Of a stretch of DNA of 64,000 nucleotides, positions 1 to 64,000 are shown piece by piece. Numbering within the stretch: the first letter of the stretch is position 1; every line of letters starts with the position of its first letter. Location of the stretch: the NCBI GenBank assembly GCA_029855935.1, contig JAGSHN010000019.1:41216-105215 (forward strand). The letters run 5' to 3'. The stretch is from Candidatus Thorarchaeota archaeon (GTDB lineage: Archaea > Asgardarchaeota > Thorarchaeia > Thorarchaeales > Thorarchaeaceae). Both the position numbers and the translations under genes were made by a program. The notes below the pieces were generated by a model. It was not told where the DNA came from, did no database searches, and saw only the letters and a program-made list of their open reading frames with translations.

Positions 1-397
1 GTGGTCCTCTCCCAGTGGAGTGGCCATAGGTTGCGACTGAACTTGTGTATATGAGCCTAGGGGGTTGTTCGAGATCTCGTGCCGCCTCAACGACATTTCT
101 GGTGCCTCCAACGTTGACAGCCCTAGTCAGTTCTGGTTGCTCCTCCGACGCTGGGGGCAGGACTGCAGCAAGATGCACTATACAGTCGACATCTCTGACT
201 GCATCTCTCACGTCCTCAGGCGATCTGATGTCGCCCCATATCACATCCACTCTGTCCAGATGCCTTAGGCGGCGGGCACGGCGCTCATTGGTCTCTGTCC
301 GGAGATCGAAGGCCATCACGGTGTTTCCCTGCTCAAGCAGCTGCGGGACAGTGTTCTGTCCGATGTTTCCCAGTGCACCAGTCACCAGTACGCGCAT
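1..397 (-). CDS. NAD-dependent epimerase/dehydratase (extended SDR), 3' end outside window
   Basis: Not in the ORF track. Manual translation from ATG 397 gives MRVLVTGALGNIG (TGxxGxIG Rossmann), GDIR, HLAA, VNVGGT and IYTSS motifs. Confidence 0.9.
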   Translation of the reverse strand, partial: MRVLVTGALGNIGQNTVPQLLEQGNTVMAFDLRTETNERRARRLRHLDRVDVIWGDIRSPEDVRDAVRDVDCIVHLAAVLPPASEEQPELTRAVNVGGTRNVVEAARDLEQPPRLIYTSSVATYGHSTGRGP

Positions 398-416
398 ACC
401 TACACCGAGCCCAGTC

Positions 417-444
417 TACTAATTAGTATTTCGGCGACGAAATA
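417..444. promoter_or_regulatory. Overlapping palindromes, probable MarR operator in a divergent promoter
   Basis: TACTAATTAGTA (417-428) and TATTTCG-gcga-CGAAATA (427-444) between the divergent SDR and MarR genes. Confidence 0.55.
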
Positions 445-530
445 TTGGATATCGAACAAAACGAAATGCTATTATCCGGGCCTGTGCCACTTGTTGTTCG
501 CACCCCTTGCGATGGACGAGGTAGCGTCTG

Positions 531-965
531 ATGGCGGATGATCGTGAGCGTCTCCTCTACGAGTTTGTGGGACTTCTCAGAGAGCTCAGCAGGATGAGAT
601 CGTTCTTTGTGATTGAGGGTCTCACCCTTGAGGAGTTCATGGTCCTAGATGAGGTCTCCGAGTCGGGGCCCTGTGTGATGCGTGACATTGCCACGGCACT
701 GTCTCTTCCCCCAAGCACCGCCACGGGGATAGTGGATCGCCTCGTGGAGAAGGACTATGTCCGGAGACGTCACTCCGACCGTGACCGCCGAAGGGTGATC
801 GTCGAACTGACGCCAGCAGGACTCTCCGCATACAACAAGTTTCGGGACAGAGCTCTGGCTCAGGTGGAGGACTCTGTGAGACATCTGAGCAATGGCGACC
901 TGCAGGCACTAATGAAGATAATACGCAAGATACTGGACCGTGCTGGAGAGCGGATGCAGTCCTGA
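531..965 (+). CDS. MarR family transcriptional regulator
   Basis: STATGIVDRLVEKDYVRRRHSDRDRRRVIVELTPAG winged-helix signature; GAGG RBS upstream. Confidence 0.93.
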   Translation: MADDRERLLYEFVGLLRELSRMRSFFVIEGLTLEEFMVLDEVSESGPCVMRDIATALSLPPSTATGIVDRLVEKDYVRRRHSDRDRRRVIVELTPAGLSAYNKFRDRALAQVEDSVRHLSNGDLQALMKIIRKILDRAGERMQS

Positions 966-1112
966 TGGGAGCCTTGGCCAAGGTTGAGGACGGACATTTT
1001 CTCCGACGAGATGTGTTCGTCTATCTGCCAGGACAGTCCGTACCAGAGAAAGAAAATGAGGATGGAGGCGATGAGTCTGAGACTCACCGCTCCATATACT
1101 GGGAGTCCTGTT

Positions 1113-2930
1113 CTACGGTACAGTCAGGGTCTCGGATGTCTCCACGTTGTCCGCGGAGTTATAGGTGTATCCCGTCTTGACGAGATTGGTCACAGTGGAT
1201 GTGTACGTGCCGGTCCCGCCACGCTGATACACGAACGTCACAGTTCCATCCGTCCCCGTGTCTGCGTTACCAGTGGCATGCGAGCCATCAGGTAGTGTCA
1301 TATCCAAGTAGACGGTCACGCCCGAGAGTGGCGAGCCAGTTCCGTCGTGGACTGTCACCTTGGTGTAGACATCGTACCAGACGAAGATCCAGAAGCCGCC
1401 CTTCTGATACCACATGTCGATGCTGGCGACATGCATTGTGTTGGCAGATCCTTCCTCTGTGGTCGCAGAGGCTGGATCAGACTTCTCACCCTCGTTGCCT
1501 GAGGTGTCGACCGCTGAGACCTCGTAGGTGTAGGTTGTGCCTGGGGACAGACCTGAGTCGGTGTAGGTCGTGTCCGTAGTCTCGGCAATCTTGGTGCCGT
1601 CACGGTAGACGTTGTAGTGGTCGAGGTCCGACTCGGTGTTGGCATCCCACGTCAGCTTGATCTGGGTTGACGACAGGGTCGTTGCGGTCAGGCCGGTCAC
1701 CTTGGCTGGTGGGGTCGTGTCAGGGGGTGTGCTGCCACCGCCCGCAGCGTCCACTGCAGCTGGGGCGTTGACCTCACCATATCCGTACCGTTCGTCCCAG
1801 CCGGAAGGTCCGAGGTCGGTGGATGTCGTGTGGAGTATGTCCCTCACCTGGGCGGGCGTCAGGTCATGATTGGCACTCAGTATCAGTGCAACGACGCCAG
1901 CGACCATCGGACAGGCCATTGAGGTACCGCTCATCGTGTCATAGTTCTTGCTGTAACCGTACCACCAGCTGGTGAGTGTCACCGAGTAGGTGGGCATCGT
2001 GCTATATATGTCGACACCGGGAGCGACAACCTCCTGCTCAGGGCCGTAGTTGCTGAAGCTTGCGAGCTGATGGTCCTTGTCAATTGCTCCCACTGCGATG
2101 GCGTTATCGTATGCTGCAGGATAGGATATCTGGTTCTTGCCGTCATTGCCTGATGCTGCAACGACAACTATGCCGGCATTGTATGCGCGGTTGACCGCAT
2201 CATTGAATGCCGAGTCGTAGCTACCACCGCCAAGGCTCATAGAGATGACGTCCATCCCGTTGTCTATCGCCCAGTCTATGCCGGCGATGATGTCACTTGT
2301 GTAGCCTGAGCCGTAGGCATCGAGTACACGGACAGCATAGATCGAGGCGTGGGGTGCAACTCCTATGACTCCCTCACCATTGTCCTCTGCCGCGACAATT
2401 CCCGCGCAGTGCGTGCCATGGCCATTTTCGTCCTTCGGGTCGTTGTCATCATCGACAAAGTCGTGACCGCCCGCGTAGACATCGTCAAGGTCGGGGTGCG
2501 TGTAGTCAATTCCGGTGTCCAGTATGGCGACCTTCACGCCACTACCATCCGGATTCCCTTGGACCACGTCGACAGCATCCTCGGCTCCGCCCCAGACCTG
2601 TTCGGCGTCCACATCGTCGACACCCCAGTCCAGGGTGTCTTGGAACAGACTGACTCTGTGGTCAATCTGGATTGACGACACGAACCACGCATGTTCGAGT
2701 GTATGGTACAGCGCCATGGGGATTCGTGCGGCCATACCGTTCAGCACACTGTATTCTTGATACACATCTATTCCCGCTATGTTGACCTCTACTCCCGGTT
2801 TGAACAGAATGACCGCGTTGACATAGCGATCAGTCTGTGGCGACCGATTAATCGCGACGAGCGCGTTGGAGAAAATGAGTACTGAGATCACCACAGCGGA
2901 GAACAGAACCGCTCTCTCTCTTCTCCTCAT
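1113..2930 (-). CDS. Secreted S8 subtilisin-like serine protease with Fn3 and C-terminal beta domain
   Basis: Signal peptide; catalytic triad ILDTG, HGTHCAG, GTSMA; Fn3 (LTWDAN...YNVYR...YTYEVSAVD). Confidence 0.95.
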   Translation of the reverse strand: MRRRERAVLFSAVVISVLIFSNALVAINRSPQTDRYVNAVILFKPGVEVNIAGIDVYQEYSVLNGMAARIPMALYHTLEHAWFVSSIQIDHRVSLFQDTLDWGVDDVDAEQVWGGAEDAVDVVQGNPDGSGVKVAILDTGIDYTHPDLDDVYAGGHDFVDDDNDPKDENGHGTHCAGIVAAEDNGEGVIGVAPHASIYAVRVLDAYGSGYTSDIIAGIDWAIDNGMDVISMSLGGGSYDSAFNDAVNRAYNAGIVVVAASGNDGKNQISYPAAYDNAIAVGAIDKDHQLASFSNYGPEQEVVAPGVDIYSTMPTYSVTLTSWWYGYSKNYDTMSGTSMACPMVAGVVALILSANHDLTPAQVRDILHTTSTDLGPSGWDERYGYGEVNAPAAVDAAGGGSTPPDTTPPAKVTGLTATTLSSTQIKLTWDANTESDLDHYNVYRDGTKIAETTDTTYTDSGLSPGTTYTYEVSAVDTSGNEGEKSDPASATTEEGSANTMHVASIDMWYQKGGFWIFVWYDVYTKVTVHDGTGSPLSGVTVYLDMTLPDGSHATGNADTGTDGTVTFVYQRGGTGTYTSTVTNLVKTGYTYNSADNVETSETLTVP

Positions 2931-2974
2931 CTACATCACCAGTGTCCTGTGCTGCGATCAGGACATTTCCAATC

Positions 2975-3024
2975 TCTCATCCAATAGATGAGATGATGCA
3001 GTAATGACTAATCTGATATTTAAA
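2975..3024 (-). promoter_or_regulatory. TATA box plus inverted repeat upstream of the subtilisin
   Basis: TTTAAATA on the minus strand (3024-3017); TCTCATC-caata-GATGAGA (2975-2993) just downstream of the expected transcription start. Confidence 0.5.
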
Positions 3025-3125
3025 GACACTGGCAAAAACTGCACGCGTCTCGAACGTCGCACAGACGCACCCAGTTGTGTTCTTAGTGAGTGGGTCAGCT
3101 CGCTGGTGGAGTCGCCCGTTCAATA

Positions 3126-4316
3126 TCAGCGCTCCATATCGCGGAGCGGGGTCTCGACCACATACGACCGGTCGTTTCTCCAGCCACTCTCTGGGTCATA
3201 GTTCTCGTGATAGAAGAAGTACGTGTAAGAAGAGTCGAGCTGAAGCTGATAGACGTGGACATCTCTACAGTGCTCCCAGAAGAACTCGGAGATCTCAGGA
3301 GCGAATGATGGCGGTGTCATCGAGTAGAGCAGGAAGTCGTTGCCGTTGGTCACGCCCTTCATCTCGAAGGGTATGGCGCCGCTGTCGATGAACCAGTGGA
3401 AGGTCCGGGCATTGAGTTCTCCCTCTGTGTCGAACGTGCCGATGATCAGTTGCGGATACGTGAGGTCAAAGATTGTCCGGTCGTAGTAGAGGATGTCCTT
3501 AGGAGCAAAGAGCCTTCTGATTCGTTCGACGCGTCGTGAGATGGTCGTGGCATCTCTGTCATAGACCTCGGCCAGTCGAGTGAAGTTCGGATGGGCGTTG
3601 ATTGTCAGTTCGCGCAACAGCTGTAGGTCGAGCAGGTCTATGGACTCAGGTGGGGTCGGCCTGTCCTCGGGTGGGCTCTTGTCAGGACAGCGCTCAAGGA
3701 ACTCACTCCAGATGGACTCGACACGACTCAGACGAATCCCTATGGCTGACTTCCTCCCGTACTCGATCTCCCATCTATTGGTCTTGATGTCCCAGCGCTG
3801 GAGGTCGGCACCACGACCTGCAACGAATCTCGACTCGATGACTCTATAGTCCTCGCACGCGCCTCTCTCAACAAGAGCGTTGTACAGGTCACGTATCATG
3901 ATGTCTGTCTGAGGCGGGATGTCAAACTGGGCGTACAACACAGCCTCGTCTCCAAAGGCGACGACACGATAATGGGTGTGTGGATGGACATCGCAGAGTC
4001 GTTTGAGCCTGTTCAGCTGGTCCCTTGTCTGTATCCCTAGGAAGATAATATGGTGCCTAAGCAGGCCGAGGCTACTGGGGACGTAGGCGGCCTCGACCTC
4101 CGTCTGGAGACGCTCTCCCAGTAGCGGATCGGTTATCACCCTGCTGGGACGTAGAACTCCTCTCTCACGCAGTTTCATCAGGCGGAGTCGGACTGTCTCT
4201 GGTGCGACACCCATCTTCCTTGCTATCTGTGTGTTGCTCAGTGAAGGTTCCTGTTCGAGGGCCAGCAGAATCTTGAGGTCCCTACTATCAATGTGTGTCG
4301 ACGTGGAGGCCACCAT
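3126..4316 (-). CDS. Tandem winged-HTH (Lrp/AsnC-like) transcriptional regulator
   Basis: Two HTH modules: DLKILLALE...SNTQIARKMGVAPETVRLRL and DLQLLREL...LAEVYDRDATTISRRV. Confidence 0.75.
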   Translation of the reverse strand: MVASTSTHIDSRDLKILLALEQEPSLSNTQIARKMGVAPETVRLRLMKLRERGVLRPSRVITDPLLGERLQTEVEAAYVPSSLGLLRHHIIFLGIQTRDQLNRLKRLCDVHPHTHYRVVAFGDEAVLYAQFDIPPQTDIMIRDLYNALVERGACEDYRVIESRFVAGRGADLQRWDIKTNRWEIEYGRKSAIGIRLSRVESIWSEFLERCPDKSPPEDRPTPPESIDLLDLQLLRELTINAHPNFTRLAEVYDRDATTISRRVERIRRLFAPKDILYYDRTIFDLTYPQLIIGTFDTEGELNARTFHWFIDSGAIPFEMKGVTNGNDFLLYSMTPPSFAPEISEFFWEHCRDVHVYQLQLDSSYTYFFYHENYDPESGWRNDRSYVVETPLRDMER

Positions 4317-4376
4317 TGCTCTGTCTTCCTGTCAGATGTTTCATCGGGCTTTGGAGGGGACGTTGTATTGTGCTCC

Positions 4377-4886
4377 TCAACGGACCCCGAATGTCGGCTT
4401 TCCGCCCTCACTTCCGCCTGGCGGGTCGAACACGTAGTGTTTGTAGTCATATGGGGTCCCAGGTGTGTAGAGTATGGCGTGGACATAGACGGTGTAGTCG
4501 CCGGACTCTGTGGCGTGATTGAAGAACAGATTCTCTATCGTCACTGTGTCATAGAATGCGAGCACGTAGACTATGTACGAGTAATTGGTCCCCGAGGGTA
4601 GCTGTAGGGTGATCAGGTAAGCGAACCGGCAGTACGGGAAGAGGCCCTCGATGTCGAACCGTGTGATCACGAGGACATCATCGGAGAACGAGTCGTGGTC
4701 GAGGTCAGTGTAGGTCGCATATGTTATCGTCACAGTGATAGTCGGCTCGGTGCTGTCAGAGGAGTCGTCGGTGGAGGCCGCATACGCGGGCTGGACTCCA
4801 AGCAGCGCGAAGACCGTGAGCACTAGCAGGCCCGCCACGAGCGCTCTTGATTTCATCCCTCTCGGCGGGGTAAGCATCTCTCTCAT
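4377..4886 (-). CDS. Secreted hypothetical protein
   Basis: Signal peptide ending AYA-A; beta-rich mature region. Confidence 0.7.
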   Translation of the reverse strand: MREMLTPPRGMKSRALVAGLLVLTVFALLGVQPAYAASTDDSSDSTEPTITVTITYATYTDLDHDSFSDDVLVITRFDIEGLFPYCRFAYLITLQLPSGTNYSYIVYVLAFYDTVTIENLFFNHATESGDYTVYVHAILYTPGTPYDYKHYVFDPPGGSEGGKPTFGVR

Positions 4887-5038
4887 CTCTTGCCTCCTCT
4901 CAAGTAGGCTGCACGCTGGTATGGCAAGATGGCTATATATTGGTTTTGGGAGAAACTGCGTTGCAGCTGGCAGTGCCGTACTACTGAGGGACCGTCAGCC
5001 GTGCTTGTCGAGGAGCGGAGGGGCGGACAGTAGCCGCC

Positions 5039-6295
5039 TCATGTCCCCTCGGCATATGCTCTGGCGTAGGCCTCCTGTTCCTCCGTCCACTCATCTATCT
5101 CTATGCCCATCGTGTGGAGCTTCATCAGGGCGGTCTGTTGGTCCAGCTCGTGCGGGAAGTCGTAGACCCCAGGTTCCAGCTCCTTGCCGTGTCGGGAGAG
5201 CCAGAGCATCGCATTGAGCTGCCCTGCAAAGCTGAGGTCCATTACCTCACTGGGATGTCCGCTTGCTGCAACAAGATTCACTAATCGGCCCTCTGCCAGC
5301 AGATAGATGGTCCTGCCGTCCTTGAGCGTGAACTCCTCAAGAGCGTGACGCACCCTCTTTCGCGAGACACTCATTGCCACCAGATCGGGCTCGTTGATCT
5401 CCACATTGTAGTGGCCAGCATTACCGAGCACGGCGCCGTCCTTCATCAGCTTGATGTGCTCGCCTGTGATGACATCCTTCATCCCGGTCGCCGTGATGAA
5501 CAGGTCGCCCTCGCGTGCAGCGTCCCTCATTGGCATCACACGGTAGCCATCCATTCGTGCCTGCAGAGCTCTGACCGGGTCGACCTCCGTCACGATGACA
5601 TCAGCGCCCAGCCCTCTTGCACGCATCGCGAGGCCTCTGCCGCAGTAGCCATAGCCCGCAATCACGACGGTCTTTCCTGCAATCAGTATCTCTGAGGCCC
5701 GGAGGACCCCATCAAACGTGCTCTGTCCCGTCCCGTAGACGTTGTCGAACATGTGCTTTGTGTCAGCGTCGTTGACGGCCATTATCGGATACTTCAGTAC
5801 GCCGTCCTCGGCCATCGCTCTGACCCTGATCACACCGGTCGTGGTCTCCTCGGAGCCGCCGTACAGATTCGGTATGAGATTCTGATGCTTGTTGTGCAGT
5901 GTGAAGATCAGGTCGGCGCCATCGTCAAGCGTCAGGTGCGGCTCTATCTTCAGAGTCTGGTCGATGCACCAGTAGTACTCCTCGGTGGTGAGGCCGTTCC
6001 ACGCAAAGACCGAGACATCGTTTGCAGCAAGGGCGGCGGCGACCCTGTCATTCGTCGACAGGGGATTGCATCCACACCAAGCCACCTGCGCGCCCAGCTC
6101 TCGGAGGGTCTCCACCAGCACTGCTGTCTCCTTTGTCACGTGAAGACAGCCCGAGATTCTGAAGTCCCTCAGCGGCTTCTCCTTCGAGTACTTCTTCCGC
6201 AGATGCATCAGCACTGGCATATGCTTCTCAGCGTAGTCAATCAGCCTCCGGCCCTCTTCGGCCAGTGAGATGTCCTTCACCTTGTAGTCCGTCAT
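5039..6295 (-). CDS. ahcY: S-adenosylhomocysteine hydrolase
   Basis: GCLHVTKET, CNPLST, EETTTG, FDNVYG, GYGYCG and GHPSEVMD motifs. Confidence 0.97.
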   Translation of the reverse strand: MTDYKVKDISLAEEGRRLIDYAEKHMPVLMHLRKKYSKEKPLRDFRISGCLHVTKETAVLVETLRELGAQVAWCGCNPLSTNDRVAAALAANDVSVFAWNGLTTEEYYWCIDQTLKIEPHLTLDDGADLIFTLHNKHQNLIPNLYGGSEETTTGVIRVRAMAEDGVLKYPIMAVNDADTKHMFDNVYGTGQSTFDGVLRASEILIAGKTVVIAGYGYCGRGLAMRARGLGADVIVTEVDPVRALQARMDGYRVMPMRDAAREGDLFITATGMKDVITGEHIKLMKDGAVLGNAGHYNVEINEPDLVAMSVSRKRVRHALEEFTLKDGRTIYLLAEGRLVNLVAASGHPSEVMDLSFAGQLNAMLWLSRHGKELEPGVYDFPHELDQQTALMKLHTMGIEIDEWTEEQEAYARAYAEGT

Positions 6296-6379
6296 AGTCT
6301 CATCCTGCCGTGACTCGCGGGCACAGTCATATTAGTGTTACATCACTGTCGGGAATCAATTGCACGGTGTTGTCCCGCA

Positions 6380-7324
6380 ATGAAGCAGAAGATTACTAGC
6401 GATGAACAGAGGTTACTGTGGCTTCTCGTCCGGAACGCGAGGACGCCTCTGACCGTGGTCGCCGAACAGGTCGGTCGCGGTCGTAACTGGGTCGCACGGA
6501 CGGTACGTCGTCTTGCAAGGACCGGTGTGATCCGGGCCTATACCACAGTCGTGAATCCGCTGGCGGGCCACATAGAACGCAGCACGATACTCCTTGTGAA
6601 GACGAATCCACGTGAGACTCATCTGAGTGGTGCATTGCTCAGAGTCCCAGACATCGAGTCCCTTGACGGGATCTCGGGGGAACACTCCCTGCTTGGGCTC
6701 TTCAGGTTCTCCAGCGCAACATCGTTTCGCGACTTCCTCGACCTTGTTGACAGTACGATAGCACGCAGCTCGTGGAAGACCTACTCACTCGTGCAGGTCC
6801 TCGCGACATACAAGACCAGGGGTTTTGAGGTGATGGCCCCTCCGCGAGTCAACTCGCCTCTCTCGGCCACTGACCTTGAGATACTGCGCATAGTCCGTCG
6901 TCAGACTCCCTCCCCTGAGAGACCGTTCCCGCTCTCGCAACGCGACATCGGTTCACGGCTGAGGCGACCACTGAGCCAACCGGCTGTGTCCAAGGCACTC
7001 GGGCGTCTTGAGTCAAGTGGTGTCATCCTCGGGTACTCTGTGGACATACCATTCCAGTATCTGGGCCTGCCAATCAAGTTCTTCGTGCAGATCAAGGCCT
7101 CCCCCGGGACAATTGCTGACACTGCACGCACCATTGCCGCAATCGAGGAGGTGTGGGACCTGCACAGGACGAGTGAGTCGTACAGTCTGTTTGCCACTGT
7201 CAGGACATCAAGTATCGACGACTACAATCGCTTCCTGCGCAGGCTCTATGGCGACGAGAATGTTCTCGACACTCACTCATACATCTCGCTTGAGGAGTGG
7301 CCGCTGCCTGCTCATAGTGGTTGA
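6380..7324 (+). CDS. Lrp/AsnC family regulator, internally duplicated
   Basis: Two HTH + RAM-like repeats (GVIRAYT; GVILGYSV); divergent from ahcY; ATG 6380 preferred. Confidence 0.8.
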   Translation: MKQKITSDEQRLLWLLVRNARTPLTVVAEQVGRGRNWVARTVRRLARTGVIRAYTTVVNPLAGHIERSTILLVKTNPRETHLSGALLRVPDIESLDGISGEHSLLGLFRFSSATSFRDFLDLVDSTIARSSWKTYSLVQVLATYKTRGFEVMAPPRVNSPLSATDLEILRIVRRQTPSPERPFPLSQRDIGSRLRRPLSQPAVSKALGRLESSGVILGYSVDIPFQYLGLPIKFFVQIKASPGTIADTARTIAAIEEVWDLHRTSESYSLFATVRTSSIDDYNRFLRRLYGDENVLDTHSYISLEEWPLPAHSG

Positions 7325-7401
7325 CGCCACTTGGCTGTGAGCGCTGACGGAGGATCAACTTGGTCTTCCGTGCTCACACAGCGTGCCCCCAAGTTGGCCC
7401 A

Positions 7402-7773
7402 TCAGTAGATGACCATGTCCTCACGACTCAGATAGGCCATCTCGAACTCGCCGGTCAGACGGAGGACATTTCGAGGGCAGGACTCGACGCACTGGTTGCA
7501 CAGTGTGCATCGGTCGAAGTGACAGATTGGACGGTAGCCGGTCTTTGTCTTCACGTCCTCAGGCCGACACTCTATCATCTCAATTGCGCCGGAGGGGCAT
7601 ACTCTCTCGCAGATCTTGCAGCCGGTGCACTTGGCGGGCTCGGCGTACTCCCAGCGTCCTCTCAGCCCCTTGGGGATATTCAGTCCCCTCTTTGTCGCCG
7701 GATATACCACGGTGGCAGGCTTGGACACAGCACCCCTCAGCAGCTCTCTCTCCATCTTTCCGAGTCTTGGCAT
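7402..7773 (-). CDS. Group 4 hydrogenase/complex I-like 2x[4Fe-4S] subunit (NuoI/EchF-like)
   Basis: CTGCKICERVCP and CTLCNQCVESCP. Confidence 0.9.
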   Translation of the reverse strand: MPRLGKMERELLRGAVSKPATVVYPATKRGLNIPKGLRGRWEYAEPAKCTGCKICERVCPSGAIEMIECRPEDVKTKTGYRPICHFDRCTLCNQCVESCPRNVLRLTGEFEMAYLSREDMVIY

Positions 7774-7777
7774 CTTC

Positions 7778-8869
7778 TCACACCACCCCCAGCATCGGGA
7801 ACACGTAGACCAGCGCGACCTGTACTATGAAGAGTGACAGGATGGCAAGCGGGACCATAACCCTCCAGGCGTAGCGCACAATCTGATCGATACGCCATCG
7901 TGCGAATGCAGCCCGCATGTTCGACAGAATCACCACGACGACAGCGGACTTCAGCATGAAGACCAGCGGATAGTACACCCATCCGACCCAGGTCGTCGCA
8001 GCCAGTGTTGCAAAGTCCACTGAGAACAGCCGGAGTGGGATGAACTCAAGCAGGTACGGTCCTCCGAGAAACAGCGTCGTCGCCAGTCCTGCGCTGTACA
8101 CGAGAAGGATGTCCTCAGCGAGGTGAATCAGCGCGAGCTTCTTGCCACTGTACTCGACCTGCCAGCCATGAACAATCTCAGTCTCGGCGTGGCTCACGTC
8201 GAAGGGTATGCGCTCGAGCTCGGCCTCGCTTGTGATCAGGAATATGATGAAGGGTAGCATAAGCAGCCAGACGGTCGCAGGGCTTGACCGAACGAGGGTG
8301 TTCATTATGGTGCTGACGGACAGGCTACCCGCCAGAGTGGCAGGGATGATCAGGGCGATGATGAGCGGAATCTCAAAGCTGACCAACAGCATACCCGTGC
8401 GTGCCGCCCCAGTCTGACCGAACGGGTTTGAGGAGAAGTATCCCGCGAGGATGATGAGTATTGCCACGAGGGTGCTGAGGAACAGTATCAGTATGAGGTC
8501 ACCCTCAAAGCTCAGGATACCCTGAACGCCCGGCATGCTTGGGTTCACGTCCACCACTGGTAGGAACATGCAGAGGGTGAGGCTGAGAACCAGCATCACC
8601 ACTGGGACTGCAGCGAATCCGCGTCCGTCGGCCTTCTCTGGCGTGAGGTCCTCCTTGCCCAGCAGCTTGAAGAAGTCCATCAGAGGCTGGAGGATTCCCC
8701 TCCATCCGGTGTGAAGCGGGCCTATTCGGTTCTGCATTCTCGCGTAGACCTTTCTGTCTACCCACTCCCAGAGGAGTGCCAGAGTTGTGATGAACAGGAT
8801 TCCAGGAAAGACTAGGACCCAGAGTATCTGTAGGAGTATGTCCAGAGGCGTCGAGGCGAAGATCTGCAT
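7778..8869 (-). CDS. NuoH/EchB-like membrane subunit
   Basis: DRKVYARMQNRIGP, LQPLMDFFKLLGKE, RIPFDVSHAETEIVHG; multiple TM helices. Confidence 0.92.
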   Translation of the reverse strand: MQIFASTPLDILLQILWVLVFPGILFITTLALLWEWVDRKVYARMQNRIGPLHTGWRGILQPLMDFFKLLGKEDLTPEKADGRGFAAVPVVMLVLSLTLCMFLPVVDVNPSMPGVQGILSFEGDLILILFLSTLVAILIILAGYFSSNPFGQTGAARTGMLLVSFEIPLIIALIIPATLAGSLSVSTIMNTLVRSSPATVWLLMLPFIIFLITSEAELERIPFDVSHAETEIVHGWQVEYSGKKLALIHLAEDILLVYSAGLATTLFLGGPYLLEFIPLRLFSVDFATLAATTWVGWVYYPLVFMLKSAVVVVILSNMRAAFARWRIDQIVRYAWRVMVPLAILSLFIVQVALVYVFPMLGVV

Positions 8870-8873
8870 CTCC

Positions 8874-10103
8874 TCACTCCTCCCTCCTCGGGTGCATCTT
8901 GTACCATTTGTTCGCCCGGACGCGCATCACATCCAGTGGGACCAGCTCCATCGTATCGTCCTCGGCATCGACTATGACGACCCTGTCGGTGCAGCTGTAG
9001 CACGGGTCGATGGCTGCAAGGATTATCGGGGCGTCCGCGAGATAGTTTCCTCTCAGTGTGTGCGCCATCGATACCCAGTTGGCGTGAGTCGGCGCCCGCA
9101 CCTTGATTCTCTCGGGCTTGTCGGTGCCGTTGGTCACCAGATAGTGAATGAGCTCTCCCCGCGGTGCCTCGTGACGTGCGAGGACCTCGTTTGGCTGAAT
9201 CCGCGGACGGACGCGCTCACGGATAGGGCCGTCTGGCATGTTCTGGAGCAACCAGCGGCACATATCGATTGCCTGCAGTGTCTCGACGACTCTGACGACC
9301 GAACGGCCCGCGACATCGCATCTGTCACTGAGGACCATCTCGAAGTCGCCAGTGTCCATCATAGGTATGTAGGCCTGTGTCGGGTCATTGAATCTGACGT
9401 CAACCGGGACATTGCTCCCCCGTGCCGTGGGACCAACGGCGCCTGTTCTCTTTGCAACATCAGTCTCCAGAATTCCCACACCCGCGACGCGATCCCAGAA
9501 GGTCTTCTCATAGATGACGACATCGCGATAGTACTTCATTCGTTCCTCTAGCCTGTCGAGACCCCTCAACAGCCTCGGTACGAGTTCGTCTGGGACGTTT
9601 CTCCGTACACCGCCAACGGTGTTCATATCATGGTGAACCCTGTTACCTGAGATGCTCTCGAGCATGTCCATCACGACCTCGCGGTCGCGCCACGTGTACA
9701 TGAACGCCGTGTCAAAGCCCACCTCGTGGAACGCCACGCCGAGCCAGAGGATGTGAGAGTGAATCCTATCGAGCTCCCAGATCAGTGTCCTGATGTACTT
9801 GGCCCGCTCCGGGATCTCGACCTCGGCGGCGAACTCCACGGCCTGGGCGTAGTTCCCGTTGTGAGTGGCGGAACAGATGCCACAGATGCGGGCCAACAGG
9901 TACAGGTTCTGGATGTGAGTGTTGGACTCTGCGAGCTTCTCCACGCCTCTGTGATTATAGCCGATGTTTACCTCAGCATCGACTATGTACTCACCCTCTA
10001 TTGTCAGCTTGAACATCCCGGGCTCCTTCAGTGCCGGATGCTGTGGGCCTATCGGGATGGACACACGCGGTGGGATGACGACTCTCTTCTCTGTGCTGGT
10101 CAC
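8874..10103 (-). CDS. Group 4 [NiFe]-hydrogenase large subunit (NuoD-like fold)
   Basis: GPQHP and HRGVEK; both Ni-binding motifs intact (RICGIC, DPCYSCTDR), followed by a C-terminal extension. Confidence 0.92.
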   Translation of the reverse strand: MTSTEKRVVIPPRVSIPIGPQHPALKEPGMFKLTIEGEYIVDAEVNIGYNHRGVEKLAESNTHIQNLYLLARICGICSATHNGNYAQAVEFAAEVEIPERAKYIRTLIWELDRIHSHILWLGVAFHEVGFDTAFMYTWRDREVVMDMLESISGNRVHHDMNTVGGVRRNVPDELVPRLLRGLDRLEERMKYYRDVVIYEKTFWDRVAGVGILETDVAKRTGAVGPTARGSNVPVDVRFNDPTQAYIPMMDTGDFEMVLSDRCDVAGRSVVRVVETLQAIDMCRWLLQNMPDGPIRERVRPRIQPNEVLARHEAPRGELIHYLVTNGTDKPERIKVRAPTHANWVSMAHTLRGNYLADAPIILAAIDPCYSCTDRVVIVDAEDDTMELVPLDVMRVRANKWYKMHPRREE

Positions 10104-10104
10104 T

Positions 10105-10674
10105 CTACATCTCCTCCCTTGGCTTGGGTCCTGTTGTCTTCGAACGCTCCATCAGTCCACGCGGGTCGGACCAGTCCTTGCGCAGAGGATACTCGCCTCT
10201 TGGCCAGTTCTCAGGCAGTTCGCAGCGTCTCGGGTTCGGGTGGCCGACGGGGACTATTCCGAAGAGCTCCCGGATCTCGTTCTCCACGAACTCCGCGCCC
10301 GGTACGAGGTCGGTGATCGACGGATACTCTGGCCTGTCACGTGGGACGTTGACCCTGATTGTGATGGCGACTCTCTGGCTGTTCAGGAAGAAGTGATAGT
10401 TTGCCTGCAGCTCCTCTCCCAGGTCCCTGCCTGAGAGTGTGCCGAACTGCCACATATCGTGTTCCCGCTGCATGTACTGGATGAACTCTCTGAGCCTGTC
10501 CGGATGAACCCTCACGAAGACCCTCCTCGGCTGGACATGTACATAGCACTCGTCGACCACAAGGGCGTCGCCCATATCGGCAATGATCCTGTCCAGTATC
10601 TCATACTCCGTCTTGTGGGTGTCGTCGCGTGGTGCTGGGCGCCTCTCGGTCGTCTCTGCCTCTACACTGCTCAT
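10105..10674 (-). CDS. NuoC/EchD-like subunit
   Basis: ENEIRELFGIVPVGHPNPRR...YPLRKD. Confidence 0.9.
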   Translation of the reverse strand: MSSVEAETTERRPAPRDDTHKTEYEILDRIIADMGDALVVDECYVHVQPRRVFVRVHPDRLREFIQYMQREHDMWQFGTLSGRDLGEELQANYHFFLNSQRVAITIRVNVPRDRPEYPSITDLVPGAEFVENEIRELFGIVPVGHPNPRRCELPENWPRGEYPLRKDWSDPRGLMERSKTTGPKPREEM

Positions 10675-11201
10675 ATCTCAGCCACCTCCGTCTCGATAGT
10701 GCCGCACTCTGGTGATGGTGGTGCGGGCTCCTCAAACTCGGGGGCCAGCTGTGCAGGCTCCACTCCCATCATGTCGGCCAGCACCCTCAGGAGCTGGTAC
10801 GCACCGTAGGTGATTGCTGCTGGCTTAGGCGGACAGCCTGGGATGTAGGCCGTCACAGGGATTGCTTGGTCAACGCCACCGAGGACATTGTATGCCCCTC
10901 TGAACACTCCCCCACTACAGGCACACGACCCGACCGCGACCACATACTTCGGTTCGGCCATCTGCTCGTAGATTCTCTGTAGTCGTGGCTTGATCTGCTC
11001 TGTGACGGGTCCGGTGCACAGCATTATGTCAGCGTGACGCGGGCTTCCGACGAGCTTGACACCAAACCGCTCAAGGTCGAGTCGCGGCATCAGGGCGGCA
11101 ATTATCTCGATGTCACAGCCGTTGCAGCTCCCACTATTGAAGTGGAACACCCACGGCGACTTCACCTTCGCCTTGTTGAAGAGTCTCTTCAGGAATCCCA
11201 T
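10671..11201 (-). CDS. Group 4 hydrogenase small subunit (NuoB/EchC-like)
   Basis: SCNGCDIE, SPRHAD, VGSCA, IPGCPP. Confidence 0.93.
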   Translation of the reverse strand: MGFLKRLFNKAKVKSPWVFHFNSGSCNGCDIEIIAALMPRLDLERFGVKLVGSPRHADIMLCTGPVTEQIKPRLQRIYEQMAEPKYVVAVGSCACSGGVFRGAYNVLGGVDQAIPVTAYIPGCPPKPAAITYGAYQLLRVLADMMGVEPAQLAPEFEEPAPPSPECGTIETEVAEI

Positions 11202-11222
11202 GTGTGATGCCCTCCTTGTTGT

Positions 11223-11561
11223 TCACTCATTCTCCGGTGTATGAGACACGTAGGCTGCAGCCACAAGCGTGATGATCAGGTACACAATGACAACCAGTCC
11301 GGGGTTCGACCATGAGAGAAAGAGAACGAAGCCGATGATATCGAACAGCATAAAGTACAGGGCGTAGTTGAAGAAGTGCAGATGGAACTGCACCTTTCCA
11401 CCCAAGAACGCGGGCTCTCCACAGGCGTAGGCCTCAACGGCAGCGCCTGTCCTCCGGGAGGGTGGTGCATATGCCCTCCCCATCAGGAGGAGCATCCCCG
11501 CAAAGATGAGGCTCAGTGCAACGACCAGTATGAGTCCCAGTACCAGCTCCATGCCTACCAC
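11223..11561 (-). CDS. NuoA-like 3-TM subunit
   Basis: YACGE loop (NuoA YECG-like), FFNYALYFMLFDI; first gene of the operon. Confidence 0.8.
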   Translation of the reverse strand: MVGMELVLGLILVVALSLIFAGMLLLMGRAYAPPSRRTGAAVEAYACGEPAFLGGKVQFHLHFFNYALYFMLFDIIGFVLFLSWSNPGLVVIVYLIITLVAAAYVSHTPENE

Positions 11562-11747
11562 TGTCCTGCGTGATACGGGCCGCGCGCATCAGGTCGTACT
11601 AATATGCTTGGTGGTCGAGGCGGCAGACCTGAGCCCAGTGTCAAGTCCTGCCGTACGGTCACAGCGTCTTCCGAACGGGCTCGACGCAGACAATGATATC
11701 TCTCTCCACGTAGAACACAGTACCCCTTGCTGGCGATGTCCCTCCCC

Positions 11748-12287
11748 CTATGGAGGCTGTTCTGCATCTCCACTCTCTAGATGCCTGCGGTAGATCTTGG
11801 CCAGCTCAATGTAGGACTTGGCCCCGACGGCAAAGGCGTTCTTTAGGGTCTCGGAGACCTCCTTGACGACCTTTCCAGGGATGCCCAACACCAGCGAGTT
11901 TGGCGGTATCACCGTGTTCTCGGTCACCACTGCTCCCGCACCGACGACACTATCATCACCGACCTTGGCCCCTGTGAGAACAATGGCGCCAATGCCCACA
12001 ACACATCTGTCGCCAATCTCACACGCGTGGATGACCGCATTGTGCCCAGCGGTGACATAGTCGCCGATGTAGGCGCCATTGCCGAAGGTGGTGTGCACGG
12101 TCACATTGTCCTGTATCGAGGTGCCCTTTCCCACCCGGATCTCGTTCATATCACCGCGCAGGACGGCAAACTCCCAGATGGAGGTGTCTTCGTCGACCTC
12201 GACATCGCCAATCAGTGACGCTCTGGGCGACACGTACGCCCGTGGATGGACTCTTGGAAACTTGTCCTCGAAGCGGTACAGTCCCAA
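11748..12287 (-). CDS. Gamma-carbonic anhydrase family (PaaY/YrdA) hexapeptide protein
   Basis: LRGD, IQDNVTVH and GHNAVIHAC His ligands; LbH repeats. Confidence 0.92.
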   Translation of the reverse strand: MGLYRFEDKFPRVHPRAYVSPRASLIGDVEVDEDTSIWEFAVLRGDMNEIRVGKGTSIQDNVTVHTTFGNGAYIGDYVTAGHNAVIHACEIGDRCVVGIGAIVLTGAKVGDDSVVGAGAVVTENTVIPPNSLVLGIPGKVVKEVSETLKNAFAVGAKSYIELAKIYRRHLESGDAEQPP

Positions 12288-12374
12288 CTCTCAGCACCAA
12301 TCAGTTCACAGCCCAACGGTTCCTTAAGCTTATGTATTGCACCACTTCCATGTGAGGGTCGGAGTGATCTCACA

Positions 12375-12992
12375 TTGCCGTGGACCCCGATGCACTATCC
12401 ACTGGCCTACGTGCTCAGACGTGTTGACAAGCGTCTATCGCTCCCTGCGCTCACTGTCGGAGCTGTGCTGCCTGACGTCGAGGTGCCCATTCTGATTCTC
12501 TTCTTTCCGACCCTCCCCGACCATCTTGTACTGCATAGTCTGCTGGGCGCCCTGACAATCGGTGTGGCAATGGGAGTCCTCGTCACCCGTCTGTTCTATG
12601 CGCCACTGATGGGGCGGCTCTTCGCCCTAGACAGACAGCGTCTAGACCGCGAGTGTAGGCTGTCGCCAATGCTCGTCGTTTCGACGGTATTGGGCCTGCT
12701 CAGTCATCTCGGAATTGACTATCTGATGCATCCGTTCAACCCGCTCCTCTGGCCGCTGGTCGATCCCTATTCGTTGCCGGGCCCCCTTGTTGTCCTCCTC
12801 GCAGCAGACGGTGATCTCTCAATCGGCTTCTTCAATGCTGCGCTTGTGACCAACAGCCTGATGGTAATTGCGTGGCTGACCATATTGTTCGTGGAACGTG
12901 GTCCCAGGCTGTGGACTCATCTCTGGGTGGCACCACAGTCGGGCTATAGCAAGCCGCTCTCCGTGGTCACAGATGCTGAAGCCACAGTGTGA
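12375..12992 (+). CDS. DUF4184-like membrane metal-dependent hydrolase
   Basis: MPWTPMH, GAVLPD, HSLLG, SHLGID..H; TTG start inferred. Confidence 0.7.
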   Translation: MPWTPMHYPLAYVLRRVDKRLSLPALTVGAVLPDVEVPILILFFPTLPDHLVLHSLLGALTIGVAMGVLVTRLFYAPLMGRLFALDRQRLDRECRLSPMLVVSTVLGLLSHLGIDYLMHPFNPLLWPLVDPYSLPGPLVVLLAADGDLSIGFFNAALVTNSLMVIAWLTILFVERGPRLWTHLWVAPQSGYSKPLSVVTDAEATV

Positions 12993-13024
12993 GCGAGTTC
13001 TCGGGTTGCATGCGAGGGAGTCGT

Positions 13025-13585
13025 CTACGAGGCCTGTGTCAAGGCTCTCTCTCCAGCCTTCATTCCCAGCTCCAGAGCCTTGAGATTAGTCTCGGCGAAA
13101 CGCGGCCATCGTTGAACTATCCGGTCCTTGAGTCCCTCAATTGAGACGGCCTTGGTGATGACAGAGAAGGCACCGAGCATCACCACGTTGGTCGCCTGCT
13201 TTGTGCCGACCTCCTTGTCTGCAATCCTTGTTGCGGGTATCTTGTACACCCTGACCCCCCTCGGTAGGTCCCCCTCAATCTCCACGAGGTCCTCATCCAC
13301 TATCAGGACGCCGTTCTCCTTCAGACCATCCTTGTACGACAGGTAGGCTGCCCTGCTCATCGCGATGAACACGTCGGGCTCCTGTACCTTTGGATAGTCG
13401 ATCTCCTCCTCATCGTCCATCACAACCTCGCCCTTGCTCGCACCGCCTCTGGCCTCTGGACCGTAGGACTGTGTCTGCACAACGAACTTTCCGTCGTAGA
13501 GAGCTGCGGTCTCTCCCAGTATTACTGCCATCGTCACTATGCCCTGTCCGCCAAAGCCAGCTATCCTGATCTCATATCGGGTCAT
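13025..13585 (-). CDS. korC: 2-oxoacid:ferredoxin oxidoreductase gamma subunit
   Basis: AGFGGQG, QSYGPEARGGAS, NVVMLGA. Confidence 0.9.
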   Translation of the reverse strand: MTRYEIRIAGFGGQGIVTMAVILGETAALYDGKFVVQTQSYGPEARGGASKGEVVMDDEEEIDYPKVQEPDVFIAMSRAAYLSYKDGLKENGVLIVDEDLVEIEGDLPRGVRVYKIPATRIADKEVGTKQATNVVMLGAFSVITKAVSIEGLKDRIVQRWPRFAETNLKALELGMKAGERALTQAS

Positions 13586-14433
13586 CGGGCCTCACTCCTT
13601 GCCTTCTCTTGGGCCTTCTTCAGGACCTCCGTGTACTCGGGCTTGTCGATATCTACAAACTCCCCACAGACAATCCTTGAGTCGTATTCGAGCTCGGCCT
13701 CGTGTGGCGGAAGTCCGTTCTGGATGTCTGCGACCTTGAGGAGGTGTCTATGCATCTCCACGCCATCACCCAGTCTGTTGCTCCTTCCGTACGATGTGGG
13801 ACAGGCACCTACTATCTCAACAAATGAGAAGCCCCTCTTCGCAATGGCCTTCTCAATCGACTTGGTCGCTCTTCTCACTTGGACTGCCGTCCAGCGTGCC
13901 ACAAAGGTGGCCCCCGATGAGGCCGCGAGTTTGACGAGGTTGAATGGCCATTCGATGTTTCCAATCGGCCGTGGACTGGTCTGTGTGTATCTCTCGTGTT
14001 CGGTGGTCGGACCGAACTGACCACCAGTCATCCCATAGTTGAAGTTGTTGAGGCACACGACCGTGATGTCGATGTTGCGTCTGCAGGCATGAATCAGATG
14101 ATTACCACCGATTGCAGCAATGTCGCCGTCACCTGAGACCACTATCACCTCAAGCTCTGGATTGGCTATCTTGACGCCCTCCGCAAATGCGATTGGGCGG
14201 CCGTGCGTTGTGTGGAACGTCCCGGTCTTGAAGTATCCCGAGACGCGTCCCGTGCAACCTATGCCTGAGACTATCACGACCTTGTTGAAGTCTATTCCGA
14301 GATTCTCTATGGCCCGGGCGACCATACCGGTCACTATTCCGATCGAGCAGCCGGGACAGTAGATCCATGGCAGCCTGTCGGTACGCATGTACTTGGCCAG
14401 CGGATGTACGAGAGTGTCAGACTCTGTAGTCAC
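13582..14433 (-). CDS. korB: 2-oxoacid:ferredoxin oxidoreductase beta subunit
   Basis: CPGC, SGIGC, HGR, GDGD TPP motif, YGMTGGQ. Confidence 0.93.
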   Translation of the reverse strand: MTTESDTLVHPLAKYMRTDRLPWIYCPGCSIGIVTGMVARAIENLGIDFNKVVIVSGIGCTGRVSGYFKTGTFHTTHGRPIAFAEGVKIANPELEVIVVSGDGDIAAIGGNHLIHACRRNIDITVVCLNNFNYGMTGGQFGPTTEHERYTQTSPRPIGNIEWPFNLVKLAASSGATFVARWTAVQVRRATKSIEKAIAKRGFSFVEIVGACPTSYGRSNRLGDGVEMHRHLLKVADIQNGLPPHEAELEYDSRIVCGEFVDIDKPEYTEVLKKAQEKARSEAR

Positions 14434-15566
14434 TGTGTAACGACCTCCCTTATCTTCTGCAGTATCTCCTGTGGCAGCTGTGGGGTCCCCACGGGCTTCC
14501 TCATCATATGCACGGGGGTAGTCCCTGCGCTTGCTCGTACCATATGATAGAGCTGGCCCATGTTCTGCTCAGCCACAACTATATGACGCACCTCGCTTGC
14601 AAGGTCCATTATGGCCCGCTCTGGGAACGGCCATATGGTCTTGAGCCTGAGCAGTCCTGCCTTGAGCCCCTGCCTACGCGCCTCACGAATGGCCCTCTTT
14701 GCGCTGCGTGATGGAGTACCGTATGCTATGATTGCGACATCAGCGTCGTCGAGTTGGAATCTCTCCATCTCCACGATCTTGTCGACATTCCTGAGTATCT
14801 TCTCGTTGAGCCTAGTGATCAGCTCCATCTGAACGTCGTCCTTGTCCGACGGATAGCCTCTCCAGTCGTGAGTGAGACCTGTGGCGTAGAACTGATACCC
14901 CGACCCGAAGGTCGCCATTGGTGGGACGAGGTCTTCGTCTGGCTTGAAGGGAAGGTACTCCTCCGGTGGCACTGTGGGCCGTTTGCGATCTACAATCTCA
15001 AGGTCCTTCTCATCCGGGATGACGAGTTTCTCTCGCATATGACCAACGGTCTCGTCCGCGAGGACAAAGACTGGCACCCGGTATTGTTCAGCAAGATTGA
15101 ACGCCCTGACTGTCTGGTCGAACATCTCCTGCACAGATGCGGGCGTGAGAGCAATGATCTGGTAGTCTCCGTGGCTCCCCCACTTGGCCTGCATCACATC
15201 GCCCTGCTGCCCTCTCGTCGGCTGTCCAGTGCTCGGACCGCCTCTCATTATATTGACGAGGACGAGTGGTGTCTCGGTCATCACAGCAAGCCCGATGGCC
15301 TCCATCATCAGGCTGACACCCGGTCCTGAAGTGGCAGTCATCGCCTTTGTTCCTGCCCAAGACGCACCAATCACACTGGTTATCGACGCAATCTCATCTT
15401 CATACTGGACATAGGCGCCACCGACCTGTGGCATCCGGATTGCCATCCACTCCGCAATCTCCGTTGCTGGCGTGATGGGATATCCTCCGAAGTACCTACA
15501 GCCAGCACTCAGCGCGCCCTCCGCACAGGCGACATCGCCCATTGTGAACATCACCCGCTCTGGCAA
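14430..15566 (-). CDS. korA: 2-oxoacid:ferredoxin oxidoreductase alpha subunit
   Basis: GYPITPATE, EDEIAS, ATSGPG, RGGPSTG. Confidence 0.93.
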   Translation of the reverse strand: MPERVMFTMGDVACAEGALSAGCRYFGGYPITPATEIAEWMAIRMPQVGGAYVQYEDEIASITSVIGASWAGTKAMTATSGPGVSLMMEAIGLAVMTETPLVLVNIMRGGPSTGQPTRGQQGDVMQAKWGSHGDYQIIALTPASVQEMFDQTVRAFNLAEQYRVPVFVLADETVGHMREKLVIPDEKDLEIVDRKRPTVPPEEYLPFKPDEDLVPPMATFGSGYQFYATGLTHDWRGYPSDKDDVQMELITRLNEKILRNVDKIVEMERFQLDDADVAIIAYGTPSRSAKRAIREARRQGLKAGLLRLKTIWPFPERAIMDLASEVRHIVVAEQNMGQLYHMVRASAGTTPVHMMRKPVGTPQLPQEILQKIREVVTQ

Positions 15567-15926
15567 CTACTCGTCCTCCTCCTTCTCTCTCTTTGCACGC
15601 TCCTGCTCGAACTCCGGGATCAGTGTCCCCTCCTGAAGCGTTCCCTTCTCGTATGCCTCTCGTGCCTTCTCTCTCTCTGTCAAGAAGATCGCCATATCCG
15701 GGCATATTCTCTCACAGAACTCGCAGTTCACACACGCATCAATGTCGCACGCCGTGACGGGATGGTACCCCTTCCGGTTGTACTTGCTCATATCGAGACA
15801 CAGCACATTCTTCGGGCAGAACTCAACGCAGAGGCCGCACTGCTTGCACTGCTCTTGGAGAATGACCAGAACCTTCTCTCTCTTTCTGGCCGGTCTTGGT
15901 ACTATTGGTCTGCGGACGGTTGACAT
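15567..15926 (-). CDS. korD: 2-oxoacid:ferredoxin oxidoreductase delta (ferredoxin) subunit
   Basis: CKQCGLCVEFCP and CVNCEFCERICP. Confidence 0.88.
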   Translation of the reverse strand: MSTVRRPIVPRPARKREKVLVILQEQCKQCGLCVEFCPKNVLCLDMSKYNRKGYHPVTACDIDACVNCEFCERICPDMAIFLTEREKAREAYEKGTLQEGTLIPEFEQERAKREKEEDE

Positions 15927-16133
15927 CGCTGACTACTCCTTGCCCAACGCGTCATCGGCGGTGATGCGGAGCGTTGACCGATGGTCTTCTCCATCGGCGA
16001 CCCTCGCAGAATCCCACCGCTATAAGAGCATTACCTTGTTGGCCTGTCCTCTTCCTGTTGGAAACAGCCACAGTTAAGTTCACGTATTGTATCACCTGCA
16101 CGCACAGACAGAGAACGAGGTGGACTGTGCGTC

Positions 16134-16607
16134 TTGCCCGACGAAGAGATTGACGAGAAAGAGCTCGCAAAGGCGCTTAAGGGCAAGACGCTACAGGTAT
16201 ACTGGTATATGCTACGTCATCCCGAGCCGCTGACCGCCAGAGAGATTCAGCGTGGCACACGCCTGTCTAGTCCCTCCTTGTCAATGCATCATCTAGAACG
16301 TCTGCGTGCGCTCGGACTTGTGGACAAGAACGTCCACGGGGAGTATACGGTCAGGCGTGATGTGCGTGTTGGAGTGCTGAAGCTCTTTGTTGGTCGTGGT
16401 CGTCTGATGGTCCCCCGCTTTCTCTTCTATGCCACCTTCTTCTCATCGATAACCGCCGCACTGCTCACTGTCATCATACTCACGTGGAGCATCGCCGAGT
16501 GGGTCGCTGCCACCTTTGTGGCGCTGGAGATCCTGACGTGCCTCATACTGTGGACCGAGGCATTTCGCATATGGAGAGAACAACCTTTTCCGGAGGGTGA
16601 GGATTGA
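16134..16607 (+). CDS. Membrane-anchored winged-HTH regulator
   Basis: AREIQRGTRLSSPSLSMHHLERLRALGLV HTH followed by two hydrophobic helices. Confidence 0.8.
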   Translation: MPDEEIDEKELAKALKGKTLQVYWYMLRHPEPLTAREIQRGTRLSSPSLSMHHLERLRALGLVDKNVHGEYTVRRDVRVGVLKLFVGRGRLMVPRFLFYATFFSSITAALLTVIILTWSIAEWVAATFVALEILTCLILWTEAFRIWREQPFPEGED

Positions 16608-17629
16608 GTACTACGGTTAGAACTATCTGTCTTCTGACACACCGTTATGGTGTGAACATAAGACAGGGCATATTCCGTCTGAGGCGCAGCAGACGCATTG
16701 CACCGCTTATGGTGCTGATGCTGTCCATCGCACTGGCCAGTGCACTTGCCGTCCCGCTGGCCACAGAGACCACGACGGTGTCTTCTACAGCTCCGGTGAG
16801 AGAGGTGATGGGGGCTGCTGGCACCCCGAATGTCACACTCACCTATAACTCTCTGTGGAATCAGACAGAGTCGCCAGTCCACTCTGGTGATCGCATCGAG
16901 GGTGACCATATTGTCCTATTTGCTCGCTGGAGCCCTGCTTCTTCTGTCAACTCCTCAACGATTGAGGTCAATGCGACAGTCGTTCCAACGGTGATATGCG
17001 CGACGAACGACTCTGCGGTCGTGTCCGTAGACACGCGGGCGCTGGGAAACAACTTCACCTGCACGATCAATATGACCGCTCATTTGGCGAATGGGTCCGT
17101 CGTATACCAGCTTGTGGAGGACGTCTTCCTTGGGAACTTCTTCACCCCGCACGTGACAGTGGTCACTCCCAACGGTGGTGAGGTATGGACCGGTGTCAAC
17201 AACATCACGTGGGTCGCGTGGGACAACAACACCGAGGAGACACTGACCTTCGAGGTGCTGCTCTCATCTGATGGCGGCAAGACCTTCGAGTTGATAGCAA
17301 GCAAGATAACGGTCACTTGGTACGAATGGAACTGCACTCCCTTCTATCATCTCGACACCTATATGGTCAAGGTGCGAGTGACCGACGGGATCTACTGGTC
17401 AGAGGACACATCTGATGGCCTCTTTTCGGCAGGTGAGGTGCCTGTTCCGACAACAACCACCACTACCACCACTACCACCACGACAACCAGTACAACGCCC
17501 ACGACGAGTACTACCACAACAACCACTGCGCCAATTACTGAGCCTGCCATCATGTTCCTCGCTGCCGTGATGATCGTCGCCTCAGTCTTTGCTGTGGCCG
17601 CATACTACTCCGCCCGCCAGTGGATGTGA
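16604..17629 (+). CDS. Cell-surface glycoprotein with Thr-rich stalk and C-terminal TM anchor (start uncertain)
   Basis: Signal peptide, many N-x-S/T sequons, VTVVTPNGGEVW Ig-like domain, poly-Thr linker, TM. Confidence 0.8.
   Translation: MSTTVRTICLLTHRYGVNIRQGIFRLRRSRRIAPLMVLMLSIALASALAVPLATETTTVSSTAPVREVMGAAGTPNVTLTYNSLWNQTESPVHSGDRIEGDHIVLFARWSPASSVNSSTIEVNATVVPTVICATNDSAVVSVDTRALGNNFTCTINMTAHLANGSVVYQLVEDVFLGNFFTPHVTVVTPNGGEVWTGVNNITWVAWDNNTEETLTFEVLLSSDGGKTFELIASKITVTWYEWNCTPFYHLDTYMVKVRVTDGIYWSEDTSDGLFSAGEVPVPTTTTTTTTTTTTTSTTPTTSTTTTTTAPITEPAIMFLAAVMIVASVFAVAAYYSARQWM
17450..17527 (+). repeat. ACN-codon low-complexity tract encoding a poly-Thr stalk
   Basis: acaacaaccaccactaccacc... 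with synonymous variation. Confidence 0.85.
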
Positions 17630-17710
17630 CACTCTGACAGGCTGACAGATGGTCATCCACGTGGACGAAGATGCTACACAAGGCAACACTAGGTCATAGG
17701 CGATGGCATC

Positions 17711-18613
17711 TCATTGGCCAAGGATGCGGCTGAGGAGGTCCTCGGTACTGATGACATGCTTGTGTAGACCCAGCTGTTCTGGCTCAAGGCCGAGCGCCAG
17801 CCCCAGAAGCTGTGTATAGTAGAGCACCGGCAGGTTGTACCTGTTCTCGCCGAGTTCCTTGTTGAGCTGCAGTTGTGAGAACTCGAACTGTAGATGACAG
17901 AAGGAACACACGTTGATGACAGCGTCTACTCCCGCAGCCATCATATTGTCGAGCTTCTCTCTGGCGATGTCAACGCTCACGGGCGCATTGCTCCCACGGA
18001 CGCCGCCGCCCGCACCACAGCACATGAACTTGTCCCGGTACTGCACACTCTCTGCACCGGTCGCCTCCACGAGTTCATCAAGGAACCTGTGCCTCTGAGT
18101 TCTTCTCCAAGGCCTGTTCTTGCTCGGTTTGAGCAGATGACACCCATAGTGGACCGCCACTCTGAGGCCCCTCAGTGGTCGCTTGACGAGTTCCCGTATT
18201 CTGTCCAGCCCGACGTCGAAGTAGATTACCTCGATGAGATGTCGGGCATCCACGTTCCCGGTGAACTTGATACCAAGCCCCTTGAAGACCCTCTGAACCT
18301 CTGCGAGCCGTTCAGGATGCTCGTGCAGCTCTGCAAGGGTTTCCTTGAATGTGCCATAGCACCCGTTGCAGCCAGTGATGATGTCGTGTCCGGCCTGCTC
18401 GGCAAGGGCGAGATTCCGGGAGGCCAGAGCAAGCCAGGTCGGCTCGTCAAACGACCTGATTACACCGGGTGCAGGGCAGCAACTGGCCCCTTGGAGATCC
18501 TCGAGCTCAATGCCAATGCGTGGCAGGACCTCCCTGATACTCTTCTCCACGTTTGGAAAACGATTCGGCATCACGCAGCCGAGAAAGAATGAATACGTTC
18601 TGCTCTCAGTCAT
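17711..18613 (-). CDS. hdrB: Heterodisulfide reductase subunit B (copy 1)
   Basis: Two CCG domains: GC, SCCPAPG, CNGC, HYGCH, CCGAGGG, CSFC. Confidence 0.93.
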   Translation of the reverse strand: MTESRTYSFFLGCVMPNRFPNVEKSIREVLPRIGIELEDLQGASCCPAPGVIRSFDEPTWLALASRNLALAEQAGHDIITGCNGCYGTFKETLAELHEHPERLAEVQRVFKGLGIKFTGNVDARHLIEVIYFDVGLDRIRELVKRPLRGLRVAVHYGCHLLKPSKNRPWRRTQRHRFLDELVEATGAESVQYRDKFMCCGAGGGVRGSNAPVSVDIAREKLDNMMAAGVDAVINVCSFCHLQFEFSQLQLNKELGENRYNLPVLYYTQLLGLALGLEPEQLGLHKHVISTEDLLSRILGQ

Positions 18614-19161
18614 TGACCGGACTCCTCCGTGCTCTCAATGAGGTCGATAAAGCCGGTCCTCCGCATTATCTCCTGGACCTGTTCCAGAGCCTCCCCGCTG
18701 GAGTGTGTCGTCGGCGGAATCTCCTGAAGCCCGAGCTCCCTGCGCATCTCCCGGTTCGCGTCGTCAAGTGGTACTGCGTGTCCGGTCTTGATCAGCTTCC
18801 GCGACGCCTTTCTGTGCTGAGGCAGCATAAAGCCCTCCTCCACGGCCATGTTCCTCATTATGATGATTGCATCAGTCACCTTGATCTGTCGCGGACAGCG
18901 TTCGAGGCATGTGAGGCACGTTGCGCACAGCCACAGATCGGGGGACGTGAGCACCTCCTCTTTCAGTCCGAGAAGTGCCTTCCTGATTATCTCCCGCGTT
19001 CTGAAGGCCGTTCTTCTGCCGCTGGGACAGACACTGGAACACGTGCCGCACTGAATACAGGTACGTATCCTATCAGCCCCAGCCTCAACAAGGGTGTCCA
19101 CAAACTTCGGGTCAATGTCCTCATCATCAATGATATCGCGGACAATAGTGGAGTCGGTCAT
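18610..19161 (-). CDS. hdrC: Heterodisulfide reductase subunit C (copy 1)
   Basis: CIQCGTCSSVCP, CATCLTCLERCP, TGHAVP. Confidence 0.93.
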   Translation of the reverse strand: MTDSTIVRDIIDDEDIDPKFVDTLVEAGADRIRTCIQCGTCSSVCPSGRRTAFRTREIIRKALLGLKEEVLTSPDLWLCATCLTCLERCPRQIKVTDAIIIMRNMAVEEGFMLPQHRKASRKLIKTGHAVPLDDANREMRRELGLQEIPPTTHSSGEALEQVQEIMRRTGFIDLIESTEESGQ

Positions 19162-19246
19162 CAGGAACCCTCAACGCTTGTACTGGCGTGGAAGCGCGGC
19201 TATCAAGACGATATAAGCCTTCAGTACGGAAGTGCTGTTCTGATGC

Positions 19247-20329
19247 TCACTCGATATCGTACTCTGCGTCCGACAGTAGACCCACATTTCCCACTCGGAC
19301 GTTTGTCAGACCCGCCTCTCTTGCCACCTCGGCGGCTCTTCTTGCGTGCCTTCTGCTGGTCCTTGGAAGATCTGTCATATGGTGGTGTGGGGTGAAGCCC
19401 AGCAGGGCTGTAGGAATGGTTGGATCGCAGGATGCAATGAACTGGCACAGCTGGCGGACCTCGTGAAGACCGACGTAGCCCGGCACAAGCAGAATACTGG
19501 CCACTAGAAACTCGCCATCCCTGTTCCTTCCTCTTCCGGCGAGCGTTCTGAAGTTCTTGAGGACCAAGTCATTTCTGACGCCTGTGAGGGCGGTGTATAT
19601 CTGCGGGGAGAATGCCTTGAGGTCGAACTTGATGGTCCCTCCAGTAGACTCCACCATATCTGCGATTCTGTCGAGCCACTTGAAGGAGATGTTTCCATTG
19701 GTCTCGTAGCAGACCCGGACGAGTCGCTCCTCGTTTAGGAGGCGGGCGGTCTCCAGTGAGTGGGCTGCGTTGCACGCAGGGTCGCCCCCAAAGAAGCAGA
19801 CGCAGGCTGTGGCGGTGTCTGACACAGCGGCCAGTCCAGCAGCGGTCATCCGAGGTCGCCCTGTGACCATCATCTCCTTGTACGACTCGTTCTGACAGAA
19901 GAGGCAGTCGGAGTTGCACGAGCCGTAGAAGACTGCCAGATTCTTGAGACGTCTTCCATCGCGCGACAGCCCGCTCTTAGTAGTGACAGGGCACACCCAG
20001 TCGGCGACGCAATTTGTCGGGAGCGGGTCAAAGTACCATGAGACAATGGCCTCATCTGGATATCTCTCGACAACTCTTCCATCACGTACCGTGAAGGAAC
20101 CGCAGAAGCCAATCTCTCCCTCACTCAGCCTACAATGGTTACCGCACTCAGGACAGACATACTGCCCATCTGTCGGAGGCCTCGGAATCAGCCCCGCACG
20201 GGCCCGAAGGCTGGCGTGTGTGTCCACTGCTGTATTGACGAGGGTGCTGTCCTCTCTGTAGCACGCCCCACATCGTCCGAGGACGGATGCCGCCAGCGCC
20301 TCACGGTCCGGGTGCGCTGCACAGAACAT
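19247..20329 (-). CDS. Radical SAM protein, PFL-activase/AmmeMemoRadiSam-like
   Basis: CNSDCLFCQN (CxxxCxxC), GGDP, ETNG, FDLK; N-terminal Cys clusters. Confidence 0.88.
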   Translation of the reverse strand: MFCAAHPDREALAASVLGRCGACYREDSTLVNTAVDTHASLRARAGLIPRPPTDGQYVCPECGNHCRLSEGEIGFCGSFTVRDGRVVERYPDEAIVSWYFDPLPTNCVADWVCPVTTKSGLSRDGRRLKNLAVFYGSCNSDCLFCQNESYKEMMVTGRPRMTAAGLAAVSDTATACVCFFGGDPACNAAHSLETARLLNEERLVRVCYETNGNISFKWLDRIADMVESTGGTIKFDLKAFSPQIYTALTGVRNDLVLKNFRTLAGRGRNRDGEFLVASILLVPGYVGLHEVRQLCQFIASCDPTIPTALLGFTPHHHMTDLPRTSRRHARRAAEVAREAGLTNVRVGNVGLLSDAEYDIE

Positions 20330-20488
20330 AGTGGGCTCTGTATGCCCGGAAGCAATCTAATGTTTTGCCCTGTTCTAGGCCACTTCTTGGTGCCCCCTCC
20401 AGACGCTCAGACCGACAACGTGTCTTGCCCTTTGGTAATGGATTTAAGGCCGGAAGCAGAGTTGACCAGAGCAGTCGGTGGAACAACA

Positions 20489-21076
20489 TTGACGAGCCCT
20501 GAAACAGAGTCGGCAGTCATCATCGATGAGCCTGACACCTCGTTTGTCGAGATGATAAAGCGCACAGGTGGTCCGAACGTCCAGAACTGTTTTCAGTGCG
20601 GCACATGTAGCGGGAGCTGCCCCGCTGGGGCCCGGACGAACTATCTGGTCCGTCTGATCATAAGGAAAGCGCTGCTGGGCCTCAAAGAGGAGGTCATCTC
20701 GGCGCCAGAGCTGTGGTACTGTACCACGTGTTACACGTGTCAGGACCGCTGTCCTCAGGAGGTCAATCCGACGGACGTGATCAAGGCCATCCGCAACATT
20801 GCCGTGGCCGAGGGTTATATGCTGGACAATCACAGAAAGACCGCCGCAAAGGTCGTCGATGCTGGTCATGCTGTCCCCCTCGACAAGGACACCTGGAGAA
20901 AGCTTCGCGAGTCGGTCGGGCTTGAGCCAGTCCCGCCGAACGCCAGCGGCAATCCTTGGGCCATAGAGGAGATACGCAAGATCACGAGAAAGAGTGGCTT
21001 CGACTCACTCATCGGCTATGAGGAGATGCGTCGGGCTGCGGAGGAGAAGGCTCGCCAGAAGGCCAAGAAGGGGTGA
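20489..21076 (+). CDS. hdrC: Heterodisulfide reductase subunit C (copy 2)
   Basis: CFQCGTCSGSCP, CTTCYTCQDRCP; TTG start after GGTGG RBS and TTTAAG box (~20443). Confidence 0.92.
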   Translation: MTSPETESAVIIDEPDTSFVEMIKRTGGPNVQNCFQCGTCSGSCPAGARTNYLVRLIIRKALLGLKEEVISAPELWYCTTCYTCQDRCPQEVNPTDVIKAIRNIAVAEGYMLDNHRKTAAKVVDAGHAVPLDKDTWRKLRESVGLEPVPPNASGNPWAIEEIRKITRKSGFDSLIGYEEMRRAAEEKARQKAKKG

Positions 21077-21084
21077 TTTCACGG

Positions 21085-21999
21085 ATGGCACGGCCCAAAT
21101 TCTATCACTTCTTGGGATGCATCATCCCGCACAGATATCCCAGCATCGAGAGAGCTGCGAGGCTCGTCTTTGAGGACCTCGGTGTCGAGCTTCTCGATAT
21201 GGTGGGCGCGACGTGCTGTCCCGCCCCGGGTGTGTTCGGCTCTTTCGACCGCGTGACGTGGGCCAGCATTGCAGCGCGCAATCTCACCATTGCTGAGGCT
21301 GGTGGTCATCCGATCACTACTGGCTGCAACGGCTGTTTCGCGAGCCTTTGGGACGCGAACCATGAACTGCACGTGGACGAGGAGCTTCGGAAGAGGGTCA
21401 ACGAGAACCTTGCCGAGATTGGACGCGAGTTCAAAGGCACTATTGAGGTCACCCACTATGTCGATGTGCTTGTGAACACCGTGGGTCTGGATGAGGTGCG
21501 CCGACACGTGGTCCGTCCCCTTGAGGGTGTCAGGATGGCACTTCATCCCGGTTGTCACTGGATGCGTCCGCGCGCACTGAAGAAGAAGGACAATTCTGAG
21601 CGACCACGCATATTTCGCGAGCTCTGCGAGACCTCGGGCGCTGAGTACGTTCCCTACAAGGACGAACTGATATGCTGTGGCGCAGGTGGTGCCGTAAGGA
21701 CCGCGGATCTCAAGGTGTCACTTGACTTTACAAAGCAGAAGTTCGAGAGCATAGAGGAGGCGGGTGGCGCCGACATAATCGTCACGCCTTGCCCGTTCTG
21801 CGAACTTCAACTCGACCTAGGCCAAGTCGAGATTCAGAAGAACTTCGGAGTGGAGTTCACATACGATGTTCTTCACGTGATGGAGCTTCTTGCTCTCGCG
21901 TTCGGTCATGAGCCCGGTGAGTTTGGACTGAAGACGCACCTGCAGTATCTGCAGCGGAAGTCGGAGCCACGCTGGGAGCGTCTGGGTGTCAAGGCGTAA
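21085..21999 (+). CDS. hdrB: Heterodisulfide reductase subunit B (copy 2)
   Basis: FLGC, TCCPAPG, CNGC, HPGCH, CCGAGG, CPFC. Confidence 0.93.
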   Translation: MARPKFYHFLGCIIPHRYPSIERAARLVFEDLGVELLDMVGATCCPAPGVFGSFDRVTWASIAARNLTIAEAGGHPITTGCNGCFASLWDANHELHVDEELRKRVNENLAEIGREFKGTIEVTHYVDVLVNTVGLDEVRRHVVRPLEGVRMALHPGCHWMRPRALKKKDNSERPRIFRELCETSGAEYVPYKDELICCGAGGAVRTADLKVSLDFTKQKFESIEEAGGADIIVTPCPFCELQLDLGQVEIQKNFGVEFTYDVLHVMELLALAFGHEPGEFGLKTHLQYLQRKSEPRWERLGVKA

Positions 22000-22388
22000 T
22001 AAATGCGTAGAGAGGCAGAGTCTCGACCCTGGGGCCTACCTCTCTGCCTCACCTCAGGTAATCACTCGGTGTCAGTCGCTATCAGGCGATGACTGAGTCT
22101 GCACCTCCACTCGTGCAAGATCTGTCTCCTCCTCGTAGGTCCGGCCATTGGACCTACACCGAGAGAGATACGCACGCGTATACCTTCTCGTCGCTCTCAT
22201 CTGTCTGCGTCCCAACAGGTATTCTTGACCTCATCATATAGAAATCCTTCGGACTCGAAAGGCCTGTCTAGTCTTTGTCACACTGCTCTGATGATGTGTC
22301 ACAGGACCTCAGACGCACGGCGCGACAACTAACCTTTTATCGTGCAAATTCGACCACTGAGGCTATCACGGACGGAGTGACCTCAGAT

Positions 22389-25300
22389 ATGGCGGCGACT
22401 GCAACCAAGCCGGTCGTTGTGATCGGCGCAGGGATTGCTGGCATCAGAGCAGCGCTCGACCTTGCGGACACAGGCATCAAGGTCTATCTTGTGGAGCGAA
22501 ATCCGTCGATTGGCGGCCACATGTCACAGCTTGACAAGACCTTTCCGACCCTTGACTGCAGCATGTGTATAATGGGTCCGTGGATGGTCGACTGTTCACG
22601 GCACCCCAATATCGAGATACTCTCCTATTCCGAGGTCGTCGAGGTATCTGGTCAGCGTGGTGACTTCAAGGTCCGCGTGCTGAGGCACAATCGTCGTGTG
22701 GACCCTGACAGGTGCACTGGCTGCGGCGACTGTCAGCGAGTCTGTCCAATCGAGGTGCCAAACGAGTACGACCTTGGCCTAAAGATGCGAAAGGCCGCCT
22801 ACATCCCCTTTGCCCAAGCAGTCCCGAATGTCGCGACCATTGACATTGACAATTGTATACAGTGCATGATGTGCGTCAAGACCTGCAAGGCTGACGCCAT
22901 AGACTTTGATATGAAAGACGAGGAGATGGAGATTGAGGCGGCGTCCATAATTGTCAGTACAGGATACGAGCTACTTGATCCGGCCACTGTGCCTGAGTAT
23001 GGTTATGGCCGTTTTGCCAACGTGGTCACTGCGCTTGAGTATGAACGGATGGTCTCGGCCAGTGGTCCCACAGGCGGTGTTGTGGTACGTCCGTCCGATG
23101 GACGGGAGCCACACACGATTGCGTTTGTCCAGTGTGTTGGGTCAAGAGATGTTAATCACTGCTCTTACTGTTCGAGAATCTGCTGCACGTACGCGACGAA
23201 GGAGGCGATAATCACCAAGGAGCACACTCCTGAGGTGCATATCGACATAATGTACAACGACCTCCGCGCTTTCGGAAAGGGCTTCGAAGAGTTCTTGGTC
23301 CGTGGAAAGAGAGACTACGGTATCAACTACGTGAAAGGACTTCCGAGTGAGATACTTGAGGACCCGGAAACGCGTGACCTGATTGTGCGTCACGTTGATG
23401 CAACAGGTCGCAAGGTCGTGGCAGAACGATATGACCTCGTCGTGCTATGTCCCGCAATAGTTCCAACGGACAATCAAGAGCTGTTTGACAGGCTTGGCGT
23501 GAAGGTGGACGCCAACGGCTTCGTCACAGTTCCTGACTCCTCCATCGAGACAGTGGGTACGACCGTTCCCGGAATCTATGTGGCTGGTGCCACAGAGGCC
23601 CCTAAGGACATTCCGGACTCTGTTGCGCACGCAAGCGCCGCGGCCGCCCTGTCCATCCTCGACAACTCGCTCCCGCCGCCGACGACTACTACCGAGTCTG
23701 TCCCCGCCAAGGCAGAGGAGGCCGTTGCAGACCCGCGAATTGGGGTGTTCGTGTGTTCGTGTGGGATAAACATCGCTGGTGTCGTGGATGTTGCTGATGT
23801 CACTCAGTACGCCTCCACCCTGCCGAACGTTGTGTACTCAGAGAACCTGCTCTATGCGTGTTCGTCGGACTCGCAAGAGGTGATCAAGGAGGCAATCAAG
23901 GAGCACGGTCTGACACGTGTCATTGTCGCGTCGTGTACACCACGGACGCATGAGCCGCTCTTCCGGGCGACGGTCGAGGAGGCTGGTCTGAACAAATACC
24001 TATTCGAGATGGCAAACATCCGGGAACACTGCTCGTGGATTCATCAGAGCGCCAAGGACGAGGCGACTGAGAAGGCCAAAGACCTTGTCAGGATGGCCGT
24101 GGCTCGGGCACAGCTCCTAGAGCCTCAGGAGGAGGCCACGACCCCCGTGGAGGGCGCAGCCCTCATCATCGGTGCAGGTGTCACCGGGATGTCCGCTGCG
24201 GAGCTCATTGCGGAGAAGGGCTTCAAGGTCTACCTTGTCGACAAGAGTGAGCGTGTGGGAGGACTCCTCAATCATCTGGCCACTGTGAACTTCGACTATA
24301 CTCCCTCAACAGAGATAATCAGTTCCCTGCAGCAGAGGGTGGTCGACAATCCGAACATAGAGATTCTGCTGGGCTCTGAGGTCGTAGACAATCGAGGCTC
24401 GGTCGGAGACTTCAACGTCACAATCCGTACCCCCAATGGCCTGCGCGACCTCAAGGTGGGCGTTGTGATAATCGCCACCGGTGCCGTGCCACTCGATGAG
24501 AAGGGTCTCTTTGGTCTTCACGAGCTGCCGGGTGTGATGACAGAGGTCGACCTGAGCCAGAAGATCGCCTCCGGCGAGGACATCAAGGATGGCGATACGT
24601 TTGCGGTCATTCATTGCGCCGGGTCTCGCGAGGACGAGTCGATAGAGGGGGCAAGGACATGGTGTTCCTCCATCTGCTGTACAGTGGCGCTGGAACATAC
24701 GCTTGAGCTACTGGAGAAGTATCCCAACTCGCGGGTGTTCCACTTCTATCGTGACCTCAGGGTGTCATACGACGGCGAGGACAAGTACCGCGAGGCACGG
24801 AAGAAGGGCGTCATCTTCATGAGATACGACAGGGATGACCCTCCCGTCGTCACTGAGGGCAAGGAGCGGAGGCTGCGTGTCGAGGCCTTTGACCTCCTGC
24901 TGGGAGCCCGTGTCGGTGTGGAGGTTGACCATGTAGTTCTCGCCACAGCGATGATACCCCCCTCTGGCAACAAGCAGGTATCGGAGCTGTTCAAGACCCC
25001 ACTCAATACCTCAGGATTCTTCATGGAGGCCCATCCGAAGCTACGCCCTGTCGACTCTCAGACGGATGGCATCTTCGTGGCAGGAACAGCAACGGCACCA
25101 AAGCGCATCCACGAGAGTATCATCCAGGGTCGGGCGGCGGCCGCCCGGGCGCTTGTACCTCTGGTGAACGGCGTGCGCAAAGCCGAGGCGATAGTGTCGG
25201 TGGTCGACCCCGACATCTGTGTCGGCTGTGGAACCTGTGAGATCAACTGCGCCTTTGGTGCCATCGAGGTCGTTCCCGGTCAGGGTGGTCATGACTATGC

Positions 25301-25847
25301 TGTGTCGAATCCGGTACTGTGTCAGGGCTGCGGGAAGTGTGCCGCTGGCTGTCCGGCTGGCGCCATCACAATGAAACACTTCACCGATGACCAGATCTTC
25401 GCTCAGATGCGCGCGGCCATCGAGGACATCCCTCCGACTGAACTGAGAATTCTCACCATTGTCTGTAACTGGTGCAGCTATGCAGGGGCGGACAGTGCGG
25501 GTGTGGCACGACTTCAGCAGCCCCCCTCCGTACGCGACATCCGTGTGATGTGCACTGGTAGGATAAGCGTCACACATCTTCTTGAGGCCTTCCGGTTGGG
25601 TGCCGATATGGTCTGGGTCTCCGGTTGTCATGTTGGCGACTGCCACTACGTTGATGGAAACTTGGCCTTTGACAGGCGATTCAGGATCGCACGAAAGATA
25701 CTCGAGAAGGCCGGTCTGGAGCCCGAGAGGCTCCAGTTCACGCACATCAGCGCAAGTGAGGGTGCGGCGTGGGCCGATGCTGTCCGTAGGATGACGGAGC
25801 TGGTGGAACGACTTGGGCCGAGCCCGTTACGTCGGAGAGGCGGATGA
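22389..25847 (+). CDS. hdrA: Tandem HdrA-HdrA-MvhD fusion flavoprotein
   Basis: Two FAD motifs (GAGIAG, GAGVTG), LDKTFPTLDC, CVGSR..CSRICC, ferredoxin motifs, C-terminal MvhD (CNWCSYAGAD, VMCTGR, GCHVGDCHY). Confidence 0.93.
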   Translation: MAATATKPVVVIGAGIAGIRAALDLADTGIKVYLVERNPSIGGHMSQLDKTFPTLDCSMCIMGPWMVDCSRHPNIEILSYSEVVEVSGQRGDFKVRVLRHNRRVDPDRCTGCGDCQRVCPIEVPNEYDLGLKMRKAAYIPFAQAVPNVATIDIDNCIQCMMCVKTCKADAIDFDMKDEEMEIEAASIIVSTGYELLDPATVPEYGYGRFANVVTALEYERMVSASGPTGGVVVRPSDGREPHTIAFVQCVGSRDVNHCSYCSRICCTYATKEAIITKEHTPEVHIDIMYNDLRAFGKGFEEFLVRGKRDYGINYVKGLPSEILEDPETRDLIVRHVDATGRKVVAERYDLVVLCPAIVPTDNQELFDRLGVKVDANGFVTVPDSSIETVGTTVPGIYVAGATEAPKDIPDSVAHASAAAALSILDNSLPPPTTTTESVPAKAEEAVADPRIGVFVCSCGINIAGVVDVADVTQYASTLPNVVYSENLLYACSSDSQEVIKEAIKEHGLTRVIVASCTPRTHEPLFRATVEEAGLNKYLFEMANIREHCSWIHQSAKDEATEKAKDLVRMAVARAQLLEPQEEATTPVEGAALIIGAGVTGMSAAELIAEKGFKVYLVDKSERVGGLLNHLATVNFDYTPSTEIISSLQQRVVDNPNIEILLGSEVVDNRGSVGDFNVTIRTPNGLRDLKVGVVIIATGAVPLDEKGLFGLHELPGVMTEVDLSQKIASGEDIKDGDTFAVIHCAGSREDESIEGARTWCSSICCTVALEHTLELLEKYPNSRVFHFYRDLRVSYDGEDKYREARKKGVIFMRYDRDDPPVVTEGKERRLRVEAFDLLLGARVGVEVDHVVLATAMIPPSGNKQVSELFKTPLNTSGFFMEAHPKLRPVDSQTDGIFVAGTATAPKRIHESIIQGRAAAARALVPLVNGVRKAEAIVSVVDPDICVGCGTCEINCAFGAIEVVPGQGGHDYAVSNPVLCQGCGKCAAGCPAGAITMKHFTDDQIFAQMRAAIEDIPPTELRILTIVCNWCSYAGADSAGVARLQQPPSVRDIRVMCTGRISVTHLLEAFRLGADMVWVSGCHVGDCHYVDGNLAFDRRFRIARKILEKAGLEPERLQFTHISASEGAAWADAVRRMTELVERLGPSPLRRRGG

Positions 25848-25860
25848 TGAGGTGACAGAC

Positions 25861-26400
25861 GTGAGCGATGAGACGTGGGGTCAGTTCAAGACCTTTGAGA
25901 ACGCGGTCTTTGAGGCCTTTGACAGCGAGTTCACAAGAGAGGCGTCGAGACTCATCGGAGGCCAGGATCTCCAAGCCTGCTTCCAGTGTACGAAGTGCAG
26001 TGCCGGCTGCCCGGTGAGCGACAAGGTCAACGTACAGGTGCACGAGTTGATGCGGATGCTCGTGCTGGGCCTACGGGAGGTCCTTGAGACGGACATGGTG
26101 TGGCTCTGCACGACGTGCTATACCTGCCAGGAGCGGTGTCCTCAGGGCATCCACATCACCGACATAATCTTCGGCCTCAAGAATATGGCCTTCAGGCGCG
26201 GCATTGCCCCGCCCGGATATCTCGCTGCGCGCGAGGGGCTCTACAACACGGGGCGTCTGTACGAGCCCACAGAGTGGGAACGAGAGGACCTCGATCTGGA
26301 TCCGGTCCCGGAGTTCGACATAGATGACATCCAGACACTGTTCGAGGCGACAGGTCTGATGGGCCTCGGGAAGGGGAAGAAGAAGGCGGGGGGCGAGTGA
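25861..26400 (+). CDS. hdrC: Heterodisulfide reductase subunit C (copy 3)
   Basis: CFQCTKCSAGCP, CTTCYTCQERCP; GTG start after GAGGTGA. Confidence 0.9.
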   Translation: MSDETWGQFKTFENAVFEAFDSEFTREASRLIGGQDLQACFQCTKCSAGCPVSDKVNVQVHELMRMLVLGLREVLETDMVWLCTTCYTCQERCPQGIHITDIIFGLKNMAFRRGIAPPGYLAAREGLYNTGRLYEPTEWEREDLDLDPVPEFDIDDIQTLFEATGLMGLGKGKKKAGGE

Positions 26401-26401
26401 G

Positions 26402-27277
26402 ATGGGTGAACAGTACGAGGTATTTCTTGGCTGCGCCATTCCAAGCCGGTTCAACAACTATGAGAGCTCTATGCGAGCTGTTGCAGAGGCTCTTGACATC
26501 GAGCTACTCGACTTTGAGGGCGCCTCGTGTTGTGGGACTGTTGTGCTCAAGTCCATAGACGAAACGAGTTGGCTGGCCCTGTCTGGCCGGAATCTCGCTC
26601 TGGCCGAGAGCCGTGGTCACAACGTCGTGACACCCTGCAACGGGTGCTATGGTTCTCTCAGGGACACGCATCATGTGCTCACCGAGAACGAGGAGCATCG
26701 CAATACAATCAACAAGGTCCTGGGCAAGCTCGGACTGGAGTTCAAGGGATCGGTGCAGGTGCGTCACTTTGTCGAGGTGCTGTACGACCTGCGTGATAGA
26801 ATCAGGGAGAGGATTGTGAGGCCTCTGGAGGGACTACGTATCGCCTTCCATCCGGGTTGCCATCTCATCCGCCCGTCCAATGTCACTGGGTTCGACGATC
26901 CGGAGCTACCGCGTAAGGTCGATGAGCTGTTAGAACTGACAGGCGCGAAGAGCATATACTGGCCGCTGAAGCTGAGATGCTGTGGCTCTCCTCTCCTCAT
27001 TGCGAGTGAGGATGTCGCGATGAGAATACTCCGCGAGAAGATGCAGTCCGCAAAGGACTCCGGTGCCAATTGTGTGGTGACGAACTGTCCCGCCTGTCAC
27101 ACACAGTTTGATGTCCAGGCATTGGGCCTGACGAATGAGGCGGGCGAGTCGCTGGAGCTTCCGGCTCTTTTTGTCACGCAGGTGCTGGGCCTCGCGATGG
27201 GTCTCGATCCTGAGCCTCTAGGCCTTGATCTGAACAGGGTCCCGCTCGACCCCATTGCAGATATCCTGGGCATCTGA
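26402..27277 (+). CDS. hdrB: Heterodisulfide reductase subunit B (copy 3, divergent)
   Basis: FLGC, SCCGT, PCNGC, HPGCH, CCGS, NCPAC. Confidence 0.9.
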   Translation: MGEQYEVFLGCAIPSRFNNYESSMRAVAEALDIELLDFEGASCCGTVVLKSIDETSWLALSGRNLALAESRGHNVVTPCNGCYGSLRDTHHVLTENEEHRNTINKVLGKLGLEFKGSVQVRHFVEVLYDLRDRIRERIVRPLEGLRIAFHPGCHLIRPSNVTGFDDPELPRKVDELLELTGAKSIYWPLKLRCCGSPLLIASEDVAMRILREKMQSAKDSGANCVVTNCPACHTQFDVQALGLTNEAGESLELPALFVTQVLGLAMGLDPEPLGLDLNRVPLDPIADILGI

Positions 27278-27302
27278 GTGGAAATCGTCGACGCGTTTCT
27301 AT

Positions 27303-27884
27303 TCACTCTGCCGGCTCAGTCTGGAGTTTGCTCTCTCCGTAGAAGAGCTCCCCAATCTGTCTCATTGCATCCCTGACACATTCTCTCTTCCCACTGACGA
27401 GGAGGTGTCTGTCGCCATCAAGGCATATCAGGACCCTGCAGTGCTCGGCGAGTTCGGAGATCACCTCGACGGGTATGTCCTCCGGGAGACGTATCCTGAA
27501 GAATCCCACATCCTTCTCACGGGGCAGCTCCGTGATTGGCGTGGTCGGCTCCTGCTCTGGCAACGGGACCTCACCGTGCAGGGCGGCGTCAAAGCGCTCC
27601 TCCCACGATCTGCGATACTCCACCCCACCGCTCTCCTCGGCCCAGACCATCAGCATCTCGCGCAGTGAGTAGATCTTCTCCTCCATCTCAGTCCTCAACT
27701 GAGCATCAGCACCCTCTGTGGCACTGATGACATCCCTGTACGATCGCAGGTACTCAATGACCATCTTGCTATTGCGAAGGTCAGCATAGGTCAGGCTCGG
27801 TATGAAGACGCCTCTCTTCGTGAGCTCGCCCAGTAGGTCGTTGAGAACGACCCAGCACGCGGCGAGCTCCTCTATAGACACCAT
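27303..27884 (-). CDS. DUF2096-like protein
   Basis: WVVLNDLLGEL...DLRNSK...FFRIRLP pattern; directly downstream of hdrA. Confidence 0.7.
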   Translation of the reverse strand: MVSIEELAACWVVLNDLLGELTKRGVFIPSLTYADLRNSKMVIEYLRSYRDVISATEGADAQLRTEMEEKIYSLREMLMVWAEESGGVEYRRSWEERFDAALHGEVPLPEQEPTTPITELPREKDVGFFRIRLPEDIPVEVISELAEHCRVLICLDGDRHLLVSGKRECVRDAMRQIGELFYGESKLQTEPAE

Positions 27885-27894
27885 TGCTACTCAC

Positions 27895-30800
27895 TCACTC
27901 CCGCAGCATCTCGGCAATCTGCTCCATGTAGCTCTTCTCGCGCCACCATCTGAGGTCACGCGCGCCAGTCGGGCATATAGCTGCACAGGCGCCACAGCCT
28001 TGGCATCGCATCTCATCAGTGACGCTCTTCTTCACTCCGGGAGCCACCTCTATCATGCTGATTGCGTCATAGGGGCATATCTCGGAGTAGTGGCACAGGT
28101 CACAGCCGACACACAGTTCCTCGTCGACCACTGCCGTGAGCAGCTCTATGTCGACCTTTCCGAGAGTCAGCGGAACGACCGCCTGACTCGCTGCGCCTCT
28201 TGCCTGATTCACCGAGTCAGAGACGTTCTTTGCATAGGTCACTCCGAGAAAGACTCCTGGGACGGTGGTCTCCACGGGCCTGAACTTCATATGCATCTCT
28301 GCGAGGAACCCGTCCTGTCCTCTGTTGATACCAAGGGCCTTGACAAGGTCATTGACATCGTGTGGCGCCTCGAGTCCGAGAGCAAGGACGACCATATCAG
28401 ACTTGATCTTGAATGTCTTCTGTGTGAGAGTGTCGTAGATGGTCACAATGGCGCCGTCGCCATCCGGGTCTCTATCAACAGTCACAGGACGTTCTCGCAC
28501 CCAGCGCAGATAGGTGATCCCCATCTGCCTGTTCCCGCGCCACATCTCCTCCATCTTGTTGCCGAACGGCCGTATGTGTTCCTTGTAGGCCGAGAAGATT
28601 CTGATGTCCGGGAACTTCTCCTTGAGTTCTCTCTGGAGCGTGATCACAGCCGAACAGCAGACGCGTGAGCAGTACCTATTGCCCTCTCCCGGGTTCTGTC
28701 TCGATCCGACGCAGTGAATGAAGACAGGGTTCTTGGGTGGAGTCTTCAACTCACCGTTACGTAGCCGCCGCTCCAGCTCCAGAGTCGTGATGACAGCCGG
28801 CACCTCGCCCCAGCCATATTCGCCCTGCTTCGGTTCGTACGTGTCAGTGCCAACGGTGATGACAACCGTGCCGACACGATAGGTTGTTCGTTCTCCAGTC
28901 TCGACGTTCTCGACAGTGATGTCATAGTTACCATAGCTGCCGTCACGTGCCACTGGCTTGGACTTGAACACGACCTCAATGCGTCTATTGCGCTCAATCC
29001 TACCGACAAGGTCCTCCACTATCTCACTTGCGGGCGTGAGGTCCGGGAAGAGGCGATACAGCTCGTTAAGGCGTCCGCCAAGTCTGTCGGTCTTCTCTAC
29101 AAGGACGACATCGAATCCCTTCTTCGCAATGTCCAGTGCGGCAGTCATCCCCGAAACGCCGCCACCGATGACCATCACGCGTCGGGTGACCTCAACGGTC
29201 TTGACGGGGACTTCCTCGTTGTTGATGGCCTTGGCGACACCACTGCGGATCATATCCTGCGCCTTCTCCTGACGCACTTCCGGTGGCGCGTGAGCGTTGA
29301 CTAGGGCCAACTGCTCCCGCAGGCCAACGGGGCCGACGAGGTAGTATCCCGATAGCCCTGCTCTCTCAAGGGCGCGTCTGAACGTCTGCTCGTGCTGGAG
29401 CGGCGAGCAGGAGCCGACGACGACCCGATTGAGCTTATGTTCCTTGATGGCCTCTGTTATCAGTTCTTGTCCTGGGTCACTGCACATGAAGAGATAGTCA
29501 GTACTGTATACCACATGCGGGAGGCTCTTCGCCCACTCAGCCAGCCCTGGCGAGTCGATGACATTACCGATGATGCCACCGCAGTGGCAGATGAACACGC
29601 CGACCCTTGGCTCATCGCCGACCTCTATGGGCTCGATATCAGGTGGAGGCGCTGGCTCCGGGAGCGGGAGAATTGAATTGGCCACCATTGCCACACCCTT
29701 GCCCTCATTGACCGTGTCAGTGCCATCGCGTGGGCCATGGGCGCAGCCTGCGACGTAGATGCCGGGGCGTGTTGTCTCAAGGGCTGCAGTATTGGGGTGT
29801 CTCTCCTTTATCCATCCATTCTCATCAATCTCTATCTTTAGTAGCTTTGCAAGCTCCTCGTGACCCTGATTGGGACGGAAACTCGAGTTAAGCACAACCA
29901 TCGAGATCTTCTCTAGCTCCTTTATCTCGCCAGTCTCCGTGTCCTCAATCTTGACGAAGAGGTCGTGCGTGTCTGGGTCCTCTGAGATCTCGGCGACGCG
30001 GCCTCGGATGAACTTGATGCCCTGATTGTGCTGGGAGTCCCAGAGGAACTCCTCAAGGGCCTTACCCGCCGTCCGCAGGTCCATGTAGGTGTAGATTATC
30101 TCACAGTGGTCCTCCGGATAGTGCATCCTTGTGACCTGTGCCAACTTCAGTCCAAAGGAGCAACACACTCTGTTGCAGTGCTGGCTGTATCCCTGAATCT
30201 CCCCTCGCACGTCTCTGCTGCCTACACAGTTGATGAACAGTATCCTCTCGGGCTCTCTGCCATCGGAGGGTCTCACCATGTGAGCATCGGTGGGTCCTGT
30301 TGGATGCGACATTCTATCGTACTCAAGACTGGTGACGACATTGGGGAAGATGCCATACCCGTACTCCCCGTAGTCTAGGGGCTTGTATTCCTGGAACCCT
30401 GTGGCCACGATGATGGCGCCAACCTTCAGGTCGATGAGCTTGTCCTTGTCGTCGTAATTGATACAATCCTGTGGGCAGACGCCTGCACAGGTCCCACAGC
30501 CTATACATGCCTCCCTGTCGATTGTTGCAATGAGCGGGACCTGCTGTGGGAAGTTCATATAGATGGCCTTTCGCAATGACAGACCGTGATTGTACTCATC
30601 TGGTACCTCTACGGGGCACGCCCGGATGCACATCTGGCAACCAGTACACTTCTCCTCGTCGACGTATCGAGCCCTCTTTCTTATGGTGACGGTGAAATTA
30701 CCCTTTGAGCCCCTGACTTTCTCCACAGTCGAGAGTGCGTAGATTGTGATGTTTGGATGCTTGCCCACGAATGATGTCAGCGGTGTCATCACGCAGGCCG

Positions 30801-31002
30801 AACACTCGAGTGCGGGAAAGATCTTGTAGATGGCAACGTAGTTTCCGCCGATGTTCACAGTCCTCTCTATCATGTGGACATGGTATCCACTGTTCGCAAG
30901 GTCCAGGGCAGCATTGATGCCAGCCATTCCCCCGCCAATGACGAGGACATCCCTGGGTCTGCTGCCAGTCGAGTCGGGCCTCTCGGCTGATTGGCTCACC
31001 AT
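27895..31002 (-). CDS. hdrA: Second tandem HdrA-like flavo-Fe-S protein (no MvhD)
   Basis: GGGMAG and GGGVSG FAD motifs, CVGSR..CNRVCC and CSRVCC, GVFICHCG, C-terminal ferredoxin. Confidence 0.92.
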   Translation of the reverse strand: MVSQSAERPDSTGSRPRDVLVIGGGMAGINAALDLANSGYHVHMIERTVNIGGNYVAIYKIFPALECSACVMTPLTSFVGKHPNITIYALSTVEKVRGSKGNFTVTIRKRARYVDEEKCTGCQMCIRACPVEVPDEYNHGLSLRKAIYMNFPQQVPLIATIDREACIGCGTCAGVCPQDCINYDDKDKLIDLKVGAIIVATGFQEYKPLDYGEYGYGIFPNVVTSLEYDRMSHPTGPTDAHMVRPSDGREPERILFINCVGSRDVRGEIQGYSQHCNRVCCSFGLKLAQVTRMHYPEDHCEIIYTYMDLRTAGKALEEFLWDSQHNQGIKFIRGRVAEISEDPDTHDLFVKIEDTETGEIKELEKISMVVLNSSFRPNQGHEELAKLLKIEIDENGWIKERHPNTAALETTRPGIYVAGCAHGPRDGTDTVNEGKGVAMVANSILPLPEPAPPPDIEPIEVGDEPRVGVFICHCGGIIGNVIDSPGLAEWAKSLPHVVYSTDYLFMCSDPGQELITEAIKEHKLNRVVVGSCSPLQHEQTFRRALERAGLSGYYLVGPVGLREQLALVNAHAPPEVRQEKAQDMIRSGVAKAINNEEVPVKTVEVTRRVMVIGGGVSGMTAALDIAKKGFDVVLVEKTDRLGGRLNELYRLFPDLTPASEIVEDLVGRIERNRRIEVVFKSKPVARDGSYGNYDITVENVETGERTTYRVGTVVITVGTDTYEPKQGEYGWGEVPAVITTLELERRLRNGELKTPPKNPVFIHCVGSRQNPGEGNRYCSRVCCSAVITLQRELKEKFPDIRIFSAYKEHIRPFGNKMEEMWRGNRQMGITYLRWVRERPVTVDRDPDGDGAIVTIYDTLTQKTFKIKSDMVVLALGLEAPHDVNDLVKALGINRGQDGFLAEMHMKFRPVETTVPGVFLGVTYAKNVSDSVNQARGAASQAVVPLTLGKVDIELLTAVVDEELCVGCDLCHYSEICPYDAISMIEVAPGVKKSVTDEMRCQGCGACAAICPTGARDLRWWREKSYMEQIAEMLRE

Positions 31003-31149
31003 TTGACCTCTGCTCCAAGTCTCGGCTGTAGTGTCGTGTTGAACGGGCTCGGCGATATAACGATTGTGTCATGACAGTCATCCCCGCCCGTGCTCGACCC
31101 TCCGCCGTCACATATCAATGTATAAAACGGGTGACAGACAGAGAGGGAG

Positions 31150-31485
31150 GTGGTGTCCCTTGTGGCTGAGGATGAGAATAAAGAGTCAGCAGACTCTGAG
31201 CGCATTCGCAAGTCCCTGTCGCAGATTGTCGAGCAGCTCGAGCCCGCACCCGGCTCAAGTGGCGGGTGGGGCAGAGTACTATCCGAGCATCGTGCTCAGT
31301 GGGAGGAGTTGAAGAAGCAGATTCACGAGCGTCAGTCCTCGCTGAAGGCCCTTGTCCGCCGCAAGAGGGCCGGAGAGATCACTCCCGAGGAATTTGAGGC
31401 ACAGTACCAACAGATACAGGACGAGCTGACAGAGCTCGAGTTCAGAGTCTACAATCTCCGACTTGGCACCGATGTCCGTCCGTGA
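31150..31485 (+). CDS. Small coiled-coil protein with SHOCT-like motif
   Basis: GEITPEEFEAQYQQI; TATAAAA (31121) and GGAGG upstream. Confidence 0.7.
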   Translation: MVSLVAEDENKESADSERIRKSLSQIVEQLEPAPGSSGGWGRVLSEHRAQWEELKKQIHERQSSLKALVRRKRAGEITPEEFEAQYQQIQDELTELEFRVYNLRLGTDVRP

Positions 31486-31519
31486 CCCTGACAACACAGG
31501 GCGTGGGCGCGGGTGCAGA

Positions 31520-32584
31520 CTACTCCTCCTGTGCTCGGCGTACGATTATCACACCCTCTATCACAGCGACCACGGCCAGCACCACCGATAGAGCGCCGAG
31601 GGCAATTGTGATTGTCCGCTCCGAGAGGCCATTGGTCTCCTGCGAAGTCAGCGCATTAATCAACACGCCCAGATTGTACGACATCAGCGTCACATAGTCT
31701 GCAGTGCCAGTGAATACGGCTCTCCACCAGACTACAGGGGCTCCTGTGTCACTTGAGAGCTGCTCAGCAAACTGTCCAGCAGTCTGCAGATCTCCTACGT
31801 CCGAACCGAGAATCAGGTCAATGCTGCCGTTCTGAAGACCCTGCTGAATATCGAGGAGCCTTGGTCCGGATATGAAGACGTTCTCTCCCTCCTGCAGCAC
31901 CGCCTCGACAGTGACTCCGAAGGCCTCCGCGATATACGCCTCTGCTGGGAAGATGACCACCGCACGAAGTTCTGAGAGGTGATGCTCATCACTCATCTCG
32001 CCTATGAAGGACGTGAGATGGGCAACGCTACGGACAAAGTTGTCAAAGTTCAGGCGATAGTAGTCCGCGTCTGCAGGGTCCATGTCCGACAGCGCAGCCA
32101 GTGTGGCGTTTGCAATGGCTATCGCATTGTCTGGCAGCAGCCAGTAGCCGTGCGGGTTCAGCTCCTGACTGTCACTGCGTCCCGGGAATACTGACAGGGC
32201 GGCTCCTCTCTCCTCATAGTCCTCAATGGACACGTAGGGTGTCCCCGTCTGCGAGACTATGTCCTGTTCCCACGGGAAGTGTCCCGTCAGAACGAGCAGG
32301 TCCGCACTGTTCGCCTTCTCGACAATCTGCGGCGTTGCCGTGAAGGAGTGCGGCTCGACTCCCTCTGGGAGCATCACCTCAACATCCACGATGTCTCCAC
32401 CGACCTCGCTGACAATCGAGCCCAGAGGGGTTATCGCGACCGCCACTTGGACTTGGGCATCTCCAGAGGTCTGTGCCCGCACTGGTGGCATCGTCATCGT
32501 GATCATTCCGAGCAGCAACAGCAGAACGACCCCAATGACTACCGTCTGCACGCGACGCATATCACCCACCTTTCGTTCTCGCAT
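31520..32584 (-). CDS. Metal ABC transporter substrate-binding protein (ZnuA/TroA family) with C-terminal TM anchor
   Basis: EPHSF and NPHGYWL His motifs; signal peptide; C-terminal TM. Confidence 0.88.
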   Translation of the reverse strand: MRERKVGDMRRVQTVVIGVVLLLLLGMITMTMPPVRAQTSGDAQVQVAVAITPLGSIVSEVGGDIVDVEVMLPEGVEPHSFTATPQIVEKANSADLLVLTGHFPWEQDIVSQTGTPYVSIEDYEERGAALSVFPGRSDSQELNPHGYWLLPDNAIAIANATLAALSDMDPADADYYRLNFDNFVRSVAHLTSFIGEMSDEHHLSELRAVVIFPAEAYIAEAFGVTVEAVLQEGENVFISGPRLLDIQQGLQNGSIDLILGSDVGDLQTAGQFAEQLSSDTGAPVVWWRAVFTGTADYVTLMSYNLGVLINALTSQETNGLSERTITIALGALSVVLAVVAVIEGVIIVRRAQEE

Positions 32585-32592
32585 CGTAAGTG

Positions 32593-32652
32593 TTATTAAC
32601 AGCTGTGTACGAGATTATTAACGTTAATAGAACGTGTGTTGTGAGTTATTAA
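32593..32652. promoter_or_regulatory. Divergent promoter with repeated TTATTAA and a 14-bp palindrome (probable RHH operator)
   Basis: TTATTAA at 32593, 32615 and 32646; TATTAACGTTAATA at 32616-32629. Confidence 0.6.
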
Positions 32653-32702
32653 GACTTTCGAAGGGCCCCACGCTGAGGGGTGACCGATCGGAGGTGTCAT
32701 GA

Positions 32703-33098
32703 GTGCCGATTGTTGCTGTCTCAATGCCGGAGTCTGACCTCAGGGAGCTTGAGAGGCTTCGAGAGCGAGGAGGCTTCTCCAGCAGATCGGAGGTCGTGAG
32801 ACGAGCCCTCCAGGTTCTCAATGCCGAGCACAGGCGCCTTGATGAGTTGGCAGGCCAGGTGACCGTGATTGTGGCAGTGACGTACTCCGTCAAGGGGCGC
32901 TCAGCCACATGCGACAGGGTCCAGCACGAGCACACTCGGCTGCTCAATGCGGTGATTCACTCGCATACCTGTGATGGGGCATGTATGGATGTGATGGTCG
33001 CCACTGGGGAGTCGGAAGAGATTCGCTCGTTCGTCAACAATCTACGTACACAGAGAGACGTCGCACAGATCTTCGTGAATATTGTGGAGGAGGGCTGA
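32703..33098 (+). CDS. nikR: NikR-like ribbon-helix-helix metal-responsive regulator
   Basis: IVAVSMP..SSRSEVVRRA RHH; QHEH and HSH...C metal ligands in an ACT-like domain. Confidence 0.8.
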   Translation: MPIVAVSMPESDLRELERLRERGGFSSRSEVVRRALQVLNAEHRRLDELAGQVTVIVAVTYSVKGRSATCDRVQHEHTRLLNAVIHSHTCDGACMDVMVATGESEEIRSFVNNLRTQRDVAQIFVNIVEEG

Positions 33099-33103
33099 TA
33101 GAG

Positions 33104-33907
33104 ATGTCAGAGACGCTGCTTGAGGCTCATGGTCTTACGGTACGTTATCCGGAGGGAGAGGTGGCACTGAAGGATGTGACCTTCTCGGTCGAGACCCCAT
33201 CCTTTATGGCCATCATTGGGCCGAACGGCTCCGGCAAGAGCACCCTCCTCAAGACTGCGCTGGGACTGCTCCGGCCAATCTCGGGCTCAATTCGACTGCT
33301 CGGTCACGACTCGACTCGCGAGAGTGCTGCAATACGCAGGCTCGTACGATATGTGCCGCAGCGTGACCGCATAGAGCTCACAGTGCCCATCAAGGTGAAG
33401 GACATAGTACTGATGGGCAGGCTGTTGAAGAAGAGGCCTCCTCGCATAGCATCTCGCACCGACAAGAGAATTGCACACGAGGCGCTGCAGCGGGTCAATA
33501 TGGACGAGTTCTGGGACCATCCGTTCAACGAGCTGTCGGGCGGTCAGCGACAGCGCGTGCTGGTTGCTCGTGCGCTCGCAGCGGAGGGTCCTGTGTTGAT
33601 GCTGGACGAGCCTCTTGCAGGCACCGATGCTGAGAGTCAGAGGCTGATCGTGCAGGTCCTCGGCGAGTATCATACTGAGAATGATGTCAACATCATCATG
33701 GTCACTCACGACCTGAACCCAATCCACAGCTACGTCGACAACGTGCTTCTACTCCGACGTACGGTCATCGGTCTTGGAAAGCCCTGTGATGTGATGGATC
33801 CCGCACTGCTCACTCAGGTCTACGGGCATAGCGCAAGGGTCGTCGAGTATGCCGGTCACAGGTACTGCGTGACAAGAGACACGGGGGTTGATCGTCATCA
33901 TGATTGA
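33104..33907 (+). CDS. Metal ABC transporter ATPase (ZnuC-like)
   Basis: GPNGSGKS, YVPQR, LSGGQRQR, LDEP, VTHD. Confidence 0.92.
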   Translation: MSETLLEAHGLTVRYPEGEVALKDVTFSVETPSFMAIIGPNGSGKSTLLKTALGLLRPISGSIRLLGHDSTRESAAIRRLVRYVPQRDRIELTVPIKVKDIVLMGRLLKKRPPRIASRTDKRIAHEALQRVNMDEFWDHPFNELSGGQRQRVLVARALAAEGPVLMLDEPLAGTDAESQRLIVQVLGEYHTENDVNIIMVTHDLNPIHSYVDNVLLLRRTVIGLGKPCDVMDPALLTQVYGHSARVVEYAGHRYCVTRDTGVDRHHD

Positions 33908-34874
33908 GGGTCTACTATCGCTACTCTCCTCTCCCATTGTGTCGCGTGCCATCATTGGCGCGCTTCTCATTGCAGTGGTCGCATCCACCAGTGGCACGCT
34001 GCTCGTGTTTCGTGGGCTATCCTTTATGACATCGGGAGTTGCGCATGCAGCACTGGGTGGCGCTGCTCTAGGGCTGTATCTGCAGTACACCGGAATCGCA
34101 CCGTGGTTCGACCCGATCCTCGGCGCTCTGCTCTTCAGCACTCTTGTGGCGATGATAACAGGCTACGCAGGAGAGACTGGAATCTCTCAGAAGATGGAGG
34201 TCGCGGTTGGTGTCTCCTTTGCTCTCTCCATGAGTATCGCTGTCTTTCTGATGTACTATATCCCACCCACTCAGGTGCCACAGATATGGGGCTACTTGAT
34301 AGGGGACATCCTACTGTTGGACAATCTTGACCTTGTCCTGCTGGGCGGTACTGCGGTCCTCCTGGTTCTGCTCTTCATAGTGTTTCACAAGGAGTTCATC
34401 TACGTCAGCGTTGACATGGAGGGCTCCATTGCGCACGGTCTGAGTGCACGGGCGTACCACTATCTGATGTTGATCACGTCATCATTGGCAATCGCTCTTG
34501 CGACAAAGGCTGTGGGGGCCATCCTCGTCTATGCCATAATGGTAGCTCCCGCTGCTGCATCAAACGAGGTGGTCCGCTCTGTGCGCGGCGTCGTCGTGTC
34601 AGTGTTCATCATCGCTGTGCTGTCCGAGCTGGCGGGCCTGGCCGCGTCGTTCACCGTCAATGCCTCACCCAGCGCGATTGCAGGTATAATCGCAGCGATG
34701 TCCTACGTTGTGGCGATGCACATCAAGAAAGTCCGCGAGCACGCGAACTCCGATCTTGATGAGTTGGAGCTCGCTGTTCCGGGCCACGAGTATGGCCACG
34801 GCGGAGAGATGGGCGAACGAGATAGCAGTGGTGGGGATGAGAGCACAAGGGTGGTCTCGGAGGAGCCTGTCTGA
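33900..34874 (+). CDS. Metal ABC transporter permease (ZnuB-like)
   Basis: GVAHAALGG, YLIGDIL, VGAILV; multiple TM helices. Confidence 0.9.
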   Translation: MIEGLLSLLSSPIVSRAIIGALLIAVVASTSGTLLVFRGLSFMTSGVAHAALGGAALGLYLQYTGIAPWFDPILGALLFSTLVAMITGYAGETGISQKMEVAVGVSFALSMSIAVFLMYYIPPTQVPQIWGYLIGDILLLDNLDLVLLGGTAVLLVLLFIVFHKEFIYVSVDMEGSIAHGLSARAYHYLMLITSSLAIALATKAVGAILVYAIMVAPAAASNEVVRSVRGVVVSVFIIAVLSELAGLAASFTVNASPSAIAGIIAAMSYVVAMHIKKVREHANSDLDELELAVPGHEYGHGGEMGERDSSGGDESTRVVSEEPV

Positions 34875-34951
34875 CGCCATCTGTTCGGCCGCTTGTCGGT
34901 ATCTTTAAGTAAGGTGTCCCTGTCGGACGCACGAAGGTCGGTGAGACTACA

Positions 34952-35350
34952 GTGAGCCAAGACATGCCTGACAAGAGGGAACTGATGCGTTCGAACATCA
35001 TCACCCTCATCTTGACGATCATCCTGCTGGTGCTTGTCATCCTTCTCTGGATGTGGTCCTCTCCTGACATCGTCGATACGACTCTTGTCGGTGCGCTCAA
35101 CAACATCAATCCATATGTGACCTTTGTAATCGAGGTCCTCCTCCTGTTCGGAGTGTTCGTCTTTGCCACAGTGACTGTCGTCAATCTCCGACTCCAGCTG
35201 ACCGATGTCAGGGCTGGCTGGACCGAGGTTGTCGTGATGCTGATAGCGATTGCCATCGTCAGCTATCTCGCCTTTGGGGTCAATGCGATGGGTGCCACTC
35301 TGATCCTGTCGCTGGGCTTCGTTGGCTATCTGTATCTGCTGCAGGAGTGA
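34952..35350 (+). CDS. Hypothetical 4-TM membrane protein
   Basis: Four hydrophobic helices; TTTAAGTA box at ~34904. Confidence 0.7.
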   Translation: MSQDMPDKRELMRSNIITLILTIILLVLVILLWMWSSPDIVDTTLVGALNNINPYVTFVIEVLLLFGVFVFATVTVVNLRLQLTDVRAGWTEVVVMLIAIAIVSYLAFGVNAMGATLILSLGFVGYLYLLQE

Positions 35351-35596
35351 GAGTGCTTGGTAGTCGTTGTGCAGCGGCACACTCTCCGTGTCTGCAGTGA
35401 CGATGGTGCATAGGAAACCTTATTTGGTCAGCCCAGAGTTGGGGCAATCAGACCTGAGAGGCAAAAGAGCCGGGGGCTCTCATACCCACCACAGATATCA
35501 GTCCTCGACGCGCGTCCAGAACTGTCAGGTTCGCCCATACTGATGAGAGGTTCTGACTCTCGGCGGACGTGATGAAGACCACCTGGAGGATTCAGC

Positions 35597-36355
35597 GTGT
35601 TTGGAATAAGCGGCGCAGGCTATGACATGAGCACAAGCATATTCAGTCCAGACGGACGGATATTTGCTGCAGAATACGCAAAGCGTGCAGTGGAACAGGG
35701 TGCAACGTCGATTGGCATCCTCACCGACAGCGGTATCGTCTTGCTTGCCGAGAAGAAGCTGATGCCACTCCAGGAGCCGGACAGCATCGAGAAGATTGCC
35801 AAGATTGACACTCACATAGGTGTTGCTACTTCTGGACTGATGGCCGATGCACGGAGATTGGTCCAGGAGGCACGGATAAAGGCCCAGTCCTACTGGCTCA
35901 CCTATGAGGAGCCTATCCCATGCGAGGCGCTTGCGGACCACATCTGTGACATAAAGGCGCAGTTCACTCAGCGTGGGGGCGCCCGCCCCTACGGTGTCGC
36001 GATGATAATAGGCTCTGTAGACTCGGATGGCTCTCCGCAACTGTATGTCACGGACCCCGTTGGTACATCCTGGGGGTTCTTCGCGGCGGTCATCGGCCGC
36101 GGCAGTTCGAAGGCGGGTGAGTATCTTGAGAAGCACTATAGTCGCAAGATGTCACTCGATGAGGCCATTCTGATGGCGATAAGGGCCCTTCGAGCCACAG
36201 GCGAGACTGATCTCGTGCCCGAGAACGTCGAGATTGCAGTGATTCCCGTCGAGACGCGTGAGTTCCGTCGTCTGTCGATCGAGGAGGTCGCGGACTATCT
36301 GAACAAGACGCAGAATCAGAGTGAGCAACAGCAACAGGAGCGAGAAGAGAGTTGA
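35597..36355 (+). CDS. psmA: Proteasome subunit alpha
   Basis: GYDMSTSIFSPDGRIFAAEYA, SGLMADAR, RPYGV. Confidence 0.96.
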   Translation: MFGISGAGYDMSTSIFSPDGRIFAAEYAKRAVEQGATSIGILTDSGIVLLAEKKLMPLQEPDSIEKIAKIDTHIGVATSGLMADARRLVQEARIKAQSYWLTYEEPIPCEALADHICDIKAQFTQRGGARPYGVAMIIGSVDSDGSPQLYVTDPVGTSWGFFAAVIGRGSSKAGEYLEKHYSRKMSLDEAILMAIRALRATGETDLVPENVEIAVIPVETREFRRLSIEEVADYLNKTQNQSEQQQQEREES

Positions 36356-37077
36356 TGGGCTCTGGTAGGAAGACTGGCGAGAAATGGTTAAAGCTTGATG
36401 CAGTCATTGTGGGACTCCACAAGGATGAGGATCGCTATGAGATCTTTGTGGACCCGGACTTGGCGTTCAGATACAGACGTGGTGAGGACATTCCCATCGA
36501 GTCTATCCTGAAGAGCTACGACCTATACGAGGATGCCCGGCGAGGCATGCGGGCGTCCGAGGAGCGTGCCAAGGAGTTCTTTGGCACAGACGACATCTTC
36601 GAGATAGCTGCGCAGATTCTGAAGCGTGGTGAGTTCAAGCTCACTCTTGAGCAGCGCAATCAGCTGATTGCCGAGAAGAGGGACGCAATCATCGAGCACA
36701 TAGCGAAGCGGGCGGTCAACCCTCAGACGGGGCACCCACATCCTCCTGACAGAATACGACAGGCGATGCAAGAGGCCAAGGTCAAGATTGACCCGTTTCT
36801 GAGCGTGGAGGAGCAGGTTCCTGCTGTGGTCAAGGCTCTGCGAGCGATTATTCCCATATCGTTCGAGAGCGTCAAGCTCCGCATCACGATCCCCGCGACG
36901 TACTCGGGGAAGGGCTACAATATGGTGGCAAAGGCCGGACTCATCAAGCAGGAGACGTGGAATCCGGATGGCTCATGGACCGGTCTTGTCGAGATTCCGG
37001 CCTCTCACAGGCAGCAGCTCTACGATGAGCTGAACCGTCTGACAAAGGGGCAGGTACAGATTGAGTTGGTGAAGTGA
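36355..37077 (+). CDS. sbdS: Ribosome maturation factor SBDS/Sdo1
   Basis: NPQTGHPHPPDRI, KIDPF; conserved superoperon position. Confidence 0.93.
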   Translation: MGSGRKTGEKWLKLDAVIVGLHKDEDRYEIFVDPDLAFRYRRGEDIPIESILKSYDLYEDARRGMRASEERAKEFFGTDDIFEIAAQILKRGEFKLTLEQRNQLIAEKRDAIIEHIAKRAVNPQTGHPHPPDRIRQAMQEAKVKIDPFLSVEEQVPAVVKALRAIIPISFESVKLRITIPATYSGKGYNMVAKAGLIKQETWNPDGSWTGLVEIPASHRQQLYDELNRLTKGQVQIELVK

Positions 37078-37215
37078 GTCCTGTTCCGGCTCGCATCACC
37101 GAATCGACAGATGAGAGTCATCACAGATCAGGTGAATGAACAAACAAAGTGAAGAACGAAAGAATGAGTGAATGGACGCTCATAGTAGAAACAAGTCACA
37201 GGTAGTTGAAGAACA

Positions 37216-38145
37216 TTGGCTGGAACTTACTTTCAGAACAGAGAACTAGTGGTTCCGGGACAGCTCTTGGCCGAGGGAAGATATCGTGCCTCGGTCGGCA
37301 CATACAGTCAGGATGGCCGAATATACTCATCATTGGTCGGCCTAGCCGAGCTGCGCGGAAACACTGTGAAGGTGGTCCCGCTCGAGGGAGTCTACATCCC
37401 ACGTGAGGGGGACCTCGTTATTGGTACCATTCTTGTGGTTGCCGGAAACAATTGGAAGGTGGACATTGGGGGGCCTTATCAGGCATCGCTGCACGCGAAC
37501 AACGCACTACGACGCCCCTACGATGACGACATTTCGAGATACATGGACATGGGCGATGTGATCGCTGCAGAGGTGATTGCCTTCGATCGGAACACTGGTC
37601 CGTTCCTCTCAATGAGAGGTAGGGGACTTAGAAAGCTGACCGACGGAATGGTCCTTGAGGTCAGTCCGGCGAAGATACCTCGCATCATTGGTCGTCGCGG
37701 CTCGATGATAACGATGATCAAGAATCGTCTCCACATCCAGACGATCGTCGGACAGAACGGTCGCATCTGGATAAAGGCGCCCAATACTGCGATTCTCCGT
37801 ATTGCCATCAAGGCATTTCGGATGATTGAGGAACAGGCGCACACTACAAAGCTGACAGACCGTGTCAGTCAGATGCTGGATGAGGAGCTGCGGGCAATTC
37901 GCGGCGAGAAGGAGGCGCAGAGAGAGGCGACCCCGGAGTTGCCTGAGAAAGGTGCTGCTGATGCCGAGGGGGCCACGGCCGAGACGATGACCGCGACCGC
38001 GGCTGAGACTGTGGCCGAGGCAACGACCGGGACCGCAGCTGACGCGAAGACTGAGCCTGGCTCTCAAGCCGAGGCCAACACCGGCACACAGAGTGGAGAG
38101 ACGCTGACCAAAGAAGATGATGACAAGGAGGACGTGAGTGAATAA
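37216..38145 (+). CDS. rrp4: Exosome RNA-binding cap Rrp4 with long low-complexity C-tail
   Basis: VVPGQLL, YIPREGDLVIG S1 domain, IPRIIGRRGSM KH domain, GQNGRIW. Confidence 0.95.
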   Translation: MAGTYFQNRELVVPGQLLAEGRYRASVGTYSQDGRIYSSLVGLAELRGNTVKVVPLEGVYIPREGDLVIGTILVVAGNNWKVDIGGPYQASLHANNALRRPYDDDISRYMDMGDVIAAEVIAFDRNTGPFLSMRGRGLRKLTDGMVLEVSPAKIPRIIGRRGSMITMIKNRLHIQTIVGQNGRIWIKAPNTAILRIAIKAFRMIEEQAHTTKLTDRVSQMLDEELRAIRGEKEAQREATPELPEKGAADAEGATAETMTATAAETVAEATTGTAADAKTEPGSQAEANTGTQSGETLTKEDDDKEDVSE

Positions 38146-38957
38146 TGAGTCCCGAGATTAAGCCCGACTTTCTAATCAGTCCAGAGGGACTGCGTGTCGA
38201 CGGGCGAAGACCAGATGAGTTGCGCCCAATCGAGCTTGAGGTGGGCGTGTTGAAGACCGCTGATGGCTCTGCCATGATAAAGCAGGGCAAGACGCATATT
38301 ATCGCTGCAGTGTACGGTCCGCGGGAACTGCATCCGCGCCATCTCACACTGAACGACAAGGCCTATCTGCGCTGCGTCTATCGGATGGCGACCTTCTCGG
38401 TACCGGACCGGAAGAGGCCTGCACCGTCTCGCAGAGAACGTGAGATATCGATGGTCATTACCAACGCGCTTGAGCCTGCGCTATTCCTTGAGGAGTTCCC
38501 GCGCACTGTCGTTGACGTCTTCATACAGGTGATTCAGGCTGATGGCGGCACCAGGTGCGCTGCAATCAATGCAGCGTCTCTGGCACTGGCTGACGCGGGC
38601 ATCCCGATGAGGAGCCTTGTCCCTGCGGTTGCTGTCGGGAAGGCTGATGGGGTCCTGATTGTGGACCTTGGCGATGCAGAGGACAAATACGGAGAGGGTG
38701 ACGTGCCAATGGCAGTACTTCCGTCCACTGGTGAGATAACCCTTCTCCAGCAGGACGGCTCCTTCACGAAGGAGGAGTTGCTCGAGGCGATTCAGATGGG
38801 CCTCAACGCCTGCACGTACATCCACGAGCTTCAGAAGGACGCCCTGAAACGTGCATACCTGAGGAAGACTCCGGAGAAGGAGGACGAGGACGAGTACGAG
38901 GACGACCTTGAGACCGACCTCGGCGAGTCGGAGCTACCAGAGGAGGCTGATGAGTGA
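38145..38957 (+). CDS. rrp41: Exosome core Rrp41
   Basis: RVDGRRPDELRP, AVYGPRE, ADGGTRCA. Confidence 0.96.
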   Translation: MSPEIKPDFLISPEGLRVDGRRPDELRPIELEVGVLKTADGSAMIKQGKTHIIAAVYGPRELHPRHLTLNDKAYLRCVYRMATFSVPDRKRPAPSRREREISMVITNALEPALFLEEFPRTVVDVFIQVIQADGGTRCAAINAASLALADAGIPMRSLVPAVAVGKADGVLIVDLGDAEDKYGEGDVPMAVLPSTGEITLLQQDGSFTKEELLEAIQMGLNACTYIHELQKDALKRAYLRKTPEKEDEDEYEDDLETDLGESELPEEADE

Positions 38958-39787
38958 TGGGAGACTTCAGTGCGGAGACTATCAGTCATATTGACAGGAA
39001 ATACGTTCAGGACCTGCTGGCGAAGGGCGAGCGTGTCGACGGGCGTGCCTTCGACGAGTACCGTGACATTGAGATTCAGGTGGATGTCGTGGCCGCCAAG
39101 TCCGAGGGCTCAGCCATCGCACGTATCGGCGACACCCGCGTCATTGCTGGTGTGAAAGTCCTTGTTGGAGAGCCGTATCCGGACACACCTGACGAGGGCG
39201 TCACTATGATCACTGCGGAGATGGCGCCAATCGCTTCGCCGCTCTTCGAGGTTGGTCCTCCCAAAGAGGATGCAATCGAGCTCGCCAGAGTTGTAGACCG
39301 TGGTGTCCGCGAGTCTGAGTCAGTCGATGTCAAGGGTCTGGTGATAGAGCCCGGCAAGAAGGTCTACATGGTCTTCTGTGACCTCTACACGCTGGAGTAC
39401 GACGGAAATCTCATTGACGCGTGCTCTCTGGCCGCAAACGCGGCACTGCTGAGCACAAAGTTCGCGGAGATGAAGCTCGAGGACGACGAGGTCGTACCGA
39501 CTGGCCGTGAACTTGAGATACCGATCAAGAATCTTGCAGTGGAGTGTACCGTTTCCAAGATTGGAGAGCATCTGGTTGTTGACCCGGTGCTCAAAGAAGA
39601 GATGGTCCAGGACTGCCGGCTCACTATGGCAGTCGACCTCAACGATCACTTCACGGCCATGCAGAAGGGTGGCGGCACTGGCCCCATTGCGCTGAAACAG
39701 GTCGAGGAGGCAATGGACATCGCCCTTGAGAAGGCCCAGGCACTTCGCGAGGTGATCTTTGAGGCTACGGGACGGCGCATCGGTTAG
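38957..39787 (+). CDS. rrp42: Exosome core Rrp42
   Basis: RVDGRAFDEYR, ELARVVDRGVRES, DGNLIDA, MQKGG. Confidence 0.96.
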   Translation: MGDFSAETISHIDRKYVQDLLAKGERVDGRAFDEYRDIEIQVDVVAAKSEGSAIARIGDTRVIAGVKVLVGEPYPDTPDEGVTMITAEMAPIASPLFEVGPPKEDAIELARVVDRGVRESESVDVKGLVIEPGKKVYMVFCDLYTLEYDGNLIDACSLAANAALLSTKFAEMKLEDDEVVPTGRELEIPIKNLAVECTVSKIGEHLVVDPVLKEEMVQDCRLTMAVDLNDHFTAMQKGGGTGPIALKQVEEAMDIALEKAQALREVIFEATGRRIG

Positions 39788-40020
39788 GCTTGTCCTGACC
39801 GTGCCCCTCTCCCCTCTCCCAGCACAACTAGGCGCCAGCTCCTGCTCGTCTGGATCATCGTCCTGTGATGCCCTCTCGAAGTGGGGCTGGACAGATACGC
39901 TAATAAGGCGAACCGACGGGCGACTGATTGGCTCCGGCAGGCCCGTTGTGCGTCGTAAACACGATGACGAGTTCGGAGTCCGTGATGATCACAGCAGTAT
40001 AGAGATAGGAGACTGTTGAC

Positions 40021-40428
40021 TTGGCGCGAACCAAGAAGGTTGGAAGCACAGGACGTTTCGGTCCACGCTACGGTGCGAAGCTACGCCGGCGAGTATTGGA
40101 GATAGAGCGTAAGAGAGCCGAACCACACCGTTGTCCATCCTGTGCGACGAGAGGGTCGGTCCGCAGAAGGGCTGCAGGTCTCTGGGAGTGTCGGAAGTGC
40201 GGTCTGGTCTTTGCTGGAGGTGCATACGTACCGTTCACCGATGCCGGAAAGGCTGCGCGACGGGCCATCGCTCAGAGAGTCTCCGACAGCCTGCTTGCTC
40301 TTCGCGAGGCCGAGGAGCGGGAGGCGGAGGCCAAGGTCGCGCCCACGCCAGAGATCGAGACGATTCCCGAGGTGGAGGTCACCGACAAGGCCCAGCCTGA
40401 GGATGCGGGACAGGGCCCAGAGAACTAG
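40021..40428 (+). CDS. rpl37ae: 50S ribosomal protein eL43 (L37Ae) with acidic C-terminal extension
   Basis: GRFGPRYGAKLR, CPSC..CRKC zinc ribbon, AGGAY. Confidence 0.95.
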   Translation: MARTKKVGSTGRFGPRYGAKLRRRVLEIERKRAEPHRCPSCATRGSVRRRAAGLWECRKCGLVFAGGAYVPFTDAGKAARRAIAQRVSDSLLALREAEEREAEAKVAPTPEIETIPEVEVTDKAQPEDAGQGPEN

Positions 40429-40461
40429 ACCTGTCATCAACTTGGCAGACCTCTGACGTTG

Positions 40462-41025
40462 ATGCTCCTCATCACAACCTCCCGGCGTACTTCGAACAGG
40501 GTTCGGTCGTTTGTCCGCGACTTGGAGAGCGTTTTGCCCCCCAGCCAGCGGTTCAACCGCGGCAATATGGGGATGGAGGAGCTGGTGCAGCGTGTTCTCT
40601 CCTCCGGGGCAAAGGCGGCTCTTATTGTCACTCTGCACAAGGGCAATCCCGGAGTGCTTCGCGTCATATACCCCGATGGCAGCGAACGTGTCAGGCTGAA
40701 GATAGAGAGTGCGGCACTCCGCCGTGAGGTGCTTCCGCGGCGCAAGATCCGTATAGAGCGCATCAACTCTCTTACAATCCCTCCTGCCGCCTCTCTGCAG
40801 ACATCCCGGCTTGCGGACCAGCTGGGAGAGATTCTGGACGTTCCTGTCGAGGAGATCCACCATCTCCAGTCAATGGGACCTGATGGTCGTGGTGCCGTCG
40901 ACATACGTCTGACAGACTTATACGGGGGCAGAACTCTATGGACACATCACTATGCAGAGGACGGCGTGGAGATAGGCCCCCGGATCCGCATCGCCGCTGC
41001 GAGGTGGAACTATGACGGCGGCTAG
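40462..41025 (+). CDS. Brix-domain ribosome biogenesis protein (Imp4-like)
   Basis: LITTSRRTSNRVRSF, NRG, KGNP, EIGPRI. Confidence 0.88.
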   Translation: MLLITTSRRTSNRVRSFVRDLESVLPPSQRFNRGNMGMEELVQRVLSSGAKAALIVTLHKGNPGVLRVIYPDGSERVRLKIESAALRREVLPRRKIRIERINSLTIPPAASLQTSRLADQLGEILDVPVEEIHHLQSMGPDGRGAVDIRLTDLYGGRTLWTHHYAEDGVEIGPRIRIAAARWNYDGG

Positions 41026-41296
41026 GACCTCTTGGCTCAGGGGTGGAGAAGTGAGGCTTGAGCTGGAGCTCCATTCCCCGGAGCAGGTGGAGACCCTTCT
41101 GACGGCGCTGGCACCAGAGACGGAGTCAGCCCCCTCTGACCGTTCGAAGGTCCGCCTCCGTTCAGAGGGTCGGACACTGATCATCCACATCACCGCAGAG
41201 GACCTTGTAGCGCTGCGTGCAGCAACAAACTCCTATCTCTCCTGGGTCTCAGCGTGCCAACGGGCTATGGACGCGGTGACAGGCCAAAAGCCTTAA
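41012..41296 (+). CDS. pcc1: KEOPS subunit Pcc1
   Basis: ALAPE, ITAEDLVALRAATNSYLSW. Confidence 0.88.
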   Translation: MTAARTSWLRGGEVRLELELHSPEQVETLLTALAPETESAPSDRSKVRLRSEGRTLIIHITAEDLVALRAATNSYLSWVSACQRAMDAVTGQKP

Positions 41297-41351
41297 GTCC
41301 CGTGCGCTGAGGCGCAGTCAAGCGGTCCGAGTTTTAGGGAGACTGAACGGT

Positions 41352-41708
41352 ATGGCGCAGCGGTTACCCCCCGAAGTCGAACAGGAGTATATGAAGTACG
41401 AGAACCTGCGGAGGCAGTACGAGGCCCTTCAGGTGGCAGTCCAGTCCATGAAGAACGAGTTGACGGAGCTCTCGACGACGCTCGAGGAGCTATCAAAGAT
41501 CCCTGATGACACTGTGACGTACAGGGTCGTCGGTCAGGTCATGTTTCGTGTTGACAAGCCCGCTCTCGTCGAGACTCTTGAGGACAGGAAGCGGACGACG
41601 GAGATTGCCCTAGAGTCCTACAAGAAGAAGCTGGACGCGAGCGTCGAGAAGCTGCAGGAGCTCGGCGCCAAGCTTCAGGCGGAGTTCGCAAAACTGGGAA
41701 TCAAGTAA
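41352..41708 (+). CDS. pfdB: Prefoldin beta subunit
   Basis: Coiled coils flanking the TYRVVGQVMF beta hairpin. Confidence 0.92.
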   Translation: MAQRLPPEVEQEYMKYENLRRQYEALQVAVQSMKNELTELSTTLEELSKIPDDTVTYRVVGQVMFRVDKPALVETLEDRKRTTEIALESYKKKLDASVEKLQELGAKLQAEFAKLGIK

Positions 41709-41717
41709 GGGATTGTG

Positions 41718-42017
41718 ATGGTGCGGGTCACAGAGGTCGGTCTGCCAGACCTGAGCGAGGACGACATTCACCGGCTCGCGGAAGAGTGCGAGGGAGAGAT
41801 CACACGGTTCATTCTGCGAATGGTCCCGGAGAAGAGCATAGACGAACTGATAGTGACGTGCAGTATCGACCTCAGTGACGTTCTCACTCTGGACGTTGAC
41901 ATTGAGCTGTCACAGAAGTACAGCACGGGCCACTCTCTGGATGAGGTGATCGAGCAGGCCGCAGAACACGGTCAGGACTGGCTTGAGCAACGTCTTCTGG
42001 AGATGAAGCATAATTGA
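41718..42017 (+). CDS. DUF3194-like protein
   Basis: VGLPDLSEDDI N-terminus; typical position after pfdB. Confidence 0.65.
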   Translation: MVRVTEVGLPDLSEDDIHRLAEECEGEITRFILRMVPEKSIDELIVTCSIDLSDVLTLDVDIELSQKYSTGHSLDEVIEQAAEHGQDWLEQRLLEMKHN

Positions 42018-43018
42018 ACGTGAGGGACCTCCTCCGCCGCTCTGATAGAGTCCTTGTGGTGGGACACCACAATGCCGACCCGGACGCCGTGTGCTCGATG
42101 ATAGCCCTAGCCGATCTCTATCATCAGATCAATCCGAAGGGCGAAGTGACACTGGCCTGTGAGGATGTGAGCAAGCTCGCTACACAGGTTGTGGGTGTCT
42201 TTGGGCCTGTACCGATGATACTTGAGAACATCGACAAGGACGCCGAGTTTGACCTAGTTGTACTGGTTGATGTCAACAATGTCTTCCAGCTCGGTGAGCT
42301 ACACGACCTTGTGAGGGATCCCTCCCGCACGCTGGTGATTGATCATCACGGTATGAGCCCGGAGGTCGGCTCTGTGGCAGAACATCTTGTGATTGATAGT
42401 GACCGGTCATCGACGTGTGAGATCATAGTCCGCCTCTTCTCTCAGGCCGGCACTCCGCTCAAGCCGTACATTGCTAACCTCCTACTGTGTGGCATCCTCT
42501 ATGACACTCGTAGGTTCTACTATGGTGACTCTGACACTCTCCGGACAGCAATCTCACTGATTGAGGCTGGTGCGGACTACTCGGCCTGTCTCCGGGCCCT
42601 CGTGATGCGTCCTGATCGCTCTGAGAGGATTGCGCGCCTCAAGGCTGCGAGCCGGCTGAAGATTCATCTCATTGGCGACTGGATTGTTGTGACATCGAAG
42701 GTGAGCGCGTTCGAGGCCAGCGCCTGCCGCTCACTGCTCGACCTTGGCGCTGATGTGGCCATAGTGGGTGGAAAACCCTCCAAAGAGGTTGTCCGACTCA
42801 GTTCGCGGAGCACGAATGAGTTCTACAGAAGGACGGGTGTTGATCTTGGTCGCGACGTGATGACTCCCCTAGGGGAACTGATCGGTGGTGAGGGCGGTGG
42901 TCATCCCAATGCCGCCGGTGCCAATGGTACTCGCAACAGGGACAGGGCCCTGAAGATGGCTGTGGAGCTGATACGTGCCGCCATTGAGCGGGGCTCGTCA
43001 GAGTCTGTCTCGATGTAG
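42014..43018 (+). CDS. DHH/DHHA1 phosphoesterase
   Basis: HHNADPD, LVD, IDHH, GILYDT, GGGHPNAAG. Confidence 0.92.
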   Translation: MNVRDLLRRSDRVLVVGHHNADPDAVCSMIALADLYHQINPKGEVTLACEDVSKLATQVVGVFGPVPMILENIDKDAEFDLVVLVDVNNVFQLGELHDLVRDPSRTLVIDHHGMSPEVGSVAEHLVIDSDRSSTCEIIVRLFSQAGTPLKPYIANLLLCGILYDTRRFYYGDSDTLRTAISLIEAGADYSACLRALVMRPDRSERIARLKAASRLKIHLIGDWIVVTSKVSAFEASACRSLLDLGADVAIVGGKPSKEVVRLSSRSTNEFYRRTGVDLGRDVMTPLGELIGGEGGGHPNAAGANGTRNRDRALKMAVELIRAAIERGSSESVSM

Positions 43019-43032
43019 GAGGTGTTCGGTCC

Positions 43033-43878
43033 ATGGCTCTCATCGAGTGGCACGACTTCTCCTTCAAGTATCTTGGCACTGAGAGTCTTGCTCTCAATAA
43101 GATCAACCTGTCAATCGAGGCAGGCGAATACGTGGTCATCACGGGGCCGTCCGGCTGCGGAAAGACCACACTGTGTCGCACAATCAATGCTCTTGTCCCC
43201 CAGTTCCACAGAGGGTATATTGCCGGAGACGTCATTGTCGACTCGAAGAACACCCGTGAGCACTCTGTTGCCGAGATGGCCACCACAGTCGGCCTTGTGT
43301 TTCAGAATCCCGCAAACCAGCTCGTCACTCTCAATGTGATGAGGGAGCTGGCATTCGGCCCCGAGAACCTCGGCGTCCCACCTGATGAGATTCGCGAACG
43401 CGTGGAGGAGCTGATCTCCCTGTTCGGTCTCGAGGACCTCCGCGACAAGCATCCGCATGAGATGTCTGGTGGCGAGCAGCAGCGGGTGGCCCTTGCTGCG
43501 ACCTTGGCGTTGCGTCCCAAGATACTCGTTGCCGACGAGCCAACCTCGAATCTCGACCCACAGAGTGCCGAACAGATACTTCGTTTCGTTGCTGACCTCA
43601 ACAGACAGGGTATGACAGTGGTCCTTGTGGAGCACAGGCTCGACCTTGTGGCACGTGATGCCACTCGAATTGTCCTGATGAACGAGGGGTCAGTCGTTGC
43701 TGACGGTCCTCCGCGTGAGGTATTGACGATGGACATCTGTCGCAAGATCGGTGTGGGTGTTCCGAAGGCGGTGGAACTGTATCTCCGTCTGGCAAAGAGG
43801 GGCATCAGACTTCGTGAGGTACCCCTCACGAGCGACGAGGTGGCGCGCCTTGTCCAGGAGGTGGTGTCTGCAGTATGA
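43033..43878 (+). CDS. ecfA: ECF transporter ATPase A
   Basis: GPSGCGKT, VFQNP, MSGGEQQR, DEPTSNLD. Confidence 0.9.
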   Translation: MALIEWHDFSFKYLGTESLALNKINLSIEAGEYVVITGPSGCGKTTLCRTINALVPQFHRGYIAGDVIVDSKNTREHSVAEMATTVGLVFQNPANQLVTLNVMRELAFGPENLGVPPDEIRERVEELISLFGLEDLRDKHPHEMSGGEQQRVALAATLALRPKILVADEPTSNLDPQSAEQILRFVADLNRQGMTVVLVEHRLDLVARDATRIVLMNEGSVVADGPPREVLTMDICRKIGVGVPKAVELYLRLAKRGIRLREVPLTSDEVARLVQEVVSAV

Positions 43879-44702
43879 TCATCCTTGAGGATGTCCACTA
43901 TGCCTATGACGGCGTCTATCCCGCGCTCAGGGGTGTTTCACTGCAGATTGATGATGGCGAGTCTGTGGCGATAATGGGTACAAATGGCGCAGGCAAGACG
44001 ACACTGATAAAGCATCTCAATGGACTTCTGCGGCCCGACCGAGGCCGTGTGTTCATAGATGGTGTGGACACATCCACGATGTCTGTGGCTGAGCTCTCGA
44101 GAATCGTCGGACTGGTCTGGCAGAATCCCGACCATCAGTTGTTCCTCGAGTCGGTGGAGAAGGAGGTCATATTCGGCCTCAAGAATCTCGGGTTCTCGGA
44201 TGAGGAGGCGAGAGAGCGCTGCGATGTCACGCTGAGAGATCTGGGTATTGAACATCTGGCCCAGAGATCCCCCTTCACGCTGTCTGGTGGCGAGCGCAAG
44301 CGCGTGACACTTGCCTGTGTTCTGGCCACGGAACCGCGTGTTCTCGCCTTGGATGAGCCGACAATCGGTCAGGACGCACTCCAGAAGGCCCGACTTGGCG
44401 CTATGCTGCAGGCGATGAACGCGTCTGGCCGGACCGTCATTGTTGTCACGCATGATGTGGAGTTCGCGGTGGAAAACTTCAATCGGACAATTGCTATGGC
44501 CGACGGCCGGATAGTTGCGGATGGCCCTACAAGGTCTGTCTTGAGTAACGATCGCGTCATAGAACAATGTTCACTCTCTCCTCCACAGATGACCCTCACT
44601 GCGAGAGCCCTGAACAGGCTCTTTCCGGATGTTCCCACTCGTCTTGCCTTTGTGGAGGAGGTCGAGTCACAGATCGTGCGGCTGCTGGGAGGAGGCGAGT
44701 GA
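43875..44702 (+). CDS. ecfA: ECF transporter ATPase A'
   Basis: GTNGAGKT, QNPDHQLF, LSGGERKR, DEPTIGQD. Confidence 0.9.
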   Translation: MIILEDVHYAYDGVYPALRGVSLQIDDGESVAIMGTNGAGKTTLIKHLNGLLRPDRGRVFIDGVDTSTMSVAELSRIVGLVWQNPDHQLFLESVEKEVIFGLKNLGFSDEEARERCDVTLRDLGIEHLAQRSPFTLSGGERKRVTLACVLATEPRVLALDEPTIGQDALQKARLGAMLQAMNASGRTVIVVTHDVEFAVENFNRTIAMADGRIVADGPTRSVLSNDRVIEQCSLSPPQMTLTARALNRLFPDVPTRLAFVEEVESQIVRLLGGGE

Positions 44703-44703
44703 G

Positions 44704-45474
44704 ATGTCATTCCTCGAGGTCTTCCAGTACACTCGTCAGGACTCTGTCATCCACAGGCTCGATCCGCGTTCGAAGTTCGTCTTCTCAGGAACGTGTGCGG
44801 CCATCTCTCTGATGTTCCTCCAGATAGTCCCGCTCACAATCCTGCTCTTCGCCCTCATCCCTCTGTTGGCCGTCGCCAAGTCACTCGGCCGCTGGATGCG
44901 GAGCATGAGAGGTCTCCTTGGCCTCATCCTATTCATAATGGTCTTCAACACACTCTTTGCCACCGTCCCTCATCCGCTATCATACTCTATCGCACTGACG
45001 CTTCGCCTCATTGCCCTGATGACATCATTCTCACTCTTCTTTCTGACAGTCCATCCGGACGACCTCTCACAGGCGCTGATTCAGCTGCATGTCAAGTTCG
45101 AGTTTGCCTTCGCGATGAGCATGGCAATGAGGTACGTGCCGACGCTTGCTCAAGAGGCTTATGCAATAATGGACGCTCAGAAGGCCCGCGGTGTTGAACT
45201 GGACAAGGGCAACCTCCTCCGTCGTATCAAGAACGTCATCCCGATAATCGTGCCGCTGATAGTGGTGTCCATCCGGAGAGCCCTGTCAGTGGCAGAGAGC
45301 ATGGAATCGAGAGGCTTTGGCGCCAGTGAGAATCGCACCTATCTTGAGCGTCTGCAGTTTCGACGTGGTGATTGGGCCGTCGTACTGGTCTCGCTGCTGC
45401 TTCTCGCCAGTGCGGTCTACATCCGATACTGGCTTGGTCTGCCCGCATGGATGATGTGGGAGTTGCCTCTCTGA
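44704..45474 (+). CDS. ecfT: ECF transporter T component
   Basis: HRLDPRSK, AQKARG, AESMESRGF. Confidence 0.92.
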   Translation: MSFLEVFQYTRQDSVIHRLDPRSKFVFSGTCAAISLMFLQIVPLTILLFALIPLLAVAKSLGRWMRSMRGLLGLILFIMVFNTLFATVPHPLSYSIALTLRLIALMTSFSLFFLTVHPDDLSQALIQLHVKFEFAFAMSMAMRYVPTLAQEAYAIMDAQKARGVELDKGNLLRRIKNVIPIIVPLIVVSIRRALSVAESMESRGFGASENRTYLERLQFRRGDWAVVLVSLLLLASAVYIRYWLGLPAWMMWELPL

Positions 45475-45562
45475 GACTGCGGGTAGTCGTGCTGTCTACG
45501 GTGTTCCTGCTACCAGTCTTGTGTCATAGTTTATCTTGTAGTAGTGCATCTGTATACGTGCA

Positions 45563-46147
45563 ATGAATCCCATCAAAGGCGTCAAGCTTCCGCGTCGCAG
45601 ATCGTATACATTGAAGCGACTCCTGCAGGATGCAATGACGATTCAAGCGACACCCGGGGTCATCCAGAGACTGGGGAGCGAGGTCATCTATGCGGAGTGG
45701 AAGTTTGCGCAGGAGCAATTTGGGCCTGACAGTCCGATAACCCAGGGCCTGGCGAAGGCGCTCAGCTTTATGGAGAAGGAGTACGAGCGCATGCTTCTGG
45801 AGGGCGAGATCTCATCGCCCACTGACACACCACGGGCGGCCCTACAGAAGCTTCTCAAATCTCTTCCCAAGGAGGCCAAGGATCACGTCCTTGTGCGCGA
45901 CCCAGCCTATATCCATCAGGTCTTGGAGGAGGTTCTCGAGGACAGGCTCCGCGAGCTGGAGCGATGCAGCCAGATCGAGGCGGGCCTCAGACGCGAGGTT
46001 GAGGAGAACCCCGATGACCCTGACCTGTATAATCAGCTCCGTGTGGTTCTGTGGCTCAAGGGTGACTTTGAAGAGTCGAGTAAGGTCTTCGCACGCGCGA
46101 GGGAACTGGGCTGGTCGCCAGACAGGTCTGCGCTTGTGGCCCTGTAG
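45563..46147 (+). CDS. Hypothetical helical protein with C-terminal TPR-like repeat
   Basis: NPDDPDLYNQLRVVLWLKGDFEESSKVFARAREL. Confidence 0.65.
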   Translation: MNPIKGVKLPRRRSYTLKRLLQDAMTIQATPGVIQRLGSEVIYAEWKFAQEQFGPDSPITQGLAKALSFMEKEYERMLLEGEISSPTDTPRAALQKLLKSLPKEAKDHVLVRDPAYIHQVLEEVLEDRLRELERCSQIEAGLRREVEENPDDPDLYNQLRVVLWLKGDFEESSKVFARARELGWSPDRSALVAL

Positions 46148-46291
46148 CATCTCTGGATGGTAGGACAGGATGACCTACAACGCGCAGTCTAGCGCTCGTC
46201 GAAGCATTTATTCAAATCTGTGTGCCACGTCGCGGCGTGCCTGTGACAGGCTGTTGCCACCCTGATACGAGTAGTTCGCGGAAGTGATTGA

Positions 46292-48316
46292 ATGATGTTT
46301 GATGTGTCCAAGGCGATGACCATCTCGCTGTCGGACGAGTTTCCTCCCGACCCTGTGTTTGATCCCAAGATCCGGAGGGCACCAAGCAGGGGCTTCACGC
46401 TCACAGAGAAGGAAACCGTCCTCGCCCTCAAGAACGCGCTCAGGTATGTCCCTGAGAAGCTGCACAAGCGTCTTGCCCCTGAGTTCCTCAAGGAACTGAT
46501 GGATCGTGGTCGTATCTATGCCTACAGATACAGGCCGCCGGGCAGGATATACGCGCGGCCTGTCGACGAATACAGGGGGATTCTTGAGGCGCGGGCCATC
46601 CAGGTGATGATTGACAACAATCTGGACTTTGATGTGGCGCTGTATCCCTATGAACTCGTCACATATGGTGAGACTGGCCAAGTATGTCAGAACTGGATGC
46701 AGTACCGCCTCATCAAGAAGTACCTTGAGGTGATGACAGAAGAGCAGACCCTCATCGTCATGTCTGGCCATCCGCTGGGGCTGTTCCCATCTCGTCGTGA
46801 CGCGCCACGGGTGATATCCACAAACGGTCTAATGGTGGGCATGTTTGACACACCTGAGGAGTTTCACCGTGCACAGGCCCTTGGGGTGGCCAACTACGGT
46901 CAGATGACAGCTGGTGGCTGGATGTACATTGGTCCCCAGGGCATAGTCCACGGGACGTATATCACACTGCTCAATGCCGGACGGCTCTATCTGGGCGTGC
47001 CTCCTGACAAGGACCTGAGCGGACATGTGTATCTCAGCTCTGGTCTTGGCGGAATGAGCGGTGCGCAGGCCAAGGCAATTGAGATTGCAGGCGGCATTGG
47101 CATCATCGCTGAGGTTGACAAGAGCCGCATCGACACCAGATTGGAGCAGGGTTGGTTGTCGAAGTGGACCGACGACCTAGACCAAGTCTTTGAGTGGGTG
47201 GAGGAGCATCGCAAGACGGGAGCTCCAGTGTCCATAGGCTACTACGGAAATGTCGTGGACCTCTGGCAGTACGTTGTGGACAAGAACATCCCGATAGAGC
47301 TTGCCTCTGACCAGACATCCTGCCATGCGGTCTACGAGGGTGGCTATACTCCTCAGGGAGTGACGTATGAGGAGGGCAAGAGGCTGCTGAAGGAGAACTT
47401 CGACGAGTTCAGACGACTGGTCGACAGGTCGCTCCGCAAGCAGTTCGAGCTCATCAGGACAATGGCGGAGCGGGGCACCCACTTCTGGGACTACGGAAAC
47501 AGCTTTATGAAGGCCGTCTTCGACGCTGGAGTGAGAGAGATTGCGAAGAACGGTCATGACACCTCTGAAGGCTTCATATTTCCCTCCTATGTCGAGGACA
47601 TAATGGGCCCAATCTGCTTCGACTACGGCTACGGTCCGTTCAGGTGGGTCTGTCTGAGCGGCAAGCACGAGGACCTCATCGAGACGGACAGGGCCGCTAT
47701 GTCGTGTATCGATCCCACGCGACGTGCTCAGGACCGCGACAACTACGTCTGGATACGCGATGCAGAGAAGAACAATCTCGTGGTTGGCTCAGAAGCGCGA
47801 ATTCTCTATGCCGATGCGGCAGGCCGTGTCAAGATTGCTCTCAAGTTCAACCAGCTGGTGCGCGAGGGCAAGATTGGTCCTGTCATGCTCGGCCGTGATC
47901 ATCACGACACTGGTGGCACTGACTCGCCCTTCAGAGAGACCTCGAACATCCGTGATGGCAGCAATGTGATGAGCGATATGGCACACCACTGTTGGGCAGG
48001 AAACGCTGCCCGTGGCATGACGATGGTAGTTCTCTCCAACGGTGGCGGTGTGGGAACTGGCAAGGCAATCAACGGCGGCTTCGGTCTGGTCCTTGATGGC
48101 AGTGAGCGCGTCGACAGGATAATCCGCTCTGCGCTGGACTGGGACGTGATGAGTGGCGTGGCTCGAAGGGCGTGGGCCCGCAACGAACACGCGCTTGAGA
48201 CGGCTATCGAATGGAACGAGCGGATGGAGGGCCAGGGCCACATCACTCTGCCATATATCCCGGAGGAGGGCCTCGTCGAGGAGCTTGTCAGAGAGGCCTT
48301 CGAGGAGCGCAGGTGA
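46292..48316 (+). CDS. hutU: Urocanate hydratase (long UROC1-like form)
   Basis: YPYELVTYG, GQMTAG, GPQGIVHGT, GLGGMSGAQ, SDQTSCH, GRDHHD. Confidence 0.96.
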   Translation: MMFDVSKAMTISLSDEFPPDPVFDPKIRRAPSRGFTLTEKETVLALKNALRYVPEKLHKRLAPEFLKELMDRGRIYAYRYRPPGRIYARPVDEYRGILEARAIQVMIDNNLDFDVALYPYELVTYGETGQVCQNWMQYRLIKKYLEVMTEEQTLIVMSGHPLGLFPSRRDAPRVISTNGLMVGMFDTPEEFHRAQALGVANYGQMTAGGWMYIGPQGIVHGTYITLLNAGRLYLGVPPDKDLSGHVYLSSGLGGMSGAQAKAIEIAGGIGIIAEVDKSRIDTRLEQGWLSKWTDDLDQVFEWVEEHRKTGAPVSIGYYGNVVDLWQYVVDKNIPIELASDQTSCHAVYEGGYTPQGVTYEEGKRLLKENFDEFRRLVDRSLRKQFELIRTMAERGTHFWDYGNSFMKAVFDAGVREIAKNGHDTSEGFIFPSYVEDIMGPICFDYGYGPFRWVCLSGKHEDLIETDRAAMSCIDPTRRAQDRDNYVWIRDAEKNNLVVGSEARILYADAAGRVKIALKFNQLVREGKIGPVMLGRDHHDTGGTDSPFRETSNIRDGSNVMSDMAHHCWAGNAARGMTMVVLSNGGGVGTGKAINGGFGLVLDGSERVDRIIRSALDWDVMSGVARRAWARNEHALETAIEWNERMEGQGHITLPYIPEEGLVEELVREAFEERR

Positions 48317-48328
48317 GTCCTACTACTG

Positions 48329-48360
48329 GCGGCGACGGGGGTCATAGCGGCCCCCGCCGC
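48329..48360. terminator. GC-rich hairpin between convergent hutU and nfi
   Basis: GCGGC-gac-GGGGGTC-atagc-GGCCCCC-GCCGC. Confidence 0.45.
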
Positions 48361-48373
48361 AGTGGTCCCTTCA

Positions 48374-49033
48374 TCAGCGGGTCTCGCTCTGACTGGCGAG
48401 CCCGTGTTTCAGTACATCTCCTGACAGGATGTGCGCCTCACGGATTGGCTGTACGGCCCCATCCCATATTGATGATCTCACTACGCGTATTGCAGTCTCG
48501 AGGCTGACACCGTGTCCCACCGAGACGTATATCGGTCGTCCTCGTCCCTCGGGCCAGAGTGCTGCGCCCAGCACCTCGTCATCCTCTGTCACCATAGCGA
48601 CATCCCCCGCACGTTCTCGTATGGTCCCAAGCAGCAGGCTCTTTGCAACACCTATCGTCTGTATGCCGAGTTCCACGCCCACCAGACAGGCCAGACCGAA
48701 TCTGCGCGGATGGAGGATGCCGTTCGCATCAATCAGGACAGGACCGTCCGGGCGGAACTGTCGTAATACCCGGATGATTGGAGGTCCCTCCCGCAACTGG
48801 AAGGCGCCCGGGATGTACTCTGCCTCAACGTGGTCCACATGATGCCCCACACGCAGAACGCGGCGTGAATGGATGTCCATCTCGACAGCACATGCCACGG
48901 CCAACGGGTCAGCATAGGCGACATCCACTCCTGTGACGCGTGTTACCTCGATAGGCCGGATGTCAGCCTGAATGACCTCATGCGCCCTTCTTCTCTGCTC
49001 CTCGTATACCTCTCGAAGGCGTTTCTCATCCAT
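48374..49033 (-). CDS. nfi: Endonuclease V
   Basis: GVDVAY, YIPG..LRE, IDANGILHPRRFGLA, GVAKS, PIYVSVGH. Confidence 0.93.
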   Translation of the reverse strand: MDEKRLREVYEEQRRRAHEVIQADIRPIEVTRVTGVDVAYADPLAVACAVEMDIHSRRVLRVGHHVDHVEAEYIPGAFQLREGPPIIRVLRQFRPDGPVLIDANGILHPRRFGLACLVGVELGIQTIGVAKSLLLGTIRERAGDVAMVTEDDEVLGAALWPEGRGRPIYVSVGHGVSLETAIRVVRSSIWDGAVQPIREAHILSGDVLKHGLASQSETR

Positions 49034-49228
49034 CGATACAATCCCGCCGACACGGAGAACAATCTGAGCGCAGTCCTCCCGCGACGAACTTACGTCTTGT
49101 GATTGTCATTCAGTCATAACCGAATGAGGATATACTGTGAGTCTCGCGTACGGCAAGTCTTAAAGCAGGGCTCCAAGACAGCGTAAGTCGCTGAGAGCAG
49201 GGTCATCTCACAGGGTGTTGATCAAGGG

Positions 49229-50764
49229 ATGACGGTCGCAATCGATGGTGAGAGTCTGACAATCGAGGATGTTGTCCGCGTCGCACGAGATGGAGTACAG
49301 GTTGTCCTCTCAGAGAGCGCCCGCGACAAGATTCTTCGGAGTCGTGAGGTCGTCGAGACTGCTGTGCGGGAGGGACGTACAGTCTATGGTGTGAACACAG
49401 GGTTCGGTGACCTAGCGAATGTGACAATCGATGCTGCGGATGTTGCAGCCCTACAGCTCAACCTCATACGAAGTCACAGTGTCGGTGTCGGTGACCCGTT
49501 TCCGGACGAGGTTGTACGGGCTATGATGCTCCTGCGAGCAAATGCTCTGGCCAAGGGCTACTCCGGCGTCAGGCTTGTGGTGGTCGAGACTCTGATCGAG
49601 ATGCTCAATCGTGATGTGGTGCCCGTCGTCCCACAGCAGGGATCTGTGGGGTCGAGTGGCGACCTAGCACCGCTGGCCCATATGGTACTTGTGATGATTG
49701 GTGAGGGCGAGGCACGGTATGGTGATGATGTCTTCTCAGGTGAGGAGGCAATGCACCGAGCGGGGATTGAGACACTGCATCTAGAGGCGAAGGAGGGCGT
49801 TGCACTGATCAACGGCACGCAGCCCATGACCGCTGTCGGTGCTCTCGCGGTACACGATGCGCTCGCACTCGTTCGGGATGCCACTATTGCGGGCGCGATG
49901 GGCCTTGAGGCGCTGAGAGGCACAAGGAGGGCGTACGACCCACGCATACACAGGATACGACCACACGAGGGACAGGCCGATGCCGCACAGGCACTGCTCA
50001 GAGTCCTGCAGGACAGCGAGATCAACCAGTCTCACGCCGACTGTGGCAAGGTGCAGGATGCCTATTCTCTGCGTTGCTTTCCTCAGGTACTGGGTGCCTG
50101 TATCGATGCCATAAGATATGTCTACAGCGTCATTGAGACAGAGATCAATGCGGCCACCGACAACCCTCTCGTCTTCTACGAGGGAGGTCACGATGTCATA
50201 TCTGGAGGAAACTTTCACGGTGAGCCCATTGCTCTCGCAATGGACTTTCTCGCCATCGCTCTTGCCGAGATTGGCAACATCGCCGAGCGCAGGATAAACC
50301 GGCTTGTGGACCCGAAGTTGAGCGGTCTTCCTGCCTTTCTGACCCGGAACAGTGGCCTGCAGTCGGGGATGATGATTGCACAGTACACAGCCGCCTCTCT
50401 CGTGTCAGAGAACAAGGTCCTCGCGCATCCGGCAAGTGTCGACTCAATCCCCACGAGTGCTGAACAGGAGGACCACGTTAGCATGGGGACCATTGCTGCG
50501 AGGAAGGCCCGTCAGGTCCTTGAGAACGTCCGCAACATCGTGGCGATTGAGTATCTGTGTGCATCGCAAGGGATTGACCTATTGCGTCCATTGCGCACGT
50601 CTGAACCGCTCGAATGCGCGCACGCCGTCATTCGGACTAGGGTGAGGGATCTCACAGATGACCGTCCGCTCTATCTGGACATCCGCGAGATTCGTAGCCT
50701 GATGGACAGTGGCGAGGTAGTCTCCGCAGTCGAGGCGGTCACAGGACCACTCTATGAGCCCTGA
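49229..50764 (+). CDS. hutH: Histidine ammonia-lyase
   Basis: YGVNTGFG, LIRSH, GSSGDLAPL (MIO), QDAYSLRC, GGNFHG, QEDHVSMG. Confidence 0.96.
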   Translation: MTVAIDGESLTIEDVVRVARDGVQVVLSESARDKILRSREVVETAVREGRTVYGVNTGFGDLANVTIDAADVAALQLNLIRSHSVGVGDPFPDEVVRAMMLLRANALAKGYSGVRLVVVETLIEMLNRDVVPVVPQQGSVGSSGDLAPLAHMVLVMIGEGEARYGDDVFSGEEAMHRAGIETLHLEAKEGVALINGTQPMTAVGALAVHDALALVRDATIAGAMGLEALRGTRRAYDPRIHRIRPHEGQADAAQALLRVLQDSEINQSHADCGKVQDAYSLRCFPQVLGACIDAIRYVYSVIETEINAATDNPLVFYEGGHDVISGGNFHGEPIALAMDFLAIALAEIGNIAERRINRLVDPKLSGLPAFLTRNSGLQSGMMIAQYTAASLVSENKVLAHPASVDSIPTSAEQEDHVSMGTIAARKARQVLENVRNIVAIEYLCASQGIDLLRPLRTSEPLECAHAVIRTRVRDLTDDRPLYLDIREIRSLMDSGEVVSAVEAVTGPLYEP

Positions 50765-50812
50765 GATGGACTGTGAGATGGTAACCTGATGACTCAGATG
50801 CCAGCGGCTCGC

Positions 50813-52081
50813 TCAGGGTCCGAGCTTCGTGTGCACCACCTGCCCTGCCACTATCACCGTGTGAATGAGATTTGTGGCGAATCTGTAGGCCAGGTACTCG
50901 GGGTTTGGACAGTCGAGGACTATGATGTCGGCCCGTTTGCCTACCTCTATGGAGCCCAGCTGGTGCGCACGGTCAATCGCGTGAGCCGCATTGATCGTTG
51001 TGGCCGAGATTGCCTCTCTTGGGAACATCTTCATCTTGTAGCAGGCGAGGGCGATGGTGAAAAACATTGACTCATTGGCACAGTTGGGGTTGAAGTCTGT
51101 GGCAAGGGCAACAGGAAGCCCCATCTCAATCATATCGCGTGCGCGGGCGTAGTCGGTGTCAAGACTGAAGGCAGTCGCAGGAAGCAGAGTGGCAATCGTT
51201 CCTGCAAGACGCATCGCCTCAAGGTCATCATCCGATGCCATCAGCAGATGGTCGGCCGACACTGCACCAACCTCGGCGGCAAGGCCAGCACCTCCCAGAT
51301 GGACAATCTCGTCAGCGTGAACCTTCAGTTTCATCCCCGCGCTCTTGGCTGCGAGGAGTATTCTCCGTGACTGCTCGATGTCGAAGACTCCTCTCTCACA
51401 GAACACGTCACAGAACTCGGCAAGACCCGCCTTGGCCACCGAGGGTATCATCTCGTCAACAACGAGGTCCACGTAGTCGTCCGTTCGTCCCTTGTATTCT
51501 GGTGGTACCGCGTGGGCCCCGAGAAAAGTTGTCACAATCTCTGAGGGGAGCATCTCTCTGAGTCTCTGTGCTGCTGCGAGCATCTTCATCTCGTGTTCCG
51601 TGCTAAGGCCGTACCCGCTCTTGACCTCGATAGTCGTTGTACCGAGGGTGAGCATTCCATCTGCAAATGAGAAGGCTATCTTGGCAAGTTCGTCCTCTGA
51701 TGCCGCCCGTGTGGCTCTCAGAGTGTTGAGGATCCCGCCCCCAGCCTCAAGGATCTCCATGTAGGTCTTACCTGCCAATTTCATTGCAAAGTCGTTCTCG
51801 CGCGACCCGGCAAAGACAAGATGAGTGTGGCTGTCCACGAACCCGGGCATTGCAAACATACCGGGAAACTCGACCTCCAGCATCTCCGGTGCTGGCTCAT
51901 CGATCTGACTGACGACATCCTGTGTAGGTCCGACAGATACTATTCTGCCTCTCTCTATGGCGATCGCAGCGTCCTCTATGATTTCGAGTTCCCTCAGATC
52001 CTCACCGGTCTTCGGTGAGTCCGTGTGTCCAGCCAGCGTCGCCAGTTGTCCTATGTGTTTCAACACGAGGTCGGGTCGCAT
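50813..52081 (-). CDS. hutI: Imidazolonepropionase
   Basis: PGFVDSHTHLVFAGSR, EVKSGYGL, DVFCE, HADE, ATDFNP. Confidence 0.96.
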   Translation of the reverse strand: MRPDLVLKHIGQLATLAGHTDSPKTGEDLRELEIIEDAAIAIERGRIVSVGPTQDVVSQIDEPAPEMLEVEFPGMFAMPGFVDSHTHLVFAGSRENDFAMKLAGKTYMEILEAGGGILNTLRATRAASEDELAKIAFSFADGMLTLGTTTIEVKSGYGLSTEHEMKMLAAAQRLREMLPSEIVTTFLGAHAVPPEYKGRTDDYVDLVVDEMIPSVAKAGLAEFCDVFCERGVFDIEQSRRILLAAKSAGMKLKVHADEIVHLGGAGLAAEVGAVSADHLLMASDDDLEAMRLAGTIATLLPATAFSLDTDYARARDMIEMGLPVALATDFNPNCANESMFFTIALACYKMKMFPREAISATTINAAHAIDRAHQLGSIEVGKRADIIVLDCPNPEYLAYRFATNLIHTVIVAGQVVHTKLGP

Positions 52082-52229
52082 CCTGTTTCTCCCTGTCCTG
52101 CCTCGCTATCACGCCCTAATTTGAGTTGTGCCGTCTGGACTTCAGAGTTCAGCTGACGGGCCCTCACTGCGGTGAATTAATATGCCGCCAGCAGGTGCCT
52201 GACTCAGAGAACTGAGGCTGAGATGCGTC

Positions 52230-52811
52230 ATGGAGTACTTGGTGCTGGGCTGGGACGACATCTACAATCTGACCCTGCAGCTCTCCGAGAGGATAGTCGA
52301 GAGTAGCTACGAGCCCAACGTGATTGTGGGGATTGCACGTGGAGGATGGATTCCGGCGAGAATCCTGTCCGACGTGCTCTATACTCAGACGATGTGGAAC
52401 GTTCGCATCGAGTACTATACCGAGCTCGGGATACGAGGTCCCGAGCCACGAGTGACCCAGCCTCTGTCTGTTCCTCTTGAGGGCAAGCGCATTCTTCTCG
52501 TTGACGAGGTGGCGGACACTGGTGAGAGCCTGAGTCATGCTGTCGACTACGTCCGTTCTCTCGATGTCGCTGATGTCCGTACGGCTGTCTTGCACCTCAA
52601 GCCGGCATCGATGATCCGCCCGGACTACTACATCCAGGAGGTCAATGCCTGGATAGTCTATCCGTGGGAGATACGCGAGTCGATAATCGCGCTTGTCAAG
52701 GAATTCCGCCGACAGGACCCGACGCTCACCCTGAAGGACATCCGTGACCGTCTCGTCTTCGAGGTGGGGTTCGACCCGACACTCGCCGACTACTTCATTA
52801 AGCGGCTCTGA
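52230..52811 (+). CDS. Type I phosphoribosyltransferase (purine salvage, Gpt-like)
   Basis: GIARGGW, LLVDEVADTGES, WIVYPWE. Confidence 0.9.
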   Translation: MEYLVLGWDDIYNLTLQLSERIVESSYEPNVIVGIARGGWIPARILSDVLYTQTMWNVRIEYYTELGIRGPEPRVTQPLSVPLEGKRILLVDEVADTGESLSHAVDYVRSLDVADVRTAVLHLKPASMIRPDYYIQEVNAWIVYPWEIRESIIALVKEFRRQDPTLTLKDIRDRLVFEVGFDPTLADYFIKRL

Positions 52812-52823
52812 TGTCCCCTCCTC

Positions 52824-53408
52824 GTGATGATTATCGAGACGCTCATACACGGCTCCAAGGAGCTCAAGGTCGGTATCTCAGAGCTTGACAACCGTGCTGG
52901 TCTGACTGACTCGCAGATGATCGATGTGGCACGTCACGCCTCTGAGGGGTTGCTTGCGCTGCGCCTCTTCGACCCCGCCAATATTGCAGCGCCCATCCAC
53001 GTACTGTCTGCGGCACAGAATGCGCTGAATGCGTGGCTCGGCGACTATGCGATCACACGATCTCTCGACCTTGAGATAGTGGTCTATGCCTCTGCTCAGC
53101 GTCAGATCGACCGTGCGCTTGCGCTGTTGGGCCTCAGACCAGGCCTCTCCACCGTGGGTGTCGTGATGATTGGTAGTTCCGAGACTGACCTCAAGGCCGC
53201 GCTTGCAAGGCTGTCATCAGACATTGGTCCCGAGAGACCGACTCCGTTTGCCCCCACCGAGGAGCGACTGAAACGGGTTGCCGAGGCCTTTGGAGTCTCC
53301 GAGTCTGAGATTGATATTCTGGCCGGCGGCCGAACTGTTGAGGAACGTGTTGAAGCGCTTGCACGATGTGTCGTCGGTCGTGTGTCGGTGGTCGCCGTCG
53401 AGTCCTAG
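52824..53408 (+). CDS. cgi121: KEOPS subunit Cgi121
   Basis: ITRSLDLEIVVYASAQRQIDRAL..LG. Confidence 0.85.
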   Translation: MMIIETLIHGSKELKVGISELDNRAGLTDSQMIDVARHASEGLLALRLFDPANIAAPIHVLSAAQNALNAWLGDYAITRSLDLEIVVYASAQRQIDRALALLGLRPGLSTVGVVMIGSSETDLKAALARLSSDIGPERPTPFAPTEERLKRVAEAFGVSESEIDILAGGRTVEERVEALARCVVGRVSVVAVES

Positions 53409-53938
53409 TACTGGTCATCACGCATCGTCATTATTGAGAGGATGTCCTTCTCGGGGACAAGGACCGAGACACCCGTCCACTCTCCCACCACCTCAATCCA
53501 CACAGTCCTGTCGGGATTGTCCAGATTGACCTCTCTGTTGATGAGTGGTGCGACCTCGTTGATGATATCCCCACCTCTCAGCTCCGTATGCCTAGTGCGG
53601 ACCGTGATTCTGAACGTCTCCATTTCGGCTATCTTGTTGCCAAGTTCCTCCACCGCTGCCTTGATACTGTCAATCTCTGTGGGGACGCATCTCTCAAGCG
53701 GGATGAACTTTATTGCGAACCGGAACTGATAGGGGTTCTCCTCAGCAATCTCTCTCAGCCTACGGACGACCTCGAAGGGGTCCAGCGAGGTCTTGGACGC
53801 CAAGAGGCCTGTCACTCGTGTCCGATGCACTCTCAGCCGCTCGTCTCCGAGGAGGTCACCGACGAAGTACTGTACCTCCGACTGGGCTGCACGTTCACGG
53901 TTTCGTGGACAGGCTATGAGCAGGTTGTATTCGGCCAT
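53405..53938 (-). CDS. Stand-alone THUMP-domain protein (Tan1-like)
   Basis: TFRITVRTRH, VNLDNPDRTVWIEVVG. Confidence 0.88.
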   Translation of the reverse strand: MAEYNLLIACPRNRERAAQSEVQYFVGDLLGDERLRVHRTRVTGLLASKTSLDPFEVVRRLREIAEENPYQFRFAIKFIPLERCVPTEIDSIKAAVEELGNKIAEMETFRITVRTRHTELRGGDIINEVAPLINREVNLDNPDRTVWIEVVGEWTGVSVLVPEKDILSIMTMRDDQY

Positions 53939-53947
53939 ATCATCAAC

Positions 53948-54658
53948 TCAGCTCTCGTGATGGATGATTCTTGCTGTCCAGAGTTCCATTGCAGCGGCGT
54001 CGCTGCGGAGTACTCTTGTCAGGTTCTCTATTGAGATGGCGCCCTCTCGATACACCCTGATACTGGCTGGGGTATTGCCATCCACTCTCACGATGGTGGA
54101 GTTGGCAGTCGCGCTCGAACGACCGCCATCAATATAGAGATCCACCTCATCACCGAGCTGCAGTCTCGCACTATCGACGTCAAAGGGAGTGGGTCCACCG
54201 CTGATGTTCGCACTGGTCCCCACTATGGGAGCGCCTATTCGCCTTGCCATCCCCCGCGGAATCACGTGGTCTGGAACGCGGATGGCGATGCTCTCGTGCC
54301 TTCCTCTGATGCGCGGACTGACCTCTCGCGACGGACACACAATCATCGTCAGGGCGCCAGGCCAGAAGAGTCTCGCCAGAGCGAGTTCGAGGCCGTAGAA
54401 ATCGTGGTACTCCTTGCACTGCTCAAGGTCGTGAAAGAGTAGTGGCAGTCCCATCAGTGGATCTCTGTGCTTGACTTGAATGAGCCTGTCAACAGCTGCG
54501 TCAATCCCGGGGTCACAGCCTATCCCATAGCTCGTGTCAGTGGGATAGACTACAAGACCGCCTCTCTCGAGTACCTGCACAGCCTCATCGAGTATCGGGG
54601 TCAGGTCGCCTCCCTCTGAGTACGTCACGACCTTGCTCGACAAATAGACCACATGCAT
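53948..54658 (-). CDS. tsaC: Threonylcarbamoyl-AMP synthase (short YrdC/TsaC type)
   Basis: VYPTDTSYGIG, FWPGALT, IRVP, TSANISG, STIV; no C-terminal Sua5 domain. Confidence 0.92.
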   Translation of the reverse strand: MHVVYLSSKVVTYSEGGDLTPILDEAVQVLERGGLVVYPTDTSYGIGCDPGIDAAVDRLIQVKHRDPLMGLPLLFHDLEQCKEYHDFYGLELALARLFWPGALTMIVCPSREVSPRIRGRHESIAIRVPDHVIPRGMARRIGAPIVGTSANISGGPTPFDVDSARLQLGDEVDLYIDGGRSSATANSTIVRVDGNTPASIRVYREGAISIENLTRVLRSDAAAMELWTARIIHHES

Positions 54659-54732
54659 AGCCCTGCCTCCAAATACACTTATGGGCCTTGCGCTCAGCTG
54701 GATGGTGGGGAACCGCAACGGCGACGAATAGG

Positions 54733-55833
54733 ATGAGAGATGCTCGACTCACCGGTGTCATTCTGGCGGCCGGGCGCGGCGAGAGGCTTAGACCGCTCAC
54801 CGACACAGTCCCAAAGGCGTTGATTCCCGTTGTTGGTAGACCCCTCCTCATGCGTATTCTCGAGGCGTTGAGAGAGGCCTCTGTGGAGCGAGTCGTTGTG
54901 GGCACGGGTTGGCTGGCGGACAGGGTCATTCATTACGTCCGGGATGAACTGGGGTCCGACGTGATGAACGTGCAGGCCGTCCCAGTTCCTGACTACGTTG
55001 TGGGACCTCTAATGACGTTCGTGAGAGCAGTCTCTACAGTGATTGATGCGGACAGCGGTTTGGAAGAGAATGATGGCAGTGATGACGAAGAGGCGGCTCT
55101 CATAGTATTCCCGGGCGACTGCCTGCTGCCGCCCTCTGTCGCACAGGTCCTTGTCAATGAGGTGGACAGGCTCTCTGAGGAGTGTCCTGTCATTGTCGCC
55201 GTCGCAGAGTCTGGCACGGGCGCAGAGGTGTATGGCACAGACGATGGTGTCCTCACCGGGTTGGGCCGTGCCGTTCGACCGGAGGGGACACTGGTGGGAC
55301 GTAGTGCGATGGGCATTGCCGTCTCTCGGAGGTCTGTTGGTGTCTTCTCTGCCGCTCTTGACAGCGGGCTCACAAGGCTCGCTGACGTCATCAATATGAT
55401 GATCACCAGAGACACGTCCCCCAGGTTCGTCCAGGTTGAGAACGAGTTCCCGGTTGTCGACATTGACACCCCCTCCAGCCTACTGATGGCTGTGCGTGAG
55501 GTACTCAGCAGGCCTGACCTGGTACCAATCCAAGATGGAGTCTTTGTGCCAGGGGGTGACGTCATAGATGTGGGACATGACCTCGTTCTCTCGATGCAGA
55601 CATCCATAGATGCTGGCACGGGTCTTCACGGCCCTGTCTATATTGGTCAAGGATGCAATATCGAGGGGGGCTCGCGTATTGGGCCCTGGGCGTGCATCGA
55701 GGGGGGTTCAGTCATCGGGCGCAACTGCACGATGCACGATGCACTTGTGCTCAGTGGCTCATCAGTCCCCGACGGGGCTCTTCTGTCCAACACAATCGTC
55801 TTCGGCGACATAGTACTGAGGAGTGATGAATGA
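54733..55833 (+). CDS. Sugar-phosphate nucleotidyltransferase with C-terminal LbH domain
   Basis: ILAAGRGERLRPLT..PKAL, DIDTP, hexapeptide tail. Confidence 0.85.
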   Translation: MRDARLTGVILAAGRGERLRPLTDTVPKALIPVVGRPLLMRILEALREASVERVVVGTGWLADRVIHYVRDELGSDVMNVQAVPVPDYVVGPLMTFVRAVSTVIDADSGLEENDGSDDEEAALIVFPGDCLLPPSVAQVLVNEVDRLSEECPVIVAVAESGTGAEVYGTDDGVLTGLGRAVRPEGTLVGRSAMGIAVSRRSVGVFSAALDSGLTRLADVINMMITRDTSPRFVQVENEFPVVDIDTPSSLLMAVREVLSRPDLVPIQDGVFVPGGDVIDVGHDLVLSMQTSIDAGTGLHGPVYIGQGCNIEGGSRIGPWACIEGGSVIGRNCTMHDALVLSGSSVPDGALLSNTIVFGDIVLRSDE

Positions 55834-56455
55834 GTTGCCAAGCAGGTTTCGTCTTCGACGTGTCTTTAGAGGCGTGGTTCTCGCCATAGCCCGCCCTCTT
55901 GCATCACGCGGTGTCAACCCCGACGCAATCAGCTACCTGACTCTGCTGACTGCCTACGCTGGTGGTCTGCTTCTGCTGCTGTTTCAACACCAACCGGTCT
56001 TCGGCGTCTTTGTGTTTCTCACAGGCCTGTTTGATGGAGTGGATGGTGCAGTGGCACGGCTGAGTGGGAGGTCCTCGCCGATGGGTCCCCTTTTGGACTC
56101 GGTGGTGGACAAGGTCGCCGAGGTCACGCTCATACTGTTCATTGCATTGAGCCTTCCTGAGGTGGTGATTCTCGGAGTCTCCGTACCAGTCTGGTGTGTC
56201 CTGTGCGTTTCAGGCTGGCTGCTGACCAGCTATACACGTTGTCGTGCTGAGTCGCTGGGCGTGAGTGACCTTGACATTGGTCTTGGAGCGCGGTCTGAAC
56301 GCCTCTTCACGTTGTTCGTGTTTTCGGTCTTCTGGCTTCTCAGGTGGGGACTTGTGGTTGTGACCCTGCTTGGAATCGGCACTGCAGCATACCGTTTTCG
56401 TCACTACAGTGAGGAGCTGCAGCAGGCCACGCGATCGGATCTTGAACAGGCGTAG
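55826..56455 (+). CDS. CDP-alcohol phosphatidyltransferase (archaetidylinositol phosphate synthase-like)
   Basis: DGVDGAVAR...G..LDSVVDK, SYTRCRAE, RSERL. Confidence 0.88.
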   Translation: MNELPSRFRLRRVFRGVVLAIARPLASRGVNPDAISYLTLLTAYAGGLLLLLFQHQPVFGVFVFLTGLFDGVDGAVARLSGRSSPMGPLLDSVVDKVAEVTLILFIALSLPEVVILGVSVPVWCVLCVSGWLLTSYTRCRAESLGVSDLDIGLGARSERLFTLFVFSVFWLLRWGLVVVTLLGIGTAAYRFRHYSEELQQATRSDLEQA

Positions 56456-56734
56456 GAGAATTGGACACATCAATGGTGCAGCTGAGCACGACATCTGACT
56501 GATGAGAGAGCCTGTTCTATGTCACGCTGATGACGACTGGTGGTCGGTGCTGTGACGAAGTCGGGAACAAGAGCGTAGAGCCATCTCTGTGGGGCGCGAC
56601 CTGTCTATGTCCATTTGCAGCCCCACGCGACTGATAGACGCAATAGTATCCGCACCGGGCCTGCTTGCAGCCTCTATCAGCACGCCTCTGAGACTTGCCG
56701 AGCCGCAAGAATGGGAGAGAGTCGGCCGTGACAC

Positions 56735-57050
56735 GGTAGGGCTTGGAGTGTCTCTCGAAGAAACTCCAGATGACTTCAGGTGCATCCGCATCGCGGCCTG
56801 TATTGCCAATCGCCTTGGAGGACAGACACTGGTACACGCCCGGCCATATGTGACCACCACCCTCAATATCATACAACACCATCTCCGCTTCACCATTGTC
56901 ATCGCTGTAGCGAACACAGTGGATTCGTGTACCGGCCCCCGGGTAGATGTCCGGGAGCCAAGACCCGACGGTCTGTTCCAGCAGTTGTTATGATCGGCCC
57001 GGTACTCACTGCACGGGCTGCCCCGCTGCCCGAGGAACAGGTGATGGTGA
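56735..57050 (-). pseudogene. Frameshifted 3' remnant of an LpqC/PHB-depolymerase-type esterase
   Basis: EYRADHNNC in one frame shifts to WLPDIYP..GTRIHCVRY..MVLYDIEGGGHIWPG..DAPEVIWSFFERH; N-terminal GxSxG region not found. Confidence 0.7.
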
Positions 57051-57284
57051 CCGTAGTGACCGCCACCACTCCGCATCCTATCGCGCTCTCCACGAACAAT
57101 ATCCATCAGCGCTCCCTACTAGTTGCTGAGGCATTGTCAGTCCGGTGGAAGTTTGCAACCCCCAGACCAGAGTACAACAAACTTGTAGCCAGCCTCTCTC
57201 GACAGTCGAGGACTCCCGGCACCATCATACTTAAGAGCGACCCTAATCTCGGCGCAGTCCAGAGACGTAATGGAGCAAGGACTC

Positions 57285-57704
57285 ATGCCCATCTTCAGAG
57301 CTGACCACTATCTTCTTGCAGATATTGCGGATCCGACTGACATCAAGGAGGACGCTGAGAGAATCCTTGAGGGTCTGAAGGACATCCCCGTTCTCAAGGA
57401 CCTCGCAATGGTCTCGAAACGTCTTGAGGGGGCCTCGTGGATGGAGATACTCGGTCGCGTGGATATCCCCGAGGGGTCCAAGGCATTCTGGGCGATGGTG
57501 AAAAAGGAGGCAACCGAGAGAGAGCCTTACAATCTCTTCGTCAGAGTCGATGTCAATGCTGAGGCAGACGACATAGAGAGTGCGAGGGCGAAGGTGAAGA
57601 AGTGGATTGAGACCGAGTGGGTCCCAAAGATTGAGGCAAGGATTCCGCTCAAGAACGTGAGGGTGCTCCGCCCAGAAGAGATCTATATGCCTCCACTGAA
57701 GTGA
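57285..57704 (+). CDS. Hypothetical cytoplasmic protein
   Basis: Typical host codon usage; CTTAAG box ~57230 and AGGA RBS; no recognised family. Confidence 0.7.
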   Translation: MPIFRADHYLLADIADPTDIKEDAERILEGLKDIPVLKDLAMVSKRLEGASWMEILGRVDIPEGSKAFWAMVKKEATEREPYNLFVRVDVNAEADDIESARAKVKKWIETEWVPKIEARIPLKNVRVLRPEEIYMPPLK

Positions 57705-57717
57705 GCCTGTCAGACTG

Positions 57718-58734
57718 CTAATCGGTCACACGCAGCAGATAGATGGTATTCATCACAGCCTGTACTATCTCTCTATGCCCGTCACCGTCGACGTCACCGA
57801 CTGCGACGAGCGCGTCCGCTGCGCGTCTACGCGTCTTGATTGAGGCCTCCTCCACCAGCCGTCGTCCATCCAGCGAGAAGATACTTAGCAGCGAGTTCGT
57901 CTGCGTCAGAACCACCTGACCCGGCGAGGGAGCACCATCCGTTATCCTATCGACGACAACAGCGCTGACCGGACCCGGTGCCCGAATGTTGTCGTAGATC
58001 TCTATTCCCGTGGGGCCAGAACCGAAGACCGTGACGTTCCTATCGGCCACCGCCACTATCTCGTCCAGCCGACCCCCCGTGATCTGTCCAGTGGCGACAA
58101 TGTTCACTGGTCCTCTTGCCCGGAACTTCCCAATCTCATGCAGCCTGTCATCCGCATACTGATAGACAAAGATATGCTCACTGTCATCACCAAAGACGAA
58201 TCTGGAGTAGGGCAGGCTTCTACTACGGAACGGTGCTATTGAGAAGACGGGTCTCTCGACGACCTTGTGGGCGAGCTTGTCAAGTGTGTCTGAGAACCAT
58301 CCAAAACATCGGAGTGCGTTGTCATCGGTTGAGACTATCACTTCCGCCTTCTCGTCGCCCACCATATTCCCCACACAGACCGCCGTCGGCATAGTCCTGA
58401 GCGGACAAGCGCACATCTCAGTTATGTTATCGCCACCCAGCCCCACCACACGCAGGCTCGTATCCATCCCGCCAATCACTATGTCTGGTTGGCCGTCCCC
58501 GGTCACATCACCTATCGCCATCGCGGCCACGGGAGGGAGATTGGCGAGCCTCACGACCTCCACAAAGGAGCCCTCGTTCCCGAGCCGCATGATCCGGACT
58601 GCACCGTCTATGGTGGTCACGACCAACTCATCACGGTTGTCCCCTGTGACATCAACGAGGGCAATCGAAGTCACTGTTTCTCTCAGTGAGTGTTCGGAGA
58701 CCATGTGTATCTCTGTCACAGGGTGCACCACCAA
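57718..58734 (-). CDS. Cytoplasmic FG-GAP/VCBS-repeat beta-propeller protein
   Basis: Repeats DVTGDNRDELVV, GDVTGDGQPDIVI, GNMVGDEKAEVIV, GQITGGRLDEIV, GDVDGDGHREIV; no signal peptide or TM. Confidence 0.8.
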   Translation of the reverse strand: MVVHPVTEIHMVSEHSLRETVTSIALVDVTGDNRDELVVTTIDGAVRIMRLGNEGSFVEVVRLANLPPVAAMAIGDVTGDGQPDIVIGGMDTSLRVVGLGGDNITEMCACPLRTMPTAVCVGNMVGDEKAEVIVSTDDNALRCFGWFSDTLDKLAHKVVERPVFSIAPFRSRSLPYSRFVFGDDSEHIFVYQYADDRLHEIGKFRARGPVNIVATGQITGGRLDEIVAVADRNVTVFGSGPTGIEIYDNIRAPGPVSAVVVDRITDGAPSPGQVVLTQTNSLLSIFSLDGRRLVEEASIKTRRRAADALVAVGDVDGDGHREIVQAVMNTIYLLRVTD

Positions 58735-58847
58735 GGACTTGCGCGGCCCTTGGCGACTTCAGACCGAGCGGGATTTAAGAGTTGTTCCGTGAGGCTAGAG
58801 TGGACACTTGGGTCAACAGGCCAACGATAGTCTCGAGACGAAGTGAT

Positions 58848-59426
58848 ATGCGCAGGGATGATCTTCTCACCGAGCCAGTGCGGCTTGAACATTGGAATGC
58901 ATCTGTCGACGAGGTCGCCCACCAGCTCTCGTCTTTCGTGCTTGAGTTCGAGTCTTTTACGCCTGAATCTTTCTCGGAGATAAAGTTCCATTTGCTCAAG
59001 GGTCCCGGCCTGACAAGGGAGGCGCGACGAGAGTTCTGCAGAGTGGCCATCGCTCACAGTCACTGTCCATCCTGCGAGGACCTGTATGTGGCAAAGAGGT
59101 GCCCTCTGTGGTACCGTCTATACCGGACGGTGCGCTGGCACAGCCTGCAGCGAGCACCGCCCTGCATCCGCATTGCGTACGTACGCCGGAACATCAAGAC
59201 GGTGGTGGACTACCTTGCGTTGGCAGGACTACTCTCTCCACCATTCTACAGACCGCCTCACGGTCTGTCCTGCCGGATGATGCAGAGTTGGGACCTCTGC
59301 AGACCCAACACGTATTGTACTGCCAAGCGGACTGACAACGTACTCGAATACACCTCTGCTCGCGAGAGGGTCAAGTTGTCTCGCCCTCTTCACTCAGATC
59401 TCGACATCGATGAAGAGGAAGATTGA
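58848..59426 (+). CDS. Cys-rich protein resembling the primase large-subunit C-terminal Fe-S domain
   Basis: PPCI, YRPP..LSCRMM...LCRP...C, plus CPSC...CP. Confidence 0.55.
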   Translation: MRRDDLLTEPVRLEHWNASVDEVAHQLSSFVLEFESFTPESFSEIKFHLLKGPGLTREARREFCRVAIAHSHCPSCEDLYVAKRCPLWYRLYRTVRWHSLQRAPPCIRIAYVRRNIKTVVDYLALAGLLSPPFYRPPHGLSCRMMQSWDLCRPNTYCTAKRTDNVLEYTSARERVKLSRPLHSDLDIDEEED

Positions 59427-59485
59427 ACAAAGGCCACGTATGACCCCTATCGTCTGATGCAATCGCTTGGCATAGGTGGACAAAG

Positions 59486-60997
59486 ATGTCTGATGAGCGG
59501 CCCGGCCGAGAAGGCCCGACTGGGGCTCTACAGGATGAGATTGACACCGACCTGATTCGGATGATCAGACGGACTGGGCTCCGTGAGGATGTCCTCATCC
59601 GAGCACGTCAGTCCCAGAACACGGACTGGCTGTCCATCGAACGCATCCTCAGGGAGCACGAGCAGATGGAGTCTCTTGCTCAGCGTTACTCTCGCCCGAA
59701 GGCGATCCAAGACCCCGTCCACGGGGCCATTCTCCTTGAACCGTGGGAGCTTGATGTGATCTCCACTTGGACGATGCAGAGACTGAGGTACGTGCGTCAG
59801 CTGGGCCCTGCGTACTTGGTCTACCCCGGAGCGAACCACACGCGCTTTGAACACAGCCTCGGCACAAACTATCTCGCTCAGAAGTGTCTGCGGGTTGTAA
59901 GCTATTGTGACAAGCTAGGCGCTGAATCATTTCATCCCCTCAACAGGCTCCTCGACGATGATCAACAGATGTTGTTCCGGGCGGTTGCACTCCTGCACGA
60001 TGTGGGTCATCCTCCGACATCTCACACAATTGAGCCGGCGCTGGGGTCTTGGGCTGGGCTGAGCCATATCGACCTGAGCGAGTATCTCATCCTCCACAGC
60101 GAGATAGCCGATGTTCTCAGCGAAAACGGGTTGTCGGCCATTGTCGTTGCGGATGTCCTCCGCCGACGCGTCTCGGACCCCATCCTCCGGCTCATCTCCG
60201 ACTTCATTGACTCGCCCCTTGACATTGACAAGACAGACTATCTCATCAGGGACGCACGCTTTAGTGGTGCCGAACTCGGACTGTTTCCTGCGGAACGGGT
60301 CCTGCTGACAAGCCGTGTGGTCAGGCTCGATGGCGCGTACGTGCGAGCGTTTATGATTAAGGCCCTACATTCACTGGAGGCTCTGATGCTGAGTCGCAAC
60401 TGGATGTTCAGCGACCTCTACTTCCATCACACGGTGCGGGTGGCCGAGTCGCTCATCGACAGGGCCACATACCTGAATCTGCGGGAGGAGGGGCTCTCAC
60501 GTAGCGAGTGTATCGGTCTGTTCACGAGAATGACTGACGAGGACCTCTATCGGTGGCTCGCCTCCTCGGATATGGCGATAGTTCGGGAGTATGTGAACAG
60601 AATTCGTCACAGAAGGTTATTCAAGGTGGTCGTCACACGCCGTCTGGAGTCCCTCTCTGACGCCACGAGAGATCGTCTCCTAACTGCAGCGAGGGATGTT
60701 GAGAGGCTGATGGAGATTGAGAAGGAGCTGCTTGACAGTTCTGGCGGCGTGATTGTGGACGTAGTAACTCCCGAGGTGGGTGCTGAGAAGATCTCGCAGA
60801 TTCCGCTCATCGTGCCCGACGCGGTTGGTAGAGCACGAGTCGTCAGGATGACAGAGATTGAGGCGGGTCGTCCTCTTGTATCAATACTCGAACAACAGCG
60901 CAGGACAATGCCCACCGTGAGGCTCTATGCAGACGCCACGAACGCGGAGACGGTCGTACGCAGGTTCAACAAGGAGTTTCCATCCGCCACGGGCTGA
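59486..60997 (+). CDS. HD-domain dNTP triphosphohydrolase family (SAMHD1/YdhJ-like)
   Basis: IQDPVHG, QRLRYVRQLG, VYPGANHTRFEHSLG, LLHDVGHPPTSH, DIDKTDYLIRD, YFHHTVR. Confidence 0.92.
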   Translation: MSDERPGREGPTGALQDEIDTDLIRMIRRTGLREDVLIRARQSQNTDWLSIERILREHEQMESLAQRYSRPKAIQDPVHGAILLEPWELDVISTWTMQRLRYVRQLGPAYLVYPGANHTRFEHSLGTNYLAQKCLRVVSYCDKLGAESFHPLNRLLDDDQQMLFRAVALLHDVGHPPTSHTIEPALGSWAGLSHIDLSEYLILHSEIADVLSENGLSAIVVADVLRRRVSDPILRLISDFIDSPLDIDKTDYLIRDARFSGAELGLFPAERVLLTSRVVRLDGAYVRAFMIKALHSLEALMLSRNWMFSDLYFHHTVRVAESLIDRATYLNLREEGLSRSECIGLFTRMTDEDLYRWLASSDMAIVREYVNRIRHRRLFKVVVTRRLESLSDATRDRLLTAARDVERLMEIEKELLDSSGGVIVDVVTPEVGAEKISQIPLIVPDAVGRARVVRMTEIEAGRPLVSILEQQRRTMPTVRLYADATNAETVVRRFNKEFPSATG

Positions 60998-61025
60998 TCT
61001 CTGTTCGGTGTCTCTGTGACCCAGT

Positions 61026-61715
61026 CTATCGCTCAACCAGCGGGTCGATGATACCTATTACCGCATCGAGTCCGTGCATCAGGTAGACAATCCCATAGAT
61101 TGCCTCCACGAGGGTGCCCTTGTCGTGCTCCATCTCCGACTTGCTCTCGGCTGGCGGGTCAAAGTGAATCCGATACTCGTACAGGCGCCATTCATCGCAC
61201 AGTGCGGCGAGATGCTCGTTACTTACAGAACGTGCCCGTGCTTGGGTCAGGTCCCCCACATCCAGCATCTCAGGAGTCCATAGCCTATGAAGCACCGCCA
61301 GAGAGATTGCCGCATCCCCGACCAGCGCCAAGACCTTGGCCATCTCGCTTGTAGAGGCGAGTCGTCTGAGCATATCGCAGTCAACGCTGGCGCCGGGCTC
61401 TATGCCTCTGCAGAAGTGACTCTCCAGCTCTAGAAACAGGTTCTTTGTGCTAGGCTGGAACAGTGAGACGATGAGCATCTCCTCCCTGTGTATCTCGACC
61501 CCCAGACGTGATTTGAGATGTGGAATGAGCTCGGTCTTGGCCCTCTCAATCCTGAAGAGTATGGACCCTATCTGGTCGAGCCAGCGTTCAAACTTCTGGA
61601 TTGTCCTGGTGTTCTCAGACGGCACTGCCTCCATCTCATTCTCCAGGAACCGACCTATCTGCAGCAGTGCTCTGTGAATACCGATGTCCCTCCAGGGCAG
61701 AATCATCCGTTTCAC
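61026..61715 (-). CDS. RNase III-family nuclease (Mini-III-like, no dsRBD)
   Basis: LALVGDAAI, VSNEHLA, GTLVEAIYGIVYL; GTGA overlap with the upstream gene. Confidence 0.8.
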   Translation of the reverse strand: MKRMILPWRDIGIHRALLQIGRFLENEMEAVPSENTRTIQKFERWLDQIGSILFRIERAKTELIPHLKSRLGVEIHREEMLIVSLFQPSTKNLFLELESHFCRGIEPGASVDCDMLRRLASTSEMAKVLALVGDAAISLAVLHRLWTPEMLDVGDLTQARARSVSNEHLAALCDEWRLYEYRIHFDPPAESKSEMEHDKGTLVEAIYGIVYLMHGLDAVIGIIDPLVER

Positions 61716-62506
61716 AATAGCCCCCTGCCTGGGATGTAGTGTGTGAGAGTGGTCTTCCTCGCCCTGTGCCTCCTGATGTATATGGCGGTCACAGCGTAGT
61801 CGTTGGCAAGAAGGCAGAAGGCGAGTCCTATTAGAGAGGGCGCCGTTGAGAGGTCGAAGATGACATTATGCCCGGGTAGCTCCTCCAGCAGAATCTTCTC
61901 TATGTGTGAGTATGTCGCCATAAGGTCGCCTTGGACCCCACCGTCTTGGTATCCCACCACCTCCTTGGGCAGCTCGTCCCAGATTCCCTCCCATCTCTTG
62001 GTGGTACCATCCGGCACATGTCGTGTCAAGTCCTTCGAAACACCTTTTGCAAACCTCGCTGCCTCGACAACGATCCTGAGCCGGTTGAAGTGTGCCTCCG
62101 CCTCCTGAGTGAACCAGTGCACAAGTGGTCGCACCTGCTCCGGATTCGAGACCGAGGATATGACGGTCGTGTTACGTGTCACATTGAGCACACGACGTAC
62201 AGCTGGTGCGGCCCGTGGCGCGATGCTGAATACCCTCTGCCTGGACTCGCGGTGGCTCACAATGATACCAAGTCTCTCCAAGTGTCTGGTGTTGAAGTAG
62301 AGCTTCGGGTCTGTCACCACCACCTTGTCCTCGTCGATGTCCGTCTTGCCAGCGCGGTGCATCCTTTCTATCATGTCACGACGGATCTTCTCACGGAGCT
62401 GGCTACCGGTCCTCGGCCCCTTCTCAAGCTCCTCCAGTATCACCCTGCGCGCACTGACGCTCTCTACCTCTCGTCTGATCACCTCGTCCGCAGTTTCCCA
62501 GAACAT
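61712..62506 (-). CDS. Winged-HTH regulator fused to a CARF-like Rossmann domain
   Basis: RRVILEELEKGPRTGSQL...LYFNTRHLERLGII wHTH; C-terminal GDLMATYSHI...NVIFDLSTAPSLIGLAFCLLA...AIYI CARF-like core; ATG 62506 after GAGGAG. Confidence 0.7.
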   Translation of the reverse strand: MFWETADEVIRREVESVSARRVILEELEKGPRTGSQLREKIRRDMIERMHRAGKTDIDEDKVVVTDPKLYFNTRHLERLGIIVSHRESRQRVFSIAPRAAPAVRRVLNVTRNTTVISSVSNPEQVRPLVHWFTQEAEAHFNRLRIVVEAARFAKGVSKDLTRHVPDGTTKRWEGIWDELPKEVVGYQDGGVQGDLMATYSHIEKILLEELPGHNVIFDLSTAPSLIGLAFCLLANDYAVTAIYIRRHRARKTTLTHYIPGRGLL

Positions 62507-62740
62507 ATCTCCTCGAACAAATATCAACAATATATGTGATATATGTATTGTCATGGCTGGGAACGTTCCCAATGTACGCCTGACACCCCGACAGGGTCTG
62601 TGTGTGACGATGATCCGTCCGTCATAGGTCCAGATCGGCAAACACTGCGGAGACGGTCGTCATGACGGCTCAAATTGATACTATATCACCTATGTATATC
62701 AAGTAGTTATTGTTCGGAAGGGGCCTCATCCCGACAAGGC

Positions 62741-62747
62741 TTAAATA
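62741..62747 (+). promoter_or_regulatory. Probable TATA box of the actin gene
   Basis: aaggcTTAAATA about 100 nt upstream of ATG 62843. Confidence 0.5.
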
Positions 62748-62842
62748 CACGCGTCCGCAAGGTATTAGCAGAGTTCTGTGAAGCTGTGGGCGAAGAACTT
62801 GGATTCTTATCCAGAAAAAACTGAAGAGAGGACCGAATCAAA

Positions 62843-63982
62843 ATGGCTGAAGACGAGTTTCTGGGCGCCAAGCCGATTGTCATAGACAATGGCACTGGCT
62901 TGAGCAAGAACGGGTACGCGGGTGAGGACCAGCCACGGAGCGTCTGGCCGACGCTGATCGGCTATCCACGGTATGAGAGCATCATGACCGATGTTGACCA
63001 CTACACACGTGACTACTACATCGGTGAAGAGGCTATCAACCTGCGTGGTGTGCTGAAACTGGTCTACCCCATCACGCACGGTGTCATCGAGGACTGGGAT
63101 GCCATCGAGAAGATCTGGAGCTACACCTTCTACAACGACCTGAAGGTGGACCCCAGTGAGAATCCCGTCCTGCTGACCGAGGCCCCGTTCAATCCTCGTG
63201 AGAACAGGGAGCGGATGGCCTCCGTGATGTTCGAGAACTTCGGTGTGCCGGCGGTCTACGTGGCAACACAGGCCATCCTGTCACTCTACGCTTCTGGTAG
63301 AACGACGGGCCTCGTGGTTGACTCCGGTGATGGTGTCACCCACATCGTGCCCATCTACGAGGGCTTCTCGATCACACACGCTATTCGGAGGATTGACCTC
63401 GCAGGTCGTGACATCACCGAGTACCTGCGCAGGCTTCTCAGACAGAGAGGCTACTCCTTCGTCAGCGGCGCGGAGAAGGAGATAGTCCGTGACATCAAGG
63501 AGAAGCTGTGCTACGTCGCTCGCGATCCTGAGCAGGAGCGTATGGTGGCCGACTCGGCTGGTGTCGACAAGCAGTACATGCTGCCTGACGGCGAGACGAT
63601 AACAATCGGTGCTGAGCGTTTCCTCGCTCCCGAGCTGTTCTTCAATCCGAGCGCCATAGGCCTTGACACAATGCCCCTTGACGAGCACATCGTCGAGGCA
63701 ATCAAGGCATGCGATGTCGACCTGCGACGTGACCTCTATGCCAACATTGTGCTCTCGGGCGGCTCCACGATGTTCGAGGGGCTGAAGGACAGACTCCTGA
63801 AGGAGATATCCGAACTCGTACCCGAGAATGTCGAGGTCAGGATCATCGCACCTCCGGAGCGTCAGTACTCCGTCTGGATTGGCGGAAGCATCCTTGCATC
63901 ACTGAAGACCTTCCAGAAGATGTGGGTCTCACGCAAGGAGTTCGAAGAGGCCGGTCCAGAGGTCATCCACCGCTGTATCTAA
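62843..63982 (+). CDS. Asgard actin (Lokiactin-type)
   Basis: [88 protein letters not shown]; 379 aa. Confidence 0.97.
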
Positions 63983-64000
63983 GCGCTCGCTAGTTCATAA

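What the first reader, a model, noticed from the sequence alone, without database searches (positions are those of the whole stretch)
59486..62506. CRISPR-independent wHTH-CARF-like regulator + Mini-III RNase operon converging on an HD dNTPase: candidate nucleotide-signalling or defence module
Seen: a 264-aa wHTH protein whose C-terminal half follows the CARF pattern (beta1 TTVISSV, D-helix GDLMATYSHI, then NVIFDLSTAPSLIGLA...AIYI). It overlaps by GTGA with an RNase III-domain gene, and a SAMHD1-like HD dNTPase ends 28 nt away on the opposite strand. No cas genes or array occur in the window. Known: CARF domains bind cyclic oligoadenylates or RNA-derived ligands; Csa3 is CARF-then-HTH, the reverse of this order; dNTP depletion and RNA cleavage are antiviral strategies. 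Inference: a ligand-sensing regulator controls a dsRNA nuclease, possibly with dNTP-pool control. The usual GGxK ligand loop reads TAPS, so the ligand may be novel.
Basis: partly seen in the sequence, partly recalled or inferred. Interest (0 to 1): 0.78.

Follow-up and report, generated by a model that had tools for sequence, protein, structure and literature searches.

The report
Actin-linked CARF regulator with RNase III
A DNA-binding protein with a CRISPR-type (CARF) sensor fold is co-transcribed with a stripped-down RNase III and sits head-to-head with the actin gene in nearly every Thorarchaeon, so it looks like a core regulatory locus tied to actin and not an antiviral module.

Summary
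The three genes, the GTGA overlap and the 28-nt convergent gap are real. The C-terminal half of the 264-aa protein is a genuine CARF fold (Z 13.8-11.7 to VC1899, Can2, Cdn1, Csm6, Card1 and Csa3; PADLOC CARF_m5, E 1.8e-11).

The defence reading is not supported. The regulator is a near-universal gene of Thorarchaeaceae (72/76 genomes, almost always one copy). It lies in a fixed block, whereas Cas10 was found in only 11/81.

The RNase III pairing holds in 30/30 Thor loci but is confined to that family. The HD gene is a family-specific paralogue, kept in 24/27 loci, on the opposite strand.

The deepest conserved partner is the divergently transcribed actin gene. It is head-to-head in 29/29 Thor loci and 13/18 loci from other Asgard families, while actin's other flank varies even within Thor. 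A palindromic box recurs upstream of the actin TATA and over the regulator's own promoter.

Most likely this is a homodimeric, ligand-sensing transcription factor controlling its own RNase III operon and probably actin. Thor members have lost the basic CARF-motif residue that non-Thor relatives keep.

This scan has reported the same system before in other Asgard genomes. No paper describing the actin link was found.

The parts
61712..62506 (-). wHTH-CARF regulator gene (264 aa, P0001). Residues 1-111 form an ArsR/PadR-like winged helix; residues 112-264 form the CARF domain.
   Evidence: AF2 model with pLDDT 89. VIA-align Z 13.8-11.7 to CARF proteins over residues 111-264, and Z about 10-12 to RosR, TubR, HlyU and CzrA over residues 1-111. 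PADLOC CARF_m5 at E 1.8e-11. Start codon confirmed by homologues.
61715..62173 (-). CARF-domain coding part (residues 112-264). Beta1 ends in S118. The beta4 motif is D218-L-S-T-A-P-S224, with no basic residue.
   Evidence: The predicted homodimer interface is centred on residues 192-199 and 219-236.
61026..61715 (-). RNase III without a dsRBD (229 aa, P0002). It has an N-terminal helical hairpin (residues 13-71) followed by a full RNase III domain (about 57-229).
   Evidence: Pfam PF00636 at 2e-12. AF2 pLDDT 92.8. Z 14.4 to T. maritima RNase III and Z 10.6 to Mini-III 4oun. hhalign against E. coli Rnc keeps the D45 and E117 equivalents (D134, E204) and replaces E38 with K, E41 with A, E65 with V and D114 with T.
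59486..60997 (+). Long HD plus HD_assoc_2 phosphohydrolase of the SAMHD1/EF1143 family, one of four such matches in the genome, convergent on the RNase III gene.
   Evidence: Pfam. PDB 2hek at 1.4e-37 and SAMHD1 at about 1e-25. Four HD_assoc_2 matches in G000; the roughly 500-aa form is the one syntenic with the operon. Present in 24 of 27 Thor loci that reach that far.
62507..62842 (.). 336-nt divergent spacer between the regulator and actin, with low GC.
   Evidence: Alignment of 29 Thor spacers shows conserved blocks.
62530..62544 (.). Palindrome ATATA-N5-TATAT over the regulator's presumed promoter (candidate autoregulatory operator).
62681..62697 (.). Conserved box (consensus AYRTA-N5-TRYAT; one mismatch in this window) about 55 bp upstream of the actin TATA (candidate operator).
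   Evidence: Aligned column block across 29 Thor spacers. The 12-mer AT[AG][GT]GTGATATA occurs only here and at 62532 in the whole 2.97-Mb genome.
62740..62747 (+). Presumed actin TATA box CTTAAATA (promoter role inferred).
   Evidence: The 8-mer is present in 26 of 29 Thor spacers.
62828..62836 (+). Conserved GAGGACCGA just before the actin ATG (presumed ribosome-binding site).
   Evidence: Present in 23-24 of 29 spacers.
62843..63982 (+). Asgard actin (lokiactin-type), 379 aa. The contig ends 18 nt after it.
   Evidence: Pfam Actin at 2.2e-133. 90-97% identical across the Thor loci and 65-90% identical in other Asgard families.

Best explanation
P0001 is a homodimeric one-component transcription factor. 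An N-terminal ArsR/PadR-like winged helix reads DNA, and a C-terminal CARF domain of the minor family CARF_m5 acts as sensor. The domain order is reversed relative to Csa3.

It is a core Asgard gene that has stayed head-to-head with the actin gene. I infer that the dimer binds the palindromic boxes in the shared spacer. One box lies over its own promoter, which would give autoregulation. In Thorarchaeaceae that also sets the level of the co-transcribed, dsRBD-less RNase III. The other box lies 33-55 bp upstream of the actin TATA, which would modulate actin transcription.

The ligand is unknown. Non-Thor relatives keep the canonical D-x-[TS]-x-G-x-[RK] CARF motif. Thor proteins have replaced it with DLS-T-A-P-P/S and gained two conserved basic/aromatic insertions, so their ligand, if there is one, probably differs.

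The HD paralogue is a positional neighbour with no shown functional tie.

Shown here: folds, family membership, phyletic pattern, synteny and conserved DNA boxes. Inferred: DNA binding at those boxes, the target genes and ligand control.
For: Fold: CARF hits at Z 13.8 (1xmx), 13.0 (Can2, Cdn1), 12.7 (Csm6), 11.9 (Card1) and 11.7 (Csa3), with rmsd 2.6-3.5 over 121-138 residues. Foldseek gives E 8e-6 to 1e-4 to Csm6, Cam1 and Card1. PADLOC CARF_m5 scores E 1.8e-11 for P0001 and 2.4e-80 to 1.5e-22 for the non-Thor relatives tested.

Homodimer: ipSAE 0.73 against a best control of 0.00. That mark was reached by 20/30 proteins solved as pairs and 1/23 solved as single chains. The runs agree in at least 96% of contacts and partner pLDDT is at least 87. 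The interface lies on the CARF beta4-alpha4 loops.

Core gene: 72/76 Thorarchaeaceae genomes, almost always a single match. Cas10 palm domain in only 11/81.

Synteny: actin is divergent in all 29 Thor loci with that flank, and RNase III lies directly downstream in 30/30. In 18 loci from other Asgard families, 13 are head-to-head with actin, 1 is co-directional, and none has RNase III. Actin's 3' flank is shared by only 1-6 of 31 Thor loci and by none of the distant loci.

Spacer: AYRTA-N5-TRYAT occurs 30 times in 20/29 Thor spacers, against 0.5 in shuffles, at two fixed positions. Palindromes with 11-nt arms (one with a single mismatch) lie 33-51 bp upstream of the actin TATA-like box in four other families. 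The window's two sites share a 12-mer found nowhere else in the genome.

Established knowledge, recalled and not checked here: conserved divergent pairs that include a transcription factor usually mean regulation of the partner plus autoregulation (Korbel et al. 2004, Nat Biotechnol).
Against: There is no binding, expression or ligand data, and no RNA run was available.

The boxes are AT-rich and may partly be TATA elements. The spacers are related sequences, so the shuffle controls overstate significance. The degenerate palindrome is not enriched genome-wide (15 found, about 18 expected by my own rough estimate).

The family has left the actin locus in at least two lineages (f7 and f28). It was not detected in the larger Asgard families f5, f9 and f22, which express actin without it.

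Thor proteins lack the basic CARF-motif residue, so ligand sensing may have been lost.
Confidence: 0.55

Rival explanations
1. It is a transcription factor whose CARF-like domain is now only a dimerisation scaffold with no ligand. It autoregulates its own operon with RNase III, and the adjacency to actin reflects shared promoter architecture without regulation of actin.
For: Thor proteins lack the G and the basic residue of the CARF beta4 motif. In the dimer model the TAPS loops of the two chains touch each other (residue 224 with 224, 222 with 224). One box overlaps the regulator's own promoter.
Against: The second box, about 55 bp upstream of the actin TATA, is conserved across Thor genera in an otherwise unalignable spacer. 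The actin pairing is kept across classes while actin's other flank is not. Non-Thor relatives keep the canonical ligand motif. The Thor-specific insertions are highly conserved (R162, R171, W176, G193), which suggests a functional surface.
Confidence: 0.22
2. It is an RNA-status sensor analogous to RtcR. The CARF domain would sense RNA-derived ends or oligonucleotides, for example products of dsRNA processing or damage, and tune the co-transcribed RNase III.
For: Tight operon with an RNase III in 30/30 Thor loci. The regulator does not track CRISPR. There is a weak PADLOC hit of one Thor member to the RtcR CARF profile (E 0.015). From knowledge, not tested here: RtcR's CARF domain senses tRNA fragments.
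Against: The regulator family predates the RNase III pairing and exists without it in at least 10 other Asgard families, which also lack any RNase III. RNase III products carry a 3'-OH and not a cyclic phosphate (from knowledge).
Confidence: 0.1
3. One reading: a nucleotide-second-messenger antiviral module in which the CARF regulator controls a dsRNA nuclease and works with an HD dNTPase that depletes dNTPs.
For: CARF fold. The genome does carry a Cas10-like gene and arrays elsewhere. The HD paralogue is syntenic in 24/27 Thor loci. There is a weak HD-motif hit to the PADLOC dGTPase profile (9e-6).
Against: The regulator is an almost always single-copy gene, present in 72/76 genomes at a fixed position between actin and conserved genes, which is the opposite of a defence island. 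Cas10 was found in only 11/81 genomes. RNase III matches no PADLOC model. HD is convergent, absent from 2 loci and reduced to fragments in 1. The CARF basic residue is missing.
Confidence: 0.06

Closest known systems
CARF_m5 (minor CARF family, PADLOC-DB profile PDLC01987 'CARF_m5--CARF')
   Same: The profile covers both domains. Non-Thor relatives match at 2.4e-80 to 1.5e-22, and P0001 matches at 1.8e-11 over residues 20-246.
   Different: Thor members are divergent. They have two insertions (residues 162-175 and 185-191), the beta4 motif DLSTAPP/S in place of D-x-T-x-G-x-R, and a downstream RNase III. I could not read the source classification paper. No function or actin link was found in the literature searched.
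Csa3 (Csa3a/Csa3b), CARF-wHTH transcription factors of Sulfolobales
   Same: CARF plus winged helix in a one-component dimeric regulator. Structural match Z 11.7 to 6wxq. The nearest named Atlas clusters carry Csa3_N or HFX_2341_N.
   Different: The domain order is reversed. The gene is not next to cas genes and does not track Cas10. The basic ligand-loop residue is absent in Thor.
RtcR (CARF-AAA+-HTH activator of the bacterial RNA repair operon)
   Same: A CRISPR-independent CARF regulator placed beside an RNA-metabolism gene.
   Different: RtcR has a sigma-54 AAA+ architecture and is bacterial. Only a marginal profile hit was seen (E 0.015 for one member). The resemblance is functional analogy only.
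Bacterial RNase III (Rnc) and Mini-III (MrnC)
   Same: RNase III catalytic fold. Z 14.4 to T. maritima, 14.0 to C. jejuni, 13.4 to E. coli and 10.6 to Mini-III 4oun. The D45 and E117 equivalents are invariant. Like Mini-III it has no dsRBD.
   Different: It has a 60-70-aa N-terminal helical hairpin. The equivalents of E38, E41, E65 and D114 are K, A, V and T. Other Asgard families carry an RNase III of different layout, with the nuclease domain N-terminal and about 100 aa of untested C-terminal sequence. That Mini-III shares the A/T substitutions is recalled from memory and was not tested.
EF1143/SAMHD1-type HD dNTP triphosphohydrolases
   Same: HD plus HD_assoc_2 domains. 2hek at 1.4e-37, EF1143 (2o6i) at 2.9e-31 and SAMHD1 at about 1e-25.
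   Different: This is a long form (503 aa) with an extension of about 70 aa, one of four matches in the genome. Activity and any defence role are untested.

Membership tests
CARF superfamily | Rossmann-like CARF fold | tested here: met
   Z 13.8-10 to more than 15 solved CARF proteins over residues 111-264, well above unrelated rows. Foldseek probability 1.00.
CARF superfamily | Profile match to a curated CARF family | tested here: met
   PADLOC CARF_m5 at E 1.8e-11 for P0001. Relatives score up to 2.4e-80 and also hit the CARF1, CARF3, CARF4 and Csx1 profiles.
CARF superfamily | Small polar residue at the end of beta1 (definition recalled from Makarova et al. 2014) | tested here: met
   S118 is invariant in the 15 Thor sequences. 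The loop is G/S-rich in the relatives.
CARF superfamily | [DN]x[ST]xxx[RK] motif after beta4, including the basic residue | tested here: not met
   The window protein has D218-L-S-T-A-P-S and Thor consensus is DLSTAPP, with no R or K. Non-Thor relatives do carry D[VL][TS]xGx[RK].
CARF superfamily | Homodimer with the ligand site on the two-fold axis | tested here: inconclusive
   The model supports a symmetric dimer through residues 192-199 and 219-236: ipSAE 0.73, best control 0.00, a mark reached by 20/30 solved pairs and 1/23 single chains. CARF dimers have been solved, so the pass may reflect likeness to them.
CARF superfamily | Binds a cyclic oligoadenylate or other nucleotide ligand | not testable with these tools
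   Needs biochemistry.
Csa3 | N-terminal CARF followed by C-terminal wHTH | tested here: not met
   The order here is wHTH (residues 1-111) followed by CARF (112-264).
Csa3 | Association with CRISPR-cas loci | tested here: not met
   No cas genes within 6 kb in the 31 Thor loci (checked against the window's own neighbours). Cas10 in 11/81 genomes against the regulator in 72/76.
Mini-III (MrnC) | Single RNase III domain without a dsRBD | tested here: met
   The model is all-helical and ends with the RNase III domain, and the alignment has no C-terminal extra domain.
Mini-III (MrnC) | Compact protein of about 130-140 aa, closest in fold to Mini-III | tested here: not met
   229 aa with an N-terminal hairpin. 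Canonical RNase III domains score Z 14.4-13.4 over 135-152 residues, against Z 10.6 over 105 residues for 4oun.
Class 1 RNase III (Rnc) | Full acidic catalytic set (E. coli E41, D45, D114, E117) | tested here: not met
   hhalign against E. coli Rnc aligns A130 with E41, D134 with D45, T201 with D114 and E204 with E117. A, D, T and E at these positions are invariant or nearly so in 36 sequences.
Class 1 RNase III (Rnc) | C-terminal dsRBD | tested here: not met
   Absent.
HD dNTPase (EF1143/SAMHD1 type) | HD domain plus HD-associated C-terminal region | tested here: met
   PF01966 at 8e-7 and PF19276 at 2.5e-19. 2hek at 1.4e-37. The H...HD...D residues are visible in the sequence.
Anti-phage defence system | Variable, island-like, patchy distribution | tested here: not met
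   Near-universal, almost always one match per genome, at a fixed position beside actin. RNase III has no PADLOC match.

The most novel reading that the evidence does not exclude
A CARF second-messenger sensor has been recruited in Asgard archaea as a dedicated, CRISPR-independent switch of the eukaryote-like actin gene. In Thorarchaeaceae the same switch also drives a reduced RNase III. This would couple an unknown small-molecule signal to cytoskeleton expression and dsRNA processing.
Probability: 0.3. Interest if true: 0.85.

Novelty: new variant of a known kind. Interest (0 to 1): 0.6.

Why it matters
Nothing is known about how Asgard archaea control the actin cytoskeleton that makes them relevant to the origin of eukaryotes. 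A conserved sensor-regulator placed head-to-head with actin, with identifiable DNA boxes, gives a concrete hypothesis that can be tested in vitro. It would also show CARF signalling working outside immunity.

The Thor-specific operon adds a conserved archaeal RNase III with a two-residue catalytic core. Archaea are often said to lack RNase III (stated in PMC11404451), yet PF00636 was found in 198/301 Asgard genomes searched here.

Tried and rejected
RNA evidence: no RNA holder was listed for window 59400-64000. Only the probable source metagenome, from a hydrothermal vent, holds the sequence. Transcription starts, operon structure and expression could therefore not be checked.

Shared half-site: I looked for a [GT][TC]GATA[TG]AG half-site across all Asgard spacers. 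It occurs in the window and in several non-Thor families but in no other Thor spacer, so I dropped it.

Degenerate palindrome: AYRTA-N5-TRYAT is not enriched genome-wide (15 hits, about 18 expected by my own rough estimate). No regulon could be inferred from it.

Spacers without a palindrome: six non-Thor spacers (L037, L038, L042, L043, L045, L051) show no inverted repeat above shuffle level.

Other Asgard families: a profile built from Thor plus distant members found no relative beside actin in families f5, f9, f14, f16, f22, f24 and f27, and the genes upstream of actin there are unrelated to one another.

RNase III-HD pairing elsewhere: in six RNase III loci from other Asgard families (f5, f9, f22, f24) no HD or CARF gene lay within about 5 kb. 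The locus fetched for the sister family f2 gave no match to the Thor RNase III profile.

Sequence-only search of the PDB with the regulator profile gave nothing significant. Pfam and NCBIfam gave only sub-threshold HTH hits.

The bacterial sigma-70 and terminator scan is uninformative for an archaeon.

Literature: the CARF classification paper (PMC7498327) is not held. Searches for Asgard actin with CARF, neighbouring regulators or synteny found no description of this pair.
Full report
**1. Observation**

- An HD protein at 59486-60997 (+), 503 aa.
- An RNase III-domain protein at 61026-61715 (-), 229 aa.
- A wHTH protein at 61712-62506 (-), 264 aa.

The ATG at 62506 is the start shared by 14 homologues. 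The regulator's stop overlaps the RNase III GTG as GTGA. The HD and RNase III stops are 28 nt apart and convergent. Pfam gives a sub-threshold HTH_20 hit, Ribonuclease_3 at 2e-12, and HD plus HD_assoc_2 at 2.5e-19. Directly upstream, across a 336-nt low-GC spacer, lies an actin gene (62843-63982, Pfam Actin 2.2e-133).

**2. The regulator is a wHTH-CARF protein**

An AlphaFold model built from 15 homologues has pLDDT 89. An exhaustive structural comparison places residues 111-264 on solved CARF domains:
- VC1899, Z 13.8
- Can2, Z 13.0
- Cdn1, Z 13.0
- Csm6, Z 12.7
- Card1, Z 11.9
- Csa3, Z 11.7

These alignments have rmsd 2.6-3.5 over 121-138 residues. Residues 1-111 fall on ArsR/PadR-type winged helices such as RosR, HlyU, CzrA and SmtB (Z about 10-12). 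Foldseek agrees.

Following a lead from earlier notes of this scan, I scanned PADLOC-DB. The profile CARF_m5 matches P0001 at 1.8e-11 and matches non-Thor relatives at 2.4e-80 to 1.5e-22. The family is therefore already catalogued as a minor CARF family, although sources annotate its members as hypothetical or PadR-like.

A two-copy model supports a symmetric dimer. The ipSAE is 0.73 against a best control of 0.00. That mark was reached by 20/30 proteins solved as pairs and by 1/23 solved as single chains. The runs agree in at least 96% of contacts and partner pLDDT is at least 87. The interface runs through residues 192-199 and 219-236, the CARF beta4-alpha4 region. Because CARF dimers have been solved, this shows likeness and does not prove dimerisation.

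**3. The ligand motif**

In Thor proteins the beta4 motif reads DLSTAPP/S and lacks the basic residue. Relatives in other Asgard classes read D[VL][TS]xGx[RK], the canonical CARF signature. Thor proteins also carry two insertions (residues 162-175 and 185-191) rich in invariant R, K, W and G residues. The Thor form is thus a derived variant of a family that was ancestrally canonical. Whether it still binds a ligand is open.

**4. This is not a defence island**

| Feature | Genomes with a match |
|---|---|
| Regulator profile, Thorarchaeaceae | 72/76, almost always one match |
| RNase III, Thorarchaeaceae | 73/76 |
| Cas10 palm domain, Thorarchaeaceae | 11/81; 6/23 among high-quality genomes |

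This genome does carry Cas1, a Cas10-like gene and arrays on other contigs.

In 31 Thor species genomes the gene order is fixed: actin, then the regulator on the opposite strand, RNase III, the convergent HD gene, an FG-GAP propeller, a 144-aa ORF and a CDP-alcohol transferase. RNase III follows the regulator in 30/30 loci that extend far enough. The HD gene is present in 24/27, absent in L019 and L020, and fragmentary in L031.

**5. Beyond Thorarchaeaceae**

Shorter relatives (213-268 aa in the 18 loci fetched) occur in at least 11 other Asgard families. Source labels include Frey-, Jord-, Hermod-, Baldr- and Ran-archaeia. One family has 1.4-Mb genomes.

I fetched 18 such loci. None has an RNase III nearby. 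In 13 the gene is head-to-head with the actin gene, in one it is co-directional upstream of actin, and in four it lies elsewhere (neighbours).

As a control I examined actin's other flank. Its genes are shared by only 1-6 of the 31 Thor loci and by none of the distant loci. The actin-regulator pair is therefore retained selectively and is not passive synteny.

Families f5, f9, f14, f16, f22, f24 and f27 have no detectable relative beside actin, and the genes upstream of actin there are variable.

**6. The spacer**

An alignment of 29 Thor spacers shows four conserved features:
- an actin TATA (G)CTTAAATA in 26/29;
- GAGGACCGA before the ATG;
- a box about 55 bp upstream of the TATA;
- an AT-rich box over the regulator's promoter.

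Both boxes fit AYRTA-N5-TRYAT. The pattern occurs 30 times in 20/29 spacers, against 0.5 in block shuffles. These spacers are related sequences and AT-rich, so the contrast is overstated.

In this window the two sites (62530-62544 and 62681-62697) share AT[AG][GT]GTGATATA in inverted orientation. That 12-mer occurs nowhere else in the 2.97-Mb genome.

In four other families, inverted repeats with 11-nt arms (perfect in three, one mismatch in the fourth) lie 33-51 bp upstream of the TATA-like box nearest actin. Six further spacers show none above chance.

**7. The RNase III**

The model (pLDDT 92.8) is a helical hairpin (residues 13-71) followed by a full RNase III domain, with no dsRBD. Its best structural matches are canonical RNase III domains:
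- T. maritima, Z 14.4
- C. jejuni, Z 14.0
- plant RTL4, Z 13.7
- E. coli, Z 13.4

Mini-III (4oun) scores Z 10.6.

Profile alignment to E. coli Rnc keeps D45 and E117 (as D134 and E204). It replaces E38, E41, E65 and D114 with K, A, V and T. The residues aligned to E41, D45, D114 and E117 are invariant or nearly so across the 36 sequences aligned. From memory, D45 and E117 are the indispensable residues in E. coli, so activity is plausible but untested.

Other Asgard families carry an RNase III of a different layout, with the nuclease domain at the N-terminus and about 100 aa of C-terminal sequence that I did not characterise. It is unlinked to CARF or HD genes there. A published report describes Asgard rnc genes encoding RNase III plus dsRBD next to Argonaute (bioRxiv 10.1101/2023.12.14.571608).

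**8. The HD gene**

It belongs to the EF1143/SAMHD1 family (2hek at 1.4e-37). It is one of four HD_assoc_2 matches in this genome, and Thor genomes have 2-5 each. The long form of about 500 aa is the one that sits beside the operon in Thor genomes. It is therefore a family-specific paralogue with conserved position. It lies on the opposite strand, is dispensable in some lineages, and shows no evidence of shared control.

**9. Reading**

The best-supported model is a dimeric, sensor-bearing transcription factor that autoregulates its operon and probably acts on the actin promoter. In Thorarchaeaceae that operon includes the reduced RNase III. Rival readings and their weights are given separately.

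**10. Prior knowledge**

This scan has independently reported the same actin-linked CARF regulator in other Asgard genomes, and the Thor operon as well. I reached the actin link, before reading those notes. The CARF_m5 lead came from them, and I tested it. I found no paper describing the pair. The CARF classification paper could not be read.

Noticed in passing
G000 contig C29:106655-127159 and contigs C18, C20, C24, C28: The genome carries Cas1 (C29:126326-127159), a Cas10-like gene (C29:116063-117226, 540-aa frame) and several CRISPR-like repeat arrays, all far from the window's contig.
   Followed up: partly
window 57718-58734 (-): A cytoplasmic-looking FG-GAP beta-propeller with Pfam hits to BBS2_Mid and the BBS7 propeller. 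It is syntenic in Thor loci. In the sister family (L041) it directly follows the regulator, so RNase III and HD appear to have been inserted between them in Thorarchaeaceae.
   Followed up: partly
window 55823-56455 (+) and 57270-57704 (+): A CDP-alcohol phosphatidyltransferase and a 144-aa ORF with no Pfam family stay near the regulator-actin pair in many Asgard classes. This suggests an older conserved block.
   Followed up: no
Asgard phylum sample: There is a near-complementary phyletic pattern. Families with the short CARF_m5 regulator (f3, f7, f8, f12, f13, f15, f19, f21) had no RNase III match. Families with an RNase III of the other layout (f5, f14, f22) had no full-length regulator match, and f9 gave only weak partial ones. 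Both occur in the Thor order (f1, f2) and in f28; f24 has RNase III but only weak partial regulator hits.
   Followed up: no
L044 and L054 (genome G067, contigs C30 and C24): There are two actin-regulator pairs in one genome with nearly identical spacers. This could be a duplication or strain heterogeneity in the MAG.
   Followed up: no
L048 (family f30): Here the regulator is co-directional and directly upstream of actin, not divergent, and it carries an insertion of about 19 aa in the wHTH.
   Followed up: no
window 62658-62667: A perfect palindrome CGTCATGACG lies in the middle of the spacer between the two AT-rich boxes. It is not conserved in the other Thor spacers aligned.
   Followed up: partly
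window 63982-64000: The contig (C8, 105215 bases) ends 18 nt after the actin stop, so actin's downstream flank is missing for this genome.
   Followed up: yes
window 58782-59426 (+): A 214-aa ORF upstream of HD with no Pfam match. A separate first-reader note reads it as PriL-CTD-like. I did not examine it beyond the Pfam scan.
   Followed up: no
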